A stretch of DNA of 64,000 nt from assembly GCF_934747485.1 (NCBI RefSeq), contig NZ_CAKVGN010000005.1, forward strand, positions 1,636 through 65,635, in the 5' to 3' direction. The translations under genes were made by a program, and so were the position numbers. This DNA comes from an uncultured Brachyspira sp. GTDB lineage: Bacteria > Spirochaetota > Brachyspiria > Brachyspirales > Brachyspiraceae. Below are positions 1-64,000 of this stretch, piece after piece. The first letter of the stretch is position 1, and each line of letters opens with the position of its first letter. Below the pieces are notes generated by a model. It was given only the letters and a program-made list of their open reading frames with translations, made no database searches and was not told the origin of the DNA.

Positions 1-210
1 ATTAATTTATTTTTTTTATCTTGCAGCAGTGTGAGTAATAATGTTTGTGATTTAACGCCTCCTCCATCAATATATATTATAAAAGATGTTAAAACAAAAA
101 AGGATTTATTAAAAAGCTATAAAGATGCCACTATAAAAATTTCCCATTGGCAAAACTGGTACAATATACAAGTGGGAAGCAATTATTTTTATTATAGCAA
201 TTCAAACTAA
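1..210 (+). CDS. Partial (5' truncated) small lipoprotein, possible o-spanin (Rz1-like) of the GTA lysis module
   Basis: Frame 1 is open from 1 to TAA at 208-210: INLFFLSCSSVSNNVCDLTPPPSIY...ISHWQNWYN...; lipobox-like FLSC, Pro run, second Cys. Not in the ORF track because its start lies outside the window. Confidence 0.5.
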   Translation: MNLFFLSCSSVSNNVCDLTPPPSIYIIKDVKTKKDLLKSYKDATIKISHWQNWYNIQVGSNYFYYSNSN

Positions 211-246
211 TTGGGCGGCAGATGAAGATTAAATTTAAAAATAAGA

Positions 247-564
247 TTTGGGTGGGTAGTAAAAATATCAGTATAAAATTAAAAATAAAAATATTATAGA
301 AATTACAGATAGCATAAAAAGTATATAGGGTGGGCAAGTGTAATTAAATTTTAAAACTTTATTTACATACCCCGCCCTTTATTTTTTATAGCATATTTTG
401 AAATTTTAGTTTAAATTATTTTTATTGTTTTTTTAGAAATGTTAACTCCCGCCCAAGCTTTTATTTGTTTTGCATACACTTTCCGCACGGTTAGAAATAT
501 TTTATTTATAATAAAAATTATAATTTTCGTTTTATCAATATTTTTTATTTTGTTTAGCGTGCGG
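247..564. repeat. Family A spaced-anchor intergenic element
   Basis: TTGGGTGGG(248-256), AGGGTGGG(327-334), CCCGCCCT(371-378), CCCGCCCAAG(448-457), CCGCACGGT(483-491), AGCGTGCGG(556-564). 327-378 is nearly the reverse complement of 45686-45737. Confidence 0.85.
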
Positions 565-635
565 TGAATATTTACTTATAATCACTTATATTTTTTATAT
601 ATATTATAAAGTATTAAAAAACGGAGAATAAAAAA

Positions 636-1847
636 ATGCTTGAGAATAATGAAACTCAAAACAATCAAACCGTAATAGAGAAAATAATAGAGAGCTATGA
701 TACAAAATTAAAAGATAAAACTTTAGAGATAGAAAAACTAAATGAAGAGCTAAATAAAATATCTACAAATAATTATTATAATGGAGTTCCAGATTTGCAC
801 TCTAATAGAGGGGATTTTGGTGATGATTTTTCTTTTCCAAGCAAATGGGCTTTAACTTGTAAAAGAATGGAGAACTCTATTTATTTAGAGCCCATACTTC
901 AATTTTATAGGGGTATTTTTAATTCTTTTCATTATGAATTAGAAAAGACAGATGAATATTTTGATAGTGCAAAGGTAAGAAATGCTTATAATTTTATAGA
1001 CAAACAATTTAAAAGAGCTGGAGGGCTTAAGAGTTTAATAGTTAATGCTGCTTATAATTCTTTGGTTTATGGTTTTTGTTTTTTTACTCCGAAATTAGAA
1101 GTTTTGTCTGCAAAAAATTATGGATTTAAGGGCAAGCTTGATGGTTTAAGAGGTTTTAAGTTTTATGATGTTTCTTCTATAAATAGCTTTAATTTTTCAA
1201 AAGAAGATATTGATGAGATTGAATCTATTAGCGTAATAAATAAAAATAATTCTACCGTTACAAATATAAATTTTGATTTGGCAATAGCAGGTTATTCTAC
1301 TTATGGAGATATTACAGGCGATGTAATAGGAAAGCCTTTTTTGTATAGTGCTTATTCGCTTTGGCAGGTGTTGGAATCTATGGACAATAGTTTTAATAGA
1401 AACTTAAAAAATATAGGTGAGCATAGTTTTAATTTTGTGTCAAATTGCGAGCTTAATGATAGTAAGAGAAAAGAGGTTGAGAGGGAGATAAGAAATTTTG
1501 TCAATAATGGTGGCGGAATATTTATTTCAAAATATGGAAAGATAGAGAAGATTGAGAGTATAGATGCTAATGAATGGTATAGCTTTAGAGATAGCATGCT
1601 TTCTACACTTTTTAAAAACAAGGGAGTAGACATTAAAGCATTAGGTTTGAATAAAGGAGCAACGAAAAATTTAGCAGACCTTACTCAAGCAAATGCATTA
1701 CTTATGGCAAGCGATATTGTGGAAGGCATTATTAATAATATAAATGATAGCTTTATGAAGAGATATTTTGATTTGAATTTTAAGAGTTTAAGGCTATTAG
1801 GAGAATGCGATTATTTTAGGATTAGGCATTCAATAGATAAAGATTGA
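636..1847 (+). CDS. hvp45: VSH-1-like GTA head protein Hvp45 (probable portal)
   Basis: 403 aa, GGAG RBS, first gene of a portal-protease-decoration-capsid order; size fits the 45 kDa VSH-1 protein. Name assigned by synteny and size. Confidence 0.7.
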   Translation: MLENNETQNNQTVIEKIIESYDTKLKDKTLEIEKLNEELNKISTNNYYNGVPDLHSNRGDFGDDFSFPSKWALTCKRMENSIYLEPILQFYRGIFNSFHYELEKTDEYFDSAKVRNAYNFIDKQFKRAGGLKSLIVNAAYNSLVYGFCFFTPKLEVLSAKNYGFKGKLDGLRGFKFYDVSSINSFNFSKEDIDEIESISVINKNNSTVTNINFDLAIAGYSTYGDITGDVIGKPFLYSAYSLWQVLESMDNSFNRNLKNIGEHSFNFVSNCELNDSKRKEVEREIRNFVNNGGGIFISKYGKIEKIESIDANEWYSFRDSMLSTLFKNKGVDIKALGLNKGATKNLADLTQANALLMASDIVEGIINNINDSFMKRYFDLNFKSLRLLGECDYFRIRHSIDKD

Positions 1848-1883
1848 TAATTCATAAATCTTTGTATTTTCATAAACATTATT

Positions 1884-1920
1884 AAAGAGATTAGTTTTTT
1901 TGCTTAATCTCTTTTTTATT
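1884..1920 (+). terminator. Intrinsic terminator-like hairpin after hvp45
   Basis: AAAGAGATTA...TAATCTCTTT followed by a T-run. Confidence 0.6.
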
Positions 1921-1944
1921 TTCTTTATTAAAAAATTGAATCAA

Positions 1945-2004
1945 AATTATAAAAATTATAAGAACTATAACAATTATCAAAACTACAAAATTATAAAACT
2001 ATAA
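1945..2004 (+). repeat. Seven copies of AAYTATAA-like motif, period 8-9 nt
   Basis: Units start at 1945, 1954, 1963, 1972, 1981, 1989 and 1997, ending just before the AGGAG RBS of the 2021 gene. Confidence 0.6.
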
Positions 2005-2020
2005 AAAAGGAGAATTCCAT

Positions 2021-2911
2021 ATGCAAGAAAACAAAGTAAAAAAATATAAAATTCTTGGAGATAGTTTTAAACAATATATTGCTGTCTCCAAAAACACTTT
2101 CTCAGAAACTAAAACCAATAAGATTACTGAGAAGAATATAGAGGAGATTATATCTTCATTTGAAAAGAAGAATGTTGAAGTGTTTGTTTATATGGGTCAT
2201 AAAGAGGAGGAAGAGAGAACTGCTATTGGTAAGGTATTGAAGTTAGAAAAAGATAATGAAGCTGTTGGAATATATGCCACTATAGAATGGTTTGATGAAA
2301 CTATCACTGAGAAAAAATCATTTTATCCTTCTATAGAGATGGTTGGAAAAAAAGTTAAAGAAGATGATGAGTTTATTTATTGGGAGAATTGTGAGATTAA
2401 GGCTATTGCTGCTGTTGAATATCCTGCAAGTAAGAGTGTTGATTTATTATGTGCGAGCGGGGTTATTGAAGTTAATGAAGAGTATATAAATAATATAAAA
2501 AACATTTTAAATAAGCTTAATGATGAGGCAACAAGAGAAAAAGCAAAAGAAGAGTTTTTGAATATATTTAGAAATGATGAAGTATTTCAAAACATGATAA
2601 TAGATTTACTTTTAGAGAAGTTTAAGATTGCTGAAAAGAGTTTCTCAAAATCAAATTTATCTGCTATCACTTATGGAGATTGGTGTAATGAATATGCAGA
2701 AAGTCAGAATGCAGTAAGATGCTCTTCAAAGTCTGAGAGTGATACTTATGTGAAGGCTAAAAAACTTTTCAAGGCTGGTTTAAGCAAAGAAGAAATAATG
2801 TCTATAGTAAGAGATGATTTAGTACCTATAGGAGTAGGAGGTTATGAGAGAGTTAGTTTATCAGCTATGGGTAAAAACAAGTATGAAGAGATTTCAAGGA
2901 TGTTTAAATAA
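2021..2911 (+). CDS. hvp19: VSH-1-like head protein (Hvp19 precursor); probable prohead protease-scaffold
   Basis: N-terminal motifs GH..AIGKV..GIYATIEW..YPSIE..AIAAVEYPA resemble Mu-like prohead proteases; helical C-terminal half; lies between the portal and capsid genes. Confidence 0.65.
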   Translation: MQENKVKKYKILGDSFKQYIAVSKNTFSETKTNKITEKNIEEIISSFEKKNVEVFVYMGHKEEEERTAIGKVLKLEKDNEAVGIYATIEWFDETITEKKSFYPSIEMVGKKVKEDDEFIYWENCEIKAIAAVEYPASKSVDLLCASGVIEVNEEYINNIKNILNKLNDEATREKAKEEFLNIFRNDEVFQNMIIDLLLEKFKIAEKSFSKSNLSAITYGDWCNEYAESQNAVRCSSKSESDTYVKAKKLFKAGLSKEEIMSIVRDDLVPIGVGGYERVSLSAMGKNKYEEISRMFK

Positions 2912-2958
2912 TTAAATAGATTTTTCTCAAAACTAGTTGACAGAATTATTTGCATAAT

Positions 2959-3032
2959 TTTAGCAATAAAATTGTAGTCTTTTTGGTTCTTTGGGTCACC
3001 AAAAGAACTGGGGTCTGGGGCAAAGCCCCAGT
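2959..3032 (+). repeat. Family B element, right half, empty allele
   Basis: GTCTTTTTGGTTCTTTGGGTCACCAAAAGAACTGGGGTCTGGGGCAAAGCCCCAG; homologous to 5142-5234, 17980-18050 (rev) and 50870-50933. Confidence 0.85.
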
Positions 3033-3137
3033 TATAAATAGAAAATACCAGAATAAAAAATAGTGTAAATATTTATTAATTTGATTTTGAAATAAGTCTA
3101 ATAATTACTAAAAAAATAAATAATATTAGGAGTTGCT

Positions 3138-3500
3138 ATGATAATAAAATCTGGCATAGGTAATGATGAAGATAAATTACCAAAGAGAGGATTCCCTGTA
3201 TCCATTAAAAATAAAGATGGAAGAGGAGTTTATGCCTTGTATGAAGAAGGCTTTACCTTTGTTGGGGTTGCCTTAGAAGATGCATATAATTATGTGGATT
3301 TCGGACTTAAGTCTAATTGCATATCTGTGTGTTACACTGGGAATGTTAATTGCGTTGCGGCAGAGAGTTTAGTTGCAGGTGATATAGTTGTGCCTTCTGT
3401 TGATGGATTTAAAAAGTCATTAGACGGCAATGGGGTTGGCGTAGTTATTCGCGGAGGCAATGCCAATTCTCATATAGAAATACTTTTAAAAACTATTTAA
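3138..3500 (+). CDS. hvp13: VSH-1-like head protein Hvp13; probable capsid decoration/cement (DUF2190-like)
   Basis: 120 aa Gly/Val-rich with FVGVALEDA..G.V..AAESLVAGD.V..VGVV pattern; AGGAG RBS; directly upstream of the major capsid gene. Confidence 0.65.
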   Translation: MIIKSGIGNDEDKLPKRGFPVSIKNKDGRGVYALYEEGFTFVGVALEDAYNYVDFGLKSNCISVCYTGNVNCVAAESLVAGDIVVPSVDGFKKSLDGNGVGVVIRGGNANSHIEILLKTI

Positions 3501-3522
3501 TAATTTATTATAAGGAGTAATA

Positions 3523-4572
3523 ATGAGCGTACCAAATTTTCAAAGTATACAAAATAAACTTTTTCCTATAATCAATCAAGAGCTTCCAAAATATATGGGG
3601 CAAACAAACTTTGTAAGTAAATATATACCAGAGATTTTTGTAGGAGTTTCTCAGGGTGCTATAGGAGGAGATTTAGACAACACTGCTTTTAATCTAAAGA
3701 ACATGTACGGCGGAACTTCTTTGGGCGGGCTTAATATATTTAATGATTATCCAAGACATGAATCAAGAGTTTTTAAGATGGAGCCTGAAGAATATTATAT
3801 CGGCATAGACATAAACAGAATAGAAGAGATTAATGAACTTTATTCTAAAGATGAGAAAAAAGCAGGAGAAGAGATATTAAATTATATAGCACAAAAGTTA
3901 GTATCTAGGCTTGGGCTTTTGAGAGAGAGAAATTTAGCAGCAAAAGTAACAGATGCTTCTTTGTATGGAAGTTCTAATACAGTAGATTTAAGTGCTAAGG
4001 CCATAAGCTCTTGGACAGAAACTGATATTGATAATTTCTTTAGTTCTTTTATAGATTTGGCAAAATATTTAAATTATGCTGTAGGCGGCAATTTGTTTAA
4101 TGACCAGATGGAAGTGCAAAACAATGGGCAGAAACTTTATATAGTGATACCTATAGATGTTTATGTGAAGCTTCAGGGATTATTTAGATTATTTTCTAAT
4201 TACGTATCTATGATAGGTAATTCTAATGACGGCAAATATAAAGCATTTAAGCCAGATATATTTAATGCTGTAACAAGCGGTATAACAGTTGTAGGTACTG
4301 CTTTTAGAGTTGCTGATGACCATGAAGTTGAACAGAAGTATCAATTAGAAAACCTTACAGATATATGGACAGGCTCTTCTATTTATATGTTTACCACTTC
4401 ATCTAATATTTTGGATATGGCTTCTATAAAAGAGGTTGTATATTTAAATCATGATATAAGAGAAGTTGATATATTGGGCAACAATTTATGGAGAAGCAGA
4501 ACAAAAAGATGCACAGTAGCTTCTAACCCTTATGGCTTCTGTAAGATAGATTTGAAATTAGCAGATGCTTAA
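3523..4572 (+). CDS. hvp38: VSH-1-like major capsid protein Hvp38
   Basis: 349 aa (approx. 38-39 kDa), strong AAGGAG RBS, followed by a terminator; position typical of a major capsid gene. Confidence 0.75.
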   Translation: MSVPNFQSIQNKLFPIINQELPKYMGQTNFVSKYIPEIFVGVSQGAIGGDLDNTAFNLKNMYGGTSLGGLNIFNDYPRHESRVFKMEPEEYYIGIDINRIEEINELYSKDEKKAGEEILNYIAQKLVSRLGLLRERNLAAKVTDASLYGSSNTVDLSAKAISSWTETDIDNFFSSFIDLAKYLNYAVGGNLFNDQMEVQNNGQKLYIVIPIDVYVKLQGLFRLFSNYVSMIGNSNDGKYKAFKPDIFNAVTSGITVVGTAFRVADDHEVEQKYQLENLTDIWTGSSIYMFTTSSNILDMASIKEVVYLNHDIREVDILGNNLWRSRTKRCTVASNPYGFCKIDLKLADA

Positions 4573-4617
4573 TTTAATGATGTTTTAAAAGTTCTTTATT
4601 AAATATTTATTTTTATT

Positions 4618-4654
4618 CAAGAGAGGAAAATTATTTTTCTTCTCTTGTTTTTTT
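4618..4654 (+). terminator. Intrinsic terminator after the major capsid gene
   Basis: CAAGAGAGGAAAA-TTAT-TTTTCTTCTCTTG then a T-run. Confidence 0.75.
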
Positions 4655-4679
4655 ATATATATGTTTTTTGGGAGAGATA

Positions 4680-4979
4680 ATGAATAATAAAAAGTCTTTA
4701 CTTCATTTTGTAGATGCTAGTATAGTTCATAAAGATATTAAGGCTAATGATTATGTTGTTTCTAAGGTGGGATATTTTTTTAGAGATGTTCATGAGAGAA
4801 GGTGCAAGGTTTTAATAGAAAGTGATTTAAATATTTCTCTTACAGATTCTTTTGTAATAATAAGCAAAGAAGAGGCAGAGGAGCTTGTACGTGAGAAGAT
4901 GAAGCCTAATGATGTGATAAATTATTTGAAAGAGGAAAATAGAAGTTTAAAAGAAAAGATAAAGTCGCTTGAAGCTTAG
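4680..4979 (+). CDS. GTA-associated small protein (VSH-1 OrfB-like by position)
   Basis: ATG 4680 with GGAG RBS at 4671; 99 aa with C-terminal coiled coil. Confidence 0.55.
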   Translation: MNNKKSLLHFVDASIVHKDIKANDYVVSKVGYFFRDVHERRCKVLIESDLNISLTDSFVIISKEEAEELVREKMKPNDVINYLKEENRSLKEKIKSLEA

Positions 4980-5032
4980 TATATATTGAAAAGATTGTGT
5001 TTTGTTAATTTTTATATTTTATAAAAGTGTTA

Positions 5033-5234
5033 TCAACTTTTTCCCGCCGCAAAAAGTTTTCGCCCTTCGGGCACGCTTTGCGAAAGTGCAAATATTTTAG
5101 TTCTATATTTAGGAATATGTATTAAATAATATCTTTATTTTAGCTAAAAATGCAGTCTTTTTGCTTCTTTGGGTCACCAAAAGAAGTGGGGGTGCCACCC
5201 TACGGGTACGCTTTGCAGGGGGGCTAGTCCCCGC
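5033..5234 (+). mobile_element. Family B element, full length, two M1 modules inserted
   Basis: Left half CAACTTTTTCCCGCCGCAAAAAG..AAAGTGCAA, AT spacer, right half TGCAGTCTTTTTGCTTCTTT..GGGGCTAGTCCCC; extra modules at 5061-5082 and 5195-5216. Confidence 0.8.
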
Positions 5235-5314
5235 GAACAATTAAAGTAAAAAATAATTTTTGATAAAATGTAAAATTTTCAGTATATAAAATAGTAACAA
5301 AAGGAAAAATATAA

Positions 5315-5692
5315 ATGTATATATATGAACCAGATTTAAATTATTTTAAAAGCATATTTACAATGTTTGACTATGATAATATGGATTTAGATTTTATTGA
5401 AAGCCAATTAAAAAACTATACTCTACAATTTAGAAAGACAATTCTTAATATGAACTATACAGAACCTACTGAAGAAAATAAGCTTCCATATATAGCTATA
5501 AAAAATTATGTATGCTATGAAGTGGCAAGGCTTCTCACTGTTAATTTTGTATCAAACAGTGATTTAATAAACTTTATAAGAAATGAAAGTTTGAGGCTAA
5601 AAGAACTTGCTATAAAAGATTTGTCAGCATTTATTTCTGGCGATTTATCTTATGAGAGTGTGAGGCTTGATGGGGACATAAAAAAGCCTTAA
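5315..5692 (+). CDS. GTA-associated protein (OrfC-like; possible head-tail adaptor)
   Basis: 125 aa helical protein between the capsid and tail genes; function inferred from position only. Confidence 0.5.
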   Translation: MYIYEPDLNYFKSIFTMFDYDNMDLDFIESQLKNYTLQFRKTILNMNYTEPTEENKLPYIAIKNYVCYEVARLLTVNFVSNSDLINFIRNESLRLKELAIKDLSAFISGDLSYESVRLDGDIKKP

Positions 5693-5736
5693 TTATTTTT
5701 TTATTTTTAAAAATTTTTAAATAGGGTTTTATATAT

Positions 5737-6300
5737 ATGATACATTTCAAAAATAGCATTTTATATGTTTTAGATAATTTTATGAACTTTATGGCAGATG
5801 ATTATATAAATTTTGCTGGAAATAAAGTTAAAGGTGATGGGGAGCTTAATAAACTTTTAGATGACAAATTAAAAATTGACTGTTTTAGTTTGGGCAATAT
5901 TAAGTCTATGAGCAAATCTTTTTTATGGGCTACTATATCTGAAGGTGAGAGCAAAGGTGGAAGTTCATATATAGGAGATAGTGCAGGTTTTACTGATGAT
6001 ATATGTTTAAAGGCAGAAGTTTATAAAGAGCTTAAGGCTGGAGAATCTTTTTTAGCATACACAATGATACCTATTGCTTTGAATCAGGCTTCACGTTATT
6101 GGGTATCAAAATTAAATGATGAAGGCGAGAGAATTGCATTATCTCCTATTATTAAATGGGATTCTCCTACTTTTGATGTGGAAAATAGTAAAAGACAGTT
6201 TAATGATTTCTCATCTATTAGGGGAGTAAGTTTTTCTCTTTATATAAATTTTAAAATAATGACTGGGAGTTATGAAGATGAAGTTTTTCATAAATATTGA
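5737..6300 (+). CDS. GTA structural protein (possibly Hvp24; neck/tail-completion by position)
   Basis: 187 aa, co-oriented within the virion cluster upstream of the tail gene. Confidence 0.5.
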   Translation: MIHFKNSILYVLDNFMNFMADDYINFAGNKVKGDGELNKLLDDKLKIDCFSLGNIKSMSKSFLWATISEGESKGGSSYIGDSAGFTDDICLKAEVYKELKAGESFLAYTMIPIALNQASRYWVSKLNDEGERIALSPIIKWDSPTFDVENSKRQFNDFSSIRGVSFSLYINFKIMTGSYEDEVFHKY

Positions 6301-6547
6301 AAGAGTTAATCAAAAGGTAAAAGATTATTTAAGTTTAAGGGGCAATGTTTATAAAGTAAAGGTTGTTTCTACTCCTTCAAATGCTGTTATAAGGATAGAT
6401 GGAGAAGATAAATATTTTGATGCATATAAAACAGGTGACACTATCCAATATGAGGTGAGTTTAGAAGGCTATAACACCAAGCAAGGCACTATAACAGTTG
6501 AGGACAGAGATATATTAGAAACTTTTGTGCTTGAGGCAACTGCATAA
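6278..6547 (+). CDS. Small PEGA/Ig-like domain protein of the GTA cluster
   Basis: VVSTPSNAVIRIDG..Y.VSLEGY....TITV matches the PEGA-type pattern; GGGAG at 6265-6269 is 8 nt before ATG 6278. Confidence 0.6.
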   Translation: MKFFINIERVNQKVKDYLSLRGNVYKVKVVSTPSNAVIRIDGEDKYFDAYKTGDTIQYEVSLEGYNTKQGTITVEDRDILETFVLEATA

Positions 6548-6583
6548 AAAAAATTTTAACTAAAATTATAAAAGGTTCATTAT

Positions 6584-7954
6584 ATGAGTATATTTGATAT
6601 AAAAGGAAATTTAATGAAAGATGAAGAGGGGTTAAATATTATAAACGGCTCTTCATATAAAGTGAGAATTGCTAAGACAAGTAATAGAGATGAGAGAGTA
6701 GATTTTACAAGCGATGATGTTAAAGGAAAATATTTAATTTATCCTTCTTCTGTTGGACTTACCCCTGCTACAGAGAGCTTAACAAAAGATTATATAGGCT
6801 CTCCTTCATCAGAATCATATTTAGGAGCTACAACTTATGCGGGAGATATTTCTTTTGGGGCTTTTGTAAACTCTAATGCTTATTATATGAGTTTGATATG
6901 GGCTAATGTGGATACAAAAGAAAGTACAGGAAACATTATTTGCATTAATTGTTTTAGTGATTTTTCTGTTAAGATTCATAAAAATGAAAATACTATCACT
7001 ATGCTTGAGATTATTAGAGAAGATGAAAATGGTTTTTATAGTGATTTTATTGATATATATGATTCTATGACTCAGCAGGAATTAATTGATGCTATAAACA
7101 AGATAAAAAATATAAAGGCATTTTTAATTACAGGTGATAAAAATGACAAAATAGATTTTAGTAATTTTTTAAAAGAGTTTGAAGAAAATAATTATTTAAT
7201 TAGCTTTAAGAGAGTTGGATTTATAGAGAGCGGAGTATTTAGCGAAGAGGCAAAAAAACTATATCCAAGATTTGTAAATATAATTTCGCCAAGATTTGGA
7301 GAGACTCAGTATTATAACTTAGCATTATCTGACTCATCAAAAAATATTGAAGGCATTCAGTATATAGGCTGTGAAAGCAAATCAATGAGTTTTAATTTTG
7401 CTAATAAAGCATTAACACAAATAACTTCTTCATTATGGGCATCAGGTGAACACACTTTAGATAAAGACAGTATTCTAAAAGAAGAGAGAGCAGAAGAGAG
7501 AGATGTTGTAATGGCTCAAACTTCAAAATATCCAACAAAACTTTTTATTAACGGCACAGAGGCTACTTCTGTTTCTGATATTGCTATTGCTTTTGAATGT
7601 ACTAAAGAAGAGAAATTTAATGTATCAGCAAAGAGATATAATTTCCCAAACAACAAATTTACTTTAACTTTTTCTGGCAATGCAGTTTTTAATACTCAGT
7701 CAAAAGAGCTTTTTTATAATCGTATTTTAAATGGTGATAGGCAGTCATTTGTAATATACAGCAAAACAAAATTTAGAGGCAAAGATTATCCATTTATATT
7801 TGTGAGTGCAGATGTTTCTGGAATTCCTTCCTTTCCTACTATTGAGTCTAAAGATATTTCTGTTTCATTAAACAATTTTAAAGCTTCAGAAGATTCTATT
7901 GAAATGAAAAATAACTATTTAATAGCATTCACAGATAGAGTTGAATTATTTTAA
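6584..7954 (+). CDS. hvp53: VSH-1-like tail protein Hvp53 (probable major tail/tube protein)
   Basis: 456 aa (approx. 52 kDa), beta-rich; last co-oriented virion gene before the sugar island. Confidence 0.65.
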   Translation: MSIFDIKGNLMKDEEGLNIINGSSYKVRIAKTSNRDERVDFTSDDVKGKYLIYPSSVGLTPATESLTKDYIGSPSSESYLGATTYAGDISFGAFVNSNAYYMSLIWANVDTKESTGNIICINCFSDFSVKIHKNENTITMLEIIREDENGFYSDFIDIYDSMTQQELIDAINKIKNIKAFLITGDKNDKIDFSNFLKEFEENNYLISFKRVGFIESGVFSEEAKKLYPRFVNIISPRFGETQYYNLALSDSSKNIEGIQYIGCESKSMSFNFANKALTQITSSLWASGEHTLDKDSILKEERAEERDVVMAQTSKYPTKLFINGTEATSVSDIAIAFECTKEEKFNVSAKRYNFPNNKFTLTFSGNAVFNTQSKELFYNRILNGDRQSFVIYSKTKFRGKDYPFIFVSADVSGIPSFPTIESKDISVSLNNFKASEDSIEMKNNYLIAFTDRVELF

Positions 7955-8129
7955 TATATATTTTATTTTTAAATATATTAAATAATTTTTTATAATTATA
8001 ATAAATATCTAATAAATAAAATTGTTATAATATTAATTTGTTATTAGGTTTTAATTATATTTTTTATAATAAAATAATTTAAATATCTATTATTTTTATA
8101 TTTTAATATAAAAACATATTTATATATTA

Positions 8130-8157
8130 TTGACTAAAAAAAAGTTTTGTTTATACT
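8130..8157 (+). promoter_or_regulatory. Sigma70-like promoter of the ROK gene
   Basis: TTGACT-16 nt-TATACT. Confidence 0.5.
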
Positions 8158-8211
8158 TACTATCAATTAATAATAAATTAGTTGATAATAAGTAAGAAGG
8201 TAATAAATAGA

Positions 8212-9420
8212 ATGCTAGGCAAATTGAAACAGAGTATTAATTATAATGATATGCAAGAAATGAATCGCTATCTTATTATTAAACTATTGATGCAATTAGG
8301 AATATGTTCTAGGGTAGAATTATCAAAGTTATCTGGTTTAAAACAAGCTACAATAACTAATATTATTAATGATTTTATAAAGATAGGTTTAGTTTCTGAA
8401 ATAGGTCCAAAAAATGGAATCAAGGGCAGAAGGTCTATAGCTATAAGTCTTAATAGTGATAATTATAAATTTATAGGTGTGCGACTTACCAGAAGATATA
8501 TTACAGTTGGGTTATTTGATATAGCAGGCAAAAGCTATCTTGTTAGAGAATACAAATTTAATGTTAATGATGGTGTGAATAATACACTTAAAATAATTGA
8601 AACATCTGTTCATGGTATACTTAATGAATATTCTAATGATAATATAATTGCTATAGGAATCTCTCTTCCAGGTCCTTTTATTAGAACTACAGGAATAATT
8701 ACAGTAAATGAATTTCCAGGTTGGGAGCAAGTTTTAGTAGAGGATTATTTTAATAATATATTTCATATACCAGTGTTTTTAGAGCATGATGCTAAGGCTG
8801 GTGTTATGGCTTGTTGGTATATGAATAAATATAATAATGTAAATAAAACTTTAGCTTATGTTATAGCAGGTCATGGAATAGGTGTTGGTGTTATAGTAGA
8901 TGGTAAATTATTAAGAGGCTCTACAGGAACATTTGGAGAAATAGGTCATACTAGCATAGATTTTAATGGACCATTATGTGCATGTGGAAGCAGGGGTTGT
9001 CTTGAAAATTATTGTTCTACGATAGCACTTTCTAGAAGAATAAAAAATGCTTTAGAGCTTGGTGCTAAATCTAGTTTGAGTATTGATTTTACTTTTTCTG
9101 ATATTGTAGAAGCATATAAAAATAAAGATGATTTAACAGTAAAAGAAGTAAATAAAAATATAGAATATTTCAGTGTTGGTATAGTTAATTTAGTTAATAT
9201 GGTAAACCCTGATGTAATAATCATAGGTGATGAAATGGTTAATTTTGGAGATGATTTTCTTAATGTATTAAAATCTAATGTTAGTAAAAGGATCATACCT
9301 GATTTATATAAGAAATTGGATATAAGACTAGGAAATTTTGCTGAAGATGAAGTTTTGATAGGTGCTAGTATTGTAGCTGTCGAATCTATTTTAAAAACAG
9401 GTAATTTAATCAAAAAATAA
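8212..9420 (+). CDS. ROK-family transcriptional repressor (NagC/XylR-like)
   Basis: N-terminal HTH SRVELSKLSGLKQATITNII, GRR motif, GEIGH and CACGSRGCLE zinc motif. Confidence 0.95.
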   Translation: MLGKLKQSINYNDMQEMNRYLIIKLLMQLGICSRVELSKLSGLKQATITNIINDFIKIGLVSEIGPKNGIKGRRSIAISLNSDNYKFIGVRLTRRYITVGLFDIAGKSYLVREYKFNVNDGVNNTLKIIETSVHGILNEYSNDNIIAIGISLPGPFIRTTGIITVNEFPGWEQVLVEDYFNNIFHIPVFLEHDAKAGVMACWYMNKYNNVNKTLAYVIAGHGIGVGVIVDGKLLRGSTGTFGEIGHTSIDFNGPLCACGSRGCLENYCSTIALSRRIKNALELGAKSSLSIDFTFSDIVEAYKNKDDLTVKEVNKNIEYFSVGIVNLVNMVNPDVIIIGDEMVNFGDDFLNVLKSNVSKRIIPDLYKKLDIRLGNFAEDEVLIGASIVAVESILKTGNLIKK

Positions 9421-9498
9421 TTATATTTATTATTATTTAATAATAATTCTATGTAAAAATCAATATATAGTTCATTAACTTTTATTTTATATAAAAAA

Positions 9499-9526
9499 TT
9501 GACAAGTAACTTTTTTTGAATATACT
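9499..9526 (+). promoter_or_regulatory. Sigma70-like promoter of the sugar operon
   Basis: TTGACA-16 nt-TATACT. Confidence 0.6.
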
Positions 9527-9591
9527 ATTTATTATATTGATTAATTTAATTAAGTTAATTAATTAATATAATAAATAAATAGGTGTTTTAT

Positions 9592-10161
9592 ATGGAATAT
9601 AAAGAACTAGTAAAAAAAGTAATTCAAGAAAATAGCACAGTATTGAATCTTGTAAAAAAGGAAGAAATAGAAGTTTTATTATCAGAAATAGAAAAAGCTA
9701 AAACTATTCAATTATATGCTATGGGTCGTATGCAACTTTCTGTTAGAGCTTTTGCTATGAGATTAAAACATATGGGATTTGATACTTATGTAGTTTATGA
9801 TACTACTACACCTGCTATAGGTAAAGGCGATTTACTTCTTGATATATGTGCCGTAACAAATGTAGAATTAAATGTTATAAAATGTGCCAAAGAAGCTGGT
9901 GCTAGAATAGGGGTTTTGACAGCCCATCCAGAAAATGAGCATGGTAAATTAGCAGATTTTTCAGTTTTTGTTCCTGGACAAATTTTTGGTGGAGAAAAGG
10001 AAGTAAAATCTATACAGCCAATGGCATCTTTACTTGAACAATCCATGTTTTTATTTGTTGATATAATTGTTATGATGCTAATAGAAAGAAATAATATAGA
10101 TATAAGCAAAATGCATAAAAGGCATACAAATCTTGAAGGTATACCAACTGCTTTTGCTTAA
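9592..10161 (+). CDS. SIS-domain sugar-phosphate isomerase (6-phospho-3-hexuloisomerase/HxlB-like)
   Basis: GR..L..RAFAMRLKHMG, TTPAI.KGDLL, QPMASL.EQ and RHTNLE motifs; AGGTG RBS. Confidence 0.85.
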   Translation: MEYKELVKKVIQENSTVLNLVKKEEIEVLLSEIEKAKTIQLYAMGRMQLSVRAFAMRLKHMGFDTYVVYDTTTPAIGKGDLLLDICAVTNVELNVIKCAKEAGARIGVLTAHPENEHGKLADFSVFVPGQIFGGEKEVKSIQPMASLLEQSMFLFVDIIVMMLIERNNIDISKMHKRHTNLEGIPTAFA

Positions 10162-10192
10162 TTAATTATATTAAAAAAAGGAGGAATTTCTT

Positions 10193-10663
10193 ATGAGAGA
10201 TGGACAAATTTGTCAAATAGCACAGGTTGTATCAGATATTAAAAAAGCTATGGATCATTTATATAATGATTTTGGTATTGGTCCTTGGGATGTATATGAG
10301 TATGGTCCTCATAATATACAAGATTCTATGTATAGAGGCAAACCAAATACTCAGAGATATGCCTTAGCAGTTACATGGTCTGAAGGTATTCAATATGAAT
10401 TGATGCAGCCTTTAGATGGATATAGTATATATAATGAATTTTTAGAAAAGCATGGAGAAGGTTTGCAGCATATAAAACTTTATTATAAAGATTGTGCTAA
10501 AGCAATTAAGGAATATAAAGAAAAAGGATATGAGGTAATTCAGAGTGGAAGGATAGGTGAAGATGAGTTTTATTATTTAGAATCTACAGATAATGTTGGA
10601 ATTACATTAGAAATAGGAAATGCAGGAAGTATTCCACCACCTTTGTATAAATATCCGTCATAA
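10193..10663 (+). CDS. VOC/glyoxalase superfamily protein (methylmalonyl-CoA epimerase-like)
   Basis: QIAQVV.D, GIGPW and ELMQPLDGYSIYNEFLEKHGEGLQH motifs. Confidence 0.85.
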   Translation: MRDGQICQIAQVVSDIKKAMDHLYNDFGIGPWDVYEYGPHNIQDSMYRGKPNTQRYALAVTWSEGIQYELMQPLDGYSIYNEFLEKHGEGLQHIKLYYKDCAKAIKEYKEKGYEVIQSGRIGEDEFYYLESTDNVGITLEIGNAGSIPPPLYKYPS

Positions 10664-10707
10664 ATTTAGATAAAAAATAAATAAAAAATAAATTTAGGAG
10701 AATAAAA

Positions 10708-11727
10708 ATGAAAAAATTTATATTTACTTTTATTGTTTTATTATTTATAGTTTCATGTGGTAATAATAATGAAACAGCAACTACAAATGATTCTACTGCA
10801 AATACTTCTACACCTGCAGATGGAAAATATACCATGGTAACTGTTCCTAAATTGCGTTCAGCATGGTTTGAAGATTATGAGAATGGTGCTATAAAAGCTG
10901 CTAAAGATTTTGGTATAGAAACATATATGCAAGCACCTTCATCAGCAGATGAGGCACAACAGGTTAGAATAATAGAAGATGCAGTTAATCAGGGTGTTAG
11001 TGCTATTCTAGTTGTTCCAAATAATTCTGCTTCTTGCGTACCTGCTTTCAAAAGAGCACAAGAAAAAAATATACTTGTTTTAACTCATGAATCTCCAGAT
11101 CAAGAAGGTGCTGATTATGATGTAGAGATGATAGATAATGTTAAATTTGGTGAAAGATTTATTGATGAATTAGTTGCAGTTGTTGGAGATAGTGGCGAAT
11201 ATGCAATTTATGTTGGTTCTTTAACTGTTCCTGCACATAACATATGGGCAGATGCAGCTATCGCTTATGCTAAAGCAAAATACCCTAATTTAAAAATGGT
11301 TGGAGATAAATTCCCTGTTTCTGAAGATAGAAATGCAGCAAGACAAAAAACTTTAGAACTTTTAACTGTATATCCTAATTTAAAAGGAATATTAGCATTT
11401 GGAAGTCAAGGTGCTCCTGGTGCAGGACAAGCATTAAGAGAAAAATCAATGCAAGGTAAAATCACAATTTTAGGAACAACAACTCCTAAAGAAATAGCTC
11501 CATTTTTGAAAGATAAATCAGTAACTTCTTCTATTATGTGGAGTCCAGGAGAAGCTTCTTATGCTATGGTTTATTTAGCAAAAATGATATTAGACGGTAA
11601 AAGAGATGAAATAAAACAAGGTCTTGAAATACCTAATTTAGGTGTACCTACTATTAATGGAAAAAATGTATTGTTCAATAGACCATTAGTAATTACAGCT
11701 GAAAATGCAGATAATTATAATTTCTAA
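10708..11727 (+). CDS. Sugar ABC transporter substrate-binding lipoprotein (LsrB/RhaS-like)
   Basis: Lipobox IVSC; VPKL..AWF, AQQVRIIED and periplasmic binding protein type 1 features. Confidence 0.9.
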   Translation: MKKFIFTFIVLLFIVSCGNNNETATTNDSTANTSTPADGKYTMVTVPKLRSAWFEDYENGAIKAAKDFGIETYMQAPSSADEAQQVRIIEDAVNQGVSAILVVPNNSASCVPAFKRAQEKNILVLTHESPDQEGADYDVEMIDNVKFGERFIDELVAVVGDSGEYAIYVGSLTVPAHNIWADAAIAYAKAKYPNLKMVGDKFPVSEDRNAARQKTLELLTVYPNLKGILAFGSQGAPGAGQALREKSMQGKITILGTTTPKEIAPFLKDKSVTSSIMWSPGEASYAMVYLAKMILDGKRDEIKQGLEIPNLGVPTINGKNVLFNRPLVITAENADNYNF

Positions 11728-11771
11728 TAGTTTATATTGTTAAATTATTCTTTAGGCAGGCATAGTATATA

Positions 11772-13274
11772 ATGGAAGATTTTATAAAAATTCAACATAT
11801 ATCTAAAAGCTTTAATGCTCTTAAAGCATTAGATGATGTTTCATTTGAGTTAAAGAAAGGAGAAGCACTTGCTTTATGTGGAGCTAATGGAAGTGGAAAA
11901 TCTACATTAATAAAAATATTAGCGGGTGTTTTAGAGGCAGATAGCGGTACTATAGAAATAAATGGTAAAAAAATGGTTTCTTATGGTCCTCTTTCTGGAA
12001 TTAAACATGGTATTAGTGTTATATATCAGGATATATCATTATTTCCTACTTTAACAGTTTTGGAAAATATATGTCTGCCAAGAATGATAGGAGACGGAGC
12101 TAAATTTTCGTTTCTAAAAAATAAAATTAACGCTGCTAAATCTATATTAGAAGACTTAGAAGTTAATATAGATGTTAATGCTATAGTTGAGGAGCTTCCT
12201 TTAGCTTCTCAACAACTTATAGCTATAGCACGTGCTCTTAATAATAATTCTAAATTAATTATTTTAGATGAGCCTACAACAGCTCTTACAAGAGTGGAAG
12301 TAAATCAATTATTTAAAATAGTAAATAAATTAAAGCAAAATGGAATATCCGTTATTTTTATAAGCCATAAACTTGATGAGGTATTTGAGCTTTGTGATAG
12401 AGTAATATGCTTAAGAGATGGTAAATTGGTAGCATCTGCTTTAATGTCAGATATTTCTGTAGAAGAAATAGAAAGATTTATGGTTGGTCAATCAACTATA
12501 TATACAGGGGTTAATGATTTAGATAAAGATGCTCCTATTATATTAGAAGTTGATTCTTTATGTAAAAAAAATAATTATAAGGATATAAGTTTCAATTTAA
12601 GAAAAGGTGAAATATTAGGAATAATAGGACTATTAGGTTCTGGAAGAACTGAGTTGGCATTATCATTATTTGGTGTATCTAAAGCTGATAGTGGTAAGAT
12701 TTATGTAGATGGAAAAGAATGTAAAATTAATAATATACAAGATGCTGTTAGGGCAAAAATAGCTTATGTTCCAGAAGATAGACTTACAGAAGGTTTAATA
12801 ATGAATTATCCAATAAAGGATAATATGGTTATAGTAAATCTAGAAAAAGTAAAAAATAAGTTTGGTTTTTTAGAGAATTCGTTTATTAATAAAATAACAA
12901 ATTTTTGGATTAAAGAATTATCCATTAAAACAGAATCTGGAGATAATAAAGTTTCAGAACTTTCAGGAGGAAACCAGCAGAAAATAGTTATAGGTAAATG
13001 GCTTGATGAAAATCCTAAAATATTAATTTTAGATGGTCCTACTGTAGGTATAGATATAGGAGCTAAAGCGGGTATTTTTGAAACTATTAAATTATTCTCT
13101 AAAAATAATGGAATGGGTGTTATTTTAATTTCTGATGAAATAAAAGAAATAGTTTCATATAGTAATCGCATAATTATAATGCGTAATGGAAGAATATATA
13201 AAATATTCGATAGAGGAAGTGTAAATGAAAGTGATATACAAGCTATGTTAGATGAACAAAAACGTAGTATGTGA
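11772..13274 (+). CDS. Sugar ABC transporter ATP-binding protein (CUT2, two NBDs)
   Basis: GANGSGKST, LDEPT, YVPEDR, LSGGNQQK. Confidence 0.95.
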   Translation: MEDFIKIQHISKSFNALKALDDVSFELKKGEALALCGANGSGKSTLIKILAGVLEADSGTIEINGKKMVSYGPLSGIKHGISVIYQDISLFPTLTVLENICLPRMIGDGAKFSFLKNKINAAKSILEDLEVNIDVNAIVEELPLASQQLIAIARALNNNSKLIILDEPTTALTRVEVNQLFKIVNKLKQNGISVIFISHKLDEVFELCDRVICLRDGKLVASALMSDISVEEIERFMVGQSTIYTGVNDLDKDAPIILEVDSLCKKNNYKDISFNLRKGEILGIIGLLGSGRTELALSLFGVSKADSGKIYVDGKECKINNIQDAVRAKIAYVPEDRLTEGLIMNYPIKDNMVIVNLEKVKNKFGFLENSFINKITNFWIKELSIKTESGDNKVSELSGGNQQKIVIGKWLDENPKILILDGPTVGIDIGAKAGIFETIKLFSKNNGMGVILISDEIKEIVSYSNRIIIMRNGRIYKIFDRGSVNESDIQAMLDEQKRSM

Positions 13275-13299
13275 TTAATAAATAAAAGGGTGTTGTTTC

Positions 13300-14310
13300 A
13301 TGTATAGTATTTTAAATTTTATGAAAAAAAGAGAAGTTGTTCTTGCTATAATTATTTTTGTACTTGTAATAGTAATATCTTCTTTAACTCCTAATTTTTT
13401 AAATTATGAAAATATATCTAATATATTAAAATCATATACAGTTTTAGGAATTTTTGCTTTAGGAACATTACTTGTAATAATCAGTGGTGGGGTTGATGTA
13501 TCTTTTACAGCTATTGCTCAAGTTGTACAATATGTTGTTGTGTATGTATTATTGAATTATATTTCAGGTAATATATACATAGCTTTTTTATTAGCAATAG
13601 TTTTCGGAGTGATATTAGGTTTATTCAATGGATTTTTAATTTATCATTATAAAATGCCTGCTATAATTATAACTATAGCTACACAAAATTTATTTTACGG
13701 AATATTGTATGTAGTTACAAAGGGTAAATTATTATACGAAGTTCCTCCATATTTCTGGACATTTGCAGATGCAAAACTATTTACAATAACAAATGAAATA
13801 GGAATAAATGTAGGAATTAGTTTAGTTACTGTATTATGGTTTATTATGGCTTTGGCTTTATTTTTTATATTAAAATACACTATTTTAGGACGAAGTGTAT
13901 ATTTAATAGGATGTAATAGTGTGGCAGCAAAAAGAATTGGGGTAAGTATATTAAAAACTACATTATTTGTTTATGGTTTATCAGCAGCTATAGCAGCAAT
14001 AGGTTCTATAGTACATGTTTCCATAGTTCAAACTGTAATACCTAATTCTATAGTTGGTACAGAAATGCAAGTTATTGCGGCAGTAGTTTTAGGTGGTGCT
14101 TCAATTACTGGAGGAAAGGGTTCTGTTATGGGTACTATGTTAGGTGTCCTTCTTTTTGCTATATTAAGTAATAGCCTTACTCTTTTACAAATATCATCAT
14201 ATTGGTATAATGTATTTATAGGGGCAATAATAGTTATTAGTATACTTGTTAATGCTTTACAAGAAATAAAAGCTAGAAATTCTATAGTTCGTGTAAATGT
14301 TGAAAATTAA
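13300..14310 (+). CDS. Sugar ABC transporter permease
   Basis: Hydrophobic; GGVDVS and IAAVVLGGASITGGKG motifs. Confidence 0.93.
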   Translation: MYSILNFMKKREVVLAIIIFVLVIVISSLTPNFLNYENISNILKSYTVLGIFALGTLLVIISGGVDVSFTAIAQVVQYVVVYVLLNYISGNIYIAFLLAIVFGVILGLFNGFLIYHYKMPAIIITIATQNLFYGILYVVTKGKLLYEVPPYFWTFADAKLFTITNEIGINVGISLVTVLWFIMALALFFILKYTILGRSVYLIGCNSVAAKRIGVSILKTTLFVYGLSAAIAAIGSIVHVSIVQTVIPNSIVGTEMQVIAAVVLGGASITGGKGSVMGTMLGVLLFAILSNSLTLLQISSYWYNVFIGAIIVISILVNALQEIKARNSIVRVNVEN

Positions 14311-14324
14311 TATCGGGGGAAATA

Positions 14325-15356
14325 ATGGCTGACTTTGATAAAATATCTTCTTTCATAAAAAGAATGAGAAAGGGAGAACAGTTTTCTCTTGTTATAACAC
14401 TCATATTAGTATATATATTAATGGTAATAGCTAATGGTAATAAATTCTTATCTTTTAATAATATGTATGCTATGGCATATCAGCTTCCTATTATAGGATT
14501 TCTTGCTATAGGAATGATGATATCTGAACTTTCTGGTGGTATTAATTTATCTATTATTGCAAATATGAATTTGAATGGTGTTATAATATATTTAGTATTA
14601 AATGCACTTACTAATGGAAATATGCAAGAATCTAATATATTTTTCATTTTTATAGCAATAATATGTGGATTTATCACAAGTATAATTATTGGTATTGTTA
14701 ATGGTTTTCTTATAACACAATTTAATATACCTGCTATTTTAGTTACTTTAGGAACTATGACATTATTACAAGGTGTTAATTTGGTACTTACGAAAGGATA
14801 TACTATATCTGGATTTCCAAATGAACTTGTATTTATAGGTAATGGAAAAATATTTAATATTCCTGTGGCTATTATACTGTTTATTATTGTAATTATTATA
14901 ACACACTTTATATTGAATCGTTCTTCTTATGGTAAACAATTATATTTAACTGGTGCTAATACTAAGGCAAGTAAGTTTTCTAATGTTAATATATCTAAAG
15001 TTATCATTATAGAATATATATTATCAGCTTGTTTTGCTTCATTTGCTTCTTTGGTTTTAATAGGTCAAATGAATTCTGTAAAAGCAAACTATGCTGAGTC
15101 ATATCTTTTAGTAGCTGTATTAGCAAGTTTTCTTGGAGGAGTTGATCCTAATGGAGGATTTGGTAAATTATCAGGTATGGTATTAGCTTCTATAATATTA
15201 CAATTTATATCTACAGGATTAAATTTAATGCGTTTAGATCCGTTTATGATAACAGCTATGTGGGGAGCAATTATAATAATAATCTTAATAGTAAAAGAAG
15301 TTTCTAGTTTTATCATAGTTAAAATAAAATCTAGTTTCAGTAATAAAACTATATAA
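14325..15356 (+). CDS. Sugar ABC transporter permease
   Basis: Hydrophobic; GGINLS, ILVTLGTM and LGGVDPNGGFG motifs. Confidence 0.93.
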   Translation: MADFDKISSFIKRMRKGEQFSLVITLILVYILMVIANGNKFLSFNNMYAMAYQLPIIGFLAIGMMISELSGGINLSIIANMNLNGVIIYLVLNALTNGNMQESNIFFIFIAIICGFITSIIIGIVNGFLITQFNIPAILVTLGTMTLLQGVNLVLTKGYTISGFPNELVFIGNGKIFNIPVAIILFIIVIIITHFILNRSSYGKQLYLTGANTKASKFSNVNISKVIIIEYILSACFASFASLVLIGQMNSVKANYAESYLLVAVLASFLGGVDPNGGFGKLSGMVLASIILQFISTGLNLMRLDPFMITAMWGAIIIIILIVKEVSSFIIVKIKSSFSNKTI

Positions 15357-15388
15357 ACATTTTATTCTTAAATTAATTATTTATTTTT

Positions 15389-15418
15389 AAGCCTTATATT
15401 AATTTATAAGGCTTTTTT
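15389..15418 (+). terminator. Intrinsic terminator ending the sugar operon
   Basis: AAGCCTTATA-TTAATT-TATAAGGCTT plus T-run. Confidence 0.8.
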
Positions 15419-15499
15419 ATTTTTTTATAAAATTAATTTATGATGTGATGTATAAAAAATATAATAAAAATTTGTATAGCATAAATTTTTTAATGATAA

Positions 15500-15847
15500 T
15501 TAATTTTTAGTTTTAAAAAATGAGTTATATTTGTCTTTTTCTTTCATTATCATATTTGATAAAAATGTGCTATTTGAATATTCGTAATATTGCTTATTGG
15601 GTTTGTACTCAAAGTCAAAATAATTTTTTGATATTAAAGAAGAGTTATAATAAATACTTGATGTAATATTATTTTGATAAAGAAATAAATCGTTATATAT
15701 GTTTTTAAAATAGCTTTGAAAATAGTTATTAAAATATAAATTATTATTAAAATTATTTGTATAATAGTTATTTAAAGGAAAAAAGAAATTATTATATGAA
15801 TATAATGTAATACTATAAAATATAAGTATTAATAAAAATTTCTTCAT
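15500..15847 (-). CDS. Hypothetical Asn/Tyr-rich secreted protein
   Basis: MKKFLLILIF signal-peptide-like start; low complexity. Confidence 0.5.
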   Translation of the reverse strand: MKKFLLILIFYSITLYSYNNFFFPLNNYYTNNFNNNLYFNNYFQSYFKNIYNDLFLYQNNITSSIYYNSSLISKNYFDFEYKPNKQYYEYSNSTFLSNMIMKEKDKYNSFFKTKN

Positions 15848-15907
15848 ACTTACTTATAATGATATCATAAATTTACAGTTTGTCAAAATTTAATTTTTTC
15901 ATTATTT

Positions 15908-16015
15908 GTGGGGACTAGCCCCCTGCGAAGCGTGCCAGTATGGTACACACCCCACTTCTTTTGCGACCGCAGGAAGTGCCTTCGGTATTGCCACAAAGAA
16001 GCAAAAGGCTATTTT
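15908..16015 (-). mobile_element. Family B right half with M1-like and M2 modules
   Basis: Exact 24-nt insert at 15964-15987 relative to the empty allele at 50888-50910. Confidence 0.8.
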
Positions 16016-16082
16016 TTAATTTAAATATATAGTTTATTTTATATTCAAATATATTTTATTATTTATAAAAGGAGTATATTAA

Positions 16083-16442
16083 ATGCAAAAAAATATTTTT
16101 AAATGCAAAGAGTTTTTTAATAGATACATTGTAGAGGAAACGGTTTATAAAGAGGCTGATAATGATGAGTTTATGCCAGTTAAAATATATAGCCGTTCTA
16201 CTTTGGGAAGTAAGTTTAATGATGAAGACATTATAAGCATTAACAGACCAACTTTTAGAGAGAATCTTGATTATGTAAAGGCTAAAGAAAACAATAACAC
16301 AGAAGATGATATATTTGTTTGGCTTGATGTGAGGATTAATGATGAGTTAGCTACAAGCTTACTTGATAAATGGAGCACAAAAGATATTAATGAGTTTGCA
16401 CAGGTGATAAAAAGTTTTTTGTTAGAGAGGCGAGCTTTATAA
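16083..16442 (+). CDS. Putative GTA tail assembly chaperone, short form (gpG-like; possibly VSH-1 OrfE)
   Basis: 119 aa acidic protein, AAGGAG RBS, slippery T TTT TTG near the 3' end. Confidence 0.65.
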   Translation: MQKNIFKCKEFFNRYIVEETVYKEADNDEFMPVKIYSRSTLGSKFNDEDIISINRPTFRENLDYVKAKENNNTEDDIFVWLDVRINDELATSLLDKWSTKDINEFAQVIKSFLLERRAL

Positions 16443-16465
16443 AGATAACTTCTATAGAGCAAGCC
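16415..16465 (+). promoter_or_regulatory. -1 programmed ribosomal frameshift signal
   Basis: In-register heptamer T TTT TTG (16415-16421), 7-nt spacer, hairpin GGC-GA-GCTTTATA(16429-16441)/TATAGAGC-AA-GCC(16453-16465). Confidence 0.7.
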
Positions 16466-16708
16466 GAAATTAATAATTTGGTTACTTATGCTTTTAATAA
16501 TAGAGATATAAAGAATAATGATTTTTGTTATTTGGAAGACGGAATTTTGAGTTTATATACTGCTTTTAATTTTTGGGGAAAGATAATAGCTGAGGCTTGG
16601 TATCAGATAATAAGCGGCAGGTATGTTTTAACTAAGTATGATGAAGATGATTATTTGAGGCTTGGGCTTAATTATGCTATTTATAAGTTTAGAAGTTTAA
16701 TAAAATAG
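16421..16708 (+). CDS. -1 frame extension (gpT-like) giving an approx. 208 aa fusion with 16083
   Basis: The -1 frame is open from 16394 to TAG at 16706-16708; the ORF-track TTG start at 16478 has no clear RBS. Confidence 0.65.
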   Translation, partial: VREASFIKITSIEQAEINNLVTYAFNNRDIKNNDFCYLEDGILSLYTAFNFWGKIIAEAWYQIISGRYVLTKYDEDDYLRLGLNYAIYKFRSLIK

Positions 16709-16788
16709 TAAAAAAATAGTATTGACATTAACAAAATATTATGTAAACTTTAATACTATATATAAAAAATTATGCAGGAATTAAAGTT

Positions 16789-17787
16789 ATGATAAATGTT
16801 AGTTTTAAAGATTTAAAAGAAGCTGTAATAAAAAAATTAAGATTAGCAGATGTTAATGAGGGTGATGCGGAAATTGTTGCTGATGTTTTATGTTATGCGG
16901 ATGTGAGGGGTATTCACTCCCATGGAGTTATAAGGCTTGAGCATTATATAAACAGAATAAAATCTGGAGGAATAAATTTAAAATCAAATTTTAATATAGA
17001 AGCAAAAAAGCCTTCATTTGCATTAATGGATGCAGATGGAGGTTTTGGACATATTGCTATGAAAAGAGCTACAGAGTGGGCAATAGAAACGTCAGACAAA
17101 CAAGGTATTGCTGTAATAGGTATAAAGAATAACAGTCATTGCGGTTCTTTAGGTTATTATAATAAAATGGCTATAGATAGCAAGAAAGTATCTTTAATAA
17201 TGGTTAATACAGACCCTTGCGTAATACCTTATGGAGGAAAGAGTTGTTTTTTTGGAACTAACCCTATAAGTTATGGTTTTCCTGCTACGAAAGATTTTTT
17301 ACTTGGGGATATGGCCACTAGTGAAGTTTCGCTTGGCAGAATATTTACAGCACGTGATAACAATGAAACTATACCAAATAATTGGGGAGTTGATGAGAAT
17401 GGCAATCCTACAGATGACCCTAAAAAAATAAAATATGTTGTACCTTTTGGCGGAGCTAAGGGGTATGTTATTATGACTATGATAGAGGCTTTTACTGGTC
17501 TTTTGATTGGAAATGTTTATTGTAATAACTTAGTTAAGATGTATGGAGATATGGATAAAAAAAGAGATTTGTCAACATTTATGCTTGTAGTTGATCCTTT
17601 TGTGTATAATGAAGATTATTTGGATACTGTTCAATCATTTATAGATGATATAAGAAAAGAGCCTCCATTAGATAAGAATAAGCCTATAACAATACCGGGC
17701 GAGAGAAAAGAAGCTTGTTATAGAGATTACTTAAAAAACGGCATACCATTATCTGAGAAAGTTTATAAATATGTTTTTGGAGATTGA
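16789..17787 (+). CDS. Ldh_2-family oxidoreductase (ureidoglycolate dehydrogenase AllD-like)
   Basis: AD.RGIHSHG, HCGSLGYY, FGTNPI, DMATS, PFGGAKG and IPGE motifs. Confidence 0.9.
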   Translation: MINVSFKDLKEAVIKKLRLADVNEGDAEIVADVLCYADVRGIHSHGVIRLEHYINRIKSGGINLKSNFNIEAKKPSFALMDADGGFGHIAMKRATEWAIETSDKQGIAVIGIKNNSHCGSLGYYNKMAIDSKKVSLIMVNTDPCVIPYGGKSCFFGTNPISYGFPATKDFLLGDMATSEVSLGRIFTARDNNETIPNNWGVDENGNPTDDPKKIKYVVPFGGAKGYVIMTMIEAFTGLLIGNVYCNNLVKMYGDMDKKRDLSTFMLVVDPFVYNEDYLDTVQSFIDDIRKEPPLDKNKPITIPGERKEACYRDYLKNGIPLSEKVYKYVFGD

Positions 17788-17795
17788 CTCTAGAA

Positions 17796-18232
17796 ATTTA
17801 ATTGTATATTAAAAGACATTCCCCCGCACGTCTAAGAAGTTATAATTAAAGCATAGCATTATCGTGCGGCAAGGTGGTACAGCTCGTACGCGGGAAAAAG
17901 AACAATAAAAAAATTGATAAAATTAATGTATTCTAAATATTTTTTAAGTTCATAATTTTTTTTAAAATTCTATTATATTCGGGGGCTAGCCCCCGTACCC
18001 CCACTTCTTTTGGTGGCCCAAAGAAGCAAAAAGACTGCATTTTTTAGCTCAGATTTAGGTATTACTTTTATTTATTTAATATATACCAAAAATTTTTAAT
18101 TCTTTTATTTATTTGTTATAATTTAATTGTATAAAAGTATTCCCCCGCACGTGTAAGAAGTTATAATTAAAGCATAGCATTACCGTGCGGCAAGGTGGTA
18201 CAGCTCGTACGCGGGAAAAAGTTGAACAAAAA
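17796..18232. repeat. Approx. 110-bp direct repeat (17796-17912 and 18121-18232) flanking an empty family B right half (17980-18050, reverse)
   Basis: Near-identical CCCCCGCACGT.TAAGAAGTTATAATTAAAGCATAGCATTA.CGTGCGGCAAGGTGGTACAGCTCGTACGCGGGAAAAAG in both copies. Confidence 0.9.
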
Positions 18233-18237
18233 AACAA

Positions 18238-18804
18238 TTATTTCTCAGAAGCTAATTTTATAACGGTTGCTGGGAGTATTTTATGTTCTTCTACCAATAC
18301 TCTTTTTTGAAGTATCTCAGGAGTATCATCTTCTAATACATTCACTTTATTTTGCATTATGATGTCGCCTCCGTCTACCATGTCTGTTACATAATGCACT
18401 GTGCATCCGGATTCTTTCTCTTTGTTTTTTATAACTGCTTCATGAACTTTTATTCCATACATTCCCTTGCCGCCATATTTTGGCAAAAGTGATGGGTGAA
18501 TATTTATTATCTTATTTTCCCATTTAGATATAAAATTACTGTCTACTATAGATAAATAACCAGCAAGAACTATCAAATCAATATCATATTTTTTAAGTTC
18601 TTCATCTATTTTTTGTGATAACTTTTCTTTATATTCTTTTCTGTCTATTAAAACGGCATCTATATTTGCATTTTTAGCAATATTTAGCCCTCCGCAATCT
18701 CTATCAGCAATTACTACATTTATTTTATAATACTCTTTTTGATTATCTATTAATGACTTTAAATTGCTTCCGCCTCCAGAAATCAATACTGCTATATTAA
18801 ACAT
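18238..18804 (-). CDS. purN: Phosphoribosylglycinamide formyltransferase
   Basis: VLISGGGSNL, NIHPSLLP, GCTVH..D.G. Confidence 0.97.
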   Translation of the reverse strand: MFNIAVLISGGGSNLKSLIDNQKEYYKINVVIADRDCGGLNIAKNANIDAVLIDRKEYKEKLSQKIDEELKKYDIDLIVLAGYLSIVDSNFISKWENKIINIHPSLLPKYGGKGMYGIKVHEAVIKNKEKESGCTVHYVTDMVDGGDIIMQNKVNVLEDDTPEILQKRVLVEEHKILPATVIKLASEK

Positions 18805-19802
18805 ATTCCGTTACCGTCTCCATTATTTTTTTCTATGTGTCCAATTTCATAAACAGTTTCTTTCATTTCTTTTAATTCATTTATAATACTGTCTTTTTCA
18901 TTCTTATCAACAATAATTACAAAACCAATACCCATATTAAAAGTATTATACATCTCTTCTTCTTTTATGTTTCCAAGATACTGAATATACTTAAATATTT
19001 CAGCTGTATTAAAACTATTTTTATTTATTACAGCCTTATAATCTTTTTTGAAAGCTCTTGGAACATTTTCTATTAATCCTCCCCCTGTAATATGAGCCAT
19101 ACCTTTAATATTATATTTTTCTAATAATTTTAGTATAGATTTAACATATATTCTTGTGGGAGTAAGAAGCACTTCTCCAATTTTTTTGTCTTCAAATGTA
19201 GCATTATAATCTCTTACCAATTTTCTTATAAGAGAAAAACCATTACTGTGAAAACCAGAAGAAGCTATACCTAATATAACATCATCTTCTTTAACTTTAC
19301 TTCCGTCTATAATATTGTCTTTTTCAACAACCCCCACACAAAAACCAGCAATATCATAGTCTCCTTCTTTGTAAAAACCTGGCATCTCAGCAGTTTCTCC
19401 TCCAATCAAAGCAGCACCAGCCTCATAACATCCATCTGCTATTCCTTTTACTATTAGAGCAGCAGTTTCACTGTTAAGTTTTCCGCATGCAAGATAATCT
19501 AAAAAGAAAATAGGTTTAGCCCCATGACAAAGCACATCATTAACACACATAGCCACAGCATCAATTCCAACAGTATCATATTTTTTTATAGTTAAAGCAA
19601 TTTCTAATTTAGTGCCAACGCCATCTGTTCCAGATACCAAAACAGGGTTATTGTATTTACCAAGTTCATACATAGCTCCAAAACTTCCAATATTGTTTAA
19701 TACATTATTATTCATAGTTTTAGCAACTACTTCTTTCATAAGAGATACAGCTTTGTAGCCTTCTTCTCTGCTTACACCGCTTTCTTCATAAGAAACAGAC
19801 AT
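18792..19802 (-). CDS. purM: Phosphoribosylformylglycinamidine cyclo-ligase
   Basis: GTDGVGTK, GGETAEMPG, HITGGG, TFNMGIG. Confidence 0.97.
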   Translation of the reverse strand: MSVSYEESGVSREEGYKAVSLMKEVVAKTMNNNVLNNIGSFGAMYELGKYNNPVLVSGTDGVGTKLEIALTIKKYDTVGIDAVAMCVNDVLCHGAKPIFFLDYLACGKLNSETAALIVKGIADGCYEAGAALIGGETAEMPGFYKEGDYDIAGFCVGVVEKDNIIDGSKVKEDDVILGIASSGFHSNGFSLIRKLVRDYNATFEDKKIGEVLLTPTRIYVKSILKLLEKYNIKGMAHITGGGLIENVPRAFKKDYKAVINKNSFNTAEIFKYIQYLGNIKEEEMYNTFNMGIGFVIIVDKNEKDSIINELKEMKETVYEIGHIEKNNGDGNGICLI

Positions 19803-20034
19803 AAAATTATTCCTTTATATATGGGAGTTAAGATGCTTTTAAGTATAACAAAAAATATTTATAGTACAAGTATAATTTTTTAAATTAATACAATTTTACT
19901 ATATTAAAAATCAACTTTTACTAATTATAAATAGCTTCTCTAACTAAAAAATTATATAATACAATTATTTTTAAGTATATATAAAAAAAGAGAGACTATT
20001 ATTAGCCTCTCTCAAATATTATAAATTATTAATA

Positions 20035-20943
20035 TCACTGATTATTTTCAGCAGCAGCCTGTTGGTTATTATTGTTGTTTTTATTTAATTTTTTTATTTC
20101 AGGTGGTATTCCAACAGGAACATCAGCTATATCATTTACATCTTCATAAATTTTGTTTTGGAATCTATAATAGATAGGTCTCATTCTATAGTTATCAACA
20201 TAAGAAGCAACGAAGTTAATATTTTTCATAGCATATTTAGCATAGAATACAGATAAAGAAGTATCAGCTTGTTTATTGATATAATTTCCATAATACATAG
20301 AAGCAAAATCATCTAAAGTTTTTATAAGGCTGTTATTAAATCCGCCGTATTTTGTTTTAAATCCATCTAAAGTTCTGTTGAATAAACCTGAAGACATAAC
20401 AAATCCGGGATTTGCATATTCATTATCAGGGTTTCTTTGCTTATATTGTTCTAAAGCACCATCTCCTTGATATAAAGAACTTACAGCAAATAATTTATCA
20501 TTATGGAAGAAGAATTTATAAACCCATTTAGTGTTTTTTCCTGCTAAAGTGCTGTCATCAGATAAATTTTCAGCAGTTATAGTCATACATTTAAACTCAT
20601 CATCTAATGTGTAATTAAAATATAAAAGGCTTAAATCTCTCTTAAATAAATCAGCCATATCATTAGTAGTAAATTTTATATTAACCCATTTTAAAGTTTG
20701 AGGATTATACCAAGCTAAATCAGGATCAGGATATGAAGATATATAAAAAGTACCACTTACAGCCTGTCCTTCTGCTGTTATAAAACTATTAGACATAAGT
20801 ATTTGATTTACTTCATCAGGAGATACGCCGTAAGGCACTACATCATTAAACATATAAGGTATAGTTTCATAACCATAAAGGGCAATACTCATAGATATGA
20901 ACAAAAATATTGCTAGCAATTTTTTCATTTTTTCATTCTCCAA
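20035..20943 (-). CDS. Hypothetical exported protein
   Basis: Signal peptide MKKLLAIFLF..LYG; no recognisable domain; hairpin GAGAG..CTCTC downstream at approx. 19984-20014. Confidence 0.75.
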   Translation of the reverse strand: MENEKMKKLLAIFLFISMSIALYGYETIPYMFNDVVPYGVSPDEVNQILMSNSFITAEGQAVSGTFYISSYPDPDLAWYNPQTLKWVNIKFTTNDMADLFKRDLSLLYFNYTLDDEFKCMTITAENLSDDSTLAGKNTKWVYKFFFHNDKLFAVSSLYQGDGALEQYKQRNPDNEYANPGFVMSSGLFNRTLDGFKTKYGGFNNSLIKTLDDFASMYYGNYINKQADTSLSVFYAKYAMKNINFVASYVDNYRMRPIYYRFQNKIYEDVNDIADVPVGIPPEIKKLNKNNNNNQQAAAENNQ

Positions 20944-21054
20944 ATTTTTATTATTGTAGTTTATTATACTATATTGAAGAATTAAATCAAATAAGTTATG
21001 TTTACTTTATTGCTGTTTTTAAATTTATTTATAGAAAATAAATCACATTAATTG

Positions 21055-22092
21055 CTATTTTTTTAAATCTTTATGATTTAATGCAGTAAAAGATTTCTTA
21101 TCAATTTTTAATTTTTTTCCAACAACTTTATCATAATCTTTAGCAGGTATTCCCACACATGGTCTTAAAGTTACTAAATCTTTTTCTGTTATCACTTCAT
21201 TTTTAAGCATGCTATGATTAAGATATATACCCCTCTTAGCATAAACAAGCTCTTTATTCTCTTGTTTACTCATTTTCTTCTCGGTCTTTAAAGCATCATT
21301 TCCGCCAAGCATTTTATTGGTATCTTTTAATTTAGAAATCATCTCTTTCATGGAATTGGTATCCAAACTTATTATATGGTCGCCTGATTTTTTTTCCGGA
21401 GTAATTGTAAAATGCTTTTCTATGATTTTAGCTCCAAGAGTATATGCTATAATAGGAGCATCTATACCTATAGTATGGTCAGAATAGCCTATAATATTTT
21501 TTTTGAAAAGTTTATTCATAACAACTATTCTATTTAACCTCGCATTCTCTAAAGGCGTAGGATATTCAACAGAACAATGAAGCAAAGCCACCTCATTATT
21601 TTTTAAAATATTTAATGCATTTTTTATATCTTTATTTGTGGCCAAACCAGTAGAAAGTATCACAGGTTTTTTAGTAGAAGCAATTTTTCTTAGAAGAGGA
21701 ATATTATCTATATCACAAGAAGCTATTTTGTATATAGGAACATATTTATTCATATCATCTACAGCCTCAACAGAAAAAGGAGTGCTCATTAAAATGATTT
21801 TATTTTTATTGGCCTCTTTATATAGAGTTTCATACCATTCTTTTTTTAATACTATATCATCAACATTATCTAATGCATTTTCCGGCATTTTAAGTATTTT
21901 AGTATATTCTTTTTGTGCAAATAGAGTTTTTGAAGTAAAGCTTTGAAATTTTACAGCATTAGCTCCAGCTTTAGAAGCCTCTCTAATTAATTTAAGAGCA
22001 TCATCTATAGAACCTTCATGATTAGAACCTGATTCTGCGATTACAAAGAAATTATTTTTTTTAATTAAGTCTTTCAATTTAAGGTTTGCCAT
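21055..22092 (-). CDS. N-acetylneuraminate synthase family protein (NeuB/PseI-like, C-terminal SAF domain)
   Basis: IAE.GSNH.G, KFQ, KIAS, LHC..YP, GYSDHT, IEKHFT. Confidence 0.92.
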   Translation of the reverse strand: MANLKLKDLIKKNNFFVIAESGSNHEGSIDDALKLIREASKAGANAVKFQSFTSKTLFAQKEYTKILKMPENALDNVDDIVLKKEWYETLYKEANKNKIILMSTPFSVEAVDDMNKYVPIYKIASCDIDNIPLLRKIASTKKPVILSTGLATNKDIKNALNILKNNEVALLHCSVEYPTPLENARLNRIVVMNKLFKKNIIGYSDHTIGIDAPIIAYTLGAKIIEKHFTITPEKKSGDHIISLDTNSMKEMISKLKDTNKMLGGNDALKTEKKMSKQENKELVYAKRGIYLNHSMLKNEVITEKDLVTLRPCVGIPAKDYDKVVGKKLKIDKKSFTALNHKDLKK

Positions 22093-22184
22093 AATAGTGT
22101 ATCCCAAGAATATATTATAAATTAATTATCGAAAAGAAAAATTGATTTATTAATATAAAAAAGAAGGTGGGTTAAAAAAAAATG

Positions 22185-22257
22185 AGCTGGTGATGGGACT
22201 TGAACCCGCAACCGGCTGATTACAAATCAGCTGCTCTGCCAATTGAGCTACACCAGC
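22185..22257 (-). tRNA. tRNA-Thr(TGT)
   Basis: Reverse complement GCTGGTGTAGCTCAATTGGCAGAGCAGCTGATTTGTAATCAGCCGGTTGCGGGTTCAAGTCCCATCACCAGCT; anticodon TGT; CCA not encoded. Confidence 0.97.
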
Positions 22258-22537
22258 GAAATGATTTCACCATTATACTATATAATAAAAAAAATGCAAT
22301 AGCTGTTTGAAAAACATTTAATATTTTTAACAATTTATAACTTAATTAATTTTACTTTTTTATCTTTAAACAATTTATAATAATAGTAGATTTTAGTATT
22401 ATTATAAATTTTATTGTATGCATTCTATAATAATTAAAATAGCTTGACTTTTTAATTATTTAAGCGATAATGTTGTTAACATATTATTTTTTATATATTT
22501 TTTTACATAATTAAAAAATAGGAGGAATTGTATTAAT

Positions 22538-23158
22538 ATGAGTTTAAATGGGAAAAAAGCTCTAATAATAGCATTATCTTTCTTTGTTATGTCTTGCGGA
22601 GGTCTTCCTACAAAAGATTATGAGAGAGTTACTGCTTTAAGAGAAACTGTAAACAAGTATACCGAAATTAAAACTTTTGCTCAAAATGATTATGATATTG
22701 CTGAGAAAGGCTATGCAGAAGCTGATATCATTATGAAGGCAGAAAATAAAGATGAGGCAGAGAAGGCTAAAGAATTACTTCTTACAGCTGAAACTAATTA
22801 TAATTTAGTTTTAGATAAAGGTTTGCCGCCTTATTCTGAGATACTGAAAAAACAAACTGATGAAAATTATACTAATGCTAGTCAAATTAAAGCTAATGTT
22901 ATGTATGGTGAAGAATATGCTCAGGCTGAAACAATATACAATGAAGCAAACGCTATGTATACTGCTGAAACTAAAGATTATAGAGTATTAGTAGATAAAC
23001 TTTATACAGCAAAAGAAGCTTATTTAGCTTTATATAATAAAACAAAAGAACAATTTGATAAAAGTGATGAAGCTTTAACTAAAGTAAAAGAGCGTTTAGC
23101 TGAACTTGAAGCTATGGTAAAAGAGCTTGAAACTTTAGAGCAAGAGCAACAAAGCTAA
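22538..23158 (+). CDS. Helical lipoprotein
   Basis: Lipobox VMSC; AGGAGG RBS; Ala/Glu/Lys-rich coiled coil. Confidence 0.85.
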   Translation: MSLNGKKALIIALSFFVMSCGGLPTKDYERVTALRETVNKYTEIKTFAQNDYDIAEKGYAEADIIMKAENKDEAEKAKELLLTAETNYNLVLDKGLPPYSEILKKQTDENYTNASQIKANVMYGEEYAQAETIYNEANAMYTAETKDYRVLVDKLYTAKEAYLALYNKTKEQFDKSDEALTKVKERLAELEAMVKELETLEQEQQS

Positions 23159-23181
23159 TATTATAAGGAGTATAAAATAAA

Positions 23182-24861
23182 ATGAGTACTTTAATAAAAA
23201 AAATCGTAGCTTATATAGCTTTAATCTCTTTTAGTTTTAGCGTATTACCGGCTCAAACTTATGATGATGCTGCTAGGATTACTGGAGAAGCTGAGACTTT
23301 GCAAAATGACGGAGAATATCAAAAGTCTTATGATAAATCTCAAGAGGCTTCTGATTCTATAGATAAAACTACCGTATCATTATTTTATAGATTAATGAGC
23401 TTAAGAATAGCAAAAGCAAAAAATGATGCAAGCAATACTATTAACGAAATAGAGCAATTAGGTGCTTCTACTGATAATGAATTTAAAGCAAAATATGAAG
23501 AGGCTCTTAAATTTTTTGAAGAGGGTAATAATGCTGTAAATACTCTTCCTCCAGAACCTCAAACTCCTCCTACAGATGAAGAGTTTACCGCTTCTTCAAA
23601 CACATTTACAACAGTATTTAATTCTTTCAATAATGCTTTAGAGTCTGCTAACAGTGTAAAAGAGGGTTATCTTAATAGAGAGAGAGCAATAGCTTCAAAA
23701 TCTATTAATGATGCAAGAAGCAAATATCAGGCAGAATTAGGTAAGAGTGTAAAAGCAGGCGATGCTAATGATAAAAATATAACAGGTGCTTTAACTAAAG
23801 CTGATGAAGCACTTACTAATGATAACTTTGCAAGTGTTCAGCAGAATGTATCAGCTGCATTAGCTGGTATCAATAAAGCTATAGCAGATGCTAAGGCAAA
23901 AGCTGCTGCAGAAGCTAAGGCAAAAGCTGAAGCAGAGGCTAAAGCAAAAGCAGAAGCTGCTGCCGCTGCTAAGGCAAAGGCTGAAGCAGAGGCCAAAGCT
24001 AAAGCAGATGCAATAGCAAAAGCTAAAAAAGATATAGAAGATGCACAAAATAAATATAATAATTTGGTTAATGAGCAAGTGATAGCTAAAGGTGATGATA
24101 ATGATAAAAATGTGTCAAAACTTTTAACTGATGCTAATAATGCTTTAGAAAATACTCCTCAAACTGCAAGTGATAAAGCTTTAGAAGCTTCTAAAACTAT
24201 GGACGATATAGTTGCTAATGTTGGTCAGGTGAAAAAAGAAGAAGCTATTAAAAATTTAGAGCAATTAAAAGCAAGAAGAGATAGACTTATAAGCGAAGGA
24301 TATCTAACAAAAGACAGCGAAGAAGAACAAAATCTATCTAAAACTATTCAAGAAGCTGAAGATGCTCTAAACAATAATGATTATACTTTGGCTGATCAAA
24401 AAATGCAGGAAGCTAATTTAGCTATGAATGCTATAGAAGAGAGAGGTCCTATTGACGGACAAGTGATACCGGGAGATATGGGCGGAAATGAAACTGGTCA
24501 AATAATTGATGCTACTACTGGTCAAGAAGTGAACACAGAAGGAAAAGTTACTGTTTTACCTCAATATTATGTTGTAGTAAGAAGAGTGCCTTTAACTGAT
24601 GCTTTATGGAGAATTGCAGGATACAGCTACATATATAATAACCCTATTGAATGGTACAGAATATACGAAGCTAATAGAAATATACTCAGAGACCCTGATA
24701 ACCCTGATTTAATACTTCCTGGTCAAAGATTAATAATACCTAGCCTTAATGGTGAAGAGAGAAGCGGTGATTATAATCCTGATTTAGAGTATTTGACTTA
24801 TGATGAGGTTATGCAGTTAAGACAGCAAAATAATAATAATAATACTCAAACACAAGAGTAA
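23182..24861 (+). CDS. TmpB-like membrane protein with AK-rich repeat and C-terminal LysM-like domain (resembles Brachyspira Bmp72/Bpmp72)
   Basis: Signal peptide, (AEAKAK)n at approx. 23880-24030, DALWRIAG..IY.NP.EW.RIYEAN..NPDLILPGQ.L.IP motif. Confidence 0.8.
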   Translation: MSTLIKKIVAYIALISFSFSVLPAQTYDDAARITGEAETLQNDGEYQKSYDKSQEASDSIDKTTVSLFYRLMSLRIAKAKNDASNTINEIEQLGASTDNEFKAKYEEALKFFEEGNNAVNTLPPEPQTPPTDEEFTASSNTFTTVFNSFNNALESANSVKEGYLNRERAIASKSINDARSKYQAELGKSVKAGDANDKNITGALTKADEALTNDNFASVQQNVSAALAGINKAIADAKAKAAAEAKAKAEAEAKAKAEAAAAAKAKAEAEAKAKADAIAKAKKDIEDAQNKYNNLVNEQVIAKGDDNDKNVSKLLTDANNALENTPQTASDKALEASKTMDDIVANVGQVKKEEAIKNLEQLKARRDRLISEGYLTKDSEEEQNLSKTIQEAEDALNNNDYTLADQKMQEANLAMNAIEERGPIDGQVIPGDMGGNETGQIIDATTGQEVNTEGKVTVLPQYYVVVRRVPLTDALWRIAGYSYIYNNPIEWYRIYEANRNILRDPDNPDLILPGQRLIIPSLNGEERSGDYNPDLEYLTYDEVMQLRQQNNNNNTQTQE

Positions 24862-24879
24862 AGATAAACTCTAAAAAAT

Positions 24880-24915
24880 AAAAGGTCATGCATTTATATA
24901 AGCATGACCTTTTTT
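24880..24915. terminator. Bidirectional terminator between convergent genes
   Basis: AAAAGGTCATGC..GCATGACCTTTT. Confidence 0.85.
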
Positions 24916-24944
24916 ATTTAATAATTTTAATAATTAATTTTTTA

Positions 24945-25427
24945 TTAAAAATCAAAATCTACTTCATTCTCAGAAATAAAATCTTCCTTCATCTTTTTTC
25001 TATATTCTATCAACTTATTTTTTATGCTATCATATTTTAATGATAACATTTCAACAGCAAGCATACCGGCATTATAAGAGTTATTTATACCAACAGTAGC
25101 AACGGTTATAGGTTTTGGCATTTGAACTATAGAAAGTAAAGCGTCCATTCCATCAAGCACACTTGCACTTATTGGAACACCTATTACAGGAAGTATAGTT
25201 TTAGAAGCTATAACTCCCGGCAGATGAGCAGCAAGACCTGCACCGGCAATGATTACCTCAAAGTTTTCTTTTTCTATCTCTTTAATAGTTTTTTCAAGGT
25301 ATTCAGGAACTCTATGAGCAGATAATATAAAAGCTTTATATTCTATGCCAAACTCTTTCAAACATAAAGCGGCATTTTTCATTTTATCGATATCGCTTTT
25401 GCTTCCAAAAATAATTGCTACTTTCAT
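24945..25427 (-). CDS. purE: N5-CAIR mutase
   Basis: GSKSD, SAHR, AGLAAHLPG, SIVQMP; AGGAG RBS before ATG 25427. Confidence 0.97.
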   Translation of the reverse strand: MKVAIIFGSKSDIDKMKNAALCLKEFGIEYKAFILSAHRVPEYLEKTIKEIEKENFEVIIAGAGLAAHLPGVIASKTILPVIGVPISASVLDGMDALLSIVQMPKPITVATVGINNSYNAGMLAVEMLSLKYDSIKNKLIEYRKKMKEDFISENEVDFDF

Positions 25428-25514
25428 ACATACTCCTACAAATAAATTTATTTTCAAATAATTATAATAAAAAATGTTTTTATTGCAAATTAATTATATA
25501 TTAATAAAATCCGA

Positions 25515-25842
25515 TTACATATCCCGCCCTATTAAGTTTTTTGTATTAATTAAAACATTATAGCTTTAATTTTTTAGAATGCTAAATTAAAAAAAGCACA
25601 CCCGCCCAAGATTTTATTATATTGACAAATTTATTATCCCGCACGGTGAAAATATTTAGAAATATAATTTAAATTTTAATTCCAATATAATTTATATTTT
25701 TCATTTTGCTTACCGTGCGGTGAATGAATTTTCAATTTTAAAAAAAAGCTTGGGTGGGGCTAAAATTAGAGTATTAAACAAAAAGTAAAAACAATTTAAA
25801 AATAACAGTGAATATAAAAAGTCTATAGGGTGGGGAGTGTAA
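25515..25842. repeat. Family A element, complete symmetric copy
   Basis: CCCGCCCT-70-CCCGCCCAAG-28-CCGCACGGT-64-ACCGTGCGG-28-CTTGGGTGGG-68-AGGGTGGG. Confidence 0.9.
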
Positions 25843-25859
25843 ATAAAATTTTTAAGTTA

Positions 25860-26609
25860 TTAAATACTTAGAGTCCAATTTTCATCATTATGATATATCA
25901 TTAGCTTTGTCATACCGCCGTCTACTGTAATATTTTGAGCATTTATAAAATTGTTATTACAAATAAACCAAGCAGTAGCTGCTATATCTGACACTTCTCC
26001 TATTTTGGCAGATGGGTGCTGAAGTATATCTTCTTTGCTAAAGTTAGATTCATTAGAAGTATTTATCCAACCGGGGCTAATTGAGTTTACGCGTACTTTA
26101 TGGGATAAGCTAATAGCCATAGAATGAGTGAGGGCTATAATAGCACCCTTTGAAGCACTGTAGCTTTCACTATCTTTCTGAGACATAAAAGCTCTTGTGG
26201 AAGCTATATTTATGATGCAGGCATTTTTATTAAAGTTGTTTATTAAGTTTTTTGTTATTTGATATGCTGATGCAACTGATACTTTAAAAATTTCTAAAAA
26301 GTCATCATAGCTGCAATTACTTAATAAGCCCTTGTTTGAATAGCATGCATTATTTATTAAATAGTCAACATTGCCGTACTTTTTTATTATTTCATTTGTA
26401 AAGTTATTAATTGTTTTTTCATTGTCTATATTATCATTAATAAATAGGCATTCTCTTTTAAGTTTTTTTATTTCTTCTGCTAATTTTAATCCATTTTCTT
26501 TATCTTTATCAATAAAAGCTATGTCGCAATTATTTTTAGCAAAATGCAATGCTATTTCTTTTCCTATGCCATTTGAAGCACCTGTTATAACGCAAACTTT
26601 ATTTTTCAT
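25860..26609 (-). CDS. SDR family oxidoreductase
   Basis: TGASNGIG, NNA, YSASK, NSISPG. Confidence 0.95.
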   Translation of the reverse strand: MKNKVCVITGASNGIGKEIALHFAKNNCDIAFIDKDKENGLKLAEEIKKLKRECLFINDNIDNEKTINNFTNEIIKKYGNVDYLINNACYSNKGLLSNCSYDDFLEIFKVSVASAYQITKNLINNFNKNACIINIASTRAFMSQKDSESYSASKGAIIALTHSMAISLSHKVRVNSISPGWINTSNESNFSKEDILQHPSAKIGEVSDIAATAWFICNNNFINAQNITVDGGMTKLMIYHNDENWTLSI

Positions 26610-26631
26610 TTTTTATAACCTCTAAATTTAT

Positions 26632-27015
26632 TTATATAGTTATTTCTATTCTATTGTTTTCACTGTCAAGCACAACACTCTCATAATATCCATCGCCTGT
26701 GGTTCTTGGATATGATGCAATTTTAAAACCGTCTTGTTCTAATTCTTTTGTAAGGCTATCAACTTTTTCTTTGCTTCCCACTGATATTGATATATGAGCA
26801 AAACCGTATATTTCATCATTAGTATTTCTTTCTTTTATATCTTTTCTAGTCATAATTTCTAATCTGCAATTATCTTCAAATGTGAGAAAGTATGATTCAA
26901 AACCTTTTTTTTCATTAACGTATTTATCATTGCATTTACAGTTAAAATATTTAATATAAAAGTTTTTAATGTTCTCCAAATCTTTTATCCAAACGGCAAC
27001 ATGAGATATTTTCAT
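26632..27015 (-). CDS. VOC/glyoxalase family protein
   Basis: HVA.W..DLE....FY, RTTGDGYYES..D.E.N.IE. Confidence 0.9.
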   Translation of the reverse strand: MKISHVAVWIKDLENIKNFYIKYFNCKCNDKYVNEKKGFESYFLTFEDNCRLEIMTRKDIKERNTNDEIYGFAHISISVGSKEKVDSLTKELEQDGFKIASYPRTTGDGYYESVVLDSENNRIEITI

Positions 27016-27185
27016 TTTATAACCTCATAACATTTTTATAATATTATAACATTAATAATTATAAACTATAAAAATAAATATTCAAAAATAATAAAAAAAC
27101 ATAAATTAACAGTTACAATTATTATTTAAATATTATATATTAGACCAATAATAATATTACATATAATAGGTTATGGAGTTATCTT

Positions 27186-27869
27186 ATGATTAAACTTATA
27201 GGCATATTAGTTATAATAGTAGGCTTTGCTTTGAAGTTAGATACTATAAGCATAGTTTTACTTGCTGGAATAATAACAGGTATTGTTTCTGGAATGGGCA
27301 TTATTGAAATATTATCATTTTTGGGCAATGCATTTGTTGCTAACAGATTTGCCACATTATTAGTTTTAACTTTAGCTACTATAGGCATATTAGAGAGAAA
27401 TGGCTTAAGAGAAAGAGCTACAAAATGTATTATGGGTATAAGAGGGGCTACTTGCGGCAAGATATTAAGTCTTTATGTAATTATAAGAACTATTGCATCA
27501 GCATTATCTCTTAGAATAGGAGGGCATGTTAATTTTATAAGACCTTTAATTTACCCTATGGCAAGGGGTGCTTTAGAGAAATACGGTATTTATGATAAGC
27601 AATTAGATGAGAAAGTGAAGGCAATATCAAACAGCGTTGAAAACTATGGAAACTTTTTTGGGCAGAATGTTTTTATAGCATCTGCTGGGGTACTGTTAGT
27701 GTTAAGCACTTTGCAAGAATTAGGAATAAAGAATGTAGATGCATATTCTATAGCTATTTCAAGCATACCAATGGCAATAGTTGCTATGATAGTTTCTGTA
27801 ATAAGAAATTATTTATTTGATTTGAAATTAAAAAAATTAATAGATTCATTAAAAGAAAATAAAAATTAA
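27186..27869 (+). CDS. DUF969 membrane protein (5-oxoproline transporter subunit)
   Basis: LER.GLRE, GGHVNFIRPLI.PM and ENYGNFFGQN motifs; operon with DUF979 and pcp. Confidence 0.85.
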   Translation: MIKLIGILVIIVGFALKLDTISIVLLAGIITGIVSGMGIIEILSFLGNAFVANRFATLLVLTLATIGILERNGLRERATKCIMGIRGATCGKILSLYVIIRTIASALSLRIGGHVNFIRPLIYPMARGALEKYGIYDKQLDEKVKAISNSVENYGNFFGQNVFIASAGVLLVLSTLQELGIKNVDAYSIAISSIPMAIVAMIVSVIRNYLFDLKLKKLIDSLKENKN

Positions 27870-27898
27870 TGAGTATAATTTTATGGAGAATATAATTT

Positions 27899-28816
27899 AT
27901 GGTAAATAATCTTTTAGAAGTTTTATATATAATTTCTGGAATCATAATATTAGTATGCGGTATATATGCATATAAAAACAAAGAAAATAAAAAAAGAATA
28001 GGAAGTGCATTATTTTGGATAATATTGGGGTTTATATTTATTTTTGGTAAAGTTATTCCTTCGTTTGTTGTGGGGATTCTTTTGATAGTGTTAGCATTAT
28101 TAACTGCTACAAAAAATGTGTCATTACAATCTTTACAACCTGTGTCTGATGCATACAGAGAGGAAAAAGAAAAGCTATTTAAAAACTTACTTTTTATACC
28201 AGCTATATCAATAGGCTTAATAGCATTTTTGGTTGCACAATTTACAAAATTAGGCGGATTAATAGGCTTAGGTATAGGAGCAATGACATCATTAATTTTA
28301 TGTATTATAATTACAAAAGAAAAAGCTTCAACTGTTCCTTATGAATCATCAAGAATGCTTCAGCAGATGGGGCCAAGCGTTATACTTCCGCAGTTATTAG
28401 CTTCATTAGGAGGATTATTTGCAGAGGCTGGAGTTGGTGAGATAGTAGCAAATATAATGAAAGGCGTTATACCTGCAGATAATAAACTTTTTGGGGTTAT
28501 TGGTTATTGCGTATCTATGGCTGTATTTACTATAGTGATGGGAAATGCCTTTGCTGCTTTCGCTGTAATAACTGCTGGAATAGGAATACCTTTTGTTATT
28601 GGTTTGGGAGGAGATCCGAATATTGTTTCTGCTTTAGGTTTAACTGCAGGTTTTTGCGGCACATTAATGACACCTATGGCTGCCAATTTTAATATGATAC
28701 CTGCTTCTATATTGGAAATGGAAAATAAGAACGGCGTTATATTAGAACAAATACCAGTAGCTTTAATACTTCTTGTAATAAACACAACTATAATGTATTT
28801 ATTTGCTTTTAGATAA
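27899..28816 (+). CDS. DUF979 membrane protein (5-oxoproline transporter subunit)
   Basis: LPQLLASLG, MGNAFAAF, GTLMTPMAANFN. Confidence 0.88.
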   Translation: MVNNLLEVLYIISGIIILVCGIYAYKNKENKKRIGSALFWIILGFIFIFGKVIPSFVVGILLIVLALLTATKNVSLQSLQPVSDAYREEKEKLFKNLLFIPAISIGLIAFLVAQFTKLGGLIGLGIGAMTSLILCIIITKEKASTVPYESSRMLQQMGPSVILPQLLASLGGLFAEAGVGEIVANIMKGVIPADNKLFGVIGYCVSMAVFTIVMGNAFAAFAVITAGIGIPFVIGLGGDPNIVSALGLTAGFCGTLMTPMAANFNMIPASILEMENKNGVILEQIPVALILLVINTTIMYLFAFR

Positions 28817-28879
28817 AAAATTATTATTAAAGAAATTATTAAAATTGTTAAAACTATTTTTATAAAAGGAGCTAATAAA

Positions 28880-29488
28880 ATGAAAGTATTAATAACAGGA
28901 TTTGACCCATTTGATAAAGAAAAAGTTAATCCTTCATGGGAGGCAGTTAATAGCTTGCCGAACAACATAGAAGGCAATGAAATAATAAAATTACAGCTTC
29001 CAACAGTATTTAAAAAATCTGCAGAAAAACTTTTTGAAAATATAAAAAATCTTAAACCTGATGTAGTTATATGCGTAGGTCAAGCAGGCGGAAGATATGA
29101 GATATCATTAGAAAGAGTAGCTATAAATATAGATGATGCAAGAATAAAAGACAATGAAGGAAATCAGCCTATAGATGAATCAATATTCAGTGACGGTGAA
29201 AATGCTTATTTTTCTACACTTCCTATAAAAGCTATTAGAGATGAATTAAAAAATATCCCTATACCAGCAGCAGTATCAAACACAGCGGGGACTTTTGTAT
29301 GCAATCATATAATGTATTCTTTGTTATATTATATAAATAAAAATAATTTAAATATCAAAGGCGGATTTATACATGTTCCTTATATAATAGAGCAAATACT
29401 TGATAAGCCTAATACAGCCTATATGCCAAAAGAAATGATAGTAAAAGCTCTTGAAACAGTTATAAAAACTACAGTAAATAATAATTAA
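28880..29488 (+). CDS. pcp: Pyroglutamyl-peptidase I
   Basis: TGFDPF..NPS, GQAGGR, ERVAIN, AGTFVCN, GFIHVP. Confidence 0.97.
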
Positions 29489-29668
29489 TAAAAAATTGTA
29501 ATATGACTTGCTGGAAAATATATTAATAATTATTTTTATTTATTTTTGCAGGCAAGTCATTCTTAAAAATTAATATTTTCAAATCTATTTTTATAAAAAT
29601 AAATTTATATTGATTTTGTATAAAATAATAATATAATAAACAAAAATCTGTTTTTCTAAAGAATTTAT

Positions 29669-30367
29669 ATGAAAAAAATTATCAAAAATGAACTTCAAAA
29701 TTGGAAAGCTATAGAAGTGATATGGATTATAATAGCATGCAGTATAATATTATCGCTTTCTATATATTGGAAGGAAAATATTATTGGAATAGTATCATCA
29801 ATAAGCGGTATATTATGTGTTATACTTACGGGAAAAGGAAAATTATCTTCGTATGTGTTTGGAATGATTAATACTATTCTTTATTCTATTATAGCTTTTA
29901 GTGCAAAATACTATGGTGAGTTTATGCTCAATGTATTCTACTATATACCTATGAACATAGTTGGTTTTGTGCTATGGAGCAGAAATATGAATAATGAAAA
30001 TCAAGAGGTAATAAAAACAAAATTAAATAATAAATATAAAATTATAATATTTGGTTTTTCTTTTATATCAATATTTATTTATGGGTTTATACTAAAAAAA
30101 TTAGGAGGTTCTCTTCCTTTTGTTGATAGTGCAAGTACAGTGTTTGCCGTAACTGCACAAATACTATGCGTAAAAAGATGTACTGAACAATGGATAATGT
30201 GGATATTAGTAAACATTTTAAATATTTCTATATGGTATATTAATTTTGCAAGCGGGGGGGACAATATAGCTACTTTGCTTATGTGGAGTGTTTATTTAGT
30301 TAATGCGGTGTTTATGTTTGTTAAGTGGTATAGAGAGTCAAATAATAAAAATCAGCAGATAAACTAA
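29669..30367 (+). CDS. pnuC: Nicotinamide riboside transporter
   Basis: Hydrophobic; EQWIMW..VN motif; adjacent to nadR. Confidence 0.88.
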   Translation: MKKIIKNELQNWKAIEVIWIIIACSIILSLSIYWKENIIGIVSSISGILCVILTGKGKLSSYVFGMINTILYSIIAFSAKYYGEFMLNVFYYIPMNIVGFVLWSRNMNNENQEVIKTKLNNKYKIIIFGFSFISIFIYGFILKKLGGSLPFVDSASTVFAVTAQILCVKRCTEQWIMWILVNILNISIWYINFASGGDNIATLLMWSVYLVNAVFMFVKWYRESNNKNQQIN

Positions 30368-30386
30368 AAAATAATTCGGAGGCTTT

Positions 30387-31400
30387 ATGTATAATATAGG
30401 AATGTACGGCGGTTCTTTTAATCCTCTTCATCTTGGGCATGTAAGATGCATAATAGAAGCTGCTAATCAATGTAAAAAGCTTTATATTGTTTTAGCTGTT
30501 GGAAATAATAGAAATGAAATTGACAAAAAAGTAAGATACCGTTGGCTTTATCAATTAACAAAGCATATTGGAAATGTAAAGATTATATTTATAGAAGATA
30601 ATGCAAACACAAAAGAAGAATATACTGAAGATTTATGGGAAGAGGATTCTGTAAAGATAAAAAATGCTATAGGCAAAAAAATTGACGCAGTATTTTGCGG
30701 AGATGATTATAAAAATAAAGATTCTTTTTATACAAGATATTATAAAGATTCAGAGTTAATATTTATAGAAAGAGATGAAATAAGCTCTTCAAAGATTAGA
30801 GAGAATGTTTATAAGTATTGGGATTATTTGCCTAATATAGTAAAGCCATATTATACAAAAAAGGTTTTGCTTTTAGGAAGCGAAAGCACAGGAAAGTCAA
30901 CTCTCACAATTAATTTAGCAAATTATTATAATACCAATTATATAGAAGAGGCAGGAAGAGAGTTATCAGAAAAGTCTGGAACTGATTTGCTTATGCTTTC
31001 AGAAGATTTTACAGAGATACTTCTTACTCATAAATTAAATGAAATAAAAGCAATAGAGCATAGCAATAAAATATTATTTGTAGATACTGATGCAATAATT
31101 ACAAACTTTTATATGCATTTTTTGGAAGATGAAAATATTATTGATAATGAAAGACTTGCAAAGGCAATTATACATATAAACAAATATGATGCTATATTAT
31201 TTTTAGAGCCTGATGTTGATTTTGTTCAAGACGGTGACAGAAGCGAAGTTATAAAAAATGACAGAATAAAATATAGTAATAAAATAAAAGATATACTTAA
31301 CAATATGAATATAAAATATTATTCTATAAGCGGAGATTATCAAAAAAGATTTAAAGAAGCTGTTTCTATTGTAGATAGTGTTCTTCAAAAACACTTTTAA
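30387..31400 (+). CDS. nadR: NadR-type NMN adenylyltransferase/ribosylnicotinamide kinase (no HTH)
   Basis: GGSFNPLHLGH, ISSSKIR, GSESTGKST, QDGDR. Confidence 0.9.
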   Translation: MYNIGMYGGSFNPLHLGHVRCIIEAANQCKKLYIVLAVGNNRNEIDKKVRYRWLYQLTKHIGNVKIIFIEDNANTKEEYTEDLWEEDSVKIKNAIGKKIDAVFCGDDYKNKDSFYTRYYKDSELIFIERDEISSSKIRENVYKYWDYLPNIVKPYYTKKVLLLGSESTGKSTLTINLANYYNTNYIEEAGRELSEKSGTDLLMLSEDFTEILLTHKLNEIKAIEHSNKILFVDTDAIITNFYMHFLEDENIIDNERLAKAIIHINKYDAILFLEPDVDFVQDGDRSEVIKNDRIKYSNKIKDILNNMNIKYYSISGDYQKRFKEAVSIVDSVLQKHF

Positions 31401-31490
31401 TATAATAAAAATATCTTTATAAAACTAATGATATAATATATAATCTATTAATATAAAAACTCAATTTTAAATAACAATGAGGTATATTCA

Positions 31491-34400
31491 ATGAACTATC
31501 GTATCTTTATAGAGAAAAAAGAAGGCTTTGATTTAGAGGCTAAGAGATTAGAAAGTCAATTAAAAGAGAATTTTCAAATTAAAAGCAGTGTAAGACTTCT
31601 TAACGTTTATGACATTTTTAATATAGATGAAAGTAAATTAGCTAATTCTATTAATGTAATATTTTCAGAGCCTCCTACAGATAGGATAGTTGAACAAAAA
31701 GACTTTGAGAGTTTAAAACATTTTGCAGTTGAATATTTGCCCGGACAATTTGACCAGAGGGCTGATTCTGCATTGCAGTGTTTGAAGCTTATTTATAATG
31801 ATATAGAAGAAGTAACTATAGTAAGCGGGAAGGTGATAGTTTTTGACGGAAATATAGGTAATATAGATGATACTGTAATAGAGAAAATAAAAAAGTTCTA
31901 TATTAACCCTGTAGAAAGCAGAGAAAAAGATTTAAGCAAATTAGAAATAGAGTCACATCAAAAAGCTGATGATATTAAAGACGTAGAAAACTTTATTAAT
32001 TTAAATATAGATGAACTTCATAAATATAGAGATAATCTTGATTTGGCAATGACCTATAAAGATATAGAGTTTGTGCAGAATTATTTCAAAAATGAAGAGA
32101 AAAGAAACCCAACAGAAACAGAAATAAAAGTTCTTGATACATATTGGTCTGACCATTGCAGGCATACTACATTTATGACAAAGATTAATGATGTGAAATT
32201 AGAAAATGATAAGAGCAATTTTTCAGAAGTGATACTTAATGTCATTAACAGATATTACAGCATGAGAAAGGAGCTTTACGGTGAAGATGTTGACAGTAAA
32301 AGAGATATTAATTTAATGGACATGGCAACAGTATCAGCAAAATACATAAAAAAGAAAGGAAAGCTTGAAGATTTAGAGATTTCTGATGAGATAAATGCAT
32401 GCTCTATTTACATAGATGTTGATGCTGTTGATGAGAATGGAAAAAACAAAATAGAAAAATATTTATTGATGTTTAAAAACGAAACTCATAATCACCCTAC
32501 AGAGATTGAACCTTTTGGGGGTGCTTCTACATGTTTGGGCGGAGCTATAAGAGACCCGCTTTCTGGAAGAAGCTATGTATATCAGGCAATAAGGGTTACA
32601 GGAAGTGCTAATCCGTTAGAGAAATTGGAAGACACTTTAGCAGGAAAACTTCCTCAAAAGAAAATTACTACAACTGCAGCAGCAGGATATTCTTCTTATG
32701 GTAACCAAATAGGGCTTACAACTTGTTTAGTTAATGAGATATATGATGAAGGATATAAAGCAAAGAGGCTTGAAGTAGGTGCTGTTGTGGGAGCTGTTCC
32801 TGTGGATTATGTACGCAGAGAAAAGCCAAAAGCAGGAGATATAGTTATTGTGCTTGGCGGAAGAACAGGAAGAGACGGATGCGGAGGAGCTACTGGTTCA
32901 TCAAAAAGCCACACTGATACATCATTAAGACTTTGCGGTGCCGAAGTACAGAAAGGTAATGCACCAGAAGAGAGAAAGATTCAAAGACTTTTCAGAAATA
33001 AAGAGGTTACAAAATTAATAAAGAAATGTAATGATTTCGGTGCGGGCGGTGTTTCTGTTGCTATTGGTGAATTATCAGATGGAATTGACATTAACCTTGA
33101 TGTGTTGCCTGTTAAATATTTAGGATTAAATGGCACTGAACTTGCAATATCAGAATCACAAGAGAGAATGGCTGTTGTTGTTGAAAGTAAGGATGCAGAT
33201 AATTTTATAAAACTTGCAAACAAAGAAAATATTGAAGCTACAAAAGTTGCTGTTATAACAAACACTAACAGACTTGTAATGTATTTGAAAGGCAAAAAGA
33301 TTGTAGATATAAGCCGTAAATTTTTAGACACTAACGGAGCTAAACAAGAGACTAATGCTATACTTAAAGACATTAACTTTGACAATAATCCATTTAACAC
33401 AAAAAATGCATGCTCTTTAACATCGCATTGGTTTAATATGGCAGAAGATTTAAATATTGCTTCTCAAAAGGGTCTTATAGAAATGTTTGACTCATCAATA
33501 GGAGCAACAACTGTACTTATGCCTTTCGGCGGAAAGTATCAAATGACTCCAAGCGATGTAAGCATTCAAAAAATACCAATATTTGATAACAATGCAAAAC
33601 AAATAAATACGGCTTCAGCTATATCTTGGGGTTATAATCCTTCTATAATGAAATGGTCAGAGTTTCATGGAGGAATATACTCTGTAATAGAATCAATGTC
33701 AAAACTTGTTTCTATTGGTGCTGATTACAAAAAGATAAGATTATCATTCCAAGAGTATTTTGAGAAATTAGGAAGCGATGCTAAAAAATGGGGTAAAGTT
33801 TATTCTGCATTGCTCGGCACAATATATGCTCAGACTGAATTTGATATACCTGCTATAGGCGGAAAAGACTCTATGAGCGGTACTTTTAATAATATATCAG
33901 TGCCTTCAACTTTGATATCATTTGCAGTATCAACTGTTGACAGCAGAGATGTTATATCTCCAGAGTTCAAATCTGCTAATAATTATGTGTATTTAATAAA
34001 GCATAATATGCTTGATAACTATATGCCTAATGTTGCCGAAATAAAAGAGAATTTTGACTTCATACATAAAAATATAAAAGACAAAAAAATATTATCAGCT
34101 TACACTATCAAATTCGGAGGCATTGCTGAAGCTCTAACAAAAATGTCTTTCGGTAATAGAATAGGCGTTGATATAAAAGATGAGCTTTATTTCTTTAATT
34201 TAATGCCTGCTTCATTTATAGTAGAAACTAAAGAAGAGTTAAATTATAAAAATGCTATACTCATAGGCAAAACTATTAATGAATACAAAATAAAAGTATG
34301 CGGTGAAATAGTGGATTTAGAAGAGGCAGAAAAATTATGGCTTGATAAATTATCATCAGTATTCCCTTATAAAACTTATGAAGATATAGAAACTTACAAG

Positions 34401-35246
34401 TTAGCCGAATACAAAAGAGAAGCACCATTTATATGCAAAAATAAAACTGCTAATCCTAATGTTTTAATAGCGGCATTCTTAGGAACTAACTGCGAATATG
34501 ACACTCAAAAAGCTTTCTCTGATGCTGGAGCAAACACTGATATTTTTGTATTTAGAAATATAAAGCTGGAATATATAAAAGAATCAATCGAAGAGATGTC
34601 TAAAAAAATAGATAATTCACAGATATTTATGATACCCGGAGGTTTCAGTGCGGCAGATGAGCCTGACGGTTCTGGAAAGTTTATTTCTGCAATACTTACA
34701 AATGAAAAAATAAAAACTTCTATACATAAACTGTTAGAACGTGATGGGCTTGTTTTGGGTATATGTAACGGTTTTCAGGCATTAATAAAATCAGGGCTTC
34801 TTCCTTATGGAAAAATAGGAAACATTACAGAGAAATCTCCTACTCTTACATTCAATAAAATAGGCAGGCATATTTCTCAAATGGTAACAACAAAGGTAGT
34901 GTCAAACAATTCTCCTTGGCTATATAACATACCTTTAGGAAGCGAGTTAGTTGTTCCTGTTTCTCATGGCGAAGGAAGATTCTTTGCAGATGACGATATA
35001 ATAAAAGAGTTAATAAAAAAAGGTCAGGTTGCTACTCAGTATGTAAACTTTGAATCAAAGCCTACTAATGAGTTTAGATTTAATCCTAATGGTTCTGCTT
35101 ATGCTATTGAGGGCATACTTTCAGAAGATGGAAAAGTTTTTGGTAAGATGGGGCATAGTGAAAGATACGGAAACAATCTATACAAAAATATCATCACAAA
35201 AGATATTTACAACATATTTGAAAATGGTGTGAATTATTTTAAGTAA
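31491..35246 (+). CDS. purL: Phosphoribosylformylglycinamidine synthase (large fused form)
   Basis: WSDHCRH, ETHNHPT, DFGAGG, GICNGFQ, MGHSER. Confidence 0.97.
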   Translation: MNYRIFIEKKEGFDLEAKRLESQLKENFQIKSSVRLLNVYDIFNIDESKLANSINVIFSEPPTDRIVEQKDFESLKHFAVEYLPGQFDQRADSALQCLKLIYNDIEEVTIVSGKVIVFDGNIGNIDDTVIEKIKKFYINPVESREKDLSKLEIESHQKADDIKDVENFINLNIDELHKYRDNLDLAMTYKDIEFVQNYFKNEEKRNPTETEIKVLDTYWSDHCRHTTFMTKINDVKLENDKSNFSEVILNVINRYYSMRKELYGEDVDSKRDINLMDMATVSAKYIKKKGKLEDLEISDEINACSIYIDVDAVDENGKNKIEKYLLMFKNETHNHPTEIEPFGGASTCLGGAIRDPLSGRSYVYQAIRVTGSANPLEKLEDTLAGKLPQKKITTTAAAGYSSYGNQIGLTTCLVNEIYDEGYKAKRLEVGAVVGAVPVDYVRREKPKAGDIVIVLGGRTGRDGCGGATGSSKSHTDTSLRLCGAEVQKGNAPEERKIQRLFRNKEVTKLIKKCNDFGAGGVSVAIGELSDGIDINLDVLPVKYLGLNGTELAISESQERMAVVVESKDADNFIKLANKENIEATKVAVITNTNRLVMYLKGKKIVDISRKFLDTNGAKQETNAILKDINFDNNPFNTKNACSLTSHWFNMAEDLNIASQKGLIEMFDSSIGATTVLMPFGGKYQMTPSDVSIQKIPIFDNNAKQINTASAISWGYNPSIMKWSEFHGGIYSVIESMSKLVSIGADYKKIRLSFQEYFEKLGSDAKKWGKVYSALLGTIYAQTEFDIPAIGGKDSMSGTFNNISVPSTLISFAVSTVDSRDVISPEFKSANNYVYLIKHNMLDNYMPNVAEIKENFDFIHKNIKDKKILSAYTIKFGGIAEALTKMSFGNRIGVDIKDELYFFNLMPASFIVETKEELNYKNAILIGKTINEYKIKVCGEIVDLEEAEKLWLDKLSSVFPYKTYEDIETYKLAEYKREAPFICKNKTANPNVLIAAFLGTNCEYDTQKAFSDAGANTDIFVFRNIKLEYIKESIEEMSKKIDNSQIFMIPGGFSAADEPDGSGKFISAILTNEKIKTSIHKLLERDGLVLGICNGFQALIKSGLLPYGKIGNITEKSPTLTFNKIGRHISQMVTTKVVSNNSPWLYNIPLGSELVVPVSHGEGRFFADDDIIKELIKKGQVATQYVNFESKPTNEFRFNPNGSAYAIEGILSEDGKVFGKMGHSERYGNNLYKNIITKDIYNIFENGVNYFK

Positions 35247-35350
35247 AAAATATCTTTCAAATAAAGAAAATAGAATGAAAAGTTTTTGAACAATATTTTT
35301 GAATCATAAAGATAAAATTATTTTTACAAATTTATATTTTAGGATATATA

Positions 35351-36154
35351 ATGAATATTTCAAAAGAAAAAATAAAATTAATAGCTTGCGATTTAGACGG
35401 CACTTTGCTTAATGATAAAAAAGAAATAGGAAATTACACTAAAGAAATACTAAATAAACTTATTAATGATTATAAAATAGAACTTATATTATCAAGCGGA
35501 AGAGGGTTTGACGGAGTAAAAAAGTATAATGATGTTTTAGGAAATAATAATTATTCTATTATTATGAACGGCTCTAATATTGTAGATAATAATGGTAAAA
35601 TTCTATACAGAAAAAGTCTTGAAGAGGATATTTCAAAAATTGTTATTAAATTAGCTGAAAAATATGATGTATGTGTGCATTTTTTTAATGATTTACAATA
35701 TACAGTATCAAGAGATGATTTTTATATTAAGTCATATATACAAATTGAAAAGACAAGAGAAATTACTGTTGGTATAGAAAATATTAAATATTATAAATTT
35801 GATAAAATAATTATTTTTGGAGAGAGAGAAACTTTAAATAAATTAAAAATAGATATAGATTCCAATTTAGATGTTAATTGTTGTTTTTCAGGTGATACTC
35901 TTTTAGAGGTAATGTGTAAAGGTGTAAGTAAGGGTAATGCTTTAAAATGGATTTGCGATAATAAAGGAATAAGTTTTGATAATATTGTAGCTTTCGGAGA
36001 TAATTTTAATGATATAGAGATGATTGAATATGCGGGTGTTGGTGTTGCTATGTATAATGCCGAAGATGAATTAAAACAAAAAGCGGATTATATTGCTCTT
36101 TCAAACAATGAAGAAGGAGTGGGTAAGTTTTTGAAAGATATTTTTGAATTATAA
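35351..36154 (+). CDS. Cof-type HAD hydrolase
   Basis: DLDGTLL, SGR, GDNFNDIEM. Confidence 0.95.
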   Translation: MNISKEKIKLIACDLDGTLLNDKKEIGNYTKEILNKLINDYKIELILSSGRGFDGVKKYNDVLGNNNYSIIMNGSNIVDNNGKILYRKSLEEDISKIVIKLAEKYDVCVHFFNDLQYTVSRDDFYIKSYIQIEKTREITVGIENIKYYKFDKIIIFGERETLNKLKIDIDSNLDVNCCFSGDTLLEVMCKGVSKGNALKWICDNKGISFDNIVAFGDNFNDIEMIEYAGVGVAMYNAEDELKQKADYIALSNNEEGVGKFLKDIFEL

Positions 36155-36496
36155 ACATTGAGGGTTAGTAATTTCAAATCTTTCGTCAATATTTTTCTCT
36201 CCCCATTCACACATAGCTTCTAATATTTTTGATAGTGATTTGCCTTTTTTGGTTATAATATATTCTACTTTTGGAGGAACTTCTGCATACACTTTTCTGT
36301 TTATAAGCCCATCTTCTTCTAATTCTCTAAGCTGATTAGTTAAAGTTCTTTGAGATATAGGTTTCATATATCTAAGCATTTCATTAAATCTTTTTGTTTT
36401 ATTTTCTATAAGATAATTTAGTATAAGAGGTTTGTATTTACCTCCTATCATATAAAGTGTAACTCCTATTTCTGATGCTACTTTTATTTTTTTCAT
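36149..36496 (-). CDS. HxlR-family winged-helix regulator
   Basis: GGKYK, LRELEEDGLI.RKVYAEVPPKVEY; divergent from an SDR gene. Confidence 0.93.
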   Translation of the reverse strand: MKKIKVASEIGVTLYMIGGKYKPLILNYLIENKTKRFNEMLRYMKPISQRTLTNQLRELEEDGLINRKVYAEVPPKVEYIITKKGKSLSKILEAMCEWGEKNIDERFEITNPQCL

Positions 36497-36621
36497 ATAA
36501 TTATCCTAATTAATTGATAGTGAAATAAATGTTACTTAATAACAATTATTTCCGTTCTTGTTTAACAAATTTATTAATATATTATAAGGCATAATGATTT
36601 TTTATAAAGGAGTTTTTCGTT

Positions 36622-37341
36622 ATGAAAAAATTAGTAGTTATTACTGGTGCTAGTTCTGGAATAGGAATGGAAACAGCAAAAAAATTCTCAGCAAATGGAC
36701 ATCCTACGCTTTTAATATCAAGACGTAAAGAAATAATGGAAAGTTTAAATTTAAAAGATTCAATAAGTGTAAAAGCAGATGTTACAAATTTAGAAGAAGT
36801 AAGAGCAGGAATAAAAATGGCTGAAGATAAATATGGAAAAACTGATTTGCTTGTAAACTGTGCCGGAGTAATGCTTCTTGGAAATATTGATAAACAAAGC
36901 TATGAAGAATGGAAAAATATGATAGATGTTAATATAAACGGAATATTAACAACTACAAATATAATACTTCCAGATATGATAAAAAGAAATGAAGGCACTA
37001 TTATAAATATAAGTTCAATAGCAGGAAGAAAAACATTTAAAAATCATGGAGTATATTGCGGAAGCAAATTTGCTGTGCATGCTATAACTGAAAGTATTAG
37101 AGAAGAAGTGGCTGATAAAAATGTAAGGGTTATAGTGTTAGCACCCGGAGTTGTGGAAACTCATCTTTTAGAACATACAACAGATGAAAATATAAAAGCT
37201 GATTATATTGAATGGAAAAAAAGTATAGGAAATGGTTTAAATGCTTCTGATATAGTTAATTGTATAGAATTCGCTTATAATATGCCTCAAGATATATGCG
37301 TAAGAGAATTAGTTATAGCAAAAACAAAACAAATAGACTGA
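36622..37341 (+). CDS. SDR family oxidoreductase
   Basis: TGASSGIG, YCGSK. Confidence 0.95.
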   Translation: MKKLVVITGASSGIGMETAKKFSANGHPTLLISRRKEIMESLNLKDSISVKADVTNLEEVRAGIKMAEDKYGKTDLLVNCAGVMLLGNIDKQSYEEWKNMIDVNINGILTTTNIILPDMIKRNEGTIINISSIAGRKTFKNHGVYCGSKFAVHAITESIREEVADKNVRVIVLAPGVVETHLLEHTTDENIKADYIEWKKSIGNGLNASDIVNCIEFAYNMPQDICVRELVIAKTKQID

Positions 37342-37349
37342 TAAAAATT

Positions 37350-37383
37350 AAGCCATAGTATATTTTTTAAACTATGGCTTTTT
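37350..37383 (+). terminator. Intrinsic terminator
   Basis: AAGCCATAGT..ACTATGGCTT plus T-run. Confidence 0.8.
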
Positions 37384-37576
37384 AATTTACAAATAAAATT
37401 TTTTTATTAATATAAACTTATCTAAAAAAACTTATATATATAAAAACTAAATATTTTGTGCCGTAAAACAAAACTTTAATAATATTTAAAAACTGCATAA
37501 TAATATTTGACAAAAATAAATTTCTCTATTACTATTAGTTAATTGCTGTTTTCACTATAGCAAAAAGGAATCGTTT

Positions 37577-38398
37577 ATGATAGACCATAAAATCAATTTA
37601 TTAGAAAAAAAAATAAACTCAGAATTAAATAGGTTAAATAAAAAGTCAGAAGAGATAGAGATATTAAAATCAAGTATTATAAACAATCTAAATAAAAATC
37701 TAAAAGAATTAAAAAATAAAAAATTAAAAAAATTAAGAGAAGAGAAAAAATTAATATATGATAATTTATTAGAATTAAAAAAAGAGTTTTCAGAAATAAA
37801 AAAAGAGTACAAAAAAGCTAATAAAAAAACATCAGATAAAAAAGAAAATATCATAACTTATAAAACAATCACATCACAAAGAGTTCTTACTCTTATGGCA
37901 GAATATAATAGAAAAGCAAATAGAATGCTTATAAATATTTTTAGAGATATACAAAAAATTAATGAATCAGATTTATACAAAGAAACAAGAAGCTATTTTA
38001 AATCATTAATAAATACTTTCACTCATATTATAAAAACAGATATATATTTCTTTTCTATTTTAAGAAAGTATTCAAGCAAAAAAATAATAGCAAATGAAGA
38101 GATATTAACATACCTTAATGATAATTTTTTATTCAATAAACCAATAGATGCCAATTTAGACACTTTATTTGACACAAGAAAAAAATTAGATGATATAATA
38201 ATAGATATAATAAATAGTATAGATGATTATAATGTAATAATAAAAATAGATTTCGCTGACGACACAGTAAAAAAGCCAATCTATCATATAATAATGCATG
38301 AATTAAATCATAATACTCATCATAGAGGAGAAATATCTGCTATGCTTGATATGATGGGGTATGTAAATGATTATTCTAATTTAATTACTATAATTTAA
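37577..38398 (+). CDS. DinB-family protein with Lys-rich N-terminal coiled coil
   Basis: YN..AN, F.S...T..H and HELNHNTHHRGEI motifs. Confidence 0.85.
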   Translation: MIDHKINLLEKKINSELNRLNKKSEEIEILKSSIINNLNKNLKELKNKKLKKLREEKKLIYDNLLELKKEFSEIKKEYKKANKKTSDKKENIITYKTITSQRVLTLMAEYNRKANRMLINIFRDIQKINESDLYKETRSYFKSLINTFTHIIKTDIYFFSILRKYSSKKIIANEEILTYLNDNFLFNKPIDANLDTLFDTRKKLDDIIIDIINSIDDYNVIIKIDFADDTVKKPIYHIIMHELNHNTHHRGEISAMLDMMGYVNDYSNLITII

Positions 38399-38422
38399 TT
38401 TTATTAGCGGTTGTATAAGATT

Positions 38423-39193
38423 ATGTTTTTAGAAGATTGTGAGATAGTAGAAAACAAAAAAATAGCAGAGGATAAATATATTCTCAAAGTAAAATCAAAA
38501 GAGGCTTTCAAGCATATTAAGGCTGGTCAATTTTTTATGCTAAAAAGCAGCACATATTTAAGAAGACCTATAAGTGTTCATTATGTTTCTAATGATATGG
38601 TAGAGTTTTATTATCAGGTAAAAGGCGAAGGCACAAAATATTTATCTAACTTAAAAGAAAAAGTTAATATACAAGGACCTTTGGGTAATGGTTTTGATAC
38701 CAATATTAATAATAAAAAAGTACTTATAGCGGCAGGCGGAATGGGTATTGCTCCTATAAAGCTATTAATAGAAAAATTAGTAAACAATAATAATAACATC
38801 ACTCTTGTAATGGGGGCAGCAAATAAAGACGCCCTCAATATAATGGAGAGATTTAATACTGATAATATTAGCTTACATATAGTTACAGATGACGGTTCTG
38901 TTGGTGATAAATGTAATGCTGTAGAGAAGACAAACGAAATAATAAAAAAAGAAAAGTTTGATATAATATACACTTGCGGCCCTACGATTATGATGAATGG
39001 AATAATAAAAATAGCATTAGCAAACAACATATTATGCTATGCTTCTCTTGAGAGGAGAATGGCTTGCGGAGTTAATGCTTGTTTGGGATGCAATGTTGAA
39101 GTTAGTTATGACAATAAAACTGTAGTATTAAAAAAGGCCTGCTCTGACGGACCTATATTTGACGCTAAATATTTATGGATTAAAAATGAATAA
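38423..39193 (+). CDS. pyrK: Dihydroorotate dehydrogenase electron transfer subunit
   Basis: RRPIS, GPLGNGF, GGMGIAP, CGP, MACGVNACLGC..C.DGP; start uncertain (38411 or 38423). Confidence 0.93.
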   Translation: MFLEDCEIVENKKIAEDKYILKVKSKEAFKHIKAGQFFMLKSSTYLRRPISVHYVSNDMVEFYYQVKGEGTKYLSNLKEKVNIQGPLGNGFDTNINNKKVLIAAGGMGIAPIKLLIEKLVNNNNNITLVMGAANKDALNIMERFNTDNISLHIVTDDGSVGDKCNAVEKTNEIIKKEKFDIIYTCGPTIMMNGIIKIALANNILCYASLERRMACGVNACLGCNVEVSYDNKTVVLKKACSDGPIFDAKYLWIKNE

Positions 39194-40103
39194 TAACAGA
39201 CTTAATATTAATTTTTTAGGTAAAGAATTAAAAACCCCAGTGATAACTTCATCTGGCTGTTTTGGTTTTGGTGAAGAATATAATGATTATTTTGACGTTA
39301 ATGAACTTGGTGCTGTAAACTTAAAGGGTATAACATTAAATAAGAGAGACGGCAACAGTGGGGTTCGCATTGCAGAAACACCAAGCGGCATGATTAATTG
39401 TATAGGCTTAGAAAATCCCGGAATAGAATATTTTAGAGATGAGATTATAAAAAACATAAAATACTCAACACCTATTATTTTAAATATAAATGGAAGCACA
39501 TTAGAAGAGTATGTTAAAGTGGCAGAGATTGCTAATGAGATAGATAGAGTTGATTTTATAGAGCTTAATATATCTTGCCCTAATGTAAAAAATGGAGGCA
39601 TGGCTTTTGGGGCAAGCTGTGAAAGTGCTGAGAAAACTACAAAAGAAGTAAAAAAAGTATTAACGAAAAAGCCTTTAATAGTAAAATTATCTCCGAATGT
39701 TACTGATATTGTGAGTATTGCAAAATCTGTAGAGTATGCTGGTGCGGATAGTGTTTCTTTAGTCAATACTTTTTTAGCTATGAAGATAGATATAAAAACA
39801 AAAAAACCATTATTAGGCAATATTTTTGGAGGGCTTTCAGGTGCTGCTATAATGCCCATTGCTTTGAGAATGGTTTATCAGGTTTACAAGGCTATTAATA
39901 TACCTATAGTTGGAATGGGAGGCATTCAAAAATATGAAGATGCTTTAGAGTTTATAATGGCTGGAGCATCAATAGTTTCTATAGGCTCTGGTATATTTTC
40001 TAATCCAACACTCCCTATAGAAATAATAAAACAAATAAACAATTATCTTGAAGAAAATAATATAAACAATATAAAAGATTTAATAGGAGTAGCACATTTA
40101 TGA
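39186..40103 (+). CDS. pyrD: Dihydroorotate dehydrogenase 1B catalytic subunit
   Basis: ELNISCPN, KLSPN, GGLSG. Confidence 0.95.
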   Translation: MNNNRLNINFLGKELKTPVITSSGCFGFGEEYNDYFDVNELGAVNLKGITLNKRDGNSGVRIAETPSGMINCIGLENPGIEYFRDEIIKNIKYSTPIILNINGSTLEEYVKVAEIANEIDRVDFIELNISCPNVKNGGMAFGASCESAEKTTKEVKKVLTKKPLIVKLSPNVTDIVSIAKSVEYAGADSVSLVNTFLAMKIDIKTKKPLLGNIFGGLSGAAIMPIALRMVYQVYKAINIPIVGMGGIQKYEDALEFIMAGASIVSIGSGIFSNPTLPIEIIKQINNYLEENNINNIKDLIGVAHL

Positions 40104-41455
40104 TGATAGCAGATAACAATCCAAAAGACAGACTTATAGTGGCATTAGATTTTAATTCTATGTCTGAGGCAGTAGCTTTAATAGATGAGCTTGGCGATGA
40201 GGCTGTATTTTATAAAGTGGGGCTTGAATTATTTTTATATACTAAAGGCGAGATAATAGAGTATTTGGCTAATAAAAATAAAAAAGTTTTTTTAGATTTG
40301 AAATTTCATGATATACCAAATACAACAGCTATGGCTTCACTTTTTGCTGCTAAACAGAATGTGTTTATGTTTAATGTGCATACGAGCGGCGGAAAGAAGA
40401 TGATGGAAAAAACTGTTGAGGAGATAAAAAAACTAAACAAAGAAAACTTAATAATAGGTGTAACAGTTTTAACTAGTCTTTCAGAAAATGATGTAAAGAA
40501 TATGTTCACTTCAAATATAGCATTAAAAGATTTGGCTGTTAATTGGGCGAAACTAGGAAAAGAGGCTGGACTTGACGGAGTTGTATGCTCGCCGAGAGAG
40601 GCTGCTATCATCAAAAAAGAATGCGGGGAAAGATTTAGAACAGTGTGTCCGGGAGTGCGTCCTAAATGGGCTAGCGTTGATGACCAAGAAAGGATTATGA
40701 CGCCAAAAGAAGCTATAGAAAACGGATGCGATTATCTTGTAGTTGGACGTCCTATCACAAGAAGCGAAGACAGAGTTAAAGCTTGCAGAATGGTTGTAGA
40801 AGAGATTGCTGAGGGCATGGAAAACAATAAAAAAAGCAAGGCTCAAAAAATTGCTGTTGCTTTGCTTTCATCTCAAGCTGTTAAACTTAATGTTAAAGAG
40901 CCTTTTACTTTTGTATCTGGAATAAAAAGTCCTATATATTGCGATAACAGATATGTAATAGGTTTCCCTGAATATAGAAAAGTGATAGTTGAATCTTTTG
41001 TAAATATATTAAAATTAAAAGATTTTGATATAGTAGCCGGCACTGCAACAGCTGGCATACCTTGGGCATCTTTTATAGCATATGAACTTGATAAACCTAT
41101 GTGTTATATTAGAGCAGAAAAAAAAGAACATGGCAGAGGAAAACAGATAGAAGGTGCAGATTGTAATGGCAAGAGATTAATACTTATAGAAGATTTAATT
41201 TCTACAGGCGGAAGTTCTATAAAAGCATTTGAGGCAGCTAAGGCAGAAGGAGCTATTGGTCTTGAAATTATTTCAATATTTTCTTATGAGTTTGAAAAGG
41301 CTAAGAAGAACTTTGAGGAAGCAAATATAAAATTCTCTTCTCTTTCTAATTTCTCTTCGTTAATGGAAATAGCAAAAGATGAAAAATATATAAGCGAAGA
41401 AGAATTAAAGAAAGCTTTAGAGTGGAATAAAGACCCAGAAAACTGGAATGTTTGA
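40100..41455 (+). CDS. pyrF: Fused OMP decarboxylase-orotate phosphoribosyltransferase (PyrF-PyrE)
   Basis: DLKFHDIPNT, PGVR, VGRPIT, then SGIKSPIYCD and IEDLISTGGS in one ORF. Confidence 0.95.
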   Translation: MMIADNNPKDRLIVALDFNSMSEAVALIDELGDEAVFYKVGLELFLYTKGEIIEYLANKNKKVFLDLKFHDIPNTTAMASLFAAKQNVFMFNVHTSGGKKMMEKTVEEIKKLNKENLIIGVTVLTSLSENDVKNMFTSNIALKDLAVNWAKLGKEAGLDGVVCSPREAAIIKKECGERFRTVCPGVRPKWASVDDQERIMTPKEAIENGCDYLVVGRPITRSEDRVKACRMVVEEIAEGMENNKKSKAQKIAVALLSSQAVKLNVKEPFTFVSGIKSPIYCDNRYVIGFPEYRKVIVESFVNILKLKDFDIVAGTATAGIPWASFIAYELDKPMCYIRAEKKEHGRGKQIEGADCNGKRLILIEDLISTGGSSIKAFEAAKAEGAIGLEIISIFSYEFEKAKKNFEEANIKFSSLSNFSSLMEIAKDEKYISEEELKKALEWNKDPENWNV

Positions 41456-41475
41456 TAATAATTTTATAAAAAACA

Positions 41476-41850
41476 CCGCACGGTAACCGAATTTTAAAGT
41501 ATAAATTTTATTAACAATTTCAATAAAACAAAAAACTAATATCGGCTAACCGTGCGTCAATAAATATTCTAAACTTAATAAATTTTATTTTTTATCAACT
41601 TTTCCCGTGGCTCGCACCCACAGGCACTTCCTTCGGTCGCTGTGCAGACTTCGCCAAAGTTGCAAAAGCACCTATTAGTTTTTTATAAAATTTATACTTA
41701 TATATAAAAATATTTTATTATGTATATAAAATATAGATATTATTTTATATATTCTAAATATACAAAGCTAAAACACTTGCACTTTTTGGTTCTTTTGACG
41801 AAGTCCGCACAGCGAGCTGCGGGAAAAAGAACAACAAAAAAATTGACAAA
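41476..41850. mobile_element. Family A central anchor pair (41476-41556) plus two inverted family B left halves (41593-41668 and 41778-41850)
   Basis: CCGCACGGT-64-ACCGTGCG; M4 module in both halves, with M2 nested in M4 at 41615-41639. Confidence 0.8.
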
Positions 41851-41910
41851 CTTAAAAATTGTTAGTATATACAATTTATAAAGTATATTACAATCCGCTA
41901 TAAATTATTT

Positions 41911-43653
41911 TTAACTTTTATACCAAGAAGGAGGATTACTTTCTATAGGCGAATTTGAAAAAGCATATTTCATATTAACATTTTCTCCTAATTTCCAAGA
42001 TTCTAAATCCTGATTGAAATTAATACAGTTATCAAATAAAAATGATATATATTTAATATTAGACATATTCCATTTATCTAAAGGCTGATTGAAATTTGAA
42101 GCCCATTGAAACATTGAGGTTATAGATTCAGCATTACTCATATTCCAATCATTTAAAGGCTGATTAAAACTTTTTGCATACCTAAACATAGCATCTGCAT
42201 ATTTTAATTTGCTTATATTCCATTTAGAAATATCATGATTAAAAGAATATGCACTTTCAAACATAAAGCTCATAATTTCTACATTACTAACATTCCAATT
42301 ACTTAAATCATTATTAAAAATAATACAATGTGAAAACATAAAATTCATATATTTCACATTAGATACATTCCAATTTTCTATATTATGATTAAAATATACA
42401 GCTCCTTTAAACATATTATGCATATCTTTAACATTTGAAGTATCCCAAGTTTCAATACCGTCAAATTTTTTAACTTTTGAATTTTGAAATAATCCTGACA
42501 TATCAATTATTAAGCTAGTATCTATTTTATCATATTTTACTTTTTCTTTTATTAGTTTTAATAATTCTATTTTATTTTTAGATTTATGTTTTTCACTATT
42601 CCTTAATTCTATTTTTTTAGATTTTTTATATTCTAAAATAATACTCCCTTTATTTTCAATTAGTTCATTTAATTCATCATAATAAGTATTTTCAAGTTTC
42701 TTTATAAAATCTTTAAATTTATTATATTTCAAAACTTCTTTATAAACTTCTTTTATATTGCAGTTTTCAAGCATAGCTAAAAGTTTTTTTCTATTATTTC
42801 CTTTAGATAAAAAATAAATATTTAATATAGATTTAACATTCTTAAAAGAAGAAGCACCAGAAAAAATATCATTGGTAAAGCAAGCCTCATTAATAATCCA
42901 ATTTTCTATAGATTTATTAAAACTTTCAGCACCGCTAAACATATATGACATATAAATTGCACTAAAAACATTCCAGCTTCCAATATCCTGATTAAAACTT
43001 TTTGCATTAAAAAACATATAGTTCATATATAAAACATTAGAAGTATCCCAATTATTTAAAGGCTGATTAAAATTATAAGCATTCTCAAACATACCAATCA
43101 TTTTTTCTGTTTTACTTACATTCCAAGTATTTATATTTTGATTAAAGTTTTTAGCGTTATAAAACATAAAACTCATATCTGTTACATTTGAAGTATCCCA
43201 TTTGTCTAATGGCTGATTAAAAAGTTCACAACCGCAAAACATATATTCCATATTAATGACTTTAGATACATTCCAACCATTCAAAGGCTGATTGAATTTT
43301 TTACAATTATCAAACATTCTAAACATATCCTCAACATTTGAAACATCCCATTTATCTAAAGGCTGATTAAATTTTTTAGCACTCGAAAACATACCTGACA
43401 TATTAGTAACTTTTGAAACATTCCAATTATTTATATTACTATTGAAATTAACAGCATCAAAAAACATATATGACATATTTTCTACATTTGAAACGTCCCA
43501 ACATTCTATGCCTTTAAAATTTTTCCTTGAACTTTCATGAAAAATATTGCTCATATCATTAATTAAACTTGTATCAATATCGCCTAAATATATATTTTCA
43601 TCTTTTACTAATTCTTTTAATTCATCCTTTGTCTGAGGTTTATATTTTTTCAT
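41911..43653 (-). CDS. BspA-like/DUF285 25-aa repeat protein (two repeat blocks)
   Basis: Repeats FNQPL..W.VSNV..M..MF; no signal peptide. Confidence 0.9.
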   Translation of the reverse strand: MKKYKPQTKDELKELVKDENIYLGDIDTSLINDMSNIFHESSRKNFKGIECWDVSNVENMSYMFFDAVNFNSNINNWNVSKVTNMSGMFSSAKKFNQPLDKWDVSNVEDMFRMFDNCKKFNQPLNGWNVSKVINMEYMFCGCELFNQPLDKWDTSNVTDMSFMFYNAKNFNQNINTWNVSKTEKMIGMFENAYNFNQPLNNWDTSNVLYMNYMFFNAKSFNQDIGSWNVFSAIYMSYMFSGAESFNKSIENWIINEACFTNDIFSGASSFKNVKSILNIYFLSKGNNRKKLLAMLENCNIKEVYKEVLKYNKFKDFIKKLENTYYDELNELIENKGSIILEYKKSKKIELRNSEKHKSKNKIELLKLIKEKVKYDKIDTSLIIDMSGLFQNSKVKKFDGIETWDTSNVKDMHNMFKGAVYFNHNIENWNVSNVKYMNFMFSHCIIFNNDLSNWNVSNVEIMSFMFESAYSFNHDISKWNISKLKYADAMFRYAKSFNQPLNDWNMSNAESITSMFQWASNFNQPLDKWNMSNIKYISFLFDNCINFNQDLESWKLGENVNMKYAFSNSPIESNPPSWYKS

Positions 43654-45058
43654 TGTTTAGTCCTTTTTTATATTCCTTTAAAATATTTTCTTTATTTTCA
43701 ATCAATTCCTTTAATTCTTCATAATAAATATTTTCTAATTTCTTTATAAAATCTTTTAATTTATTATATTTCAAAACTTCTTTATACACTTCTTTTATAT
43801 CGCAGTTTTCAAGCATAGAAAGCAATTGTTTTTTATAATTACCTTTAGCAATAAAATAAATTTTCAATATTGATTTTATATCATTATAAGAACTTGAAAA
43901 AATATCTTTAATATAACAAGATTTATTAATAGTCCAATTTTCTATTGACTGATTAAAACTTTCAGCACCGCTAAACATATATGACATACTAATTGCACTA
44001 AAAACATTCCAGTTTCCAATATCTTGATTAAAATTCTTAGCATTAAAAAACATACGGATCATATATAAAACATTAGAAGTATCCCATTTATCAAGCGGTT
44101 GATTAAAATTATAAGCATTTTCAAACATACTATACATTTTAATAACATTACCTACATTCCAAGTATTTATATTTTGATTAAAGTTTTTAGCGTTATAAAA
44201 CATAAATTTCATATTTACTACATTTGAGGTATCCCATTTGTCTAATGGCTGATTAAAACTTTCAGCACCGCAAAACATACTACTCATATTTTTTACGTTT
44301 GAAACATTCCAATTATTGATATCCTGATTAAAGCTTTTAGCTCCCTCAAACATACCAATCATTTTTTCTGTTTTACTTACATTCCAATTATTAAGAGGCT
44401 GATTAAAATTATAAGCCCCTGCAAACATACTCTGCATATTTTCAACATTAGAAGTGTCCCAATTATTTAAAGTTTGATTGAAATTTACAGCTGCAGAAAA
44501 CATACACATCATACTAAGAACATTAGAAGTATTCCATTTGTCCAAAGACTGATTAAAACTTTCAGCTTTAGAAAACATAAACTCCATATCTTTTACATTA
44601 GAAACGTCCCAATTATTTAATGGCTGATTAAAAAGTTTACAACCGCAAAACATACATTTCATATTAATGACTTTAGATACATTCCAATCATTTAAAGGCT
44701 GATTGAATTTTTTACAATTATAAAACATTCTAGACATATCCTCAACATTTGAAACATCCCATTTATCTAAAAGCTGATTAAATTTCTCCGCAAGGCAGAA
44801 CATATTACTCATATTCTTAACTTTGGATACATTCCAATTAGATATATCATGATTAAAGCTTTTAGCACTGAAAAACATAAAACTCATATCTTTAACATTA
44901 GAAGTGTCCCAAGTTTCAATACCGCTGAAATTTCTTAGCATAGAATCTTTAAATAAGCCTGACATATCTGTTATTAGGCTTGTATCTATTTTATTAAATT
45001 TTGTCTTTTTTTCTATCAAATCCATCAATTCATCTTTTGTTTGAGGCTTGTATTTCAT
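43640..45058 (-). CDS. BspA-like/DUF285 25-aa repeat protein
   Basis: Same repeat; shares near-identical blocks and a linker with the downstream paralogue. Confidence 0.9.
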   Translation of the reverse strand: MKYKPQTKDELMDLIEKKTKFNKIDTSLITDMSGLFKDSMLRNFSGIETWDTSNVKDMSFMFFSAKSFNHDISNWNVSKVKNMSNMFCLAEKFNQLLDKWDVSNVEDMSRMFYNCKKFNQPLNDWNVSKVINMKCMFCGCKLFNQPLNNWDVSNVKDMEFMFSKAESFNQSLDKWNTSNVLSMMCMFSAAVNFNQTLNNWDTSNVENMQSMFAGAYNFNQPLNNWNVSKTEKMIGMFEGAKSFNQDINNWNVSNVKNMSSMFCGAESFNQPLDKWDTSNVVNMKFMFYNAKNFNQNINTWNVGNVIKMYSMFENAYNFNQPLDKWDTSNVLYMIRMFFNAKNFNQDIGNWNVFSAISMSYMFSGAESFNQSIENWTINKSCYIKDIFSSSYNDIKSILKIYFIAKGNYKKQLLSMLENCDIKEVYKEVLKYNKLKDFIKKLENIYYEELKELIENKENILKEYKKGLNNEKI

Positions 45059-45207
45059 TATTATGTTTCCTTACTGTTTTTTATGATTCTATATTTTTTT
45101 ATATATTTTTAAATTTTAAAACTATATAACAAATAAATTTTGTATAAAATTTTTAATACAATGATAAAGTTTAATTATTGTATGGTATTTCAATTATAAT
45201 ATTTGTC

Positions 45208-45442
45208 TTTTTGCAACTTTTGCGAAGTCCGCACAGCGAGCTGCGGGAAGAAGAACAATAAAATTTTTTAACATATTCTAATATAAAAAATAATTTATTT
45301 ATATTAAGGTATTTGCAGGGCTTTGCCCTTAACGAAGTACACACCGTGCAGCACCCCAGTTCTTTTGCCGATAGGACCTACTCGGTACGACCGTAGGAAG
45401 TGCCTTCGGTATTGGTATAAAAGAACCAAAAGAACTGCATTT
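45208..45442 (-). mobile_element. Family B left half (M4) and right half (M2+M5 tandem, M4-like insert)
   Basis: CGAAGTCCGCACAGCGAGCTGCGGGAA; GCCGATAGGACCTACTCGGTA-CGACCGTAGGAAGTGCCTTCGGTA. Confidence 0.8.
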
Positions 45443-45507
45443 AATAAAGTATAACTTTTTATGTATATACAAAATATAGATATTATTTTATATATTCAAA
45501 ATTTAAA

Positions 45508-45924
45508 TTACACTCCACACCCTCAAGGCTTTTTATGTTATCTGATGTTTTTGCATAGGTTTTCTTTTTTGCTGTGCGTAGAGTAAAGTTTTAAATTTAA
45601 AAAAATATTGGGCGGGTGCTAAAATTTCTAATTAAACAATAAATATAATTAGAACTCCCATTACAGGAAAAACTGTAAAGAATAAAGGGCGGGGTATGTA
45701 AATAAAGTTTTAAAACTTAAATTACACTTCCCACCCTCAAGTATTTTTGCATTATCTGCTATTTTTTTTATTAATTTTATTTTTTGTTTAATACTCTTAT
45801 TTTTGTGCCCCACCCAAGCGTTTTTTAAATTTAAAATTCACATACCACACGCAAAATAACATTTAAAATAGATAGATTTATAATTTTAATCTTTATTATA
45901 TAGAGAGCTTAGTTAACCGTGCGT
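45508..45924. repeat. Family A element, permuted/tandem copy
   Basis: TTGGGCGGG-69-AGGGCGGG-36-CCCACCCT-71-CCCACCCAAG..CCACACG..ACCGTGCG. Confidence 0.85.
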
Positions 45925-46003
45925 AATATTTTATGCTAATTATTATAGTATTAAATTTTTTTTATATTATAATGATTTCAATAAATTTATATTAGGAAAT
46001 TTT

Positions 46004-46699
46004 ATGTCAGTTGTTAATGATTCTAGTAGGGATTCAAAATATTATTTTGATAAGGCAAATATTTTTTGTCTTGAAGGAAAATATAAAGAAGCCATAGTAT
46101 ATTATAATAAGGCTATAGAGTTAGACCATAATTATAGTGCTGCTTATTATAACAGAGGCAGTGTTAAAGCTGATTTAGGTGAATATGAAGAAGCTATTAA
46201 AGACTATAATAAAGCTATAGAGTTAGACCATAATTATACTTATGCTTATAATAACAGAGGGCTTGCTAAAGATTATTTAGGTGAATATGAAGAAGCTATT
46301 AAAGACTATGATAAAGCTATAGAGTTAGACTCTGATTATAGTGATGCTTATAATAACAGAGGACTTGCTAAATATTATTTAGATCAATATGAAGAAGCTA
46401 TTAAAGATTTTAATAAAGTAATAGAATTAAACCCTAATGATAGTGATGCTTATTATAATAGAGGAAGTGTTAAAGATGTTTTAGGTAAATATGAAGAAGC
46501 TATTAAAGACTATGATAAGGCTATAGAGTTAAACCCTAATAATGGAGCTTTTTATAATAACAGAGGAGTATCTAAAGAAAATTTAGGAGAGTACAATGAA
46601 GCTTTAAAAGATTATAAAAAGGCTTTGGAATTAGACCCTAACTATGATACTGCTAGAGAAAATATAAAAGAGATTCAAGATAAATATGGCTTGAAATAA
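46004..46699 (+). CDS. TPR repeat protein (approx. 6 x 34 aa)
   Basis: AYYNRG..K..LGEYEEAIKDY.KAIEL repeats with 102-nt periodicity. Confidence 0.95.
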   Translation: MSVVNDSSRDSKYYFDKANIFCLEGKYKEAIVYYNKAIELDHNYSAAYYNRGSVKADLGEYEEAIKDYNKAIELDHNYTYAYNNRGLAKDYLGEYEEAIKDYDKAIELDSDYSDAYNNRGLAKYYLDQYEEAIKDFNKVIELNPNDSDAYYNRGSVKDVLGKYEEAIKDYDKAIELNPNNGAFYNNRGVSKENLGEYNEALKDYKKALELDPNYDTARENIKEIQDKYGLK

Positions 46700-46764
46700 A
46701 ATTAAGAATTTCATTGTTGTGTCTATTTTATAACTACATACTTATTTTTTATTATAAAATTTAA

Positions 46765-46967
46765 TTACATTTCCCCACCCTCAAATCTTTCTGTGTTATC
46801 TGCTGTTTTTGCATTATTTTTCTTTTTTGTTTATATTATTATTTTTGTATCCCACCCAAGCATCTTTTAAATTTTTTACCGCTTTACCGCACGGTTTAAA
46901 AATTAAATATAAATAATTTGATGATAATATCATTTAAATAATATATAAAAATCAGTTTAACGTGCGT
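46765..46967. repeat. Family A element, partial copy
   Basis: CCCACCCT-69-CCCACCCAAG-26-CCGCACGGT-63-AACGTGCG. Confidence 0.85.
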
Positions 46968-47061
46968 TGAACATTTTAAAAAAGCTTTTTAAATCTTGAA
47001 TTTATTTATTAATCTTATATCCTTTAAAATAATAAAATTATAATATCGGAGTTTTATAAAA

Positions 47062-47349
47062 ATGAAATTCGCTTATTTAATAATGGATAAGATTTTTGAT
47101 AGCAGCAAAGATAAAGCTTCAATACATAATGGAGTATCTCAAATAATTGGTATATCAAATATAGAAGAAGCTATTGAAACAGCTAAAAACCTTCAAAAAG
47201 AAGGAATTGACTGCATAGAGCTTTGCGGAGGCTTTAGAGAAGAGGGGGCTAAAAAAATAATAGAGGCTACTGAAAACAAAATAGCAGTTGGTTTTGTAGT
47301 GCATCTAAAAGAGCAAGACGATATTTATAAGAAGCTTTTTTCTCATTAA
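47062..47349 (+). CDS. Conserved hypothetical protein (IELCGGF motif, DUF6506-like)
   Basis: GGAG RBS; G.DCIELCGGF motif. Confidence 0.75.
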   Translation: MKFAYLIMDKIFDSSKDKASIHNGVSQIIGISNIEEAIETAKNLQKEGIDCIELCGGFREEGAKKIIEATENKIAVGFVVHLKEQDDIYKKLFSH

Positions 47350-47385
47350 ATTTTCATTTATTAATACTTTTTATACAAACTTATA

Positions 47386-47423
47386 TTGACAATTTCTTTG
47401 TATGTGTTAGAATATACTAACAC
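47386..47423 (+). promoter_or_regulatory. feoAB promoter with overlapping DtxR/MntR-like operator
   Basis: TTGACA-16-TAGAAT; palindrome GTGTTAG-AATATA-CTAACAC at 47404-47423. Confidence 0.65.
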
Positions 47424-47460
47424 TTTATTAGATTATTAAAATTAACTAAAGGAGTTATTT

Positions 47461-49953
47461 ATGAAACTAACAGAATTTGACATAGAAGAAGGTTTTGTTG
47501 TAGATAATGTGGAAACACAGGGCGAGATAAGACAGAGAATTATAGAGATGGGTTTCACTGCTGGTGCTAAAGGCTGGATTGTAAGAAAAGCACCTCTTGG
47601 AGACCCTATTCAAGTTCATATTATGGACTATGAAATATCTTTAAGAAAATCTGAGGCAAATGGAATTGAAGTTTCTAAGGCAGATGTTGAAATTAAGAAA
47701 ATGGCTGACATAAAAACAGGCAAAGTAAAAAAAGAGAAAAAAAACAATACCTGTGATTTATTTTTAGAAGACAAAGAAGAAATCAGTAAAAAATTAAAAG
47801 TTCCTTCAAACAACACAAAATTAAAAGTAGCAATTGCTGGAAACCCTAACTGCGGTAAAACAACAATATTTAATGCTTTAACTGGTGCCAATTATAAGGT
47901 TGCTAACTACCCCGGTGTAACGGTTGAAAAAAGAGAACACTCTATGCTATACAACGGATACACCTATGATTTGATAGACTTACCCGGGGTTTATAGTTTG
48001 AGTGCTTATTCTCAAGATGAGGTTGTGGCTTGCGATGTGCTTCTCAATGAAAAACCTGATTTTATTATAAATGTTATAGACTCTACAAATTTAGAGAGAA
48101 ATCTTTATCTTACTTTACAGTTAGTAGAATTGGGTATACCTATTTTATGCGTGCTTAATATGTATGAGCATGCAGAAAATGAGGGCATAAATATAGATGA
48201 AGCTAAATTAGAAGAATTGTTTAGACTTCCTGTAATGAAAGTTCATGGAAACAAACATGAGAGTGTACTTTTAATATTAGACAAGATAGAAAAAATTTAT
48301 GAATCTGGAAATAAATTGCATAGAGAAGCTGCTTTAGAATATGGTGCTGATGTTGAGGAATCTATAAAAAATATAGTTGATTCTATGCATGGGGATATAT
48401 CAGACATTCATAAGAGATGGCTTGCTATAAAGGCATTAGAGAAAGATGAAAGAGCAATACACTCTGTAAGACGCGAATGTAATAACGGCGGAGAAGTAAT
48501 AGAGACTATAAACAAAGAAATTATAAGATTAGAGACTAAAGAAAACTCAAAAACTGACTCTATTATGGCAGATAAAAGGTATTCATATATTAGAGGTGCT
48601 TTAAAAGAAGTTATAAAAAGAGATGATATACAGGCATTTAATTTTACAGATGCTGCCGATGTAGTATTTTTAAACAAATGGCTTGGCATACCAATATTTT
48701 TAGGGGTATTATGGCTTATATTTAAAGTTACTTTCACACTCGGAGCATATCCTCAAGGCTGGATTGAGATGGGCATTGGTGCATTAGCATCTTTTGTGTC
48801 CAATCTTTTACCTGAAGGAAGCTTATTACAGTCTGTAGTGGTTGATGGTGTGATAGGCGGCGTTGGTGCAGTGCTTTCATTCTTCCCATTAGTATTGATA
48901 TTATTTGTTGGAATATCTTTCCTTGAGGACTGCGGTTATATGGCAAGGGCTGCATTTTTAATGGATAAGGTTATGCATAAGTTTGGGCTTCATGGGCAAT
49001 CATTTATACCTATGTTTTTAGGTTTTGGCTGTACTATACCTGCAACTATGGCTGCAAGAACTTTGAGAAACAAAAAAGACAGAATTGTAACTGTACTTAT
49101 AACTACATTCATGAGCTGCGGTGCGAGAATACCTGTTTATGTATTATTTACAGCAGCTTTCTTCTCTCCAAAAATGGCTCCTACTGTAATGTTTAGCATA
49201 TATATAATTGGTGTAGTAATGGCTTTTATTGTGGCATTTATATTAAGAAAATTATTTTTCAAAGGCGATGAAACTCCTTTTGTTATGGAGCTTCCTCCGT
49301 ATAGAGTGCCTCGTGTAAAAACTGTTTTAAGACATATGTTTGATAGAGGTTGGATGTACATAAAAAAAGCTGGTACTTATGTATTTGCTGCTTCTGTTTT
49401 AATATGGGCATTGATGACTTTCCCTCAGTATAACCCTACAGAAGAAGAATCTGCTGAGTTAATGGATAGAGCAAAAACTGTATTAATATCAGAGAATATA
49501 GATGTGAATGATGAAGAGGCTTTAAATGCTGAATATGATAGGCTTGTAGCTTCTGAAGGTTTAAGACATAGTTTTGCCGGTAAGTTGGGAACATTTGTAG
49601 AGCCTATAATGAAGCCTTTGGGTTTTGACTGGAGAATAAGCATTGCATTAATAGCAGGAGGAGCTGCAAAAGAAGTATTTGTTTCAACAATAGCACAGAT
49701 AAAATCTATAGAAGAAGATGAAGTTACTTTAATAGAGGCATTAAGAAATGACCCTGTATTTAATCCAATAGTAGCTTATGCTCTGTTATTATTTGTATTA
49801 TTATACTTCCCTTGTTTTGCATCAATAGCAGTTATAGGCTCTGAAATAGGGAAGGCTTGGATACCTTTCTTAATTGTTTATACTTTAGCGGTGGCTTGGA
49901 TAGTTAGTTTCGCATTCTACCAAATTGCTGGAAGAATAGCTGGAATTATCTAG
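47461..49953 (+). CDS. feoB: Fused FeoA-FeoB ferrous iron transporter
   Basis: FeoA motif APLGDPI..SLR..EA; GNPNCGKT, NYPGVTVE, DLPG.YSL; membrane domain with MELP.Y. Confidence 0.96.
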   Translation: MKLTEFDIEEGFVVDNVETQGEIRQRIIEMGFTAGAKGWIVRKAPLGDPIQVHIMDYEISLRKSEANGIEVSKADVEIKKMADIKTGKVKKEKKNNTCDLFLEDKEEISKKLKVPSNNTKLKVAIAGNPNCGKTTIFNALTGANYKVANYPGVTVEKREHSMLYNGYTYDLIDLPGVYSLSAYSQDEVVACDVLLNEKPDFIINVIDSTNLERNLYLTLQLVELGIPILCVLNMYEHAENEGINIDEAKLEELFRLPVMKVHGNKHESVLLILDKIEKIYESGNKLHREAALEYGADVEESIKNIVDSMHGDISDIHKRWLAIKALEKDERAIHSVRRECNNGGEVIETINKEIIRLETKENSKTDSIMADKRYSYIRGALKEVIKRDDIQAFNFTDAADVVFLNKWLGIPIFLGVLWLIFKVTFTLGAYPQGWIEMGIGALASFVSNLLPEGSLLQSVVVDGVIGGVGAVLSFFPLVLILFVGISFLEDCGYMARAAFLMDKVMHKFGLHGQSFIPMFLGFGCTIPATMAARTLRNKKDRIVTVLITTFMSCGARIPVYVLFTAAFFSPKMAPTVMFSIYIIGVVMAFIVAFILRKLFFKGDETPFVMELPPYRVPRVKTVLRHMFDRGWMYIKKAGTYVFAASVLIWALMTFPQYNPTEEESAELMDRAKTVLISENIDVNDEEALNAEYDRLVASEGLRHSFAGKLGTFVEPIMKPLGFDWRISIALIAGGAAKEVFVSTIAQIKSIEEDEVTLIEALRNDPVFNPIVAYALLLFVLLYFPCFASIAVIGSEIGKAWIPFLIVYTLAVAWIVSFAFYQIAGRIAGII

Positions 49954-49984
49954 ACTTCATAATATAACCTATTTTTATTAGAAT

Positions 49985-50024
49985 TACAGATATCTGAGTT
50001 TAATTCTTGGGTATCTGTATTTTT
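49985..50024 (+). terminator. Intrinsic terminator after feoAB
   Basis: TACAGATATCTGAG..CTTGGGTATCTGTA plus T-run. Confidence 0.7.
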
Positions 50025-50171
50025 ATATAATAATTTTATTGAGTTTCTAATTAAATATTAATCATATTTTTAAATAATAAAAAATTGATAAAACATAATT
50101 AGTTTAGTATATTGTTAATTATGTTTTTAATGTATAATGTTTAATTATATTTATGCCCAAGGGGGATTTTT

Positions 50172-50684
50172 ATGGAATTAAAAGTATTAAATAAACAAAA
50201 TAATTCAAGAATGTGTTTAGTGTGCGGATTTAAAAATGATTTAAGTTTGAAGGCAGAGTTTTTTGAGCTTGAAGATAAATCGCTTTGTGCTTTGGTAACT
50301 TTTAAAGACCATCATCAAGGATACCCCGGAAGAGTGCATGGCGGGATACTTGCTGCTATATTAGATGAAACTATAGGAAGAGCAATGATGCCATACACCG
50401 GGGAAGATAAATGGGGCGTAACAACAACACTTACAACAAAATATAAAAAGCCTGTACCTATCAATGAAGAGATTAGAATAATTGGAAAAATAACTTACGG
50501 CAATGGCAGAATATATGAAGGAGAAGGCTACATACTTCTTAATGATGATACAGTAGCAGTAACAGCAAAAGGCAATTATATATGCATGAGTTTAGAGCAG
50601 ATAGCAGAAATGGACCCAAACAATGAAGAAGATTGGTATGTGGAGAAAAAGGAAACAGACCCTAAAACTATAGCAATACCATAA
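50172..50684 (+). CDS. PaaI-family thioesterase
   Basis: C.VCG..N, QGYPG.VHGG....LDE. Confidence 0.9.
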   Translation: MELKVLNKQNNSRMCLVCGFKNDLSLKAEFFELEDKSLCALVTFKDHHQGYPGRVHGGILAAILDETIGRAMMPYTGEDKWGVTTTLTTKYKKPVPINEEIRIIGKITYGNGRIYEGEGYILLNDDTVAVTAKGNYICMSLEQIAEMDPNNEEDWYVEKKETDPKTIAIP

Positions 50685-50754
50685 ATTAAATTATATTATT
50701 ATAAAACGTGTAGAAGTTTGTTGTGATATATTAATAATTTTATAATTTTTTATA

Positions 50755-51012
50755 TTGTTCTTTTTCTCGTATTACACGGTGTGGACTTCGTAAAAGTTTT
50801 TACCCTTCGGGTACGCTTCGTGAAAAGTGCAAATAATAATACTAGATTATATTAAAAGATATTGATGATAAAATGCAGCCTTTTTGCTTCTTTGTGGCAA
50901 CAAAAGAAGTAGGGGTTCGGGGGCTAGCCCCCGATAACAATAAAAAAATTAATTTTGTAATTTAAGGTTTTATTCAACTTTTTCCCGTAGCAAAAAGTTG
51001 CAAAAAGTACAA
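50755..51012 (+). mobile_element. Family B full element (M4 and M1 in left half, empty right half) plus an empty left half at 50974-51011
   Basis: Provides the empty reference alleles CTTCTTTGTGGCAACAAAAGAAG and CAACTTTTTCCCGTAGCAAAAAGTTGCAAAAAGT. Confidence 0.8.
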
Positions 51013-51120
51013 GTAAAAAATGATAGTAACCCATAATAATTTATATGTAATATAAATTATTAATTAGTATAATGGTATTTAACAAAATACTTAAAAATCT
51101 TTAATACATAATAAAATTGC

Positions 51121-53112
51121 TTAAGAATCTCTCTTCAATGTTGCTTTGAGGTTTGAGAAAAACTCTTCTTCGTCCATTGCCATATCTTCTGGGAGGCCTT
51201 TTCTCATTTCCTCCAAAAATATTGACGGAGTGCATTCCACATCTCTTCCCTGCTTTTTTCTTTTCATGCAGTATGTTAATGTGAGGTGCTTTTTTGCTCT
51301 TGTCATAGCAACATAACAAAGTCTTCTCTCTTCTTCTATCTCTCTATCTGATGAACTTTTATGATGCGGAAGTATGCCGTCTTCCATACCGCATATATAA
51401 ACATAAGGAAACTCTAAACCCTTTGCAGCATGTATACTCATAAGCATTACGCCTTTCTTTTTCTCTTCTTCATTATTTTCCTCTATGCTCATTAAAAGTA
51501 TTCTGTCCAAATAATTTTTTAGAGTGGCGTTTTTATTTCCTTTCTCATATTCAGCTATACCATTCATTAGAGATTCAATGTTTTCTATCTTTTTGCTTCC
51601 CTGCTCTTTTGTATCGCTTGAGTTTAATACTTCATTATGATATGCAATTGTGTCTAAAAACTTATTAATGTTTTCATAGAGTTTTGGTTTTTCTAATGTG
51701 TTTTTATCAACTGTAAAGACTTCATTATAATGATGAATAATATCCAAGAAATCTTTTATGCCTGTTTTTGCCTTTGGAGGTATATCATCTATATTCTCAT
51801 AGTCAAGCAATGTTTGATATAATGACACGCCGTTTTTTATGCTTATTTCATTGAGATTATTAATTGCAACGGCACCAATTCCTCTTTTTGGTATATTAAT
51901 AACTCTTAAAAGAGAAACCTCATCTTCAGGATTAACAAACAAGTTTAAATAAGCAAGTATATCTTTAATCTCTTTTCTTTCATAAAACTGAAAAGCACCA
52001 ACTACAGTATATGGAATGCCTCTAAACCTCAAAGCCTCTTCAAAAATACGCGACTGAGAGTTCATTCTAAAAAGTATAGCAAAACTTTCGTAGTTTAAAT
52101 TTTTGCTTATTGCAGTTTGTGTAATATTCTCTGCTATAAACTGTGCTTCATCTCTTTCATCTTCGCAAGGCATAATAACAGGTGGTATACCTTCATCATT
52201 AACAGCAACAACCTCTTTTGCCTTTCTTTGTGTATTATTGCTTATTACAGCATGTGCCGCTTCAAGTATCGCTTTAGTGCTTCTATAATTTTTGTTTAAT
52301 GTGATTATTTTAGCTTCTGGATATTCGTTTTCAAAAGAAAGTATATTTGATACATCAGCCCCTCTAAAAGCGTATATACTTTGGTCATCATCACCCACAA
52401 CAACTATATTTTTATATTTTGAAGCTAAAAGACTTGTGAGTTTATACTGTGCTAAGTTGGTGTCTTGATATTCATCAACCATAATATATTTAAATCTCTC
52501 TTGATACTTATCCAACACATCAGGAAAATGAATATATAAATCAATAGTTAAATTAATAAGGTCATTAAAATCAACAGCATTATAGCCTTTCAAATAATTC
52601 TGATAAACCTCATAAACTCTTTTAGCAATCTTCTCCAAATCATCATGAGGCACTACTTCATTTGGCTTTATTAAATTATTTTTGTATCTGTCTATATACC
52701 AAGCAAAAAGGTTTTCATCATAATTAAGAGTATTTACTTTAACCTCTCTTAAAATATTTCTTATAAGAGTTCTGCTGTCTGAAGAAGAGTATATACTAAA
52801 GTTTTTTTTGTATCCGAGTCTGTCTATATCAAGCTTAAGCACCCTCACGCAAAAAGAATGAAAAGAGCTAATTACTAATTGTTTAGGTTTTTCTTTAAGC
52901 AAAGCAGTTATTCTCTCACGCATTTCATTAGCAGCTTTATTTGTAAAAGTAACAGCAAGTATATTATTAGGCTCTATTCCATTTTTTATTAAGTATGCAA
53001 TTCTCTCTGTAATTACTCTAGTCTTACCGCTTCCTGCTCCAGCCAATGCCAGCATGGGGCCGTTAATATGCTCTACAGCTTTTTTTTGCTCTTCATTTAA
53101 CATTAATGCCAT
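51121..53112 (-). CDS. ATP-dependent SF1 DNA helicase (PcrA/UvrD/Rep family)
   Basis: AGAGSGKT, TFTNKAA, DEYQD, GDDDQSIY, HAAKGLEF, EERRL.YVA.TRA. Confidence 0.96.
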   Translation of the reverse strand: MALMLNEEQKKAVEHINGPMLALAGAGSGKTRVITERIAYLIKNGIEPNNILAVTFTNKAANEMRERITALLKEKPKQLVISSFHSFCVRVLKLDIDRLGYKKNFSIYSSSDSRTLIRNILREVKVNTLNYDENLFAWYIDRYKNNLIKPNEVVPHDDLEKIAKRVYEVYQNYLKGYNAVDFNDLINLTIDLYIHFPDVLDKYQERFKYIMVDEYQDTNLAQYKLTSLLASKYKNIVVVGDDDQSIYAFRGADVSNILSFENEYPEAKIITLNKNYRSTKAILEAAHAVISNNTQRKAKEVVAVNDEGIPPVIMPCEDERDEAQFIAENITQTAISKNLNYESFAILFRMNSQSRIFEEALRFRGIPYTVVGAFQFYERKEIKDILAYLNLFVNPEDEVSLLRVINIPKRGIGAVAINNLNEISIKNGVSLYQTLLDYENIDDIPPKAKTGIKDFLDIIHHYNEVFTVDKNTLEKPKLYENINKFLDTIAYHNEVLNSSDTKEQGSKKIENIESLMNGIAEYEKGNKNATLKNYLDRILLMSIEENNEEEKKKGVMLMSIHAAKGLEFPYVYICGMEDGILPHHKSSSDREIEEERRLCYVAMTRAKKHLTLTYCMKRKKQGRDVECTPSIFLEEMRKGLPEDMAMDEEEFFSNLKATLKRDS

Positions 53113-53245
53113 AAAAAATAAAAAAACCTTTATTTATAAGTTGGAAATTTATTATATATTATAACGAAATATATACAAGCATAGTGCTTATTGATTAGAA
53201 AATAGTATATATTAAAATTTATTAGGTTTTTAAATTTTATTGTTT

Positions 53246-53557
53246 GTGGTGGCTTTGCCCCTGCGAAGCGTGCCCTTAGGATAGCACCCCCACTTTTTTT
53301 GCCGATAGGCACCTACTTGGTGCGACCGAAGGAAGTACCTTCGGTATTGGTATAAAAGAACCTTATATCCTTTGGATACGCTTCGCGAAGAACTGCATTT
53401 TTTAGCTCAGATTTAGGTATTACGTTATATTTAATACATATTCCTTATATATAAAAATATGACATTTATAAAGCTAAAACACTTGCACTTTTCGCAAAGC
53501 GTACCCGGAGGGTAAAAACTTTGACGAAGTCCGTACCGCGTAAGGCGGAAAAGAACT
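53246..53557 (-). mobile_element. Family B full element, reverse, six modules
   Basis: Three M1 (approx. 53262, 53365, 53492), tandem M5+M2 (53302-53346), M4 (approx. 53523). Confidence 0.8.
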
Positions 53558-53596
53558 ATAAATTAAATAAATATTGATAAAATATAATTTTATATA

Positions 53597-54478
53597 TTAC
53601 AATGTTTCAATCCACTTAAAAACTTCGTCCATTATATTGTTGCTGTCCATAGTCTCAAAAAATATTCCATTAACTAAATTGTTATGATAAATCTCTTTGT
53701 TTTCAAATACAATACATTTAGCCAAGCCATCATTAAAGCTATTAACTTTGTTTGAAAAATTGATTGAGTTTTGTACATCGCAAATAGGGTCTAATCCTGA
53801 GTGTATGCATAACACTTTATTTTTTTCGCTTCCATCTATATAGTTATAAGGGTTTGCCAAATCTCTGTTATAATTCCATTCAAAAAGCTGATTGAGCATA
53901 GGTGTGATAATTTCATTGGTGCATACATTTAAATCTGTTGGACCTCCTAATGAAATATATCCTTTAAAATTATTTATATCAACATTATACTTTTTTTGCA
54001 TATCTTTATTATAAACAAGTAAAGCTCCCAAATGAGCACCTGCAGATGAGCCTACAACAACTATATCAGAATAATCTATATTTTTTTCTTTTAATATAGA
54101 AAGTGCCTTATTAAATCCATTAAATACATCTTCTATTTGAGCTGGGTATTTAGCTTTTTTGCTTAATCTATAACCTAATAATATTGCATTAAAACCTTCT
54201 TTAGCAAATCTTCTTCCAACGAATCTATATAAATCAGCACTTCCCTCTCTCCAACCGCCTCCATGTATATATACTATTAATTGTTTTTTTGGCTTTTCAT
54301 TTTCTTTTAATTGTGCTGGGAAATATAAAATATATTGTCTTTTGTTCTTGTCGTATTTAAATTTAGTTGGCTTAATTTTTTTATCTGCCTTAATAAAATT
54401 AATAGCCATTACAGGATATGATAAATATTCTTTTATTAAGTTTTTATTTTTTTTTGTCTTTTTTATTTTATTATTCAT
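53597..54478 (-). CDS. Alpha/beta hydrolase (HSL-like esterase)
   Basis: HGGGW, GSSAG. Confidence 0.92.
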   Translation of the reverse strand: MNNKIKKTKKNKNLIKEYLSYPVMAINFIKADKKIKPTKFKYDKNKRQYILYFPAQLKENEKPKKQLIVYIHGGGWREGSADLYRFVGRRFAKEGFNAILLGYRLSKKAKYPAQIEDVFNGFNKALSILKEKNIDYSDIVVVGSSAGAHLGALLVYNKDMQKKYNVDINNFKGYISLGGPTDLNVCTNEIITPMLNQLFEWNYNRDLANPYNYIDGSEKNKVLCIHSGLDPICDVQNSINFSNKVNSFNDGLAKCIVFENKEIYHNNLVNGIFFETMDSNNIMDEVFKWIETL

Positions 54479-54507
54479 AAAAAACTCCTAATATTTATAA
54501 TATTTTT

Positions 54508-55164
54508 TTATGCATTAAAAATTTTTTTCAAAGATAAAATAAACTCATTTCTAAATAGTATAATCATAGTAAGAATAACAATTATACCAGACCCAAAAGC
54601 AGCCAAACTACTCCAATATAGAAAATTAAATAGAGGTAAAATAATCATTAATATAGATATAAAAGCAGCAGAAATTATATAAGAAACATATTCATTAAAA
54701 TATTTATGGTCTATAATTGCTATTATGAGCATAGAAACATTTAATCCAAGAGATAAAAAAGGCATCACATAATTAAAAGACCATTTATAAAAACCGCTGA
54801 ATATATCTATTATTATCACTAAAGGAAGAAGTATCAAAAACTCTATTAATAATTTTTGCCTCAAATAAAATATTGAAGCTGTAAAACATATATAGGTAAA
54901 ATATGCAGAGGCAACAGACACTATAGATATCATAGCCCAATTATATTTTGAAGAAGTTGATATATTAACAAGCATTATAATGATGATAGCACTTACAGCA
55001 ACTAAAGAAACTATCTTTTTAGCATTAACTTTTTTTATTTTTTTATAATACCAATCATATGAAGGATACTCTTCATTATATGTATTTTTATTTTCTACTT
55101 CACTAAAACATAATGGGCATTTGTTTGCTTTTATTTCTAATTTACAATTATTGCAATAAGGCAT
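54508..55164 (-). CDS. Membrane protein with N-terminal zinc ribbon (DUF6320-like)
   Basis: MPYCNNC..CPLC then multiple TM segments; GGAG RBS before ATG 55164. Confidence 0.75.
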   Translation of the reverse strand: MPYCNNCKLEIKANKCPLCFSEVENKNTYNEEYPSYDWYYKKIKKVNAKKIVSLVAVSAIIIIMLVNISTSSKYNWAMISIVSVASAYFTYICFTASIFYLRQKLLIEFLILLPLVIIIDIFSGFYKWSFNYVMPFLSLGLNVSMLIIAIIDHKYFNEYVSYIISAAFISILMIILPLFNFLYWSSLAAFGSGIIVILTMIILFRNEFILSLKKIFNA

Positions 55165-55168
55165 TTTT

Positions 55169-56433
55169 TTACACTCCAAAATCATTAGAATAAATTTCTG
55201 TTTTTGTAACTTTTGAAATATTTTGAAAGAAGTGTTTTATAATATCTGTTTCTATAATTGTTCTATTGAATGTAATAGATAATTTATCATCAAAACTGCA
55301 TAAGCCTACATTTAATGGACTATTTATTGTATTATAAACCACAGCCTCAAAATGATTAATATATTCTTTCATGTCTTGTGGAAGAATAATATTTCCAAAG
55401 TTTGATAATGTGAGAGTTTTTAATTTATCTTCAAATAGCTCAAAATCTAAATTCACCACAAAGTTTTTTATAAATAATGGAATAAATTTTGTTAACACAT
55501 TGTTTTCTAATTTTGTGTTTTGATAGATAAAGTTTTCTAATTTTTCTTTTTGAAGTTTTTCTTTCATTTCATTAGAAACTATTTTTATAATATCATTAAA
55601 GGTTAGTTCATTAGAAGTATTTATTTTTATATTAATTACACCAAAAAAGTTTTTTAAAGATATTGATGGAAATATTGTTCTTAAATTAACAGGAATGCAT
55701 ACCACTATATTTTTACCGTCTAATCTATTTTTTATTTTAGCTTCATATATAGAATATGCTAAAAGCGAAACAATATATGCTGTGATAGTAACATTATATT
55801 TTTTGCTTTCTTTTTTAATATTTTCCACACTAACAATTCCATGAACAACATTGTTTCCGTATATTTTTAATGGTTTGCCTTTTATTAAATAAACATTTTT
55901 AATTTTCTTTTCTTTTGTTGTTGTCTTTTTATTTTGTGTGTGCATTTTAAAACTGTCATCATAGTCGCGAGTTGTATGTATGCTGTCTTTAAATACATCT
56001 TCATTAGGGTCGTTAATTTGTTTTCCTGATAATGTTAGATAATGATAAAGCAGAGATTTTAAAAAACTTATTAAAGCTGTGGCATCTGCAAGAGAGTGAA
56101 AAACTTCTACAGATATTTTATATTGATAATAAACCACTCTAACTAAATAACCATTATTAAGTTTATAATTTATATTGTAGCAAGGATAATATTTTTCTTC
56201 TTCAACTAATAGTTTTCTATTATTTTCTTCAAAGTAATTCCAAAATAGACCTTTTTTTATAGATAGGGCAAATGTTGGAAATCTTTTCATTGTGATGTCT
56301 AAGGCATTTTGAAGTATTGCTTCATTTATTTTATCTTTTAATATAGCTGATACTCTGAATATGGGAATGTTTTTTTATTTTTTATAGATACAAAAAGTTT
56401 TGCGGCATTATCTAATTTGTATAATTCTTTCAT
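55169..56433 (-). pseudogene. Alcohol acetyltransferase/condensation-like acyltransferase, frameshifted after approx. codon 21
   Basis: ATG 56433 reads MKELYKLDNAAKLFVSIKNKK; adding one A to the A7 tract (56370-56376) joins it to NIPIFRVSA...MKRFP; HSLAD (HxxxD) motif downstream. Confidence 0.8.
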
Positions 56434-56604
56434 TTTTATACTCAATTATAGAATTGATAATTTTATAATATAATATTAAATTATTTATTCTATTTTGCAA
56501 TAATTAAATTTATAAAAAAAGAGTTGTTTTAACCACTATAGTTCTTTTTATTTAATTATTTATGGGTACTAATTACACTTATTATTCATATAGATTTGTA
56601 AATT

Positions 56605-57111
56605 TTGTTGTTCTTTTTCCCGCCGCTCGCACCCATACCTAAAAGTACTTCCTACGGTCGCAGGCACTTCTTTCGGTCGCCCTGAAGGACTCCTTTCAGT
56701 CGCGGTGCAGACTTCGTCAAAAGAACCAAAAAGTGCAAATACTATAGCTTTGTATGTTTTTGAATATGTATAAACTATATTGTAATGCCAACATTTTAAG
56801 CTAAACAATGCAGCCTTTTTGCTTCTTTGCGGCTGCACCACAGGCACTTCCTTCGGTCGCAAAAGAAGTTGGGTGCGGGGCAAAGCCCTGCAAATAATAA
56901 AAATAAAAAAGTTAAAAATTTTCAGTATATTCTGAAATAAGTATATTTTGTTATATTATTTTTTTATTCAACTTTTTCCTGCCTTCGCAGGTACTTCCTT
57001 CAGTCGCCCTGAAGGAGACTCCTTTCAGTCGCACCACAGGCACTTCTTTCAGTCGCTTTGCGGACTTCGTCAAAGTTTTCGCTCTTCGCCCACGCTTCGC
57101 GAAAGTGCAAA
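56605..57111 (+). mobile_element. Family B full element (56605-56893) plus left half (56967-57111), most heavily filled copies
   Basis: M2 nested in M2 nested in M4, M3 modules, 24-nt M2 at 56836-56859. Confidence 0.85.
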
Positions 57112-57171
57112 CATTTTAACTCTTCTGCAAATAAAAAACACCCGCTTTTTTAAGCGAGTGCTTTATTATTT

Positions 57172-58545
57172 TTAGTCTTTCATAATTGTTGAAGTAGGGT
57201 CCTGTAAATAATCTCTTGTTAGTTTAGCTACTTTTGGAGATAAAATTAAAAGCCCTATTAAGTTTGGTATAGCCATAAGACCATTCAAAGTGTCTGCTAT
57301 AGACCATATTAAATCTAATTGAGCAACGGCACCAATTATACCAATAATTAAAAATATAATTCTATAAGCATAAGAAGCTATTTTATTTCTTTTAGTGAGA
57401 TAACCTAAAGCAACAACACCATAATGCGACCAACCAACAAAAGTTGAGAAAGCGAATAATATTAATGATACAGTAAGTATTATAGAGCCGGCATGTCCTA
57501 AGTTAGCACCAAAAGAGGCAGATATTAATTCAGCACCGTTTAATTTAGTACCTTGATTAGCCTCTAAGAACATAATAGCCATAAGACCTGTTAAAGTACA
57601 AACAAAGAAAGTATCTATAAGCACTTCAAATATACCCCATAAACCTTGCTCTATAGGGTTTTTAGAGTTGCTGGCACCATGAGCCATAGGAGCAGTACCT
57701 AAACCAGCCTCGTTTGAAAATACACCTCTTGCAAAACCAAACTTCATAGCTATCATTATAGAATAACCCATGAAACCAGCACCAACTTGTTTCAAATTAA
57801 ATGCTTCAGAGAATACTCTTTGAAAAGCATGAGGTATTTTATCCAAATTTAAAGCCAAAATAATTATTCCAGCAACCAAATATATAACACACATAACAGG
57901 AACAAGTTTTTCTGTAACAGTAGCAATTCTTCTAATTCCGCCGATTATTATAACAGCAGTTAAAGCAACAACAACAATACCGGTAATAATTTTAGGTACT
58001 CCAAAATTTTGATAAACAACAGCCGCCATAGCATTAGTCTGAGTCATGTTTCCAGCACCAAAACAAGCCAAAGCAGCAAAAGCAGCAAATATACTGCCAA
58101 GCCAAGGTAAATTAGCACCTTTAGATATATAATACATAGGTCCTCCATGGTGATGACCTTGATCATCTTTAACTCTGTAATGAACAGCTAATATAACCTC
58201 AGAATATTTTGTAACCATTCCAAAAAAAGCAGCAAACCACATCCAAAATAAAGCTCCGGGTCCTCCTGCCACTATTGCAGTAGTAACTCCAGCAATGTTT
58301 CCAGTACCAACTGTGCTTGCTAATGCAGTACTCACTGCTTGAAAAGGGGTAATATTATCATCAGCATCTTGTTTTTTTGCTAAAGAACCAAAAGTATGTT
58401 TTACCCATAAAGGTATTTGTGTAATTTGCAAGAAACCAGTTCTAATACTTAAAAATATACCAGTTCCAACCAATAGGGTGAGCATTATAGGTCCCCATAC
58501 AAAACCATTGATAATGCCGTTGATTTTTTCTATCATATCAACCAT
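57172..58545 (-). CDS. Sodium:alanine symporter (AGCS family)
   Basis: ALASTVGTGNIAGV, GGPGALFWMW, GGPMYY, FSNEAGLG. Confidence 0.95.
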   Translation of the reverse strand: MVDMIEKINGIINGFVWGPIMLTLLVGTGIFLSIRTGFLQITQIPLWVKHTFGSLAKKQDADDNITPFQAVSTALASTVGTGNIAGVTTAIVAGGPGALFWMWFAAFFGMVTKYSEVILAVHYRVKDDQGHHHGGPMYYISKGANLPWLGSIFAAFAALACFGAGNMTQTNAMAAVVYQNFGVPKIITGIVVVALTAVIIIGGIRRIATVTEKLVPVMCVIYLVAGIIILALNLDKIPHAFQRVFSEAFNLKQVGAGFMGYSIMIAMKFGFARGVFSNEAGLGTAPMAHGASNSKNPIEQGLWGIFEVLIDTFFVCTLTGLMAIMFLEANQGTKLNGAELISASFGANLGHAGSIILTVSLILFAFSTFVGWSHYGVVALGYLTKRNKIASYAYRIIFLIIGIIGAVAQLDLIWSIADTLNGLMAIPNLIGLLILSPKVAKLTRDYLQDPTSTIMKD

Positions 58546-58624
58546 AATAATCTCCTTTTTTATGTAGTTTATTTAAATTTTGATGTACTCCTTAAAAAAT
58601 ATTTTTTTTATTTAAAAGATTTTT

Positions 58625-59731
58625 TTAATCTTTATAAACTCTCTTAACTCTCTCACCAATACGTACCAATACTTCATGACTTATAGTATCTATTTTTTTT
58701 GCCATAGTATTAGCATTAAGCCTCTCATCATCGCCAAATATTAAAACTTCATCTTCCTCTTTTATATTATCATTATTTCCTATATCTGCCATCATAATAT
58801 CCATGCATATCTTTCCTACTATAGGATAATATTTGCCGTTTATTTTTACTTCCCAATTATTAGAAAGCCTTCTTGATATTCCATCACCATATCCTATAGG
58901 TATTACAGCTATATTAGTATCTTTATCAGCCTTCCAAGTCATACCATAAGAAACAGTTTCATTCTTCTTTATTTTTCTAATTAATATAACTTTAGATTTT
59001 AAATTAAGTATAGGCTTAAATCCAAAGTCACGCAGCTTCTCTGTATAACCATAAACCACTATTCCAGCCCTAACCATATCAAAATATGCATTTTTATAAT
59101 AAAGCAACGCTGCAGAATTAGCAGTATGAGCATTATTTATTTTTATGCCGTTTGTTTTTAATTCATTTAAAACATCACTAAAAACTTTTATTTGATTTTC
59201 TGTAAACTCTTTTGAAGCATCATCAAACATATCTGAAGCAGCATAATGAGTGTTAATGCCTTCTATCTCTAAAGTATTATATGATGAAACTTTTTTTGCT
59301 AAGTTTAATACATCTTTTGGCTTTGCTCCCATTCTGTTTAGACCTGTATCTACTTTAATATAGAGTTTTAACTTTTTATCATGCTTTTTTAAAAACTTGT
59401 CATAATCATCTAAACATTCAGCATTGCTTATAATCGGCGTTAAATCATATTTACAAATATATTCTGATTCGTCTCTAAAATGCTGAAACAAAACAACGAT
59501 TGGTTTTTTGTTTTTAGCTTCTCTTATCTTTACACCCTCTTCTACAGTAGCAACTCCGAGTGCATCCACATTTAATTTTTCTAACTCTTTAGATATTTCT
59601 ACAATTCCATGACCATAAGCATTGGCTTTTACTACAGCGAGTAATTTAGTTTTTCCTGTCATAGAACGAATTATTTTTATATTATTTTCTAATGCTTTTA
59701 AATCTATTTCCGCTATATTGCATAAAGACAT
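58625..59731 (-). CDS. alr: Alanine racemase
   Basis: AVVKANAYGHG, KVDTG.NRMG, IGYGDG, CMD; GGAG RBS before ATG 59731. Confidence 0.96.
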   Translation of the reverse strand: MSLCNIAEIDLKALENNIKIIRSMTGKTKLLAVVKANAYGHGIVEISKELEKLNVDALGVATVEEGVKIREAKNKKPIVVLFQHFRDESEYICKYDLTPIISNAECLDDYDKFLKKHDKKLKLYIKVDTGLNRMGAKPKDVLNLAKKVSSYNTLEIEGINTHYAASDMFDDASKEFTENQIKVFSDVLNELKTNGIKINNAHTANSAALLYYKNAYFDMVRAGIVVYGYTEKLRDFGFKPILNLKSKVILIRKIKKNETVSYGMTWKADKDTNIAVIPIGYGDGISRRLSNNWEVKINGKYYPIVGKICMDIMMADIGNNDNIKEEDEVLIFGDDERLNANTMAKKIDTISHEVLVRIGERVKRVYKD

Positions 59732-59874
59732 CTTATCTCCTAAGCATATCTGAATTTTAGTATACATTTTTACTTTATTATTGTCAATACTGTAATTAGT
59801 ATTACTATGAAGTATAGTATTATTAATTATATTGTTAATTTTCAGATAAAGATTAAAATATAATTTTTTATATA

Positions 59875-62829
59875 TTAATAAAACATATCAGGGTTTTTAA
59901 AATCTTCTTTCAATGTTTCAAGAACTTTATCATCTTTAGTAAAATTATCATTTTCACTGCTTGATAATTCTTTTTCTAATTCTTTTATTTCCGTATCTAT
60001 TTTATTTTCTGTTTCAGTTATTTTACTAATATCTATATCATTAGTATTTAATTCTTCTTCATCAGTTGTATCTAAATTAAGTATTATATCATCAGGTTTT
60101 TCATTTTTCACATCATCAACATTTGTAATAAATCCAGACATAAGAGATTGGAATTTATTAAAGCTTTCACTCAATTTACTTGTAACCATAAAGAATTCAT
60201 GATTACTCTTAGCAGTTTTTACAGATAATTCATTTAAGAAAGCCATAGTGCTTACAACTTCAGCAGCACCAACACTATTAGCTTGAATAATCTCTGCCAC
60301 CTCTTTGTTAATCTGGTCTAATAAAGTAATTTGGCTGTCTACCACATCACCGCTGTTAATCTGCTCTCGTACATTTTCTTTAACGCCCATAGTAATGTTA
60401 TTTAAGTGTTTGATAGTTTCAAGTATATCTCGGCCGCCTATTTCAAGTTCGCTGTTTGCAGTATTAATTTCGGAAACAACCCTCGAAGTGTTTTCAGACA
60501 TATCAAGTATATTTTCCAAGGATTTTCCGCTGTTATTTGCAAGTTCAACGGTTTCATCTATTCTTTTAGTAATAGTTTTAATGATGTTTGTGATAGTTTT
60601 TGTGTTATCTGCAGTATGTTCTGCAAGCAGTCTAATCTCATCAGCAACTACAGAGAAGCCTCTACCTTGTTCGCCGGCATGTGCTGCCTCAATAGCTGCA
60701 TTCATAGCCAAGAGGTTGGTTTGCTCAGCTATGCCTTGAATAACGTTAACTATCTCTTTAATTTGGTCTGAACTTTCCTCAATACCTCTAACAGCCTCTA
60801 TCACTTCATCTACCATGTCTCCTCCGTCATGGGCATCTATAAGCAGTTTTTTTGAGAATGAGTGAGCCTTACTAATACTCTTTGCCACACTTGTGATGTT
60901 TGAAATCATCTCTTCTATAGAAGAAGATGTTTGCTCTACGGCAGAGGCTTGTTTTTCCATGTTATCGCTTATTTTATAAATTGTCTGTAATAATTCCTCT
61001 ACAGCAATAGAAGCAGATGAGAATGCATGTTTCTGCTGCTCTGAAGAGTTTGTAACATTTTTAATAGAATTAATAATATTATTTACGCTTGCTATATTTT
61101 GAGTAATACTTGCACTCTGGTCATTTACCATTTGGGCATTAGATTCTATTGCCCTGTCTATCAATTTTATTTCATTAAATACATTATTACTTTCTGTTTT
61201 TAAGTTTCCTATAATGTTATCTAATCCATTAAGAAATAAGTTAAAATTATATACTAATACTCCGATTTCATCATTGTTTTTAGAATATATTCTCTTTCTT
61301 AAATCACCTTTACCGCCTATAAGACCTTTAGCAGATTCTGTAGCTGAATCTATAGGCTTGAATAATTGCCTTATAATATATAAATAAGTACCAGAAACTA
61401 CTAAGAATATTACTATAACTATAGATAATATTATTGATATATCCCTTTCTATGGCAGAACTTTTTATTATACTTGTAAGGTCTTTATAGTATACGGCTAC
61501 AATGTCTAAATCTTTCATATAATACATAATAACCATATTTCTGCTGCCGTTTATATTAAGTATAGGAGGAACATAGAAATATTTATTGTTTAATTGATTT
61601 TCAAAATTATTAATATACTTCATTAAGTCAGCAGATTTTCTTCTCAATATTAAATTAGCATTTTCTAATTTATCTCCTGATTCTGAACTTAATAGTATCT
61701 CTTTTGTATTAAAATCATAATATACATATGATAAATCTGAGAGATAAGTATTTGTTATCATATTTGTGTAATAGTTATTTATGTCTATATCTGATATTAT
61801 ATATCCGGCTTGAATATCATTTAAAGTTATTGGGTAGTGAGCAGATATATTAATATTATTTCTATCATTGGCTATTATCAAAGTATAAAAATCTCTTCTT
61901 ATAGCATTATTTTCTAATATGGGGTGTGTAGTTAAACTATCTGCTGCTCTCACTGTATATACATTGCTGTTAGATGATATATTTTTAGTTATACTTATTG
62001 AATATGGGAGGTTTGAATCTAAAAATTCTCTGTCTATGTTTATATAAATTGATTTGTAATTGTTTCTTGATATTCTATCTATGTATGATAATCTGCTTTC
62101 TATTTCTGTTTTTAAAATGTTTCTGTTTTGAGTATATCTATTTGAATAAATATTATTAATGACTCTATTATAAATATTTAAATCATTTTTTATGTTATTG
62201 TTTAATGAATATATATTATCATCTATTTTTATTATTTCATTTAATGTTGTATTAACATAGTTATTTATATATAAGTTTTCATTTACATTGATTGAATAGA
62301 TTAGGAATACTAATACAACAGAAAAGAAAAAGAAATAAATAGTATATAGAATCTTAGTTATAATTGGAATATAGAATATATTAATATTAGTTTCTAAGTC
62401 TAATTTAAGAGTAGCTATTTTGAATGAAAGCAGGGTTAAAGAAACAGCACCGCCGTTTATAAGCAAACATGCAATCATAGCTATAATAGATGTGTATACG
62501 AAAACATCTTTATTTAGTATATTGTATAATACTATTTCTAACAATGAGCTAATTATAGAAGTTGCTGTAAAGAGTCTTATAGTTTTTCTGGCTATTTGTA
62601 TATTTAATCCATTTCTCCATATATCGAAGTATTTTAGTATTGATACTGCAGAAAATACGGCTGCTACTATTTTAATGCCGAAGAAAGGAATCTTATGACT
62701 GTATACAAAAAAGTATAGTATGAGGTACCATATAGGCAGATTTATTATTATATATGTAAAAATAAGCTGCATTTTTAGGGAGAAAATAATTTTTTGTTGA
62801 GATTTATCTACAGCCATACAATAATCCAT
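59875..62829 (-). CDS. Methyl-accepting chemotaxis protein
   Basis: Multi-TM N-terminus, periplasmic domain, HAMP (DEIG), [34 protein letters not shown]. Confidence 0.95.
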
Positions 62830-62891
62830 TCCTTTTATATAATTTTAGATATTATTATACATTATCGTACAATTTTTATCAAAATATTAAT

Positions 62892-63740
62892 TTACACTCT
62901 TCCAACCTCATTAACTACTCTTCCTATCAATGTATCATGCGTAGATATAGTTTTTGAGTTTAATTCATAAGCACGCTGAACTTCTATCATTCTAACCATT
63001 TCATTTATAGGGTTTACGTTGCTCATTTCTAAGAATCTTGATAATACTTTTGGTCTGTCTACACCTTTTTGGGCTATGTATGCAGGACCGCTGATATTAG
63101 TATCTACCCAGAATGAATCTCCTTCTTTTTTTAGGTATCTTTCATTTTCAAAACGAACTATTTTTAGAGTATCAAGTATTTCTTCATCTTCCCATTCATT
63201 ATCATTAAACTGAACGAAATCATTGTTGTCTTGATATCTTCTGTTAATGCTTATTCTTCCTTCTTCGTCTATGTTGAAGTTATTAGTTTTTATTTGTATA
63301 TATCCATTTTCGCCCATTACTTTATAGCCATGTTTTGTAACGAGATAATTATCTTTATCAAGTAAAAAGCTTCCGTTTCTTGTATATCTTTCTCCATGAG
63401 GTGTTTCTACGGCGAAAAACCCTTTATCACCCAAAGCTATATCAAGCTGATTGCCAGTCTCTCTTAAAGAGCCTTGTTCCCACTCTGTAAAAACTTCATT
63501 TACTTCTACACCAGTGCCAAGTCTTCCAACATAAGGTCTTATATCTGTAGAACCAAGAGGAAATATTACAACTCCGTCATCTTCAGTTCTTGCTGCCATC
63601 ATCTCTGGGAAAGATTTGAAAGTAGCAGTATCTCTTTTAAAACCCGGCTTATCTACATTAGCCAAATTGTTAGCCACAACATCAAGTCTGTATTGTTCGG
63701 CTATCATTCCGCTTGCACCTGTATAAACTCCTCTAACCAT
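62892..63740 (-). CDS. Flagellar basal-body rod protein (FlgF/FlgG/FlhO family)
   Basis: ANNLANV..PGFK, YTRNGSF, LEMSNV..EMV.MI..QRAYE. Confidence 0.93.
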   Translation of the reverse strand: MVRGVYTGASGMIAEQYRLDVVANNLANVDKPGFKRDTATFKSFPEMMAARTEDDGVVIFPLGSTDIRPYVGRLGTGVEVNEVFTEWEQGSLRETGNQLDIALGDKGFFAVETPHGERYTRNGSFLLDKDNYLVTKHGYKVMGENGYIQIKTNNFNIDEEGRISINRRYQDNNDFVQFNDNEWEDEEILDTLKIVRFENERYLKKEGDSFWVDTNISGPAYIAQKGVDRPKVLSRFLEMSNVNPINEMVRMIEVQRAYELNSKTISTHDTLIGRVVNEVGRV

Positions 63741-63757
63741 TTATATATCCCCCTTTT

Positions 63758-64000
63758 TTATAATATATCATCATTTTCTTTTGTTGTTTTTATATTAATT
63801 TTATTTAATTTGCTTACAAAGTCTTCGTAGCCTCTTTCTATATGGTATATTCTGTGAAGGTCTGTAAGGCCCTCTGCCACAGCACCTGCAATAACTAATG
63901 CAGCACCGGCACGCAAATCGCTAGCCTGTACATCAGCACCTGAAAGTTTACCGCCTCCATTGACAACGATGCTTGGTTCATATAATTCTATATTTGCCCC
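63758..64000 (-). CDS. murA: UDP-N-acetylglucosamine 1-carboxyvinyltransferase, C-terminal 80 aa (partial)
   Basis: Own translation: ..LSGADVQASDLRAGAALVIAG..HIERGYEDF..; TAA at 63758-63760. Confidence 0.93.
   Translation of the reverse strand, partial: GANIELYEPSIVVNGGGKLSGADVQASDLRAGAALVIAGAVAEGLTDLHRIYHIERGYEDFVSKLNKINIKTTKENDDIL

Follow-up and report, generated by a model that had tools for sequence, protein, structure and literature searches.

The DNA analyzed here (the window) is a 64,000 bp stretch from an uncultured Brachyspira sp. It starts with phage-like head genes, followed by a tail tube gene, a sugar-uptake island and the gene pair considered in this report (ORF1 and ORF2), the last three on the + strand. 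The tail tube or major tail protein gene, hvp53 in earlier naming, occupies 6584..7954 and encodes 456 aa with a weak match to Pfam Phage_tube_2 (E 3.3e-5, under the curated cut-off). The island at 8182..15356, delimited by its ORFs and a Pfam ROK match, encodes a ROK regulator, a SIS-like protein, a periplasmic binding protein, an ABC ATPase and two permeases. Directly past the last permease gene, at 15389-15414, lies a terminator-like hairpin with a T tail, and ORF1 here therefore probably needs its own promoter within 15850-16080, where one weak candidate is present (TTGCCA, 16 nt spacer, TATTTT, at 15988-16015). A G+C-rich element at 15900-16012, just 5' of ORF1, has 54% G+C between flanks of 10-14%. 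It looks like a dispersed intergenic repeat, with partial copies at 56817-56875, 45388-45414 and 53321-53349 of the window and in the intergenic gaps of relatives' GTA clusters, for example at three places in locus L024. The element has no Rfam match, and no Rfam family was identified within 15300-16900.

ORF1 (16083..16442) encodes an acidic protein of 119 aa (pI 4.85) and is preceded by a ribosome binding site predicted from the sequence, AGGAG at 16070..16074, 8 nt 5' of the ATG. A protein 93% identical to it is annotated as 'putative VSH-1 protein OrfE [Brachyspira pilosicoli WesB]'. Its orthology to orfE, its place beside hvp53 in the GTA cluster and its synteny with the head and tube genes assign ORF1 to the VSH-1 gene set as OrfE. 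The zero frame ends in ATA AAA AGT TTT TTG TTA GAG AGG CGA GCT TTA TAA, in which a candidate slippery heptamer, T_TTT_TTG at 16415..16421, falls on codons 112-113 in the X_XXY_YYZ register. Past two stops at 16388-16393, the -1 frame stays open from 16394 through 16708; it opens only 7 codons 5' of the heptamer. A slip at the heptamer would join 112 codons of ORF1 to a -1 frame extension of 96 codons and a stop (16418..16708), yielding a fusion of 208 aa. Gene prediction lists an ORF at 16478-16708 with a TTG start, eight codons within the conserved core of the extension, and no Shine-Dalgarno sequence precedes this TTG. A stem-loop at 16429..16465, a candidate frameshift stimulator, begins 7 nt 3' of the heptamer and includes the ORF1 stop codon. 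An earlier note on this DNA had listed the in-register heptamer, the open -1 frame with a fusion of approx. 208 aa, the downstream ORF devoid of a ribosome binding site and the hairpin seven nt past the heptamer, and all of these are borne out. ORF1 is proposed here to be the G-like short form of a tail assembly chaperone and the -1 extension to be the T-like C-terminal part of its fusion.

In a single genome such a signal is not exceptional. The same assembly has 2581 ORFs that are 100 aa or longer. Of these, 624 have an in-register heptamer within their last 20 codons, and in 17 the -1 frame is open as well, for 80 codons or more; most of these 17 are taken to be ordinary overlapping genes. 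The sixteen outside the window (including C8:14246-15049, C54:5025-5954, C24:21787-23643 on the minus strand, and C18:3730-4551) have TTTTTTG, AAAAAAG, AAAAAAA and other heptamers. They may include programmed frameshifts, in transposase genes or elsewhere, alongside ordinary overlapping genes. Because the single-genome signal is at chance level and exceeds it only by being conserved, the case rests on comparison with other genomes.

Of 41 genomes searched, 22 have ORF1, namely its own genome and 21 of 24 congeners; it was found in none of the 16 genomes outside the genus. The ORF2 profile is present in 28 of 35 genomes of the genus. Both parts are complete at 29 loci in 27 Brachyspira genomes, 27 of them orthologous and 2 paralogous. 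A conserved -1 frame ORF follows ORF1 at every one of the 29. The heptamer is TTTTTTG at 26 loci, TTTTTTA at one and AAATTTC at the two paralogues, at the same place and in register. No second in-register XXXYYYZ occurs within the overlap at any of the 22 loci scanned. The earlier note had named loss of the slippery site or stops in the -1 overlap as grounds for abandoning the idea. The site is kept in 27/27 orthologues, with another in-register heptamer in the 2 paralogues, and stops interrupt the overlap in none of the orthologues. From the heptamer to the conserved core (IEQxEI...) the spacer takes at least five lengths, all multiples of three and stop-free. In genome G014 a -1 frame stop stands immediately 5' of the heptamer, which narrows the stretch where the shift could occur there to about ten codons, the heptamer included.

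The selection pattern changes frame at the heptamer site. Pairwise nucleotide differences 5' of the heptamer are at a maximum at the third position of the zero frame, and in the ORF2 core the -1 frame's third position has the highest value (0.305 vs 0.173 and 0.112 at the other two). ORF2 is 58-93% identical among orthologues and 48% identical in the paralogue; ORF1 is 28% identical to its paralogues.

The genomic context of the pair was examined upstream in 12 fetched loci of 12-20 kb. OrfE/ORF2 lies directly past the tube gene in nine of them, with a gap of 0.5-0.8 kb in eight and abutting it in L031; L030 and L035 have inserted DNA between the tube gene and OrfE, and L032 has a gap of about 1.1 kb. 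Linkage to GTA tail genes, on which the earlier note had staked its reading, extends to the full set: the tube gene is at most 1.2 kb upstream in 20 of 29 loci. The sugar island is missing from the close complete genome G010 and from most other species, and the tube gene is the ancestral upstream neighbor of ORF1. The earlier note's remark that the island sets the proposed chaperone gene apart from hvp53 is correct for the window (8182-15356); an excerpt of PMC3532143 shows that the island between OrfE and Hvp53 had already been published for B. pilosicoli B2904 and WesB.

Downstream, the gene directly 3' of ORF2 varies. It encodes a 381-aa tape-measure homologue at 8/29 loci (at one with a small lipoprotein gene between), a 291-aa tail protein at 12/29 and an Ldh-type dehydrogenase at 6/29, the arrangement of the window's own lineage; at the remaining 3/29, the G014 locus and the 2 paralogous loci, no query protein matched. 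The PHROG tape-measure match of the 381-aa protein is weak (E 3e-3 to 5e-3). However, an 801-aa protein of the paralogous loci, itself with PHROG tape-measure matches down to 1.3e-6, shares 47% identity with it over the last 335 residues of the longer protein (E 6e-81). In genome G017 the match to the tape-measure homologue (G017:C1:97986-99076) is in two pieces with an internal TAG and TAA, and this may be a broken gene; OrfE/ORF2 is intact there. The order of tube gene, frameshifted pair and tape-measure gene, seen in part of the genus, is probably ancestral. The pair is thus placed between tube and tape-measure genes in relatives and not in the window itself, where the tube gene is 8.1 kb upstream across the island and the tape-measure homologue is on contig C3. 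In the same genome, genes for the 291-aa and an 839-aa tail protein are on separate small contigs (C116 and C122), and lysin and holin-like genes are found at C5:61-1610, before the head genes and immediately 5' of the window. Compared with species that have tail and lysis genes after OrfE/ORF2, the order of the modules is therefore permuted. A divided VSH-1 genome is attributed to Stanton et al. 2009 in an excerpt of PMC5026251.

At the protein level the pair stands apart. Neither ORF1 nor the -1 part matches any Pfam or PHROG family or any PDB sequence, known chaperone families do not match any of 22 ORF1 sequences even at E up to 10, and what the ORF1 profile finds in the PDB is at chance level (E >=0.19). 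Genome, protein and viral-contig searches found no homologues outside Brachyspira. A tblastn search of both parts against 50,697 phage records gave no match, and the 47 pattern matches of the ORF2 profile on viral contigs yielded 0 confirmed cases. Among 1.8 billion representative proteins the ORF2 HMM has nine matches, six at E up to 1e-10 and eight of them short. A 2594-aa match (E 1e-5) was taken as spurious.

The structural comparison is likewise faint. The ORF1 model is of good quality (pLDDT 90.8, pTM 0.79), and a Foldseek search of it against PDB and BFVD finds nothing at E up to 0.001. Three solved tail assembly chaperones (HK97 gp13, 2OB9; YqbN of the Bacillus subtilis prophage, 3KLU; Rbstp2171, 3FGX) are all among its 53 fold matches; these matches are weak in absolute terms, yet such values are typical of so diverged a class. 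In the ESM Atlas, the closest named clusters include five Pfam tail-chaperone families, all sub-threshold with scores <0.8. The AF2 model of the -1 part is helical (pLDDT 73.7) and matches generic helical folds only.

A real frameshift could also serve some other tail or assembly accessory protein, one that does not chaperone the tape measure. That the pair falls in no chaperone sequence family, that its chaperone fold match is weak and that the tape-measure homologue is not adjacent in 21/29 loci would all suit such a protein. Against it stand the canonical order of tube, frameshifted pair and tape measure in the eight other loci, where no other chaperone candidate lies between the tube and tape-measure genes, the sizes of 119 and 208 aa and the pI of 4.85, which fit a chaperone, and the recovery of all three solved chaperones among as few as 53 fold matches. 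We consider an accessory role unlikely. A chaperone function for the OrfE pair is inferred from synteny, architecture and the weak fold match rather than from family membership. The reading given in the earlier note is supported. On the whole evidence, the pair is quite probably a G/GT-type tail chaperone pair of a VSH-1-type GTA, made by -1 frameshifting.

OrfE itself is expressed: four of its peptides were detected by mass spectrometry in B. hyodysenteriae (supplementary Table S1 of PMC4955376). A conserved tryptic peptide of ORF2 is missing from the peptide table of that study, which is uninformative since the database searched contained no fusion.

If ORF1 and ORF2 were instead separate proteins, ORF2 would have to be translated by reinitiation or from a non-canonical start. 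An ATG overlaps the ORF1 stop (TAATG) in two genomes, G024 and G017, another ATG is found at the first core residue in G020, and gene callers do call ORF2 on its own. These starts are not shared. In 21/29 loci the -1 frame has no ATG, GTG or TTG from its opening up to the conserved core, the positions of the candidates differ among the other eight, and no candidate start has a Shine-Dalgarno sequence at a usable distance. The downstream ORF therefore has no conserved start of its own; the presence of one would, by the earlier note, have counted against the reading. In addition, the -1 frame stays open up to the heptamer through all of the spacer lengths in a stop-rich, A+T-rich genome. The overlapping pair, its second member in the -1 frame without start or ribosome binding site of its own, is thus a feature common to the 29 loci. 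The lengths called for ORF2 in the protein database range from 57 to 108 aa with arbitrary starts, the outcome to be expected if a start is missing. No in-frame ORF1-ORF2 fused protein was found among 5.8 billion protein clusters (64-212, 56-210 and 211-2000 aa ranges). We regard independent translation of ORF2 as unlikely.

With frameshifting preferred, most ribosomes would reach the ORF1 stop and produce the 119-aa acidic short form. While tRNA-Phe occupies the P site and UUG the A site, a minority would slip one base back on U_UUU_UUG and read 96 further codons in the -1 frame to give the 208-aa fusion. Slippage on this heptamer is most likely of the tandem or P-site type. Genes for tRNA-Phe(GAA), tRNA-Leu(CAA) and tRNA-Leu(UAA) are present in the genome; given the dedicated tRNA-Leu(CAA), UUG, which makes up 13.6% of its Leu codons, is not obviously weakly read. 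According to excerpts of PMC4066793, the U_UUG tetramer raises frameshifting in E. coli only 1.8- to 3.6-fold over background, U_UUU_UUG is missing from the efficient bacterial heptamers listed there, and U_UU.U_UU.G is listed as efficient only for the eukaryotic system. The class H_HH.U_UU.Y, to which the paralogues' A_AAU_UUC belongs, is among the most efficient in E. coli (same excerpts). These motif data make the orthologues' heptamer a plausible, if not a textbook, bacterial slip site, and this is the main mechanistic uncertainty. An upstream A_AAA (A_AAG in four loci) was rejected as a common P-site slip site because G014 has T_AAA there, overlapped by the -1 stop; slippage at A_AAA may contribute in some lineages.

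The same fusion would arise if RNA polymerase, rather than the ribosome, slipped. Six T in a row, just after AAAAAG, make up most of the heptamer, and one added U would produce the identical S-F-F-V-R junction. Efficient transcriptional slippage usually requires runs of about 8-9 or longer, by which measure the T6 run is short. Long A or U runs can give rise to mRNA indels, as an excerpt of PMC4066793 notes. The paralogues argue against a transcriptional origin as well: they keep the two frames with AAATTTC, whose homopolymers are no longer than 3, and the same architecture on this heptamer points to tRNA re-pairing on X_XXY_YYZ. We regard transcriptional slippage as very unlikely. That ORF2 is the decaying remnant of a longer gene and the heptamer a chance T run, as the abundance of in-register heptamers at ORF ends might suggest, is hardly credible, with ORF2 under purifying selection in its own frame, intact in 29/29 loci and retained in the diverged paralogue (28% identity in ORF1, 48% in ORF2); identities of 58-93% exclude the loci being recent copies of one another.

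Candidate stimulators of the ribosomal frameshifting that we favor are less uniform than the heptamer. The window's hairpin folds at -14.6 kcal/mol (z -4.44; 0/200 shuffles fold as well) and probably aids the slip in this lineage. The five closest loci tested (L001, L003-L005; the B. pilosicoli-like group) have this hairpin, with z from -2.7 to -4.2, and other lineages have at most weak A+U-rich stems (z -2.1 to +0.75). No consensus stem 3' of the heptamer emerges from 20 non-pilosicoli-like orthologues (RNAalifold; -1.6 kcal/mol, no compensatory pairs). The strong hairpin is specific to its own lineage; across the genus it shows no conservation and no convincing covariation, which the earlier note had suggested checking. 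A stem proposed by hand, AGAAGA.UU/AA.UUUUCU, pairs in 90.6% of cells vs 51-65% when slid. It is not claimed here: these sequences also served to derive it, and its one compensatory pair goes back to a single event. The Shine-Dalgarno-like AGGTGA that the earlier note had pointed out 5' of the heptamer is present at 16402-16407, and nothing points to its conservation beyond coding: relatives have AGGTTA, AGGTAA or AAGTGA, which differ at the third positions of Q-V-I codons. Being variable at synonymous positions, it cannot be called a stimulator.

A full-text literature search found no description of recoding or of a tail assembly chaperone in VSH-1, in line with the earlier note's impression that none had been described for this GTA; a mention in the primary papers (PMC1196157, PMC2648187) is possible. 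The chaperone frameshift is an expected feature that had apparently not been annotated here before. It is to be expected in any siphovirus-like tail module, so the general picture is unchanged, and to phage specialists the finding will be unsurprising. It is a sound gain for annotation, and it brings in a heptamer that is unusual as well as a protein family that lacks a profile. OrfE acquires a proposed function, and a coding region of ~96 codons that annotation pipelines mostly miss or truncate is added. The tail assembly gene set of the GTA would be completed, and the heptamer would offer an easy genetic handle for obtaining tailless or tail-length mutants. [quoted passage not shown]

A broader proposal can be made, towards which we lean only slightly: OrfE and its -1 extension would constitute an unrecognized tail-chaperone family, so far confined to Brachyspira GTAs and prophages, whose recoding takes place on a U_UUU_UUG that is kept genus-wide and is poor in E. 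coli, with each lineage replacing the downstream stimulators (here by a G+C-rich hairpin, in others by no more than weak A+U stems). If this is true, the Brachyspira translation apparatus slips on a motif thought to be inefficient in bacteria, and VSH-1 needs a fixed G:GT ratio despite having its tail genes scattered over the chromosome.

Xu, Hendrix and Duda reportedly described, in 2004, a conserved -1 frameshift in the tail assembly chaperones of long-tailed phages. The spirochaete pair would add to these a case with a heptamer uncommon for bacteria. An excerpt of PMC10274946 cites 'the Xu phages'. The OrfE pair resembles gpG/gpGT of phage lambda: two ORFs overlap in the interval from the major tail gene to the tape-measure gene, the second is in the -1 frame and has no start of its own, and the overlap contains an in-register X_XXY_YYZ site. 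Both systems combine a small, acidic short form with a long form about twice as large. If the pair works as in lambda, the N-terminal part common to both forms would coat the tape measure protein, and the tail tube protein would be recruited by the C-terminal extension. The two pairs have no detectable sequence similarity. The lambda heptamer is G_GGA_AAG, whereas that of OrfE is U_UUU_UUG. The genome studied here also differs from lambda in having its tape-measure gene at another place and a 7-kb sugar island between the tube gene and the pair.

In RcGTA the tail chaperone genes are g10/g10.1. As proposed here for VSH-1, RcGTA has kept a phage-type chaperone beside its tail genes. An excerpt of PMC11409702 mentions an RcGTA 'tail chaperone 2 gene', and according to an excerpt of PMC5026251 its genes, like those of VSH-1, are spread over several loci. 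RcGTA belongs, unlike VSH-1, to an unrelated GTA lineage and its chaperone to another protein family. A frameshift signal, GGGGAAAT, is given for rcc01079 in an excerpt of PMC5026251; it concerns genes other than the chaperone pair.

The paralogous prophage-type locus of Brachyspira (G011:C148, which comprises L034/L063, and G048:C42, which is L064) has the same order of tube gene, ORF1', -1 frame ORF2' and, later, the 801-aa tape measure, and identity to the window's proteins is 50% for the tube, 28% for ORF1 and 48% for the T part. The tail module of L034 (899-9079) encodes a 484-aa tube protein and a 126-aa ORF1', with a KilA-N / BstA-like gene past the tape-measure gene. The locus differs in its heptamer (A_AAT_TTC), in a tape measure twice as long, and in five genes inserted before the tape-measure gene, including one for an SDH-type ClpP-like protease. 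It is probably a true prophage related to VSH-1.

Follow-up and report, generated by a model that had tools for sequence, protein, structure and literature searches.

The described elements closest to the unit reported here are SDR1-8 of Nostoc punctiforme and its relatives, units of ~21-27 nt that, in the work of Elhai et al. 2008, were reportedly found to be essentially confined to one cyanobacterial group, and for which an RNA intermediate is said to have been proposed. How DNA units of ~24 bases move has been an open question since the Nostoc SDRs were described, and the module that we call M2 bears on it. Like the SDRs as they have been reported, M2 is slightly over 20 nt long, inserts precisely at a fixed step, resides in other repeats, nests within its own copies and lacks an identified enzyme; the likeness is one of general features. 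Unlike the SDRs, M2 is found with the same letters in at least eight other phyla, among the matches listed, and targets REP-like hairpins at the step YG|C. The analogy with the SDRs drawn in a preliminary description of this DNA was apt with respect to size, precision, nesting and the absence of target duplication. M2 is a real unit of a known kind, and the mechanism of that kind is unexplained. The SDR consensus sequences could bear on how novel M2 is; one of these repeats, SDR5, is treated in the passages available from PMC4390886.

The array that houses M2, here called the scaffold, resembles REP, BIME and REPIN sequences, as they are presented in the passages available from three sources, in being extragenic, in alternating inverted hairpin units and in being enriched between convergent genes (PMC3116915, PMC3733652, PMC2817692). 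In contrast to REP/RAYT systems, its tag is TGCA-based, the GTAG or CGTC foot is absent, and 34 of 35 genomes of the genus have no RAYT gene. The mobile unit of REP/RAYT systems is the REP doublet, whereas here it is a passenger inside the hairpins. The Ssn GIY-YIG system with its NTS/SRM repeats likewise involves mosaic hairpin clusters that are acted on as single-stranded DNA, and in other taxa M2 enters hairpins of the CGTC type, as found in that system. However, Ssn genes are flanked by repeats and the small GIY-YIG gene of Brachyspira is not flanked by them in the source genome, and the portions of the source available present Ssn as a nuclease and do not describe it as an inserter of modules (PMC11893778). 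IS110-family elements that insert into REPs, such as ISPpu9 (PMC12288879), likewise enter REP hairpins. They are kilobase-sized and have their own recombinase, and no IS110 transposase was found in the source genome. By the tests run, M2 and the scaffold are not members of the REP/RAYT, Ssn or IS110 systems. No Rfam family matched at its gathering score (the highest score was 28.6 bits, where the cut-off is 75), and the passages returned from a comparative study of B. pilosicoli genomes do not mention such repeats (PMC3532143). The open literature searched, which left subscription journals and SDR supplements outside its scope, yielded no description of the modules or the scaffold.

The window is the whole 64,000-nt stretch that was analysed, positions 1,636 to 65,635 of the forward strand of contig NZ_CAKVGN010000005.1 from an uncultured Brachyspira sp. 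(GCF_934747485.1). This source genome comprises 2.92 Mb with 28.1% G+C in an assembly of 134 contigs that is 99.85% complete, and it is a close relative within Brachyspira of named Brachyspira pilosicoli records, whose flanks match it at up to 92-96% in alignments. At the focal site, a left (L) scaffold unit on the plus strand (56610-56738) has T-rich and A-rich hairpin arms, a G+C loop and a conserved tail, with nested modules inside it. The 18-nt M4 (56627-56717), which has two mini-hairpins, is split into 56627-56629 and 56703-56717 around a 25-nt M2 that sits at a G|C step within it. This outer M2 is in turn split into 56630-56635 and 56661-56679 around a second M2, a 25-nt variant (56636-56660) sitting in its internal loop, and the 23-nt M2 homologue M3 (56680-56702) is joined to the M2 3' end. 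The order scaffold, M4, M2, M2, with M3 appended, bears out the nesting proposed in the preliminary description. An A+T-rich spacer (56739-56808) leads from the L unit to a right (R) unit (56809-56891) that carries a 24-nt M2 (56836-56859) letter-identical to copies in other phyla. A second L unit on the same strand (56969-57110) contains M4, a 5'-truncated M2 (56988-57006), an M3 variant (57007-57031), an M2 (57032-57055) and M1 (57078-57101).

Simpler states of the L unit are found elsewhere in the window. On the plus strand at 41596-41667, M4 (41612-41614 and 41640-41654) contains one 25-nt M2 (41615-41639), and on the minus strand at 41798-41832 M4 stands alone (41798-41815). The plus-strand unit at 5034-5088 has an empty loop (5039-5056) followed by M1 (5059-5082), with an R unit from 5151, and a variant empty unit (50980) lies at 50975-51003 on the plus strand, with further L and R units at 50757 and 50874. 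All of the module strings previously reported at 5039, 50980, 41797 (reverse), 41615 and 56627-56717 are present at those places. The statement that every intermediate occurs in the window was too broad, with the form in which M4 holds an M2 inside an M2 without M3 being absent there but present elsewhere in the genome (C7:26622). Two R units on the minus strand carry further modules: the first (45333-45439) has M2 (45388-45411), M5 and M7, and the second (53251-53397) has M6, M2 (53323-53346), M5 and M1. M5 (21 nt, in both orientations), M6 (~25 nt) and M7 lie at fixed scaffold sites (45333-45387, 53311-53386), and M5 is found both ways round at a single R site.

Across the source genome, L and R units follow one another in head-to-tail alternation (L>R>L>R). 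The R unit begins with a TGCAG tag, which precedes one hairpin of the unit and a second, G-rich one (136 anchored copies), and its reverse complement resembles L, so that the array consists of alternating inverted units as in BIMEs. The loop is empty in 89 of the 152 L units that have both arms. The L arms exist in two compensating versions, which are concordant in 144 of 153 units and discordant in 9. A looser census, which includes some false positives, gave 186 L units, 201 R units and 224 clusters. Scaffold clusters occur preferentially between convergent genes (73 of 208, compared with 126 of 786 gaps) and have no clear orientation bias, and there is no clear strand bias with transcription or GC skew. 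The scaffold tail motif varies from 0 to 132 copies per genome among 35 genomes of the genus, and M2 counts follow it, with a Spearman coefficient of 0.96 between M2 and scaffold numbers in genomes that, as kin, are not independent. The ends of the scaffold are blurred by A+T-rich edges and by conversion. The scaffold is a BIME-like array that is shared at the level of the genus, lies between genes and consists of hairpin units in alternating inverted order. The source genome has another abundant repeat family, unrelated to the scaffold, whose commonest 16-mers have 70-76 copies and of which one copy adjoins C60:18250; an (ATCGC)n tract is also present in the genome.

M2 and M3 belong to a single family, with members of 23-25 nt and a GTCG end; M3 is a homologue of M2 that is located after an M2-type end, which amends the preliminary description. 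A genome-wide census found 87 matches to the M2 core in the source genome compared with none in five base-shuffled genomes, and a backwards control pattern had no match in any of the 35 Brachyspira genomes, so these counts are not due to chance. The genus reaches up to 126 core matches per genome, the highest counts seen in this analysis. The C said to follow the GTCG end is present in 117 of 143 loose M2/M3 matches, with T in 24 and A in 2, a set that includes three chance matches in AT-rich DNA. The family occupies at least eight kinds of site in the source genome: several R loops, the interior of M4, the interiors of two M2 variants, the 3' end of M2/M3 itself and, beyond the scaffold, two other repeat contexts. 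Among 104 parsed M2/M3 copies, 75 have an exact 12-base empty counterpart of their junction at another place in the genome, and the main empty junctions occur 5-54 times each. Target duplication is absent at these insertion sites. Self-nesting is also seen at two further sites (L367, L394), where M2 lies in one case within an M2-like copy in reverse complement and in the other within the terminal loop of a further copy, and head-to-tail arrays of at least three copies occur at L089, L116 and C15:34412 of the source genome. A search for a template of M1-M4 in tRNA genes and outside the repeats of the source genome gave no match with up to four mismatches.

The modules differ in how cleanly they are inserted. 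Precise insertion with empty alleles holds for M2/M3, M5 and the M1 of right units, which is an exact 23-nt indel, but fails for M4. Where M4 is present, the sequence of the empty loop has lost one or two A's or has other bases in their place, and M4 is therefore not an exact insert; M4 and the M1 of left units substitute for one to four bases. In many L units, a ~100-nt element with nested modules of its own takes the place of the loop and of the right arm, as on the minus strand at 17876-17903 and 18197-18224.

We compared orthologous sites in six sister genomes (89-93% identity), which are sister species and not strains of the same species, and in named loci. Some of the named loci may derive from the same assemblies, and the resulting counts are therefore not independent. 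Of 242 units in these relatives, 233 had a flank match: 38 were shared, 20 were absent in the source genome, 147 were not orthologous as far as the unit and the remaining 28 were ambiguous. A clean indel was found in 10 of the 38 shared units. Clean indels of exact module length include +23 (L314 compared with C10), +48, equal to M2 plus M3 (L298 and C15), +46 and +23, equal to M2 plus M5 and to M1 (L292 and C23), +23 (L278 and C32) and +46, equal to two M3 (L119 and C75). At the second L unit of the focal site, one sister genome (G037) is shorter by one M2 length, at 57032-57055, and another (G040) has an empty loop. Exact module-length differences between sister genomes, with the junctions described above, support the precise, nested insertion without target duplication proposed in the preliminary description, and the outcome that the description named as contrary to its proposal was not obtained. 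That description also called the system active or recent; "active" goes beyond these comparisons, which are between sister species at 89-93% identity.

Most change at orthologous sites is replacement of the whole unit rather than a clean indel. At many sites the flanks and spacers are kept and the interior of the unit is exchanged for another variant, and at some the entire cluster is inverted. We infer that the interior swaps between scaffold copies arise by homologous recombination or gene conversion among paralogues, and recombination among copies of the scaffold, not new insertion, has produced much of the diversity seen in the window. A gene pair that reads as fumarate hydratase-like from its protein sequence lies between two scaffold clusters in four relatives (G010, G038, G040 and G042), at the site corresponding to 56890-56970 of the window (L021, L025, L030 and L032). 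The pair is missing at this site in the source genome and G037, and BLAST found no homologue of its first gene in the source genome. Its absence looks like a deletion between repeat copies, and the scaffold may help to explain gene loss and rearrangement in Brachyspira, with this pair as an example.

Searching GTDB genomes for the 19-base core of M2 returned at least 115 stretches, of which 80 were fetched, 52 of them from outside Brachyspira. The full 24-mer lies within a host repeat in at least 32 of these 52 loci, among the GTDB matches listed, and M2 is present in unrelated hairpin repeats of at least eight non-cyanobacterial phyla, among the matches listed; the system is thus not specific to spirochaetes. 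We take the hosts to include REPs of the GTAG and CGTC types in Gammaproteobacteria, Sulfurovum, KSB1, Falkowbacteria and an actinomycete. Other hosts are presumably clostridial repeats, a tandem repeat of Poribacteria and, in two Spirochaetota genomes (L077, L093), what appears to be the domain V end of a group II intron. The REP types were assigned partly from the passages available of PMC3733652. Seven of the 52 foreign matches were rejected as chance matches in coding DNA (L045, L047, L048, L056, L078, L106 and L122). Five foreign genomes contain 9, 17, 11, 18 and 9 copies of M2, with none for the control. Exact empty alleles occur next to filled ones in two of these genomes (G047 and G048) and were not found in the fetched loci of the other three (G049, G050 and G051); in G050, which has 18 copies, all copies seen are in one context. 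M2 is otherwise rare and patchy in distribution, being present in 4 of 266 spirochaetes outside Brachyspira and in none of 250 other genomes from the phylum of G050. The exact 24-mer is absent from IMG/VR, where one variant was found, and plasmid and phage collections held no full copy of M2. The single match in a Nostoc plasmid was rejected, since it spans 18 bases and lies within coding DNA. The five foreign genomes yielded no M1, and the spread across phyla therefore holds for M2 only.

With 80 metagenome loci added, we obtained 111 distinct junctions, which resolved into 34 context clusters and, in addition, 15 cases of M2 in tandem or within itself. Among the 34 clusters, position -2 is a pyrimidine in 30, position -1 is G in 23 and position +1 is C in 32, the last figure being inflated because the metagenome pattern required C, and the consensus is YG|C. 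Fifty-one of 83 metagenome copies are identical to the window copy at 56836-56859, with most letters having been fixed by the search pattern. Rebuilt empty sites fold better than shuffled sequences in only 10 of 34 clusters, compared with 3 of 34 controls. Because the same 24 letters occur in unrelated repeats of distant bacteria, M2 is not a part of the Brachyspira scaffold. Many unrelated hairpin repeats contain M2/M3 as a separate entity, which has exact edges and lacks target duplication. The exact edges of M2 in hairpins and in itself, together with the identity of the 24 letters in unrelated repeats of distant bacteria, suggest that M2 is mobile and ranks among the smallest DNA units that move.

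The explanation that we favor, with a probability of about 0.6, is that M2 is an SDR-like, ultra-small insertion module that parasitises hairpin repeats, entering them rarely and then spreading by recombination. M2 would be non-autonomous and mobile as a folded single strand, and a trans-acting activity that cuts and joins single strands would occasionally insert it into extruded hairpin DNA. Filled alleles would then ride the host repeat and spread by conversion, while tandem units would be gained or lost through slippage between direct repeats. We infer this insertion chemistry. With no dedicated transposase or reverse transcriptase (RT) linked to the module in the genus that has the most copies, the activity would most likely reside in a host DNA-processing protein of wide distribution or in a visitor that is present transiently. 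Counting against insertion, no enzyme, intermediate or inter-phylum vehicle was found; the prevalence of replacement at orthologous sites, the missing empty alleles in the loci of G049, G050 and G051, the single context in G050, the modest folding of rebuilt empty sites and the inexact fit of M4 and left-unit M1 also weigh against it. In a bolder form of this model, which we think unlikely, M2 represents a class of minimal selfish elements for which no enzyme is encoded anywhere, and a conserved host replication or repair protein copies it and joins it into any extruded hairpin at G|C by way of a 24-nt single strand with a GAA-loop mini-hairpin. If this were true, a single sequence would cross phyla as naked DNA and parasitise the repeats of each host. 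Folding of M2 DNA is weak on either strand (-1.7 to -3.0 kcal/mol). The minus strands of M2, M4 and M1 have mini-hairpins with GNA loops, which are unusually stable in DNA and the CCGAAGG form of which, according to the passages available, belongs to the ssiA priming signal of RSF1010 (PMC13037366). Alternatively, the modules could have no mobility of their own and be alleles of a mosaic repeat that spread solely through gene conversion, through slippage and through illegitimate short-patch recombination in which foreign single-stranded DNA takes part. The dominance of swaps and inversions at orthologous sites fits such a process, as do the discordant arms of 9 of 153 L units, truncated forms of M2 that are consistent with deletion between direct repeats, the small replacements made by M4 and M1, and the failure to find an enzyme. 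However, it leaves unexplained the same 24-mer edges in 34 unrelated contexts, the YG|C rule and the letter identity across phyla, and we consider it improbable.

The preferred reading of M2 as a rarely inserted module leaves the inserting activity to be assigned, and the default candidate is a RAYT or IS200-type Y1 HUH transposase, or an Ssn-type GIY-YIG enzyme, of which M2 would be a passenger and which Brachyspira would have lost or would meet occasionally. The foreign hosts of M2 include REPs of the GTAG and CGTC types, Y1 genes occur in four of the five foreign genomes, HUH chemistry is compatible with the absence of target duplication, and Ssn, in the passages available, cuts single-stranded DNA beside CGTC hairpins (PMC11893778). 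Against this proposal, the source genome has no Y1_Tnp match and the genus has one in 35 genomes, in a genome that lacks M2; G050 has none with its 18 copies of M2. None of 12 fetched Y1 genes has an M2 core adjacent to it, two have the host-REP motif adjacent, and no RAYT gene flanked by the scaffold repeat was found in the genus. The RAYT analogy of the preliminary description therefore fails for Brachyspira, and the presence of the top M2 counts in a genus almost without Y1 transposases argues against RAYT as the default explanation. The small GIY-YIG gene is a housekeeping gene that is present in all 35 genomes, as a single copy across the genus, and sits in an operon, with no scaffold unit within 13 kb in the source genome and repeat units on both sides in 2 of 20 loci fetched. 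We judge a passenger relationship to either enzyme type to be likewise improbable. Neither IS110 nor TnpB was found in the source genome, a search for Y2_Tnp gave no match even in control genomes and so shows nothing, and one of five integrase matches lies near a scaffold unit. BLAST and inspection by eye of 384 genes neighboring the scaffold found no HUH-like or multicopy mobile gene, and the ORFs beside foreign M2 matches shared no family among the 80 of 107 considered. Thus, M2 has no linked dedicated enzyme in the genus richest in its copies, and the RAYT/IS200-IS605, IS110 or RT genes flanked by modules that had been anticipated were searched for with none linked. The remaining alternative is RNA-templated insertion, in which the plus-strand hairpin would be transcribed and rewritten by an RT or by a polymerase with RT activity. 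The variable positions of M2 fall in the internal and terminal loops of the plus-strand hairpin, and stem changes mostly retain a G.T pair on that strand, preserving pairs of the G.U type (2-22 in 8 copies, 7-17 in 13). The loop variants TTC and TAC are also compatible with a UNCG tetraloop, and copies of M2 in the intron-like end (L077, L093) would suit an RNA route. However, RT genes are present in 9 of 35 genomes of the genus without relation to M2 load (4 of 15 rich in M2, 5 of 20 poor in it), the RT of the source genome is of the retron Ec67 type with no scaffold adjacent, orientation has no bias with respect to transcription (63 compared with 48), and the loops of M4 and M1 match a minus-strand DNA GNA triloop and not UNCG; we consider this route the most doubtful of all. 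That retron Ec67-family RT/endonuclease (L180) is on a 2.4-kb contig (C124) with repeat at its ends. The mechanism by which M2 is inserted is directly testable, with its defined ends, target rule, filled and empty alleles and hosts that include culturable ones.

A Pfam scan covered 16 of the 57 window ORFs. Two tandem DUF285-like paralogues (41911-45058) adjoin scaffold clusters, and four of the five close DUF285-like paralogues in the source genome are scaffold-adjacent. The intergenic stretches at 41470-41560 and 45500-45900 contain other repeat families, which have G-rich tracts and long inverted ends and which likewise vary between sister genomes.
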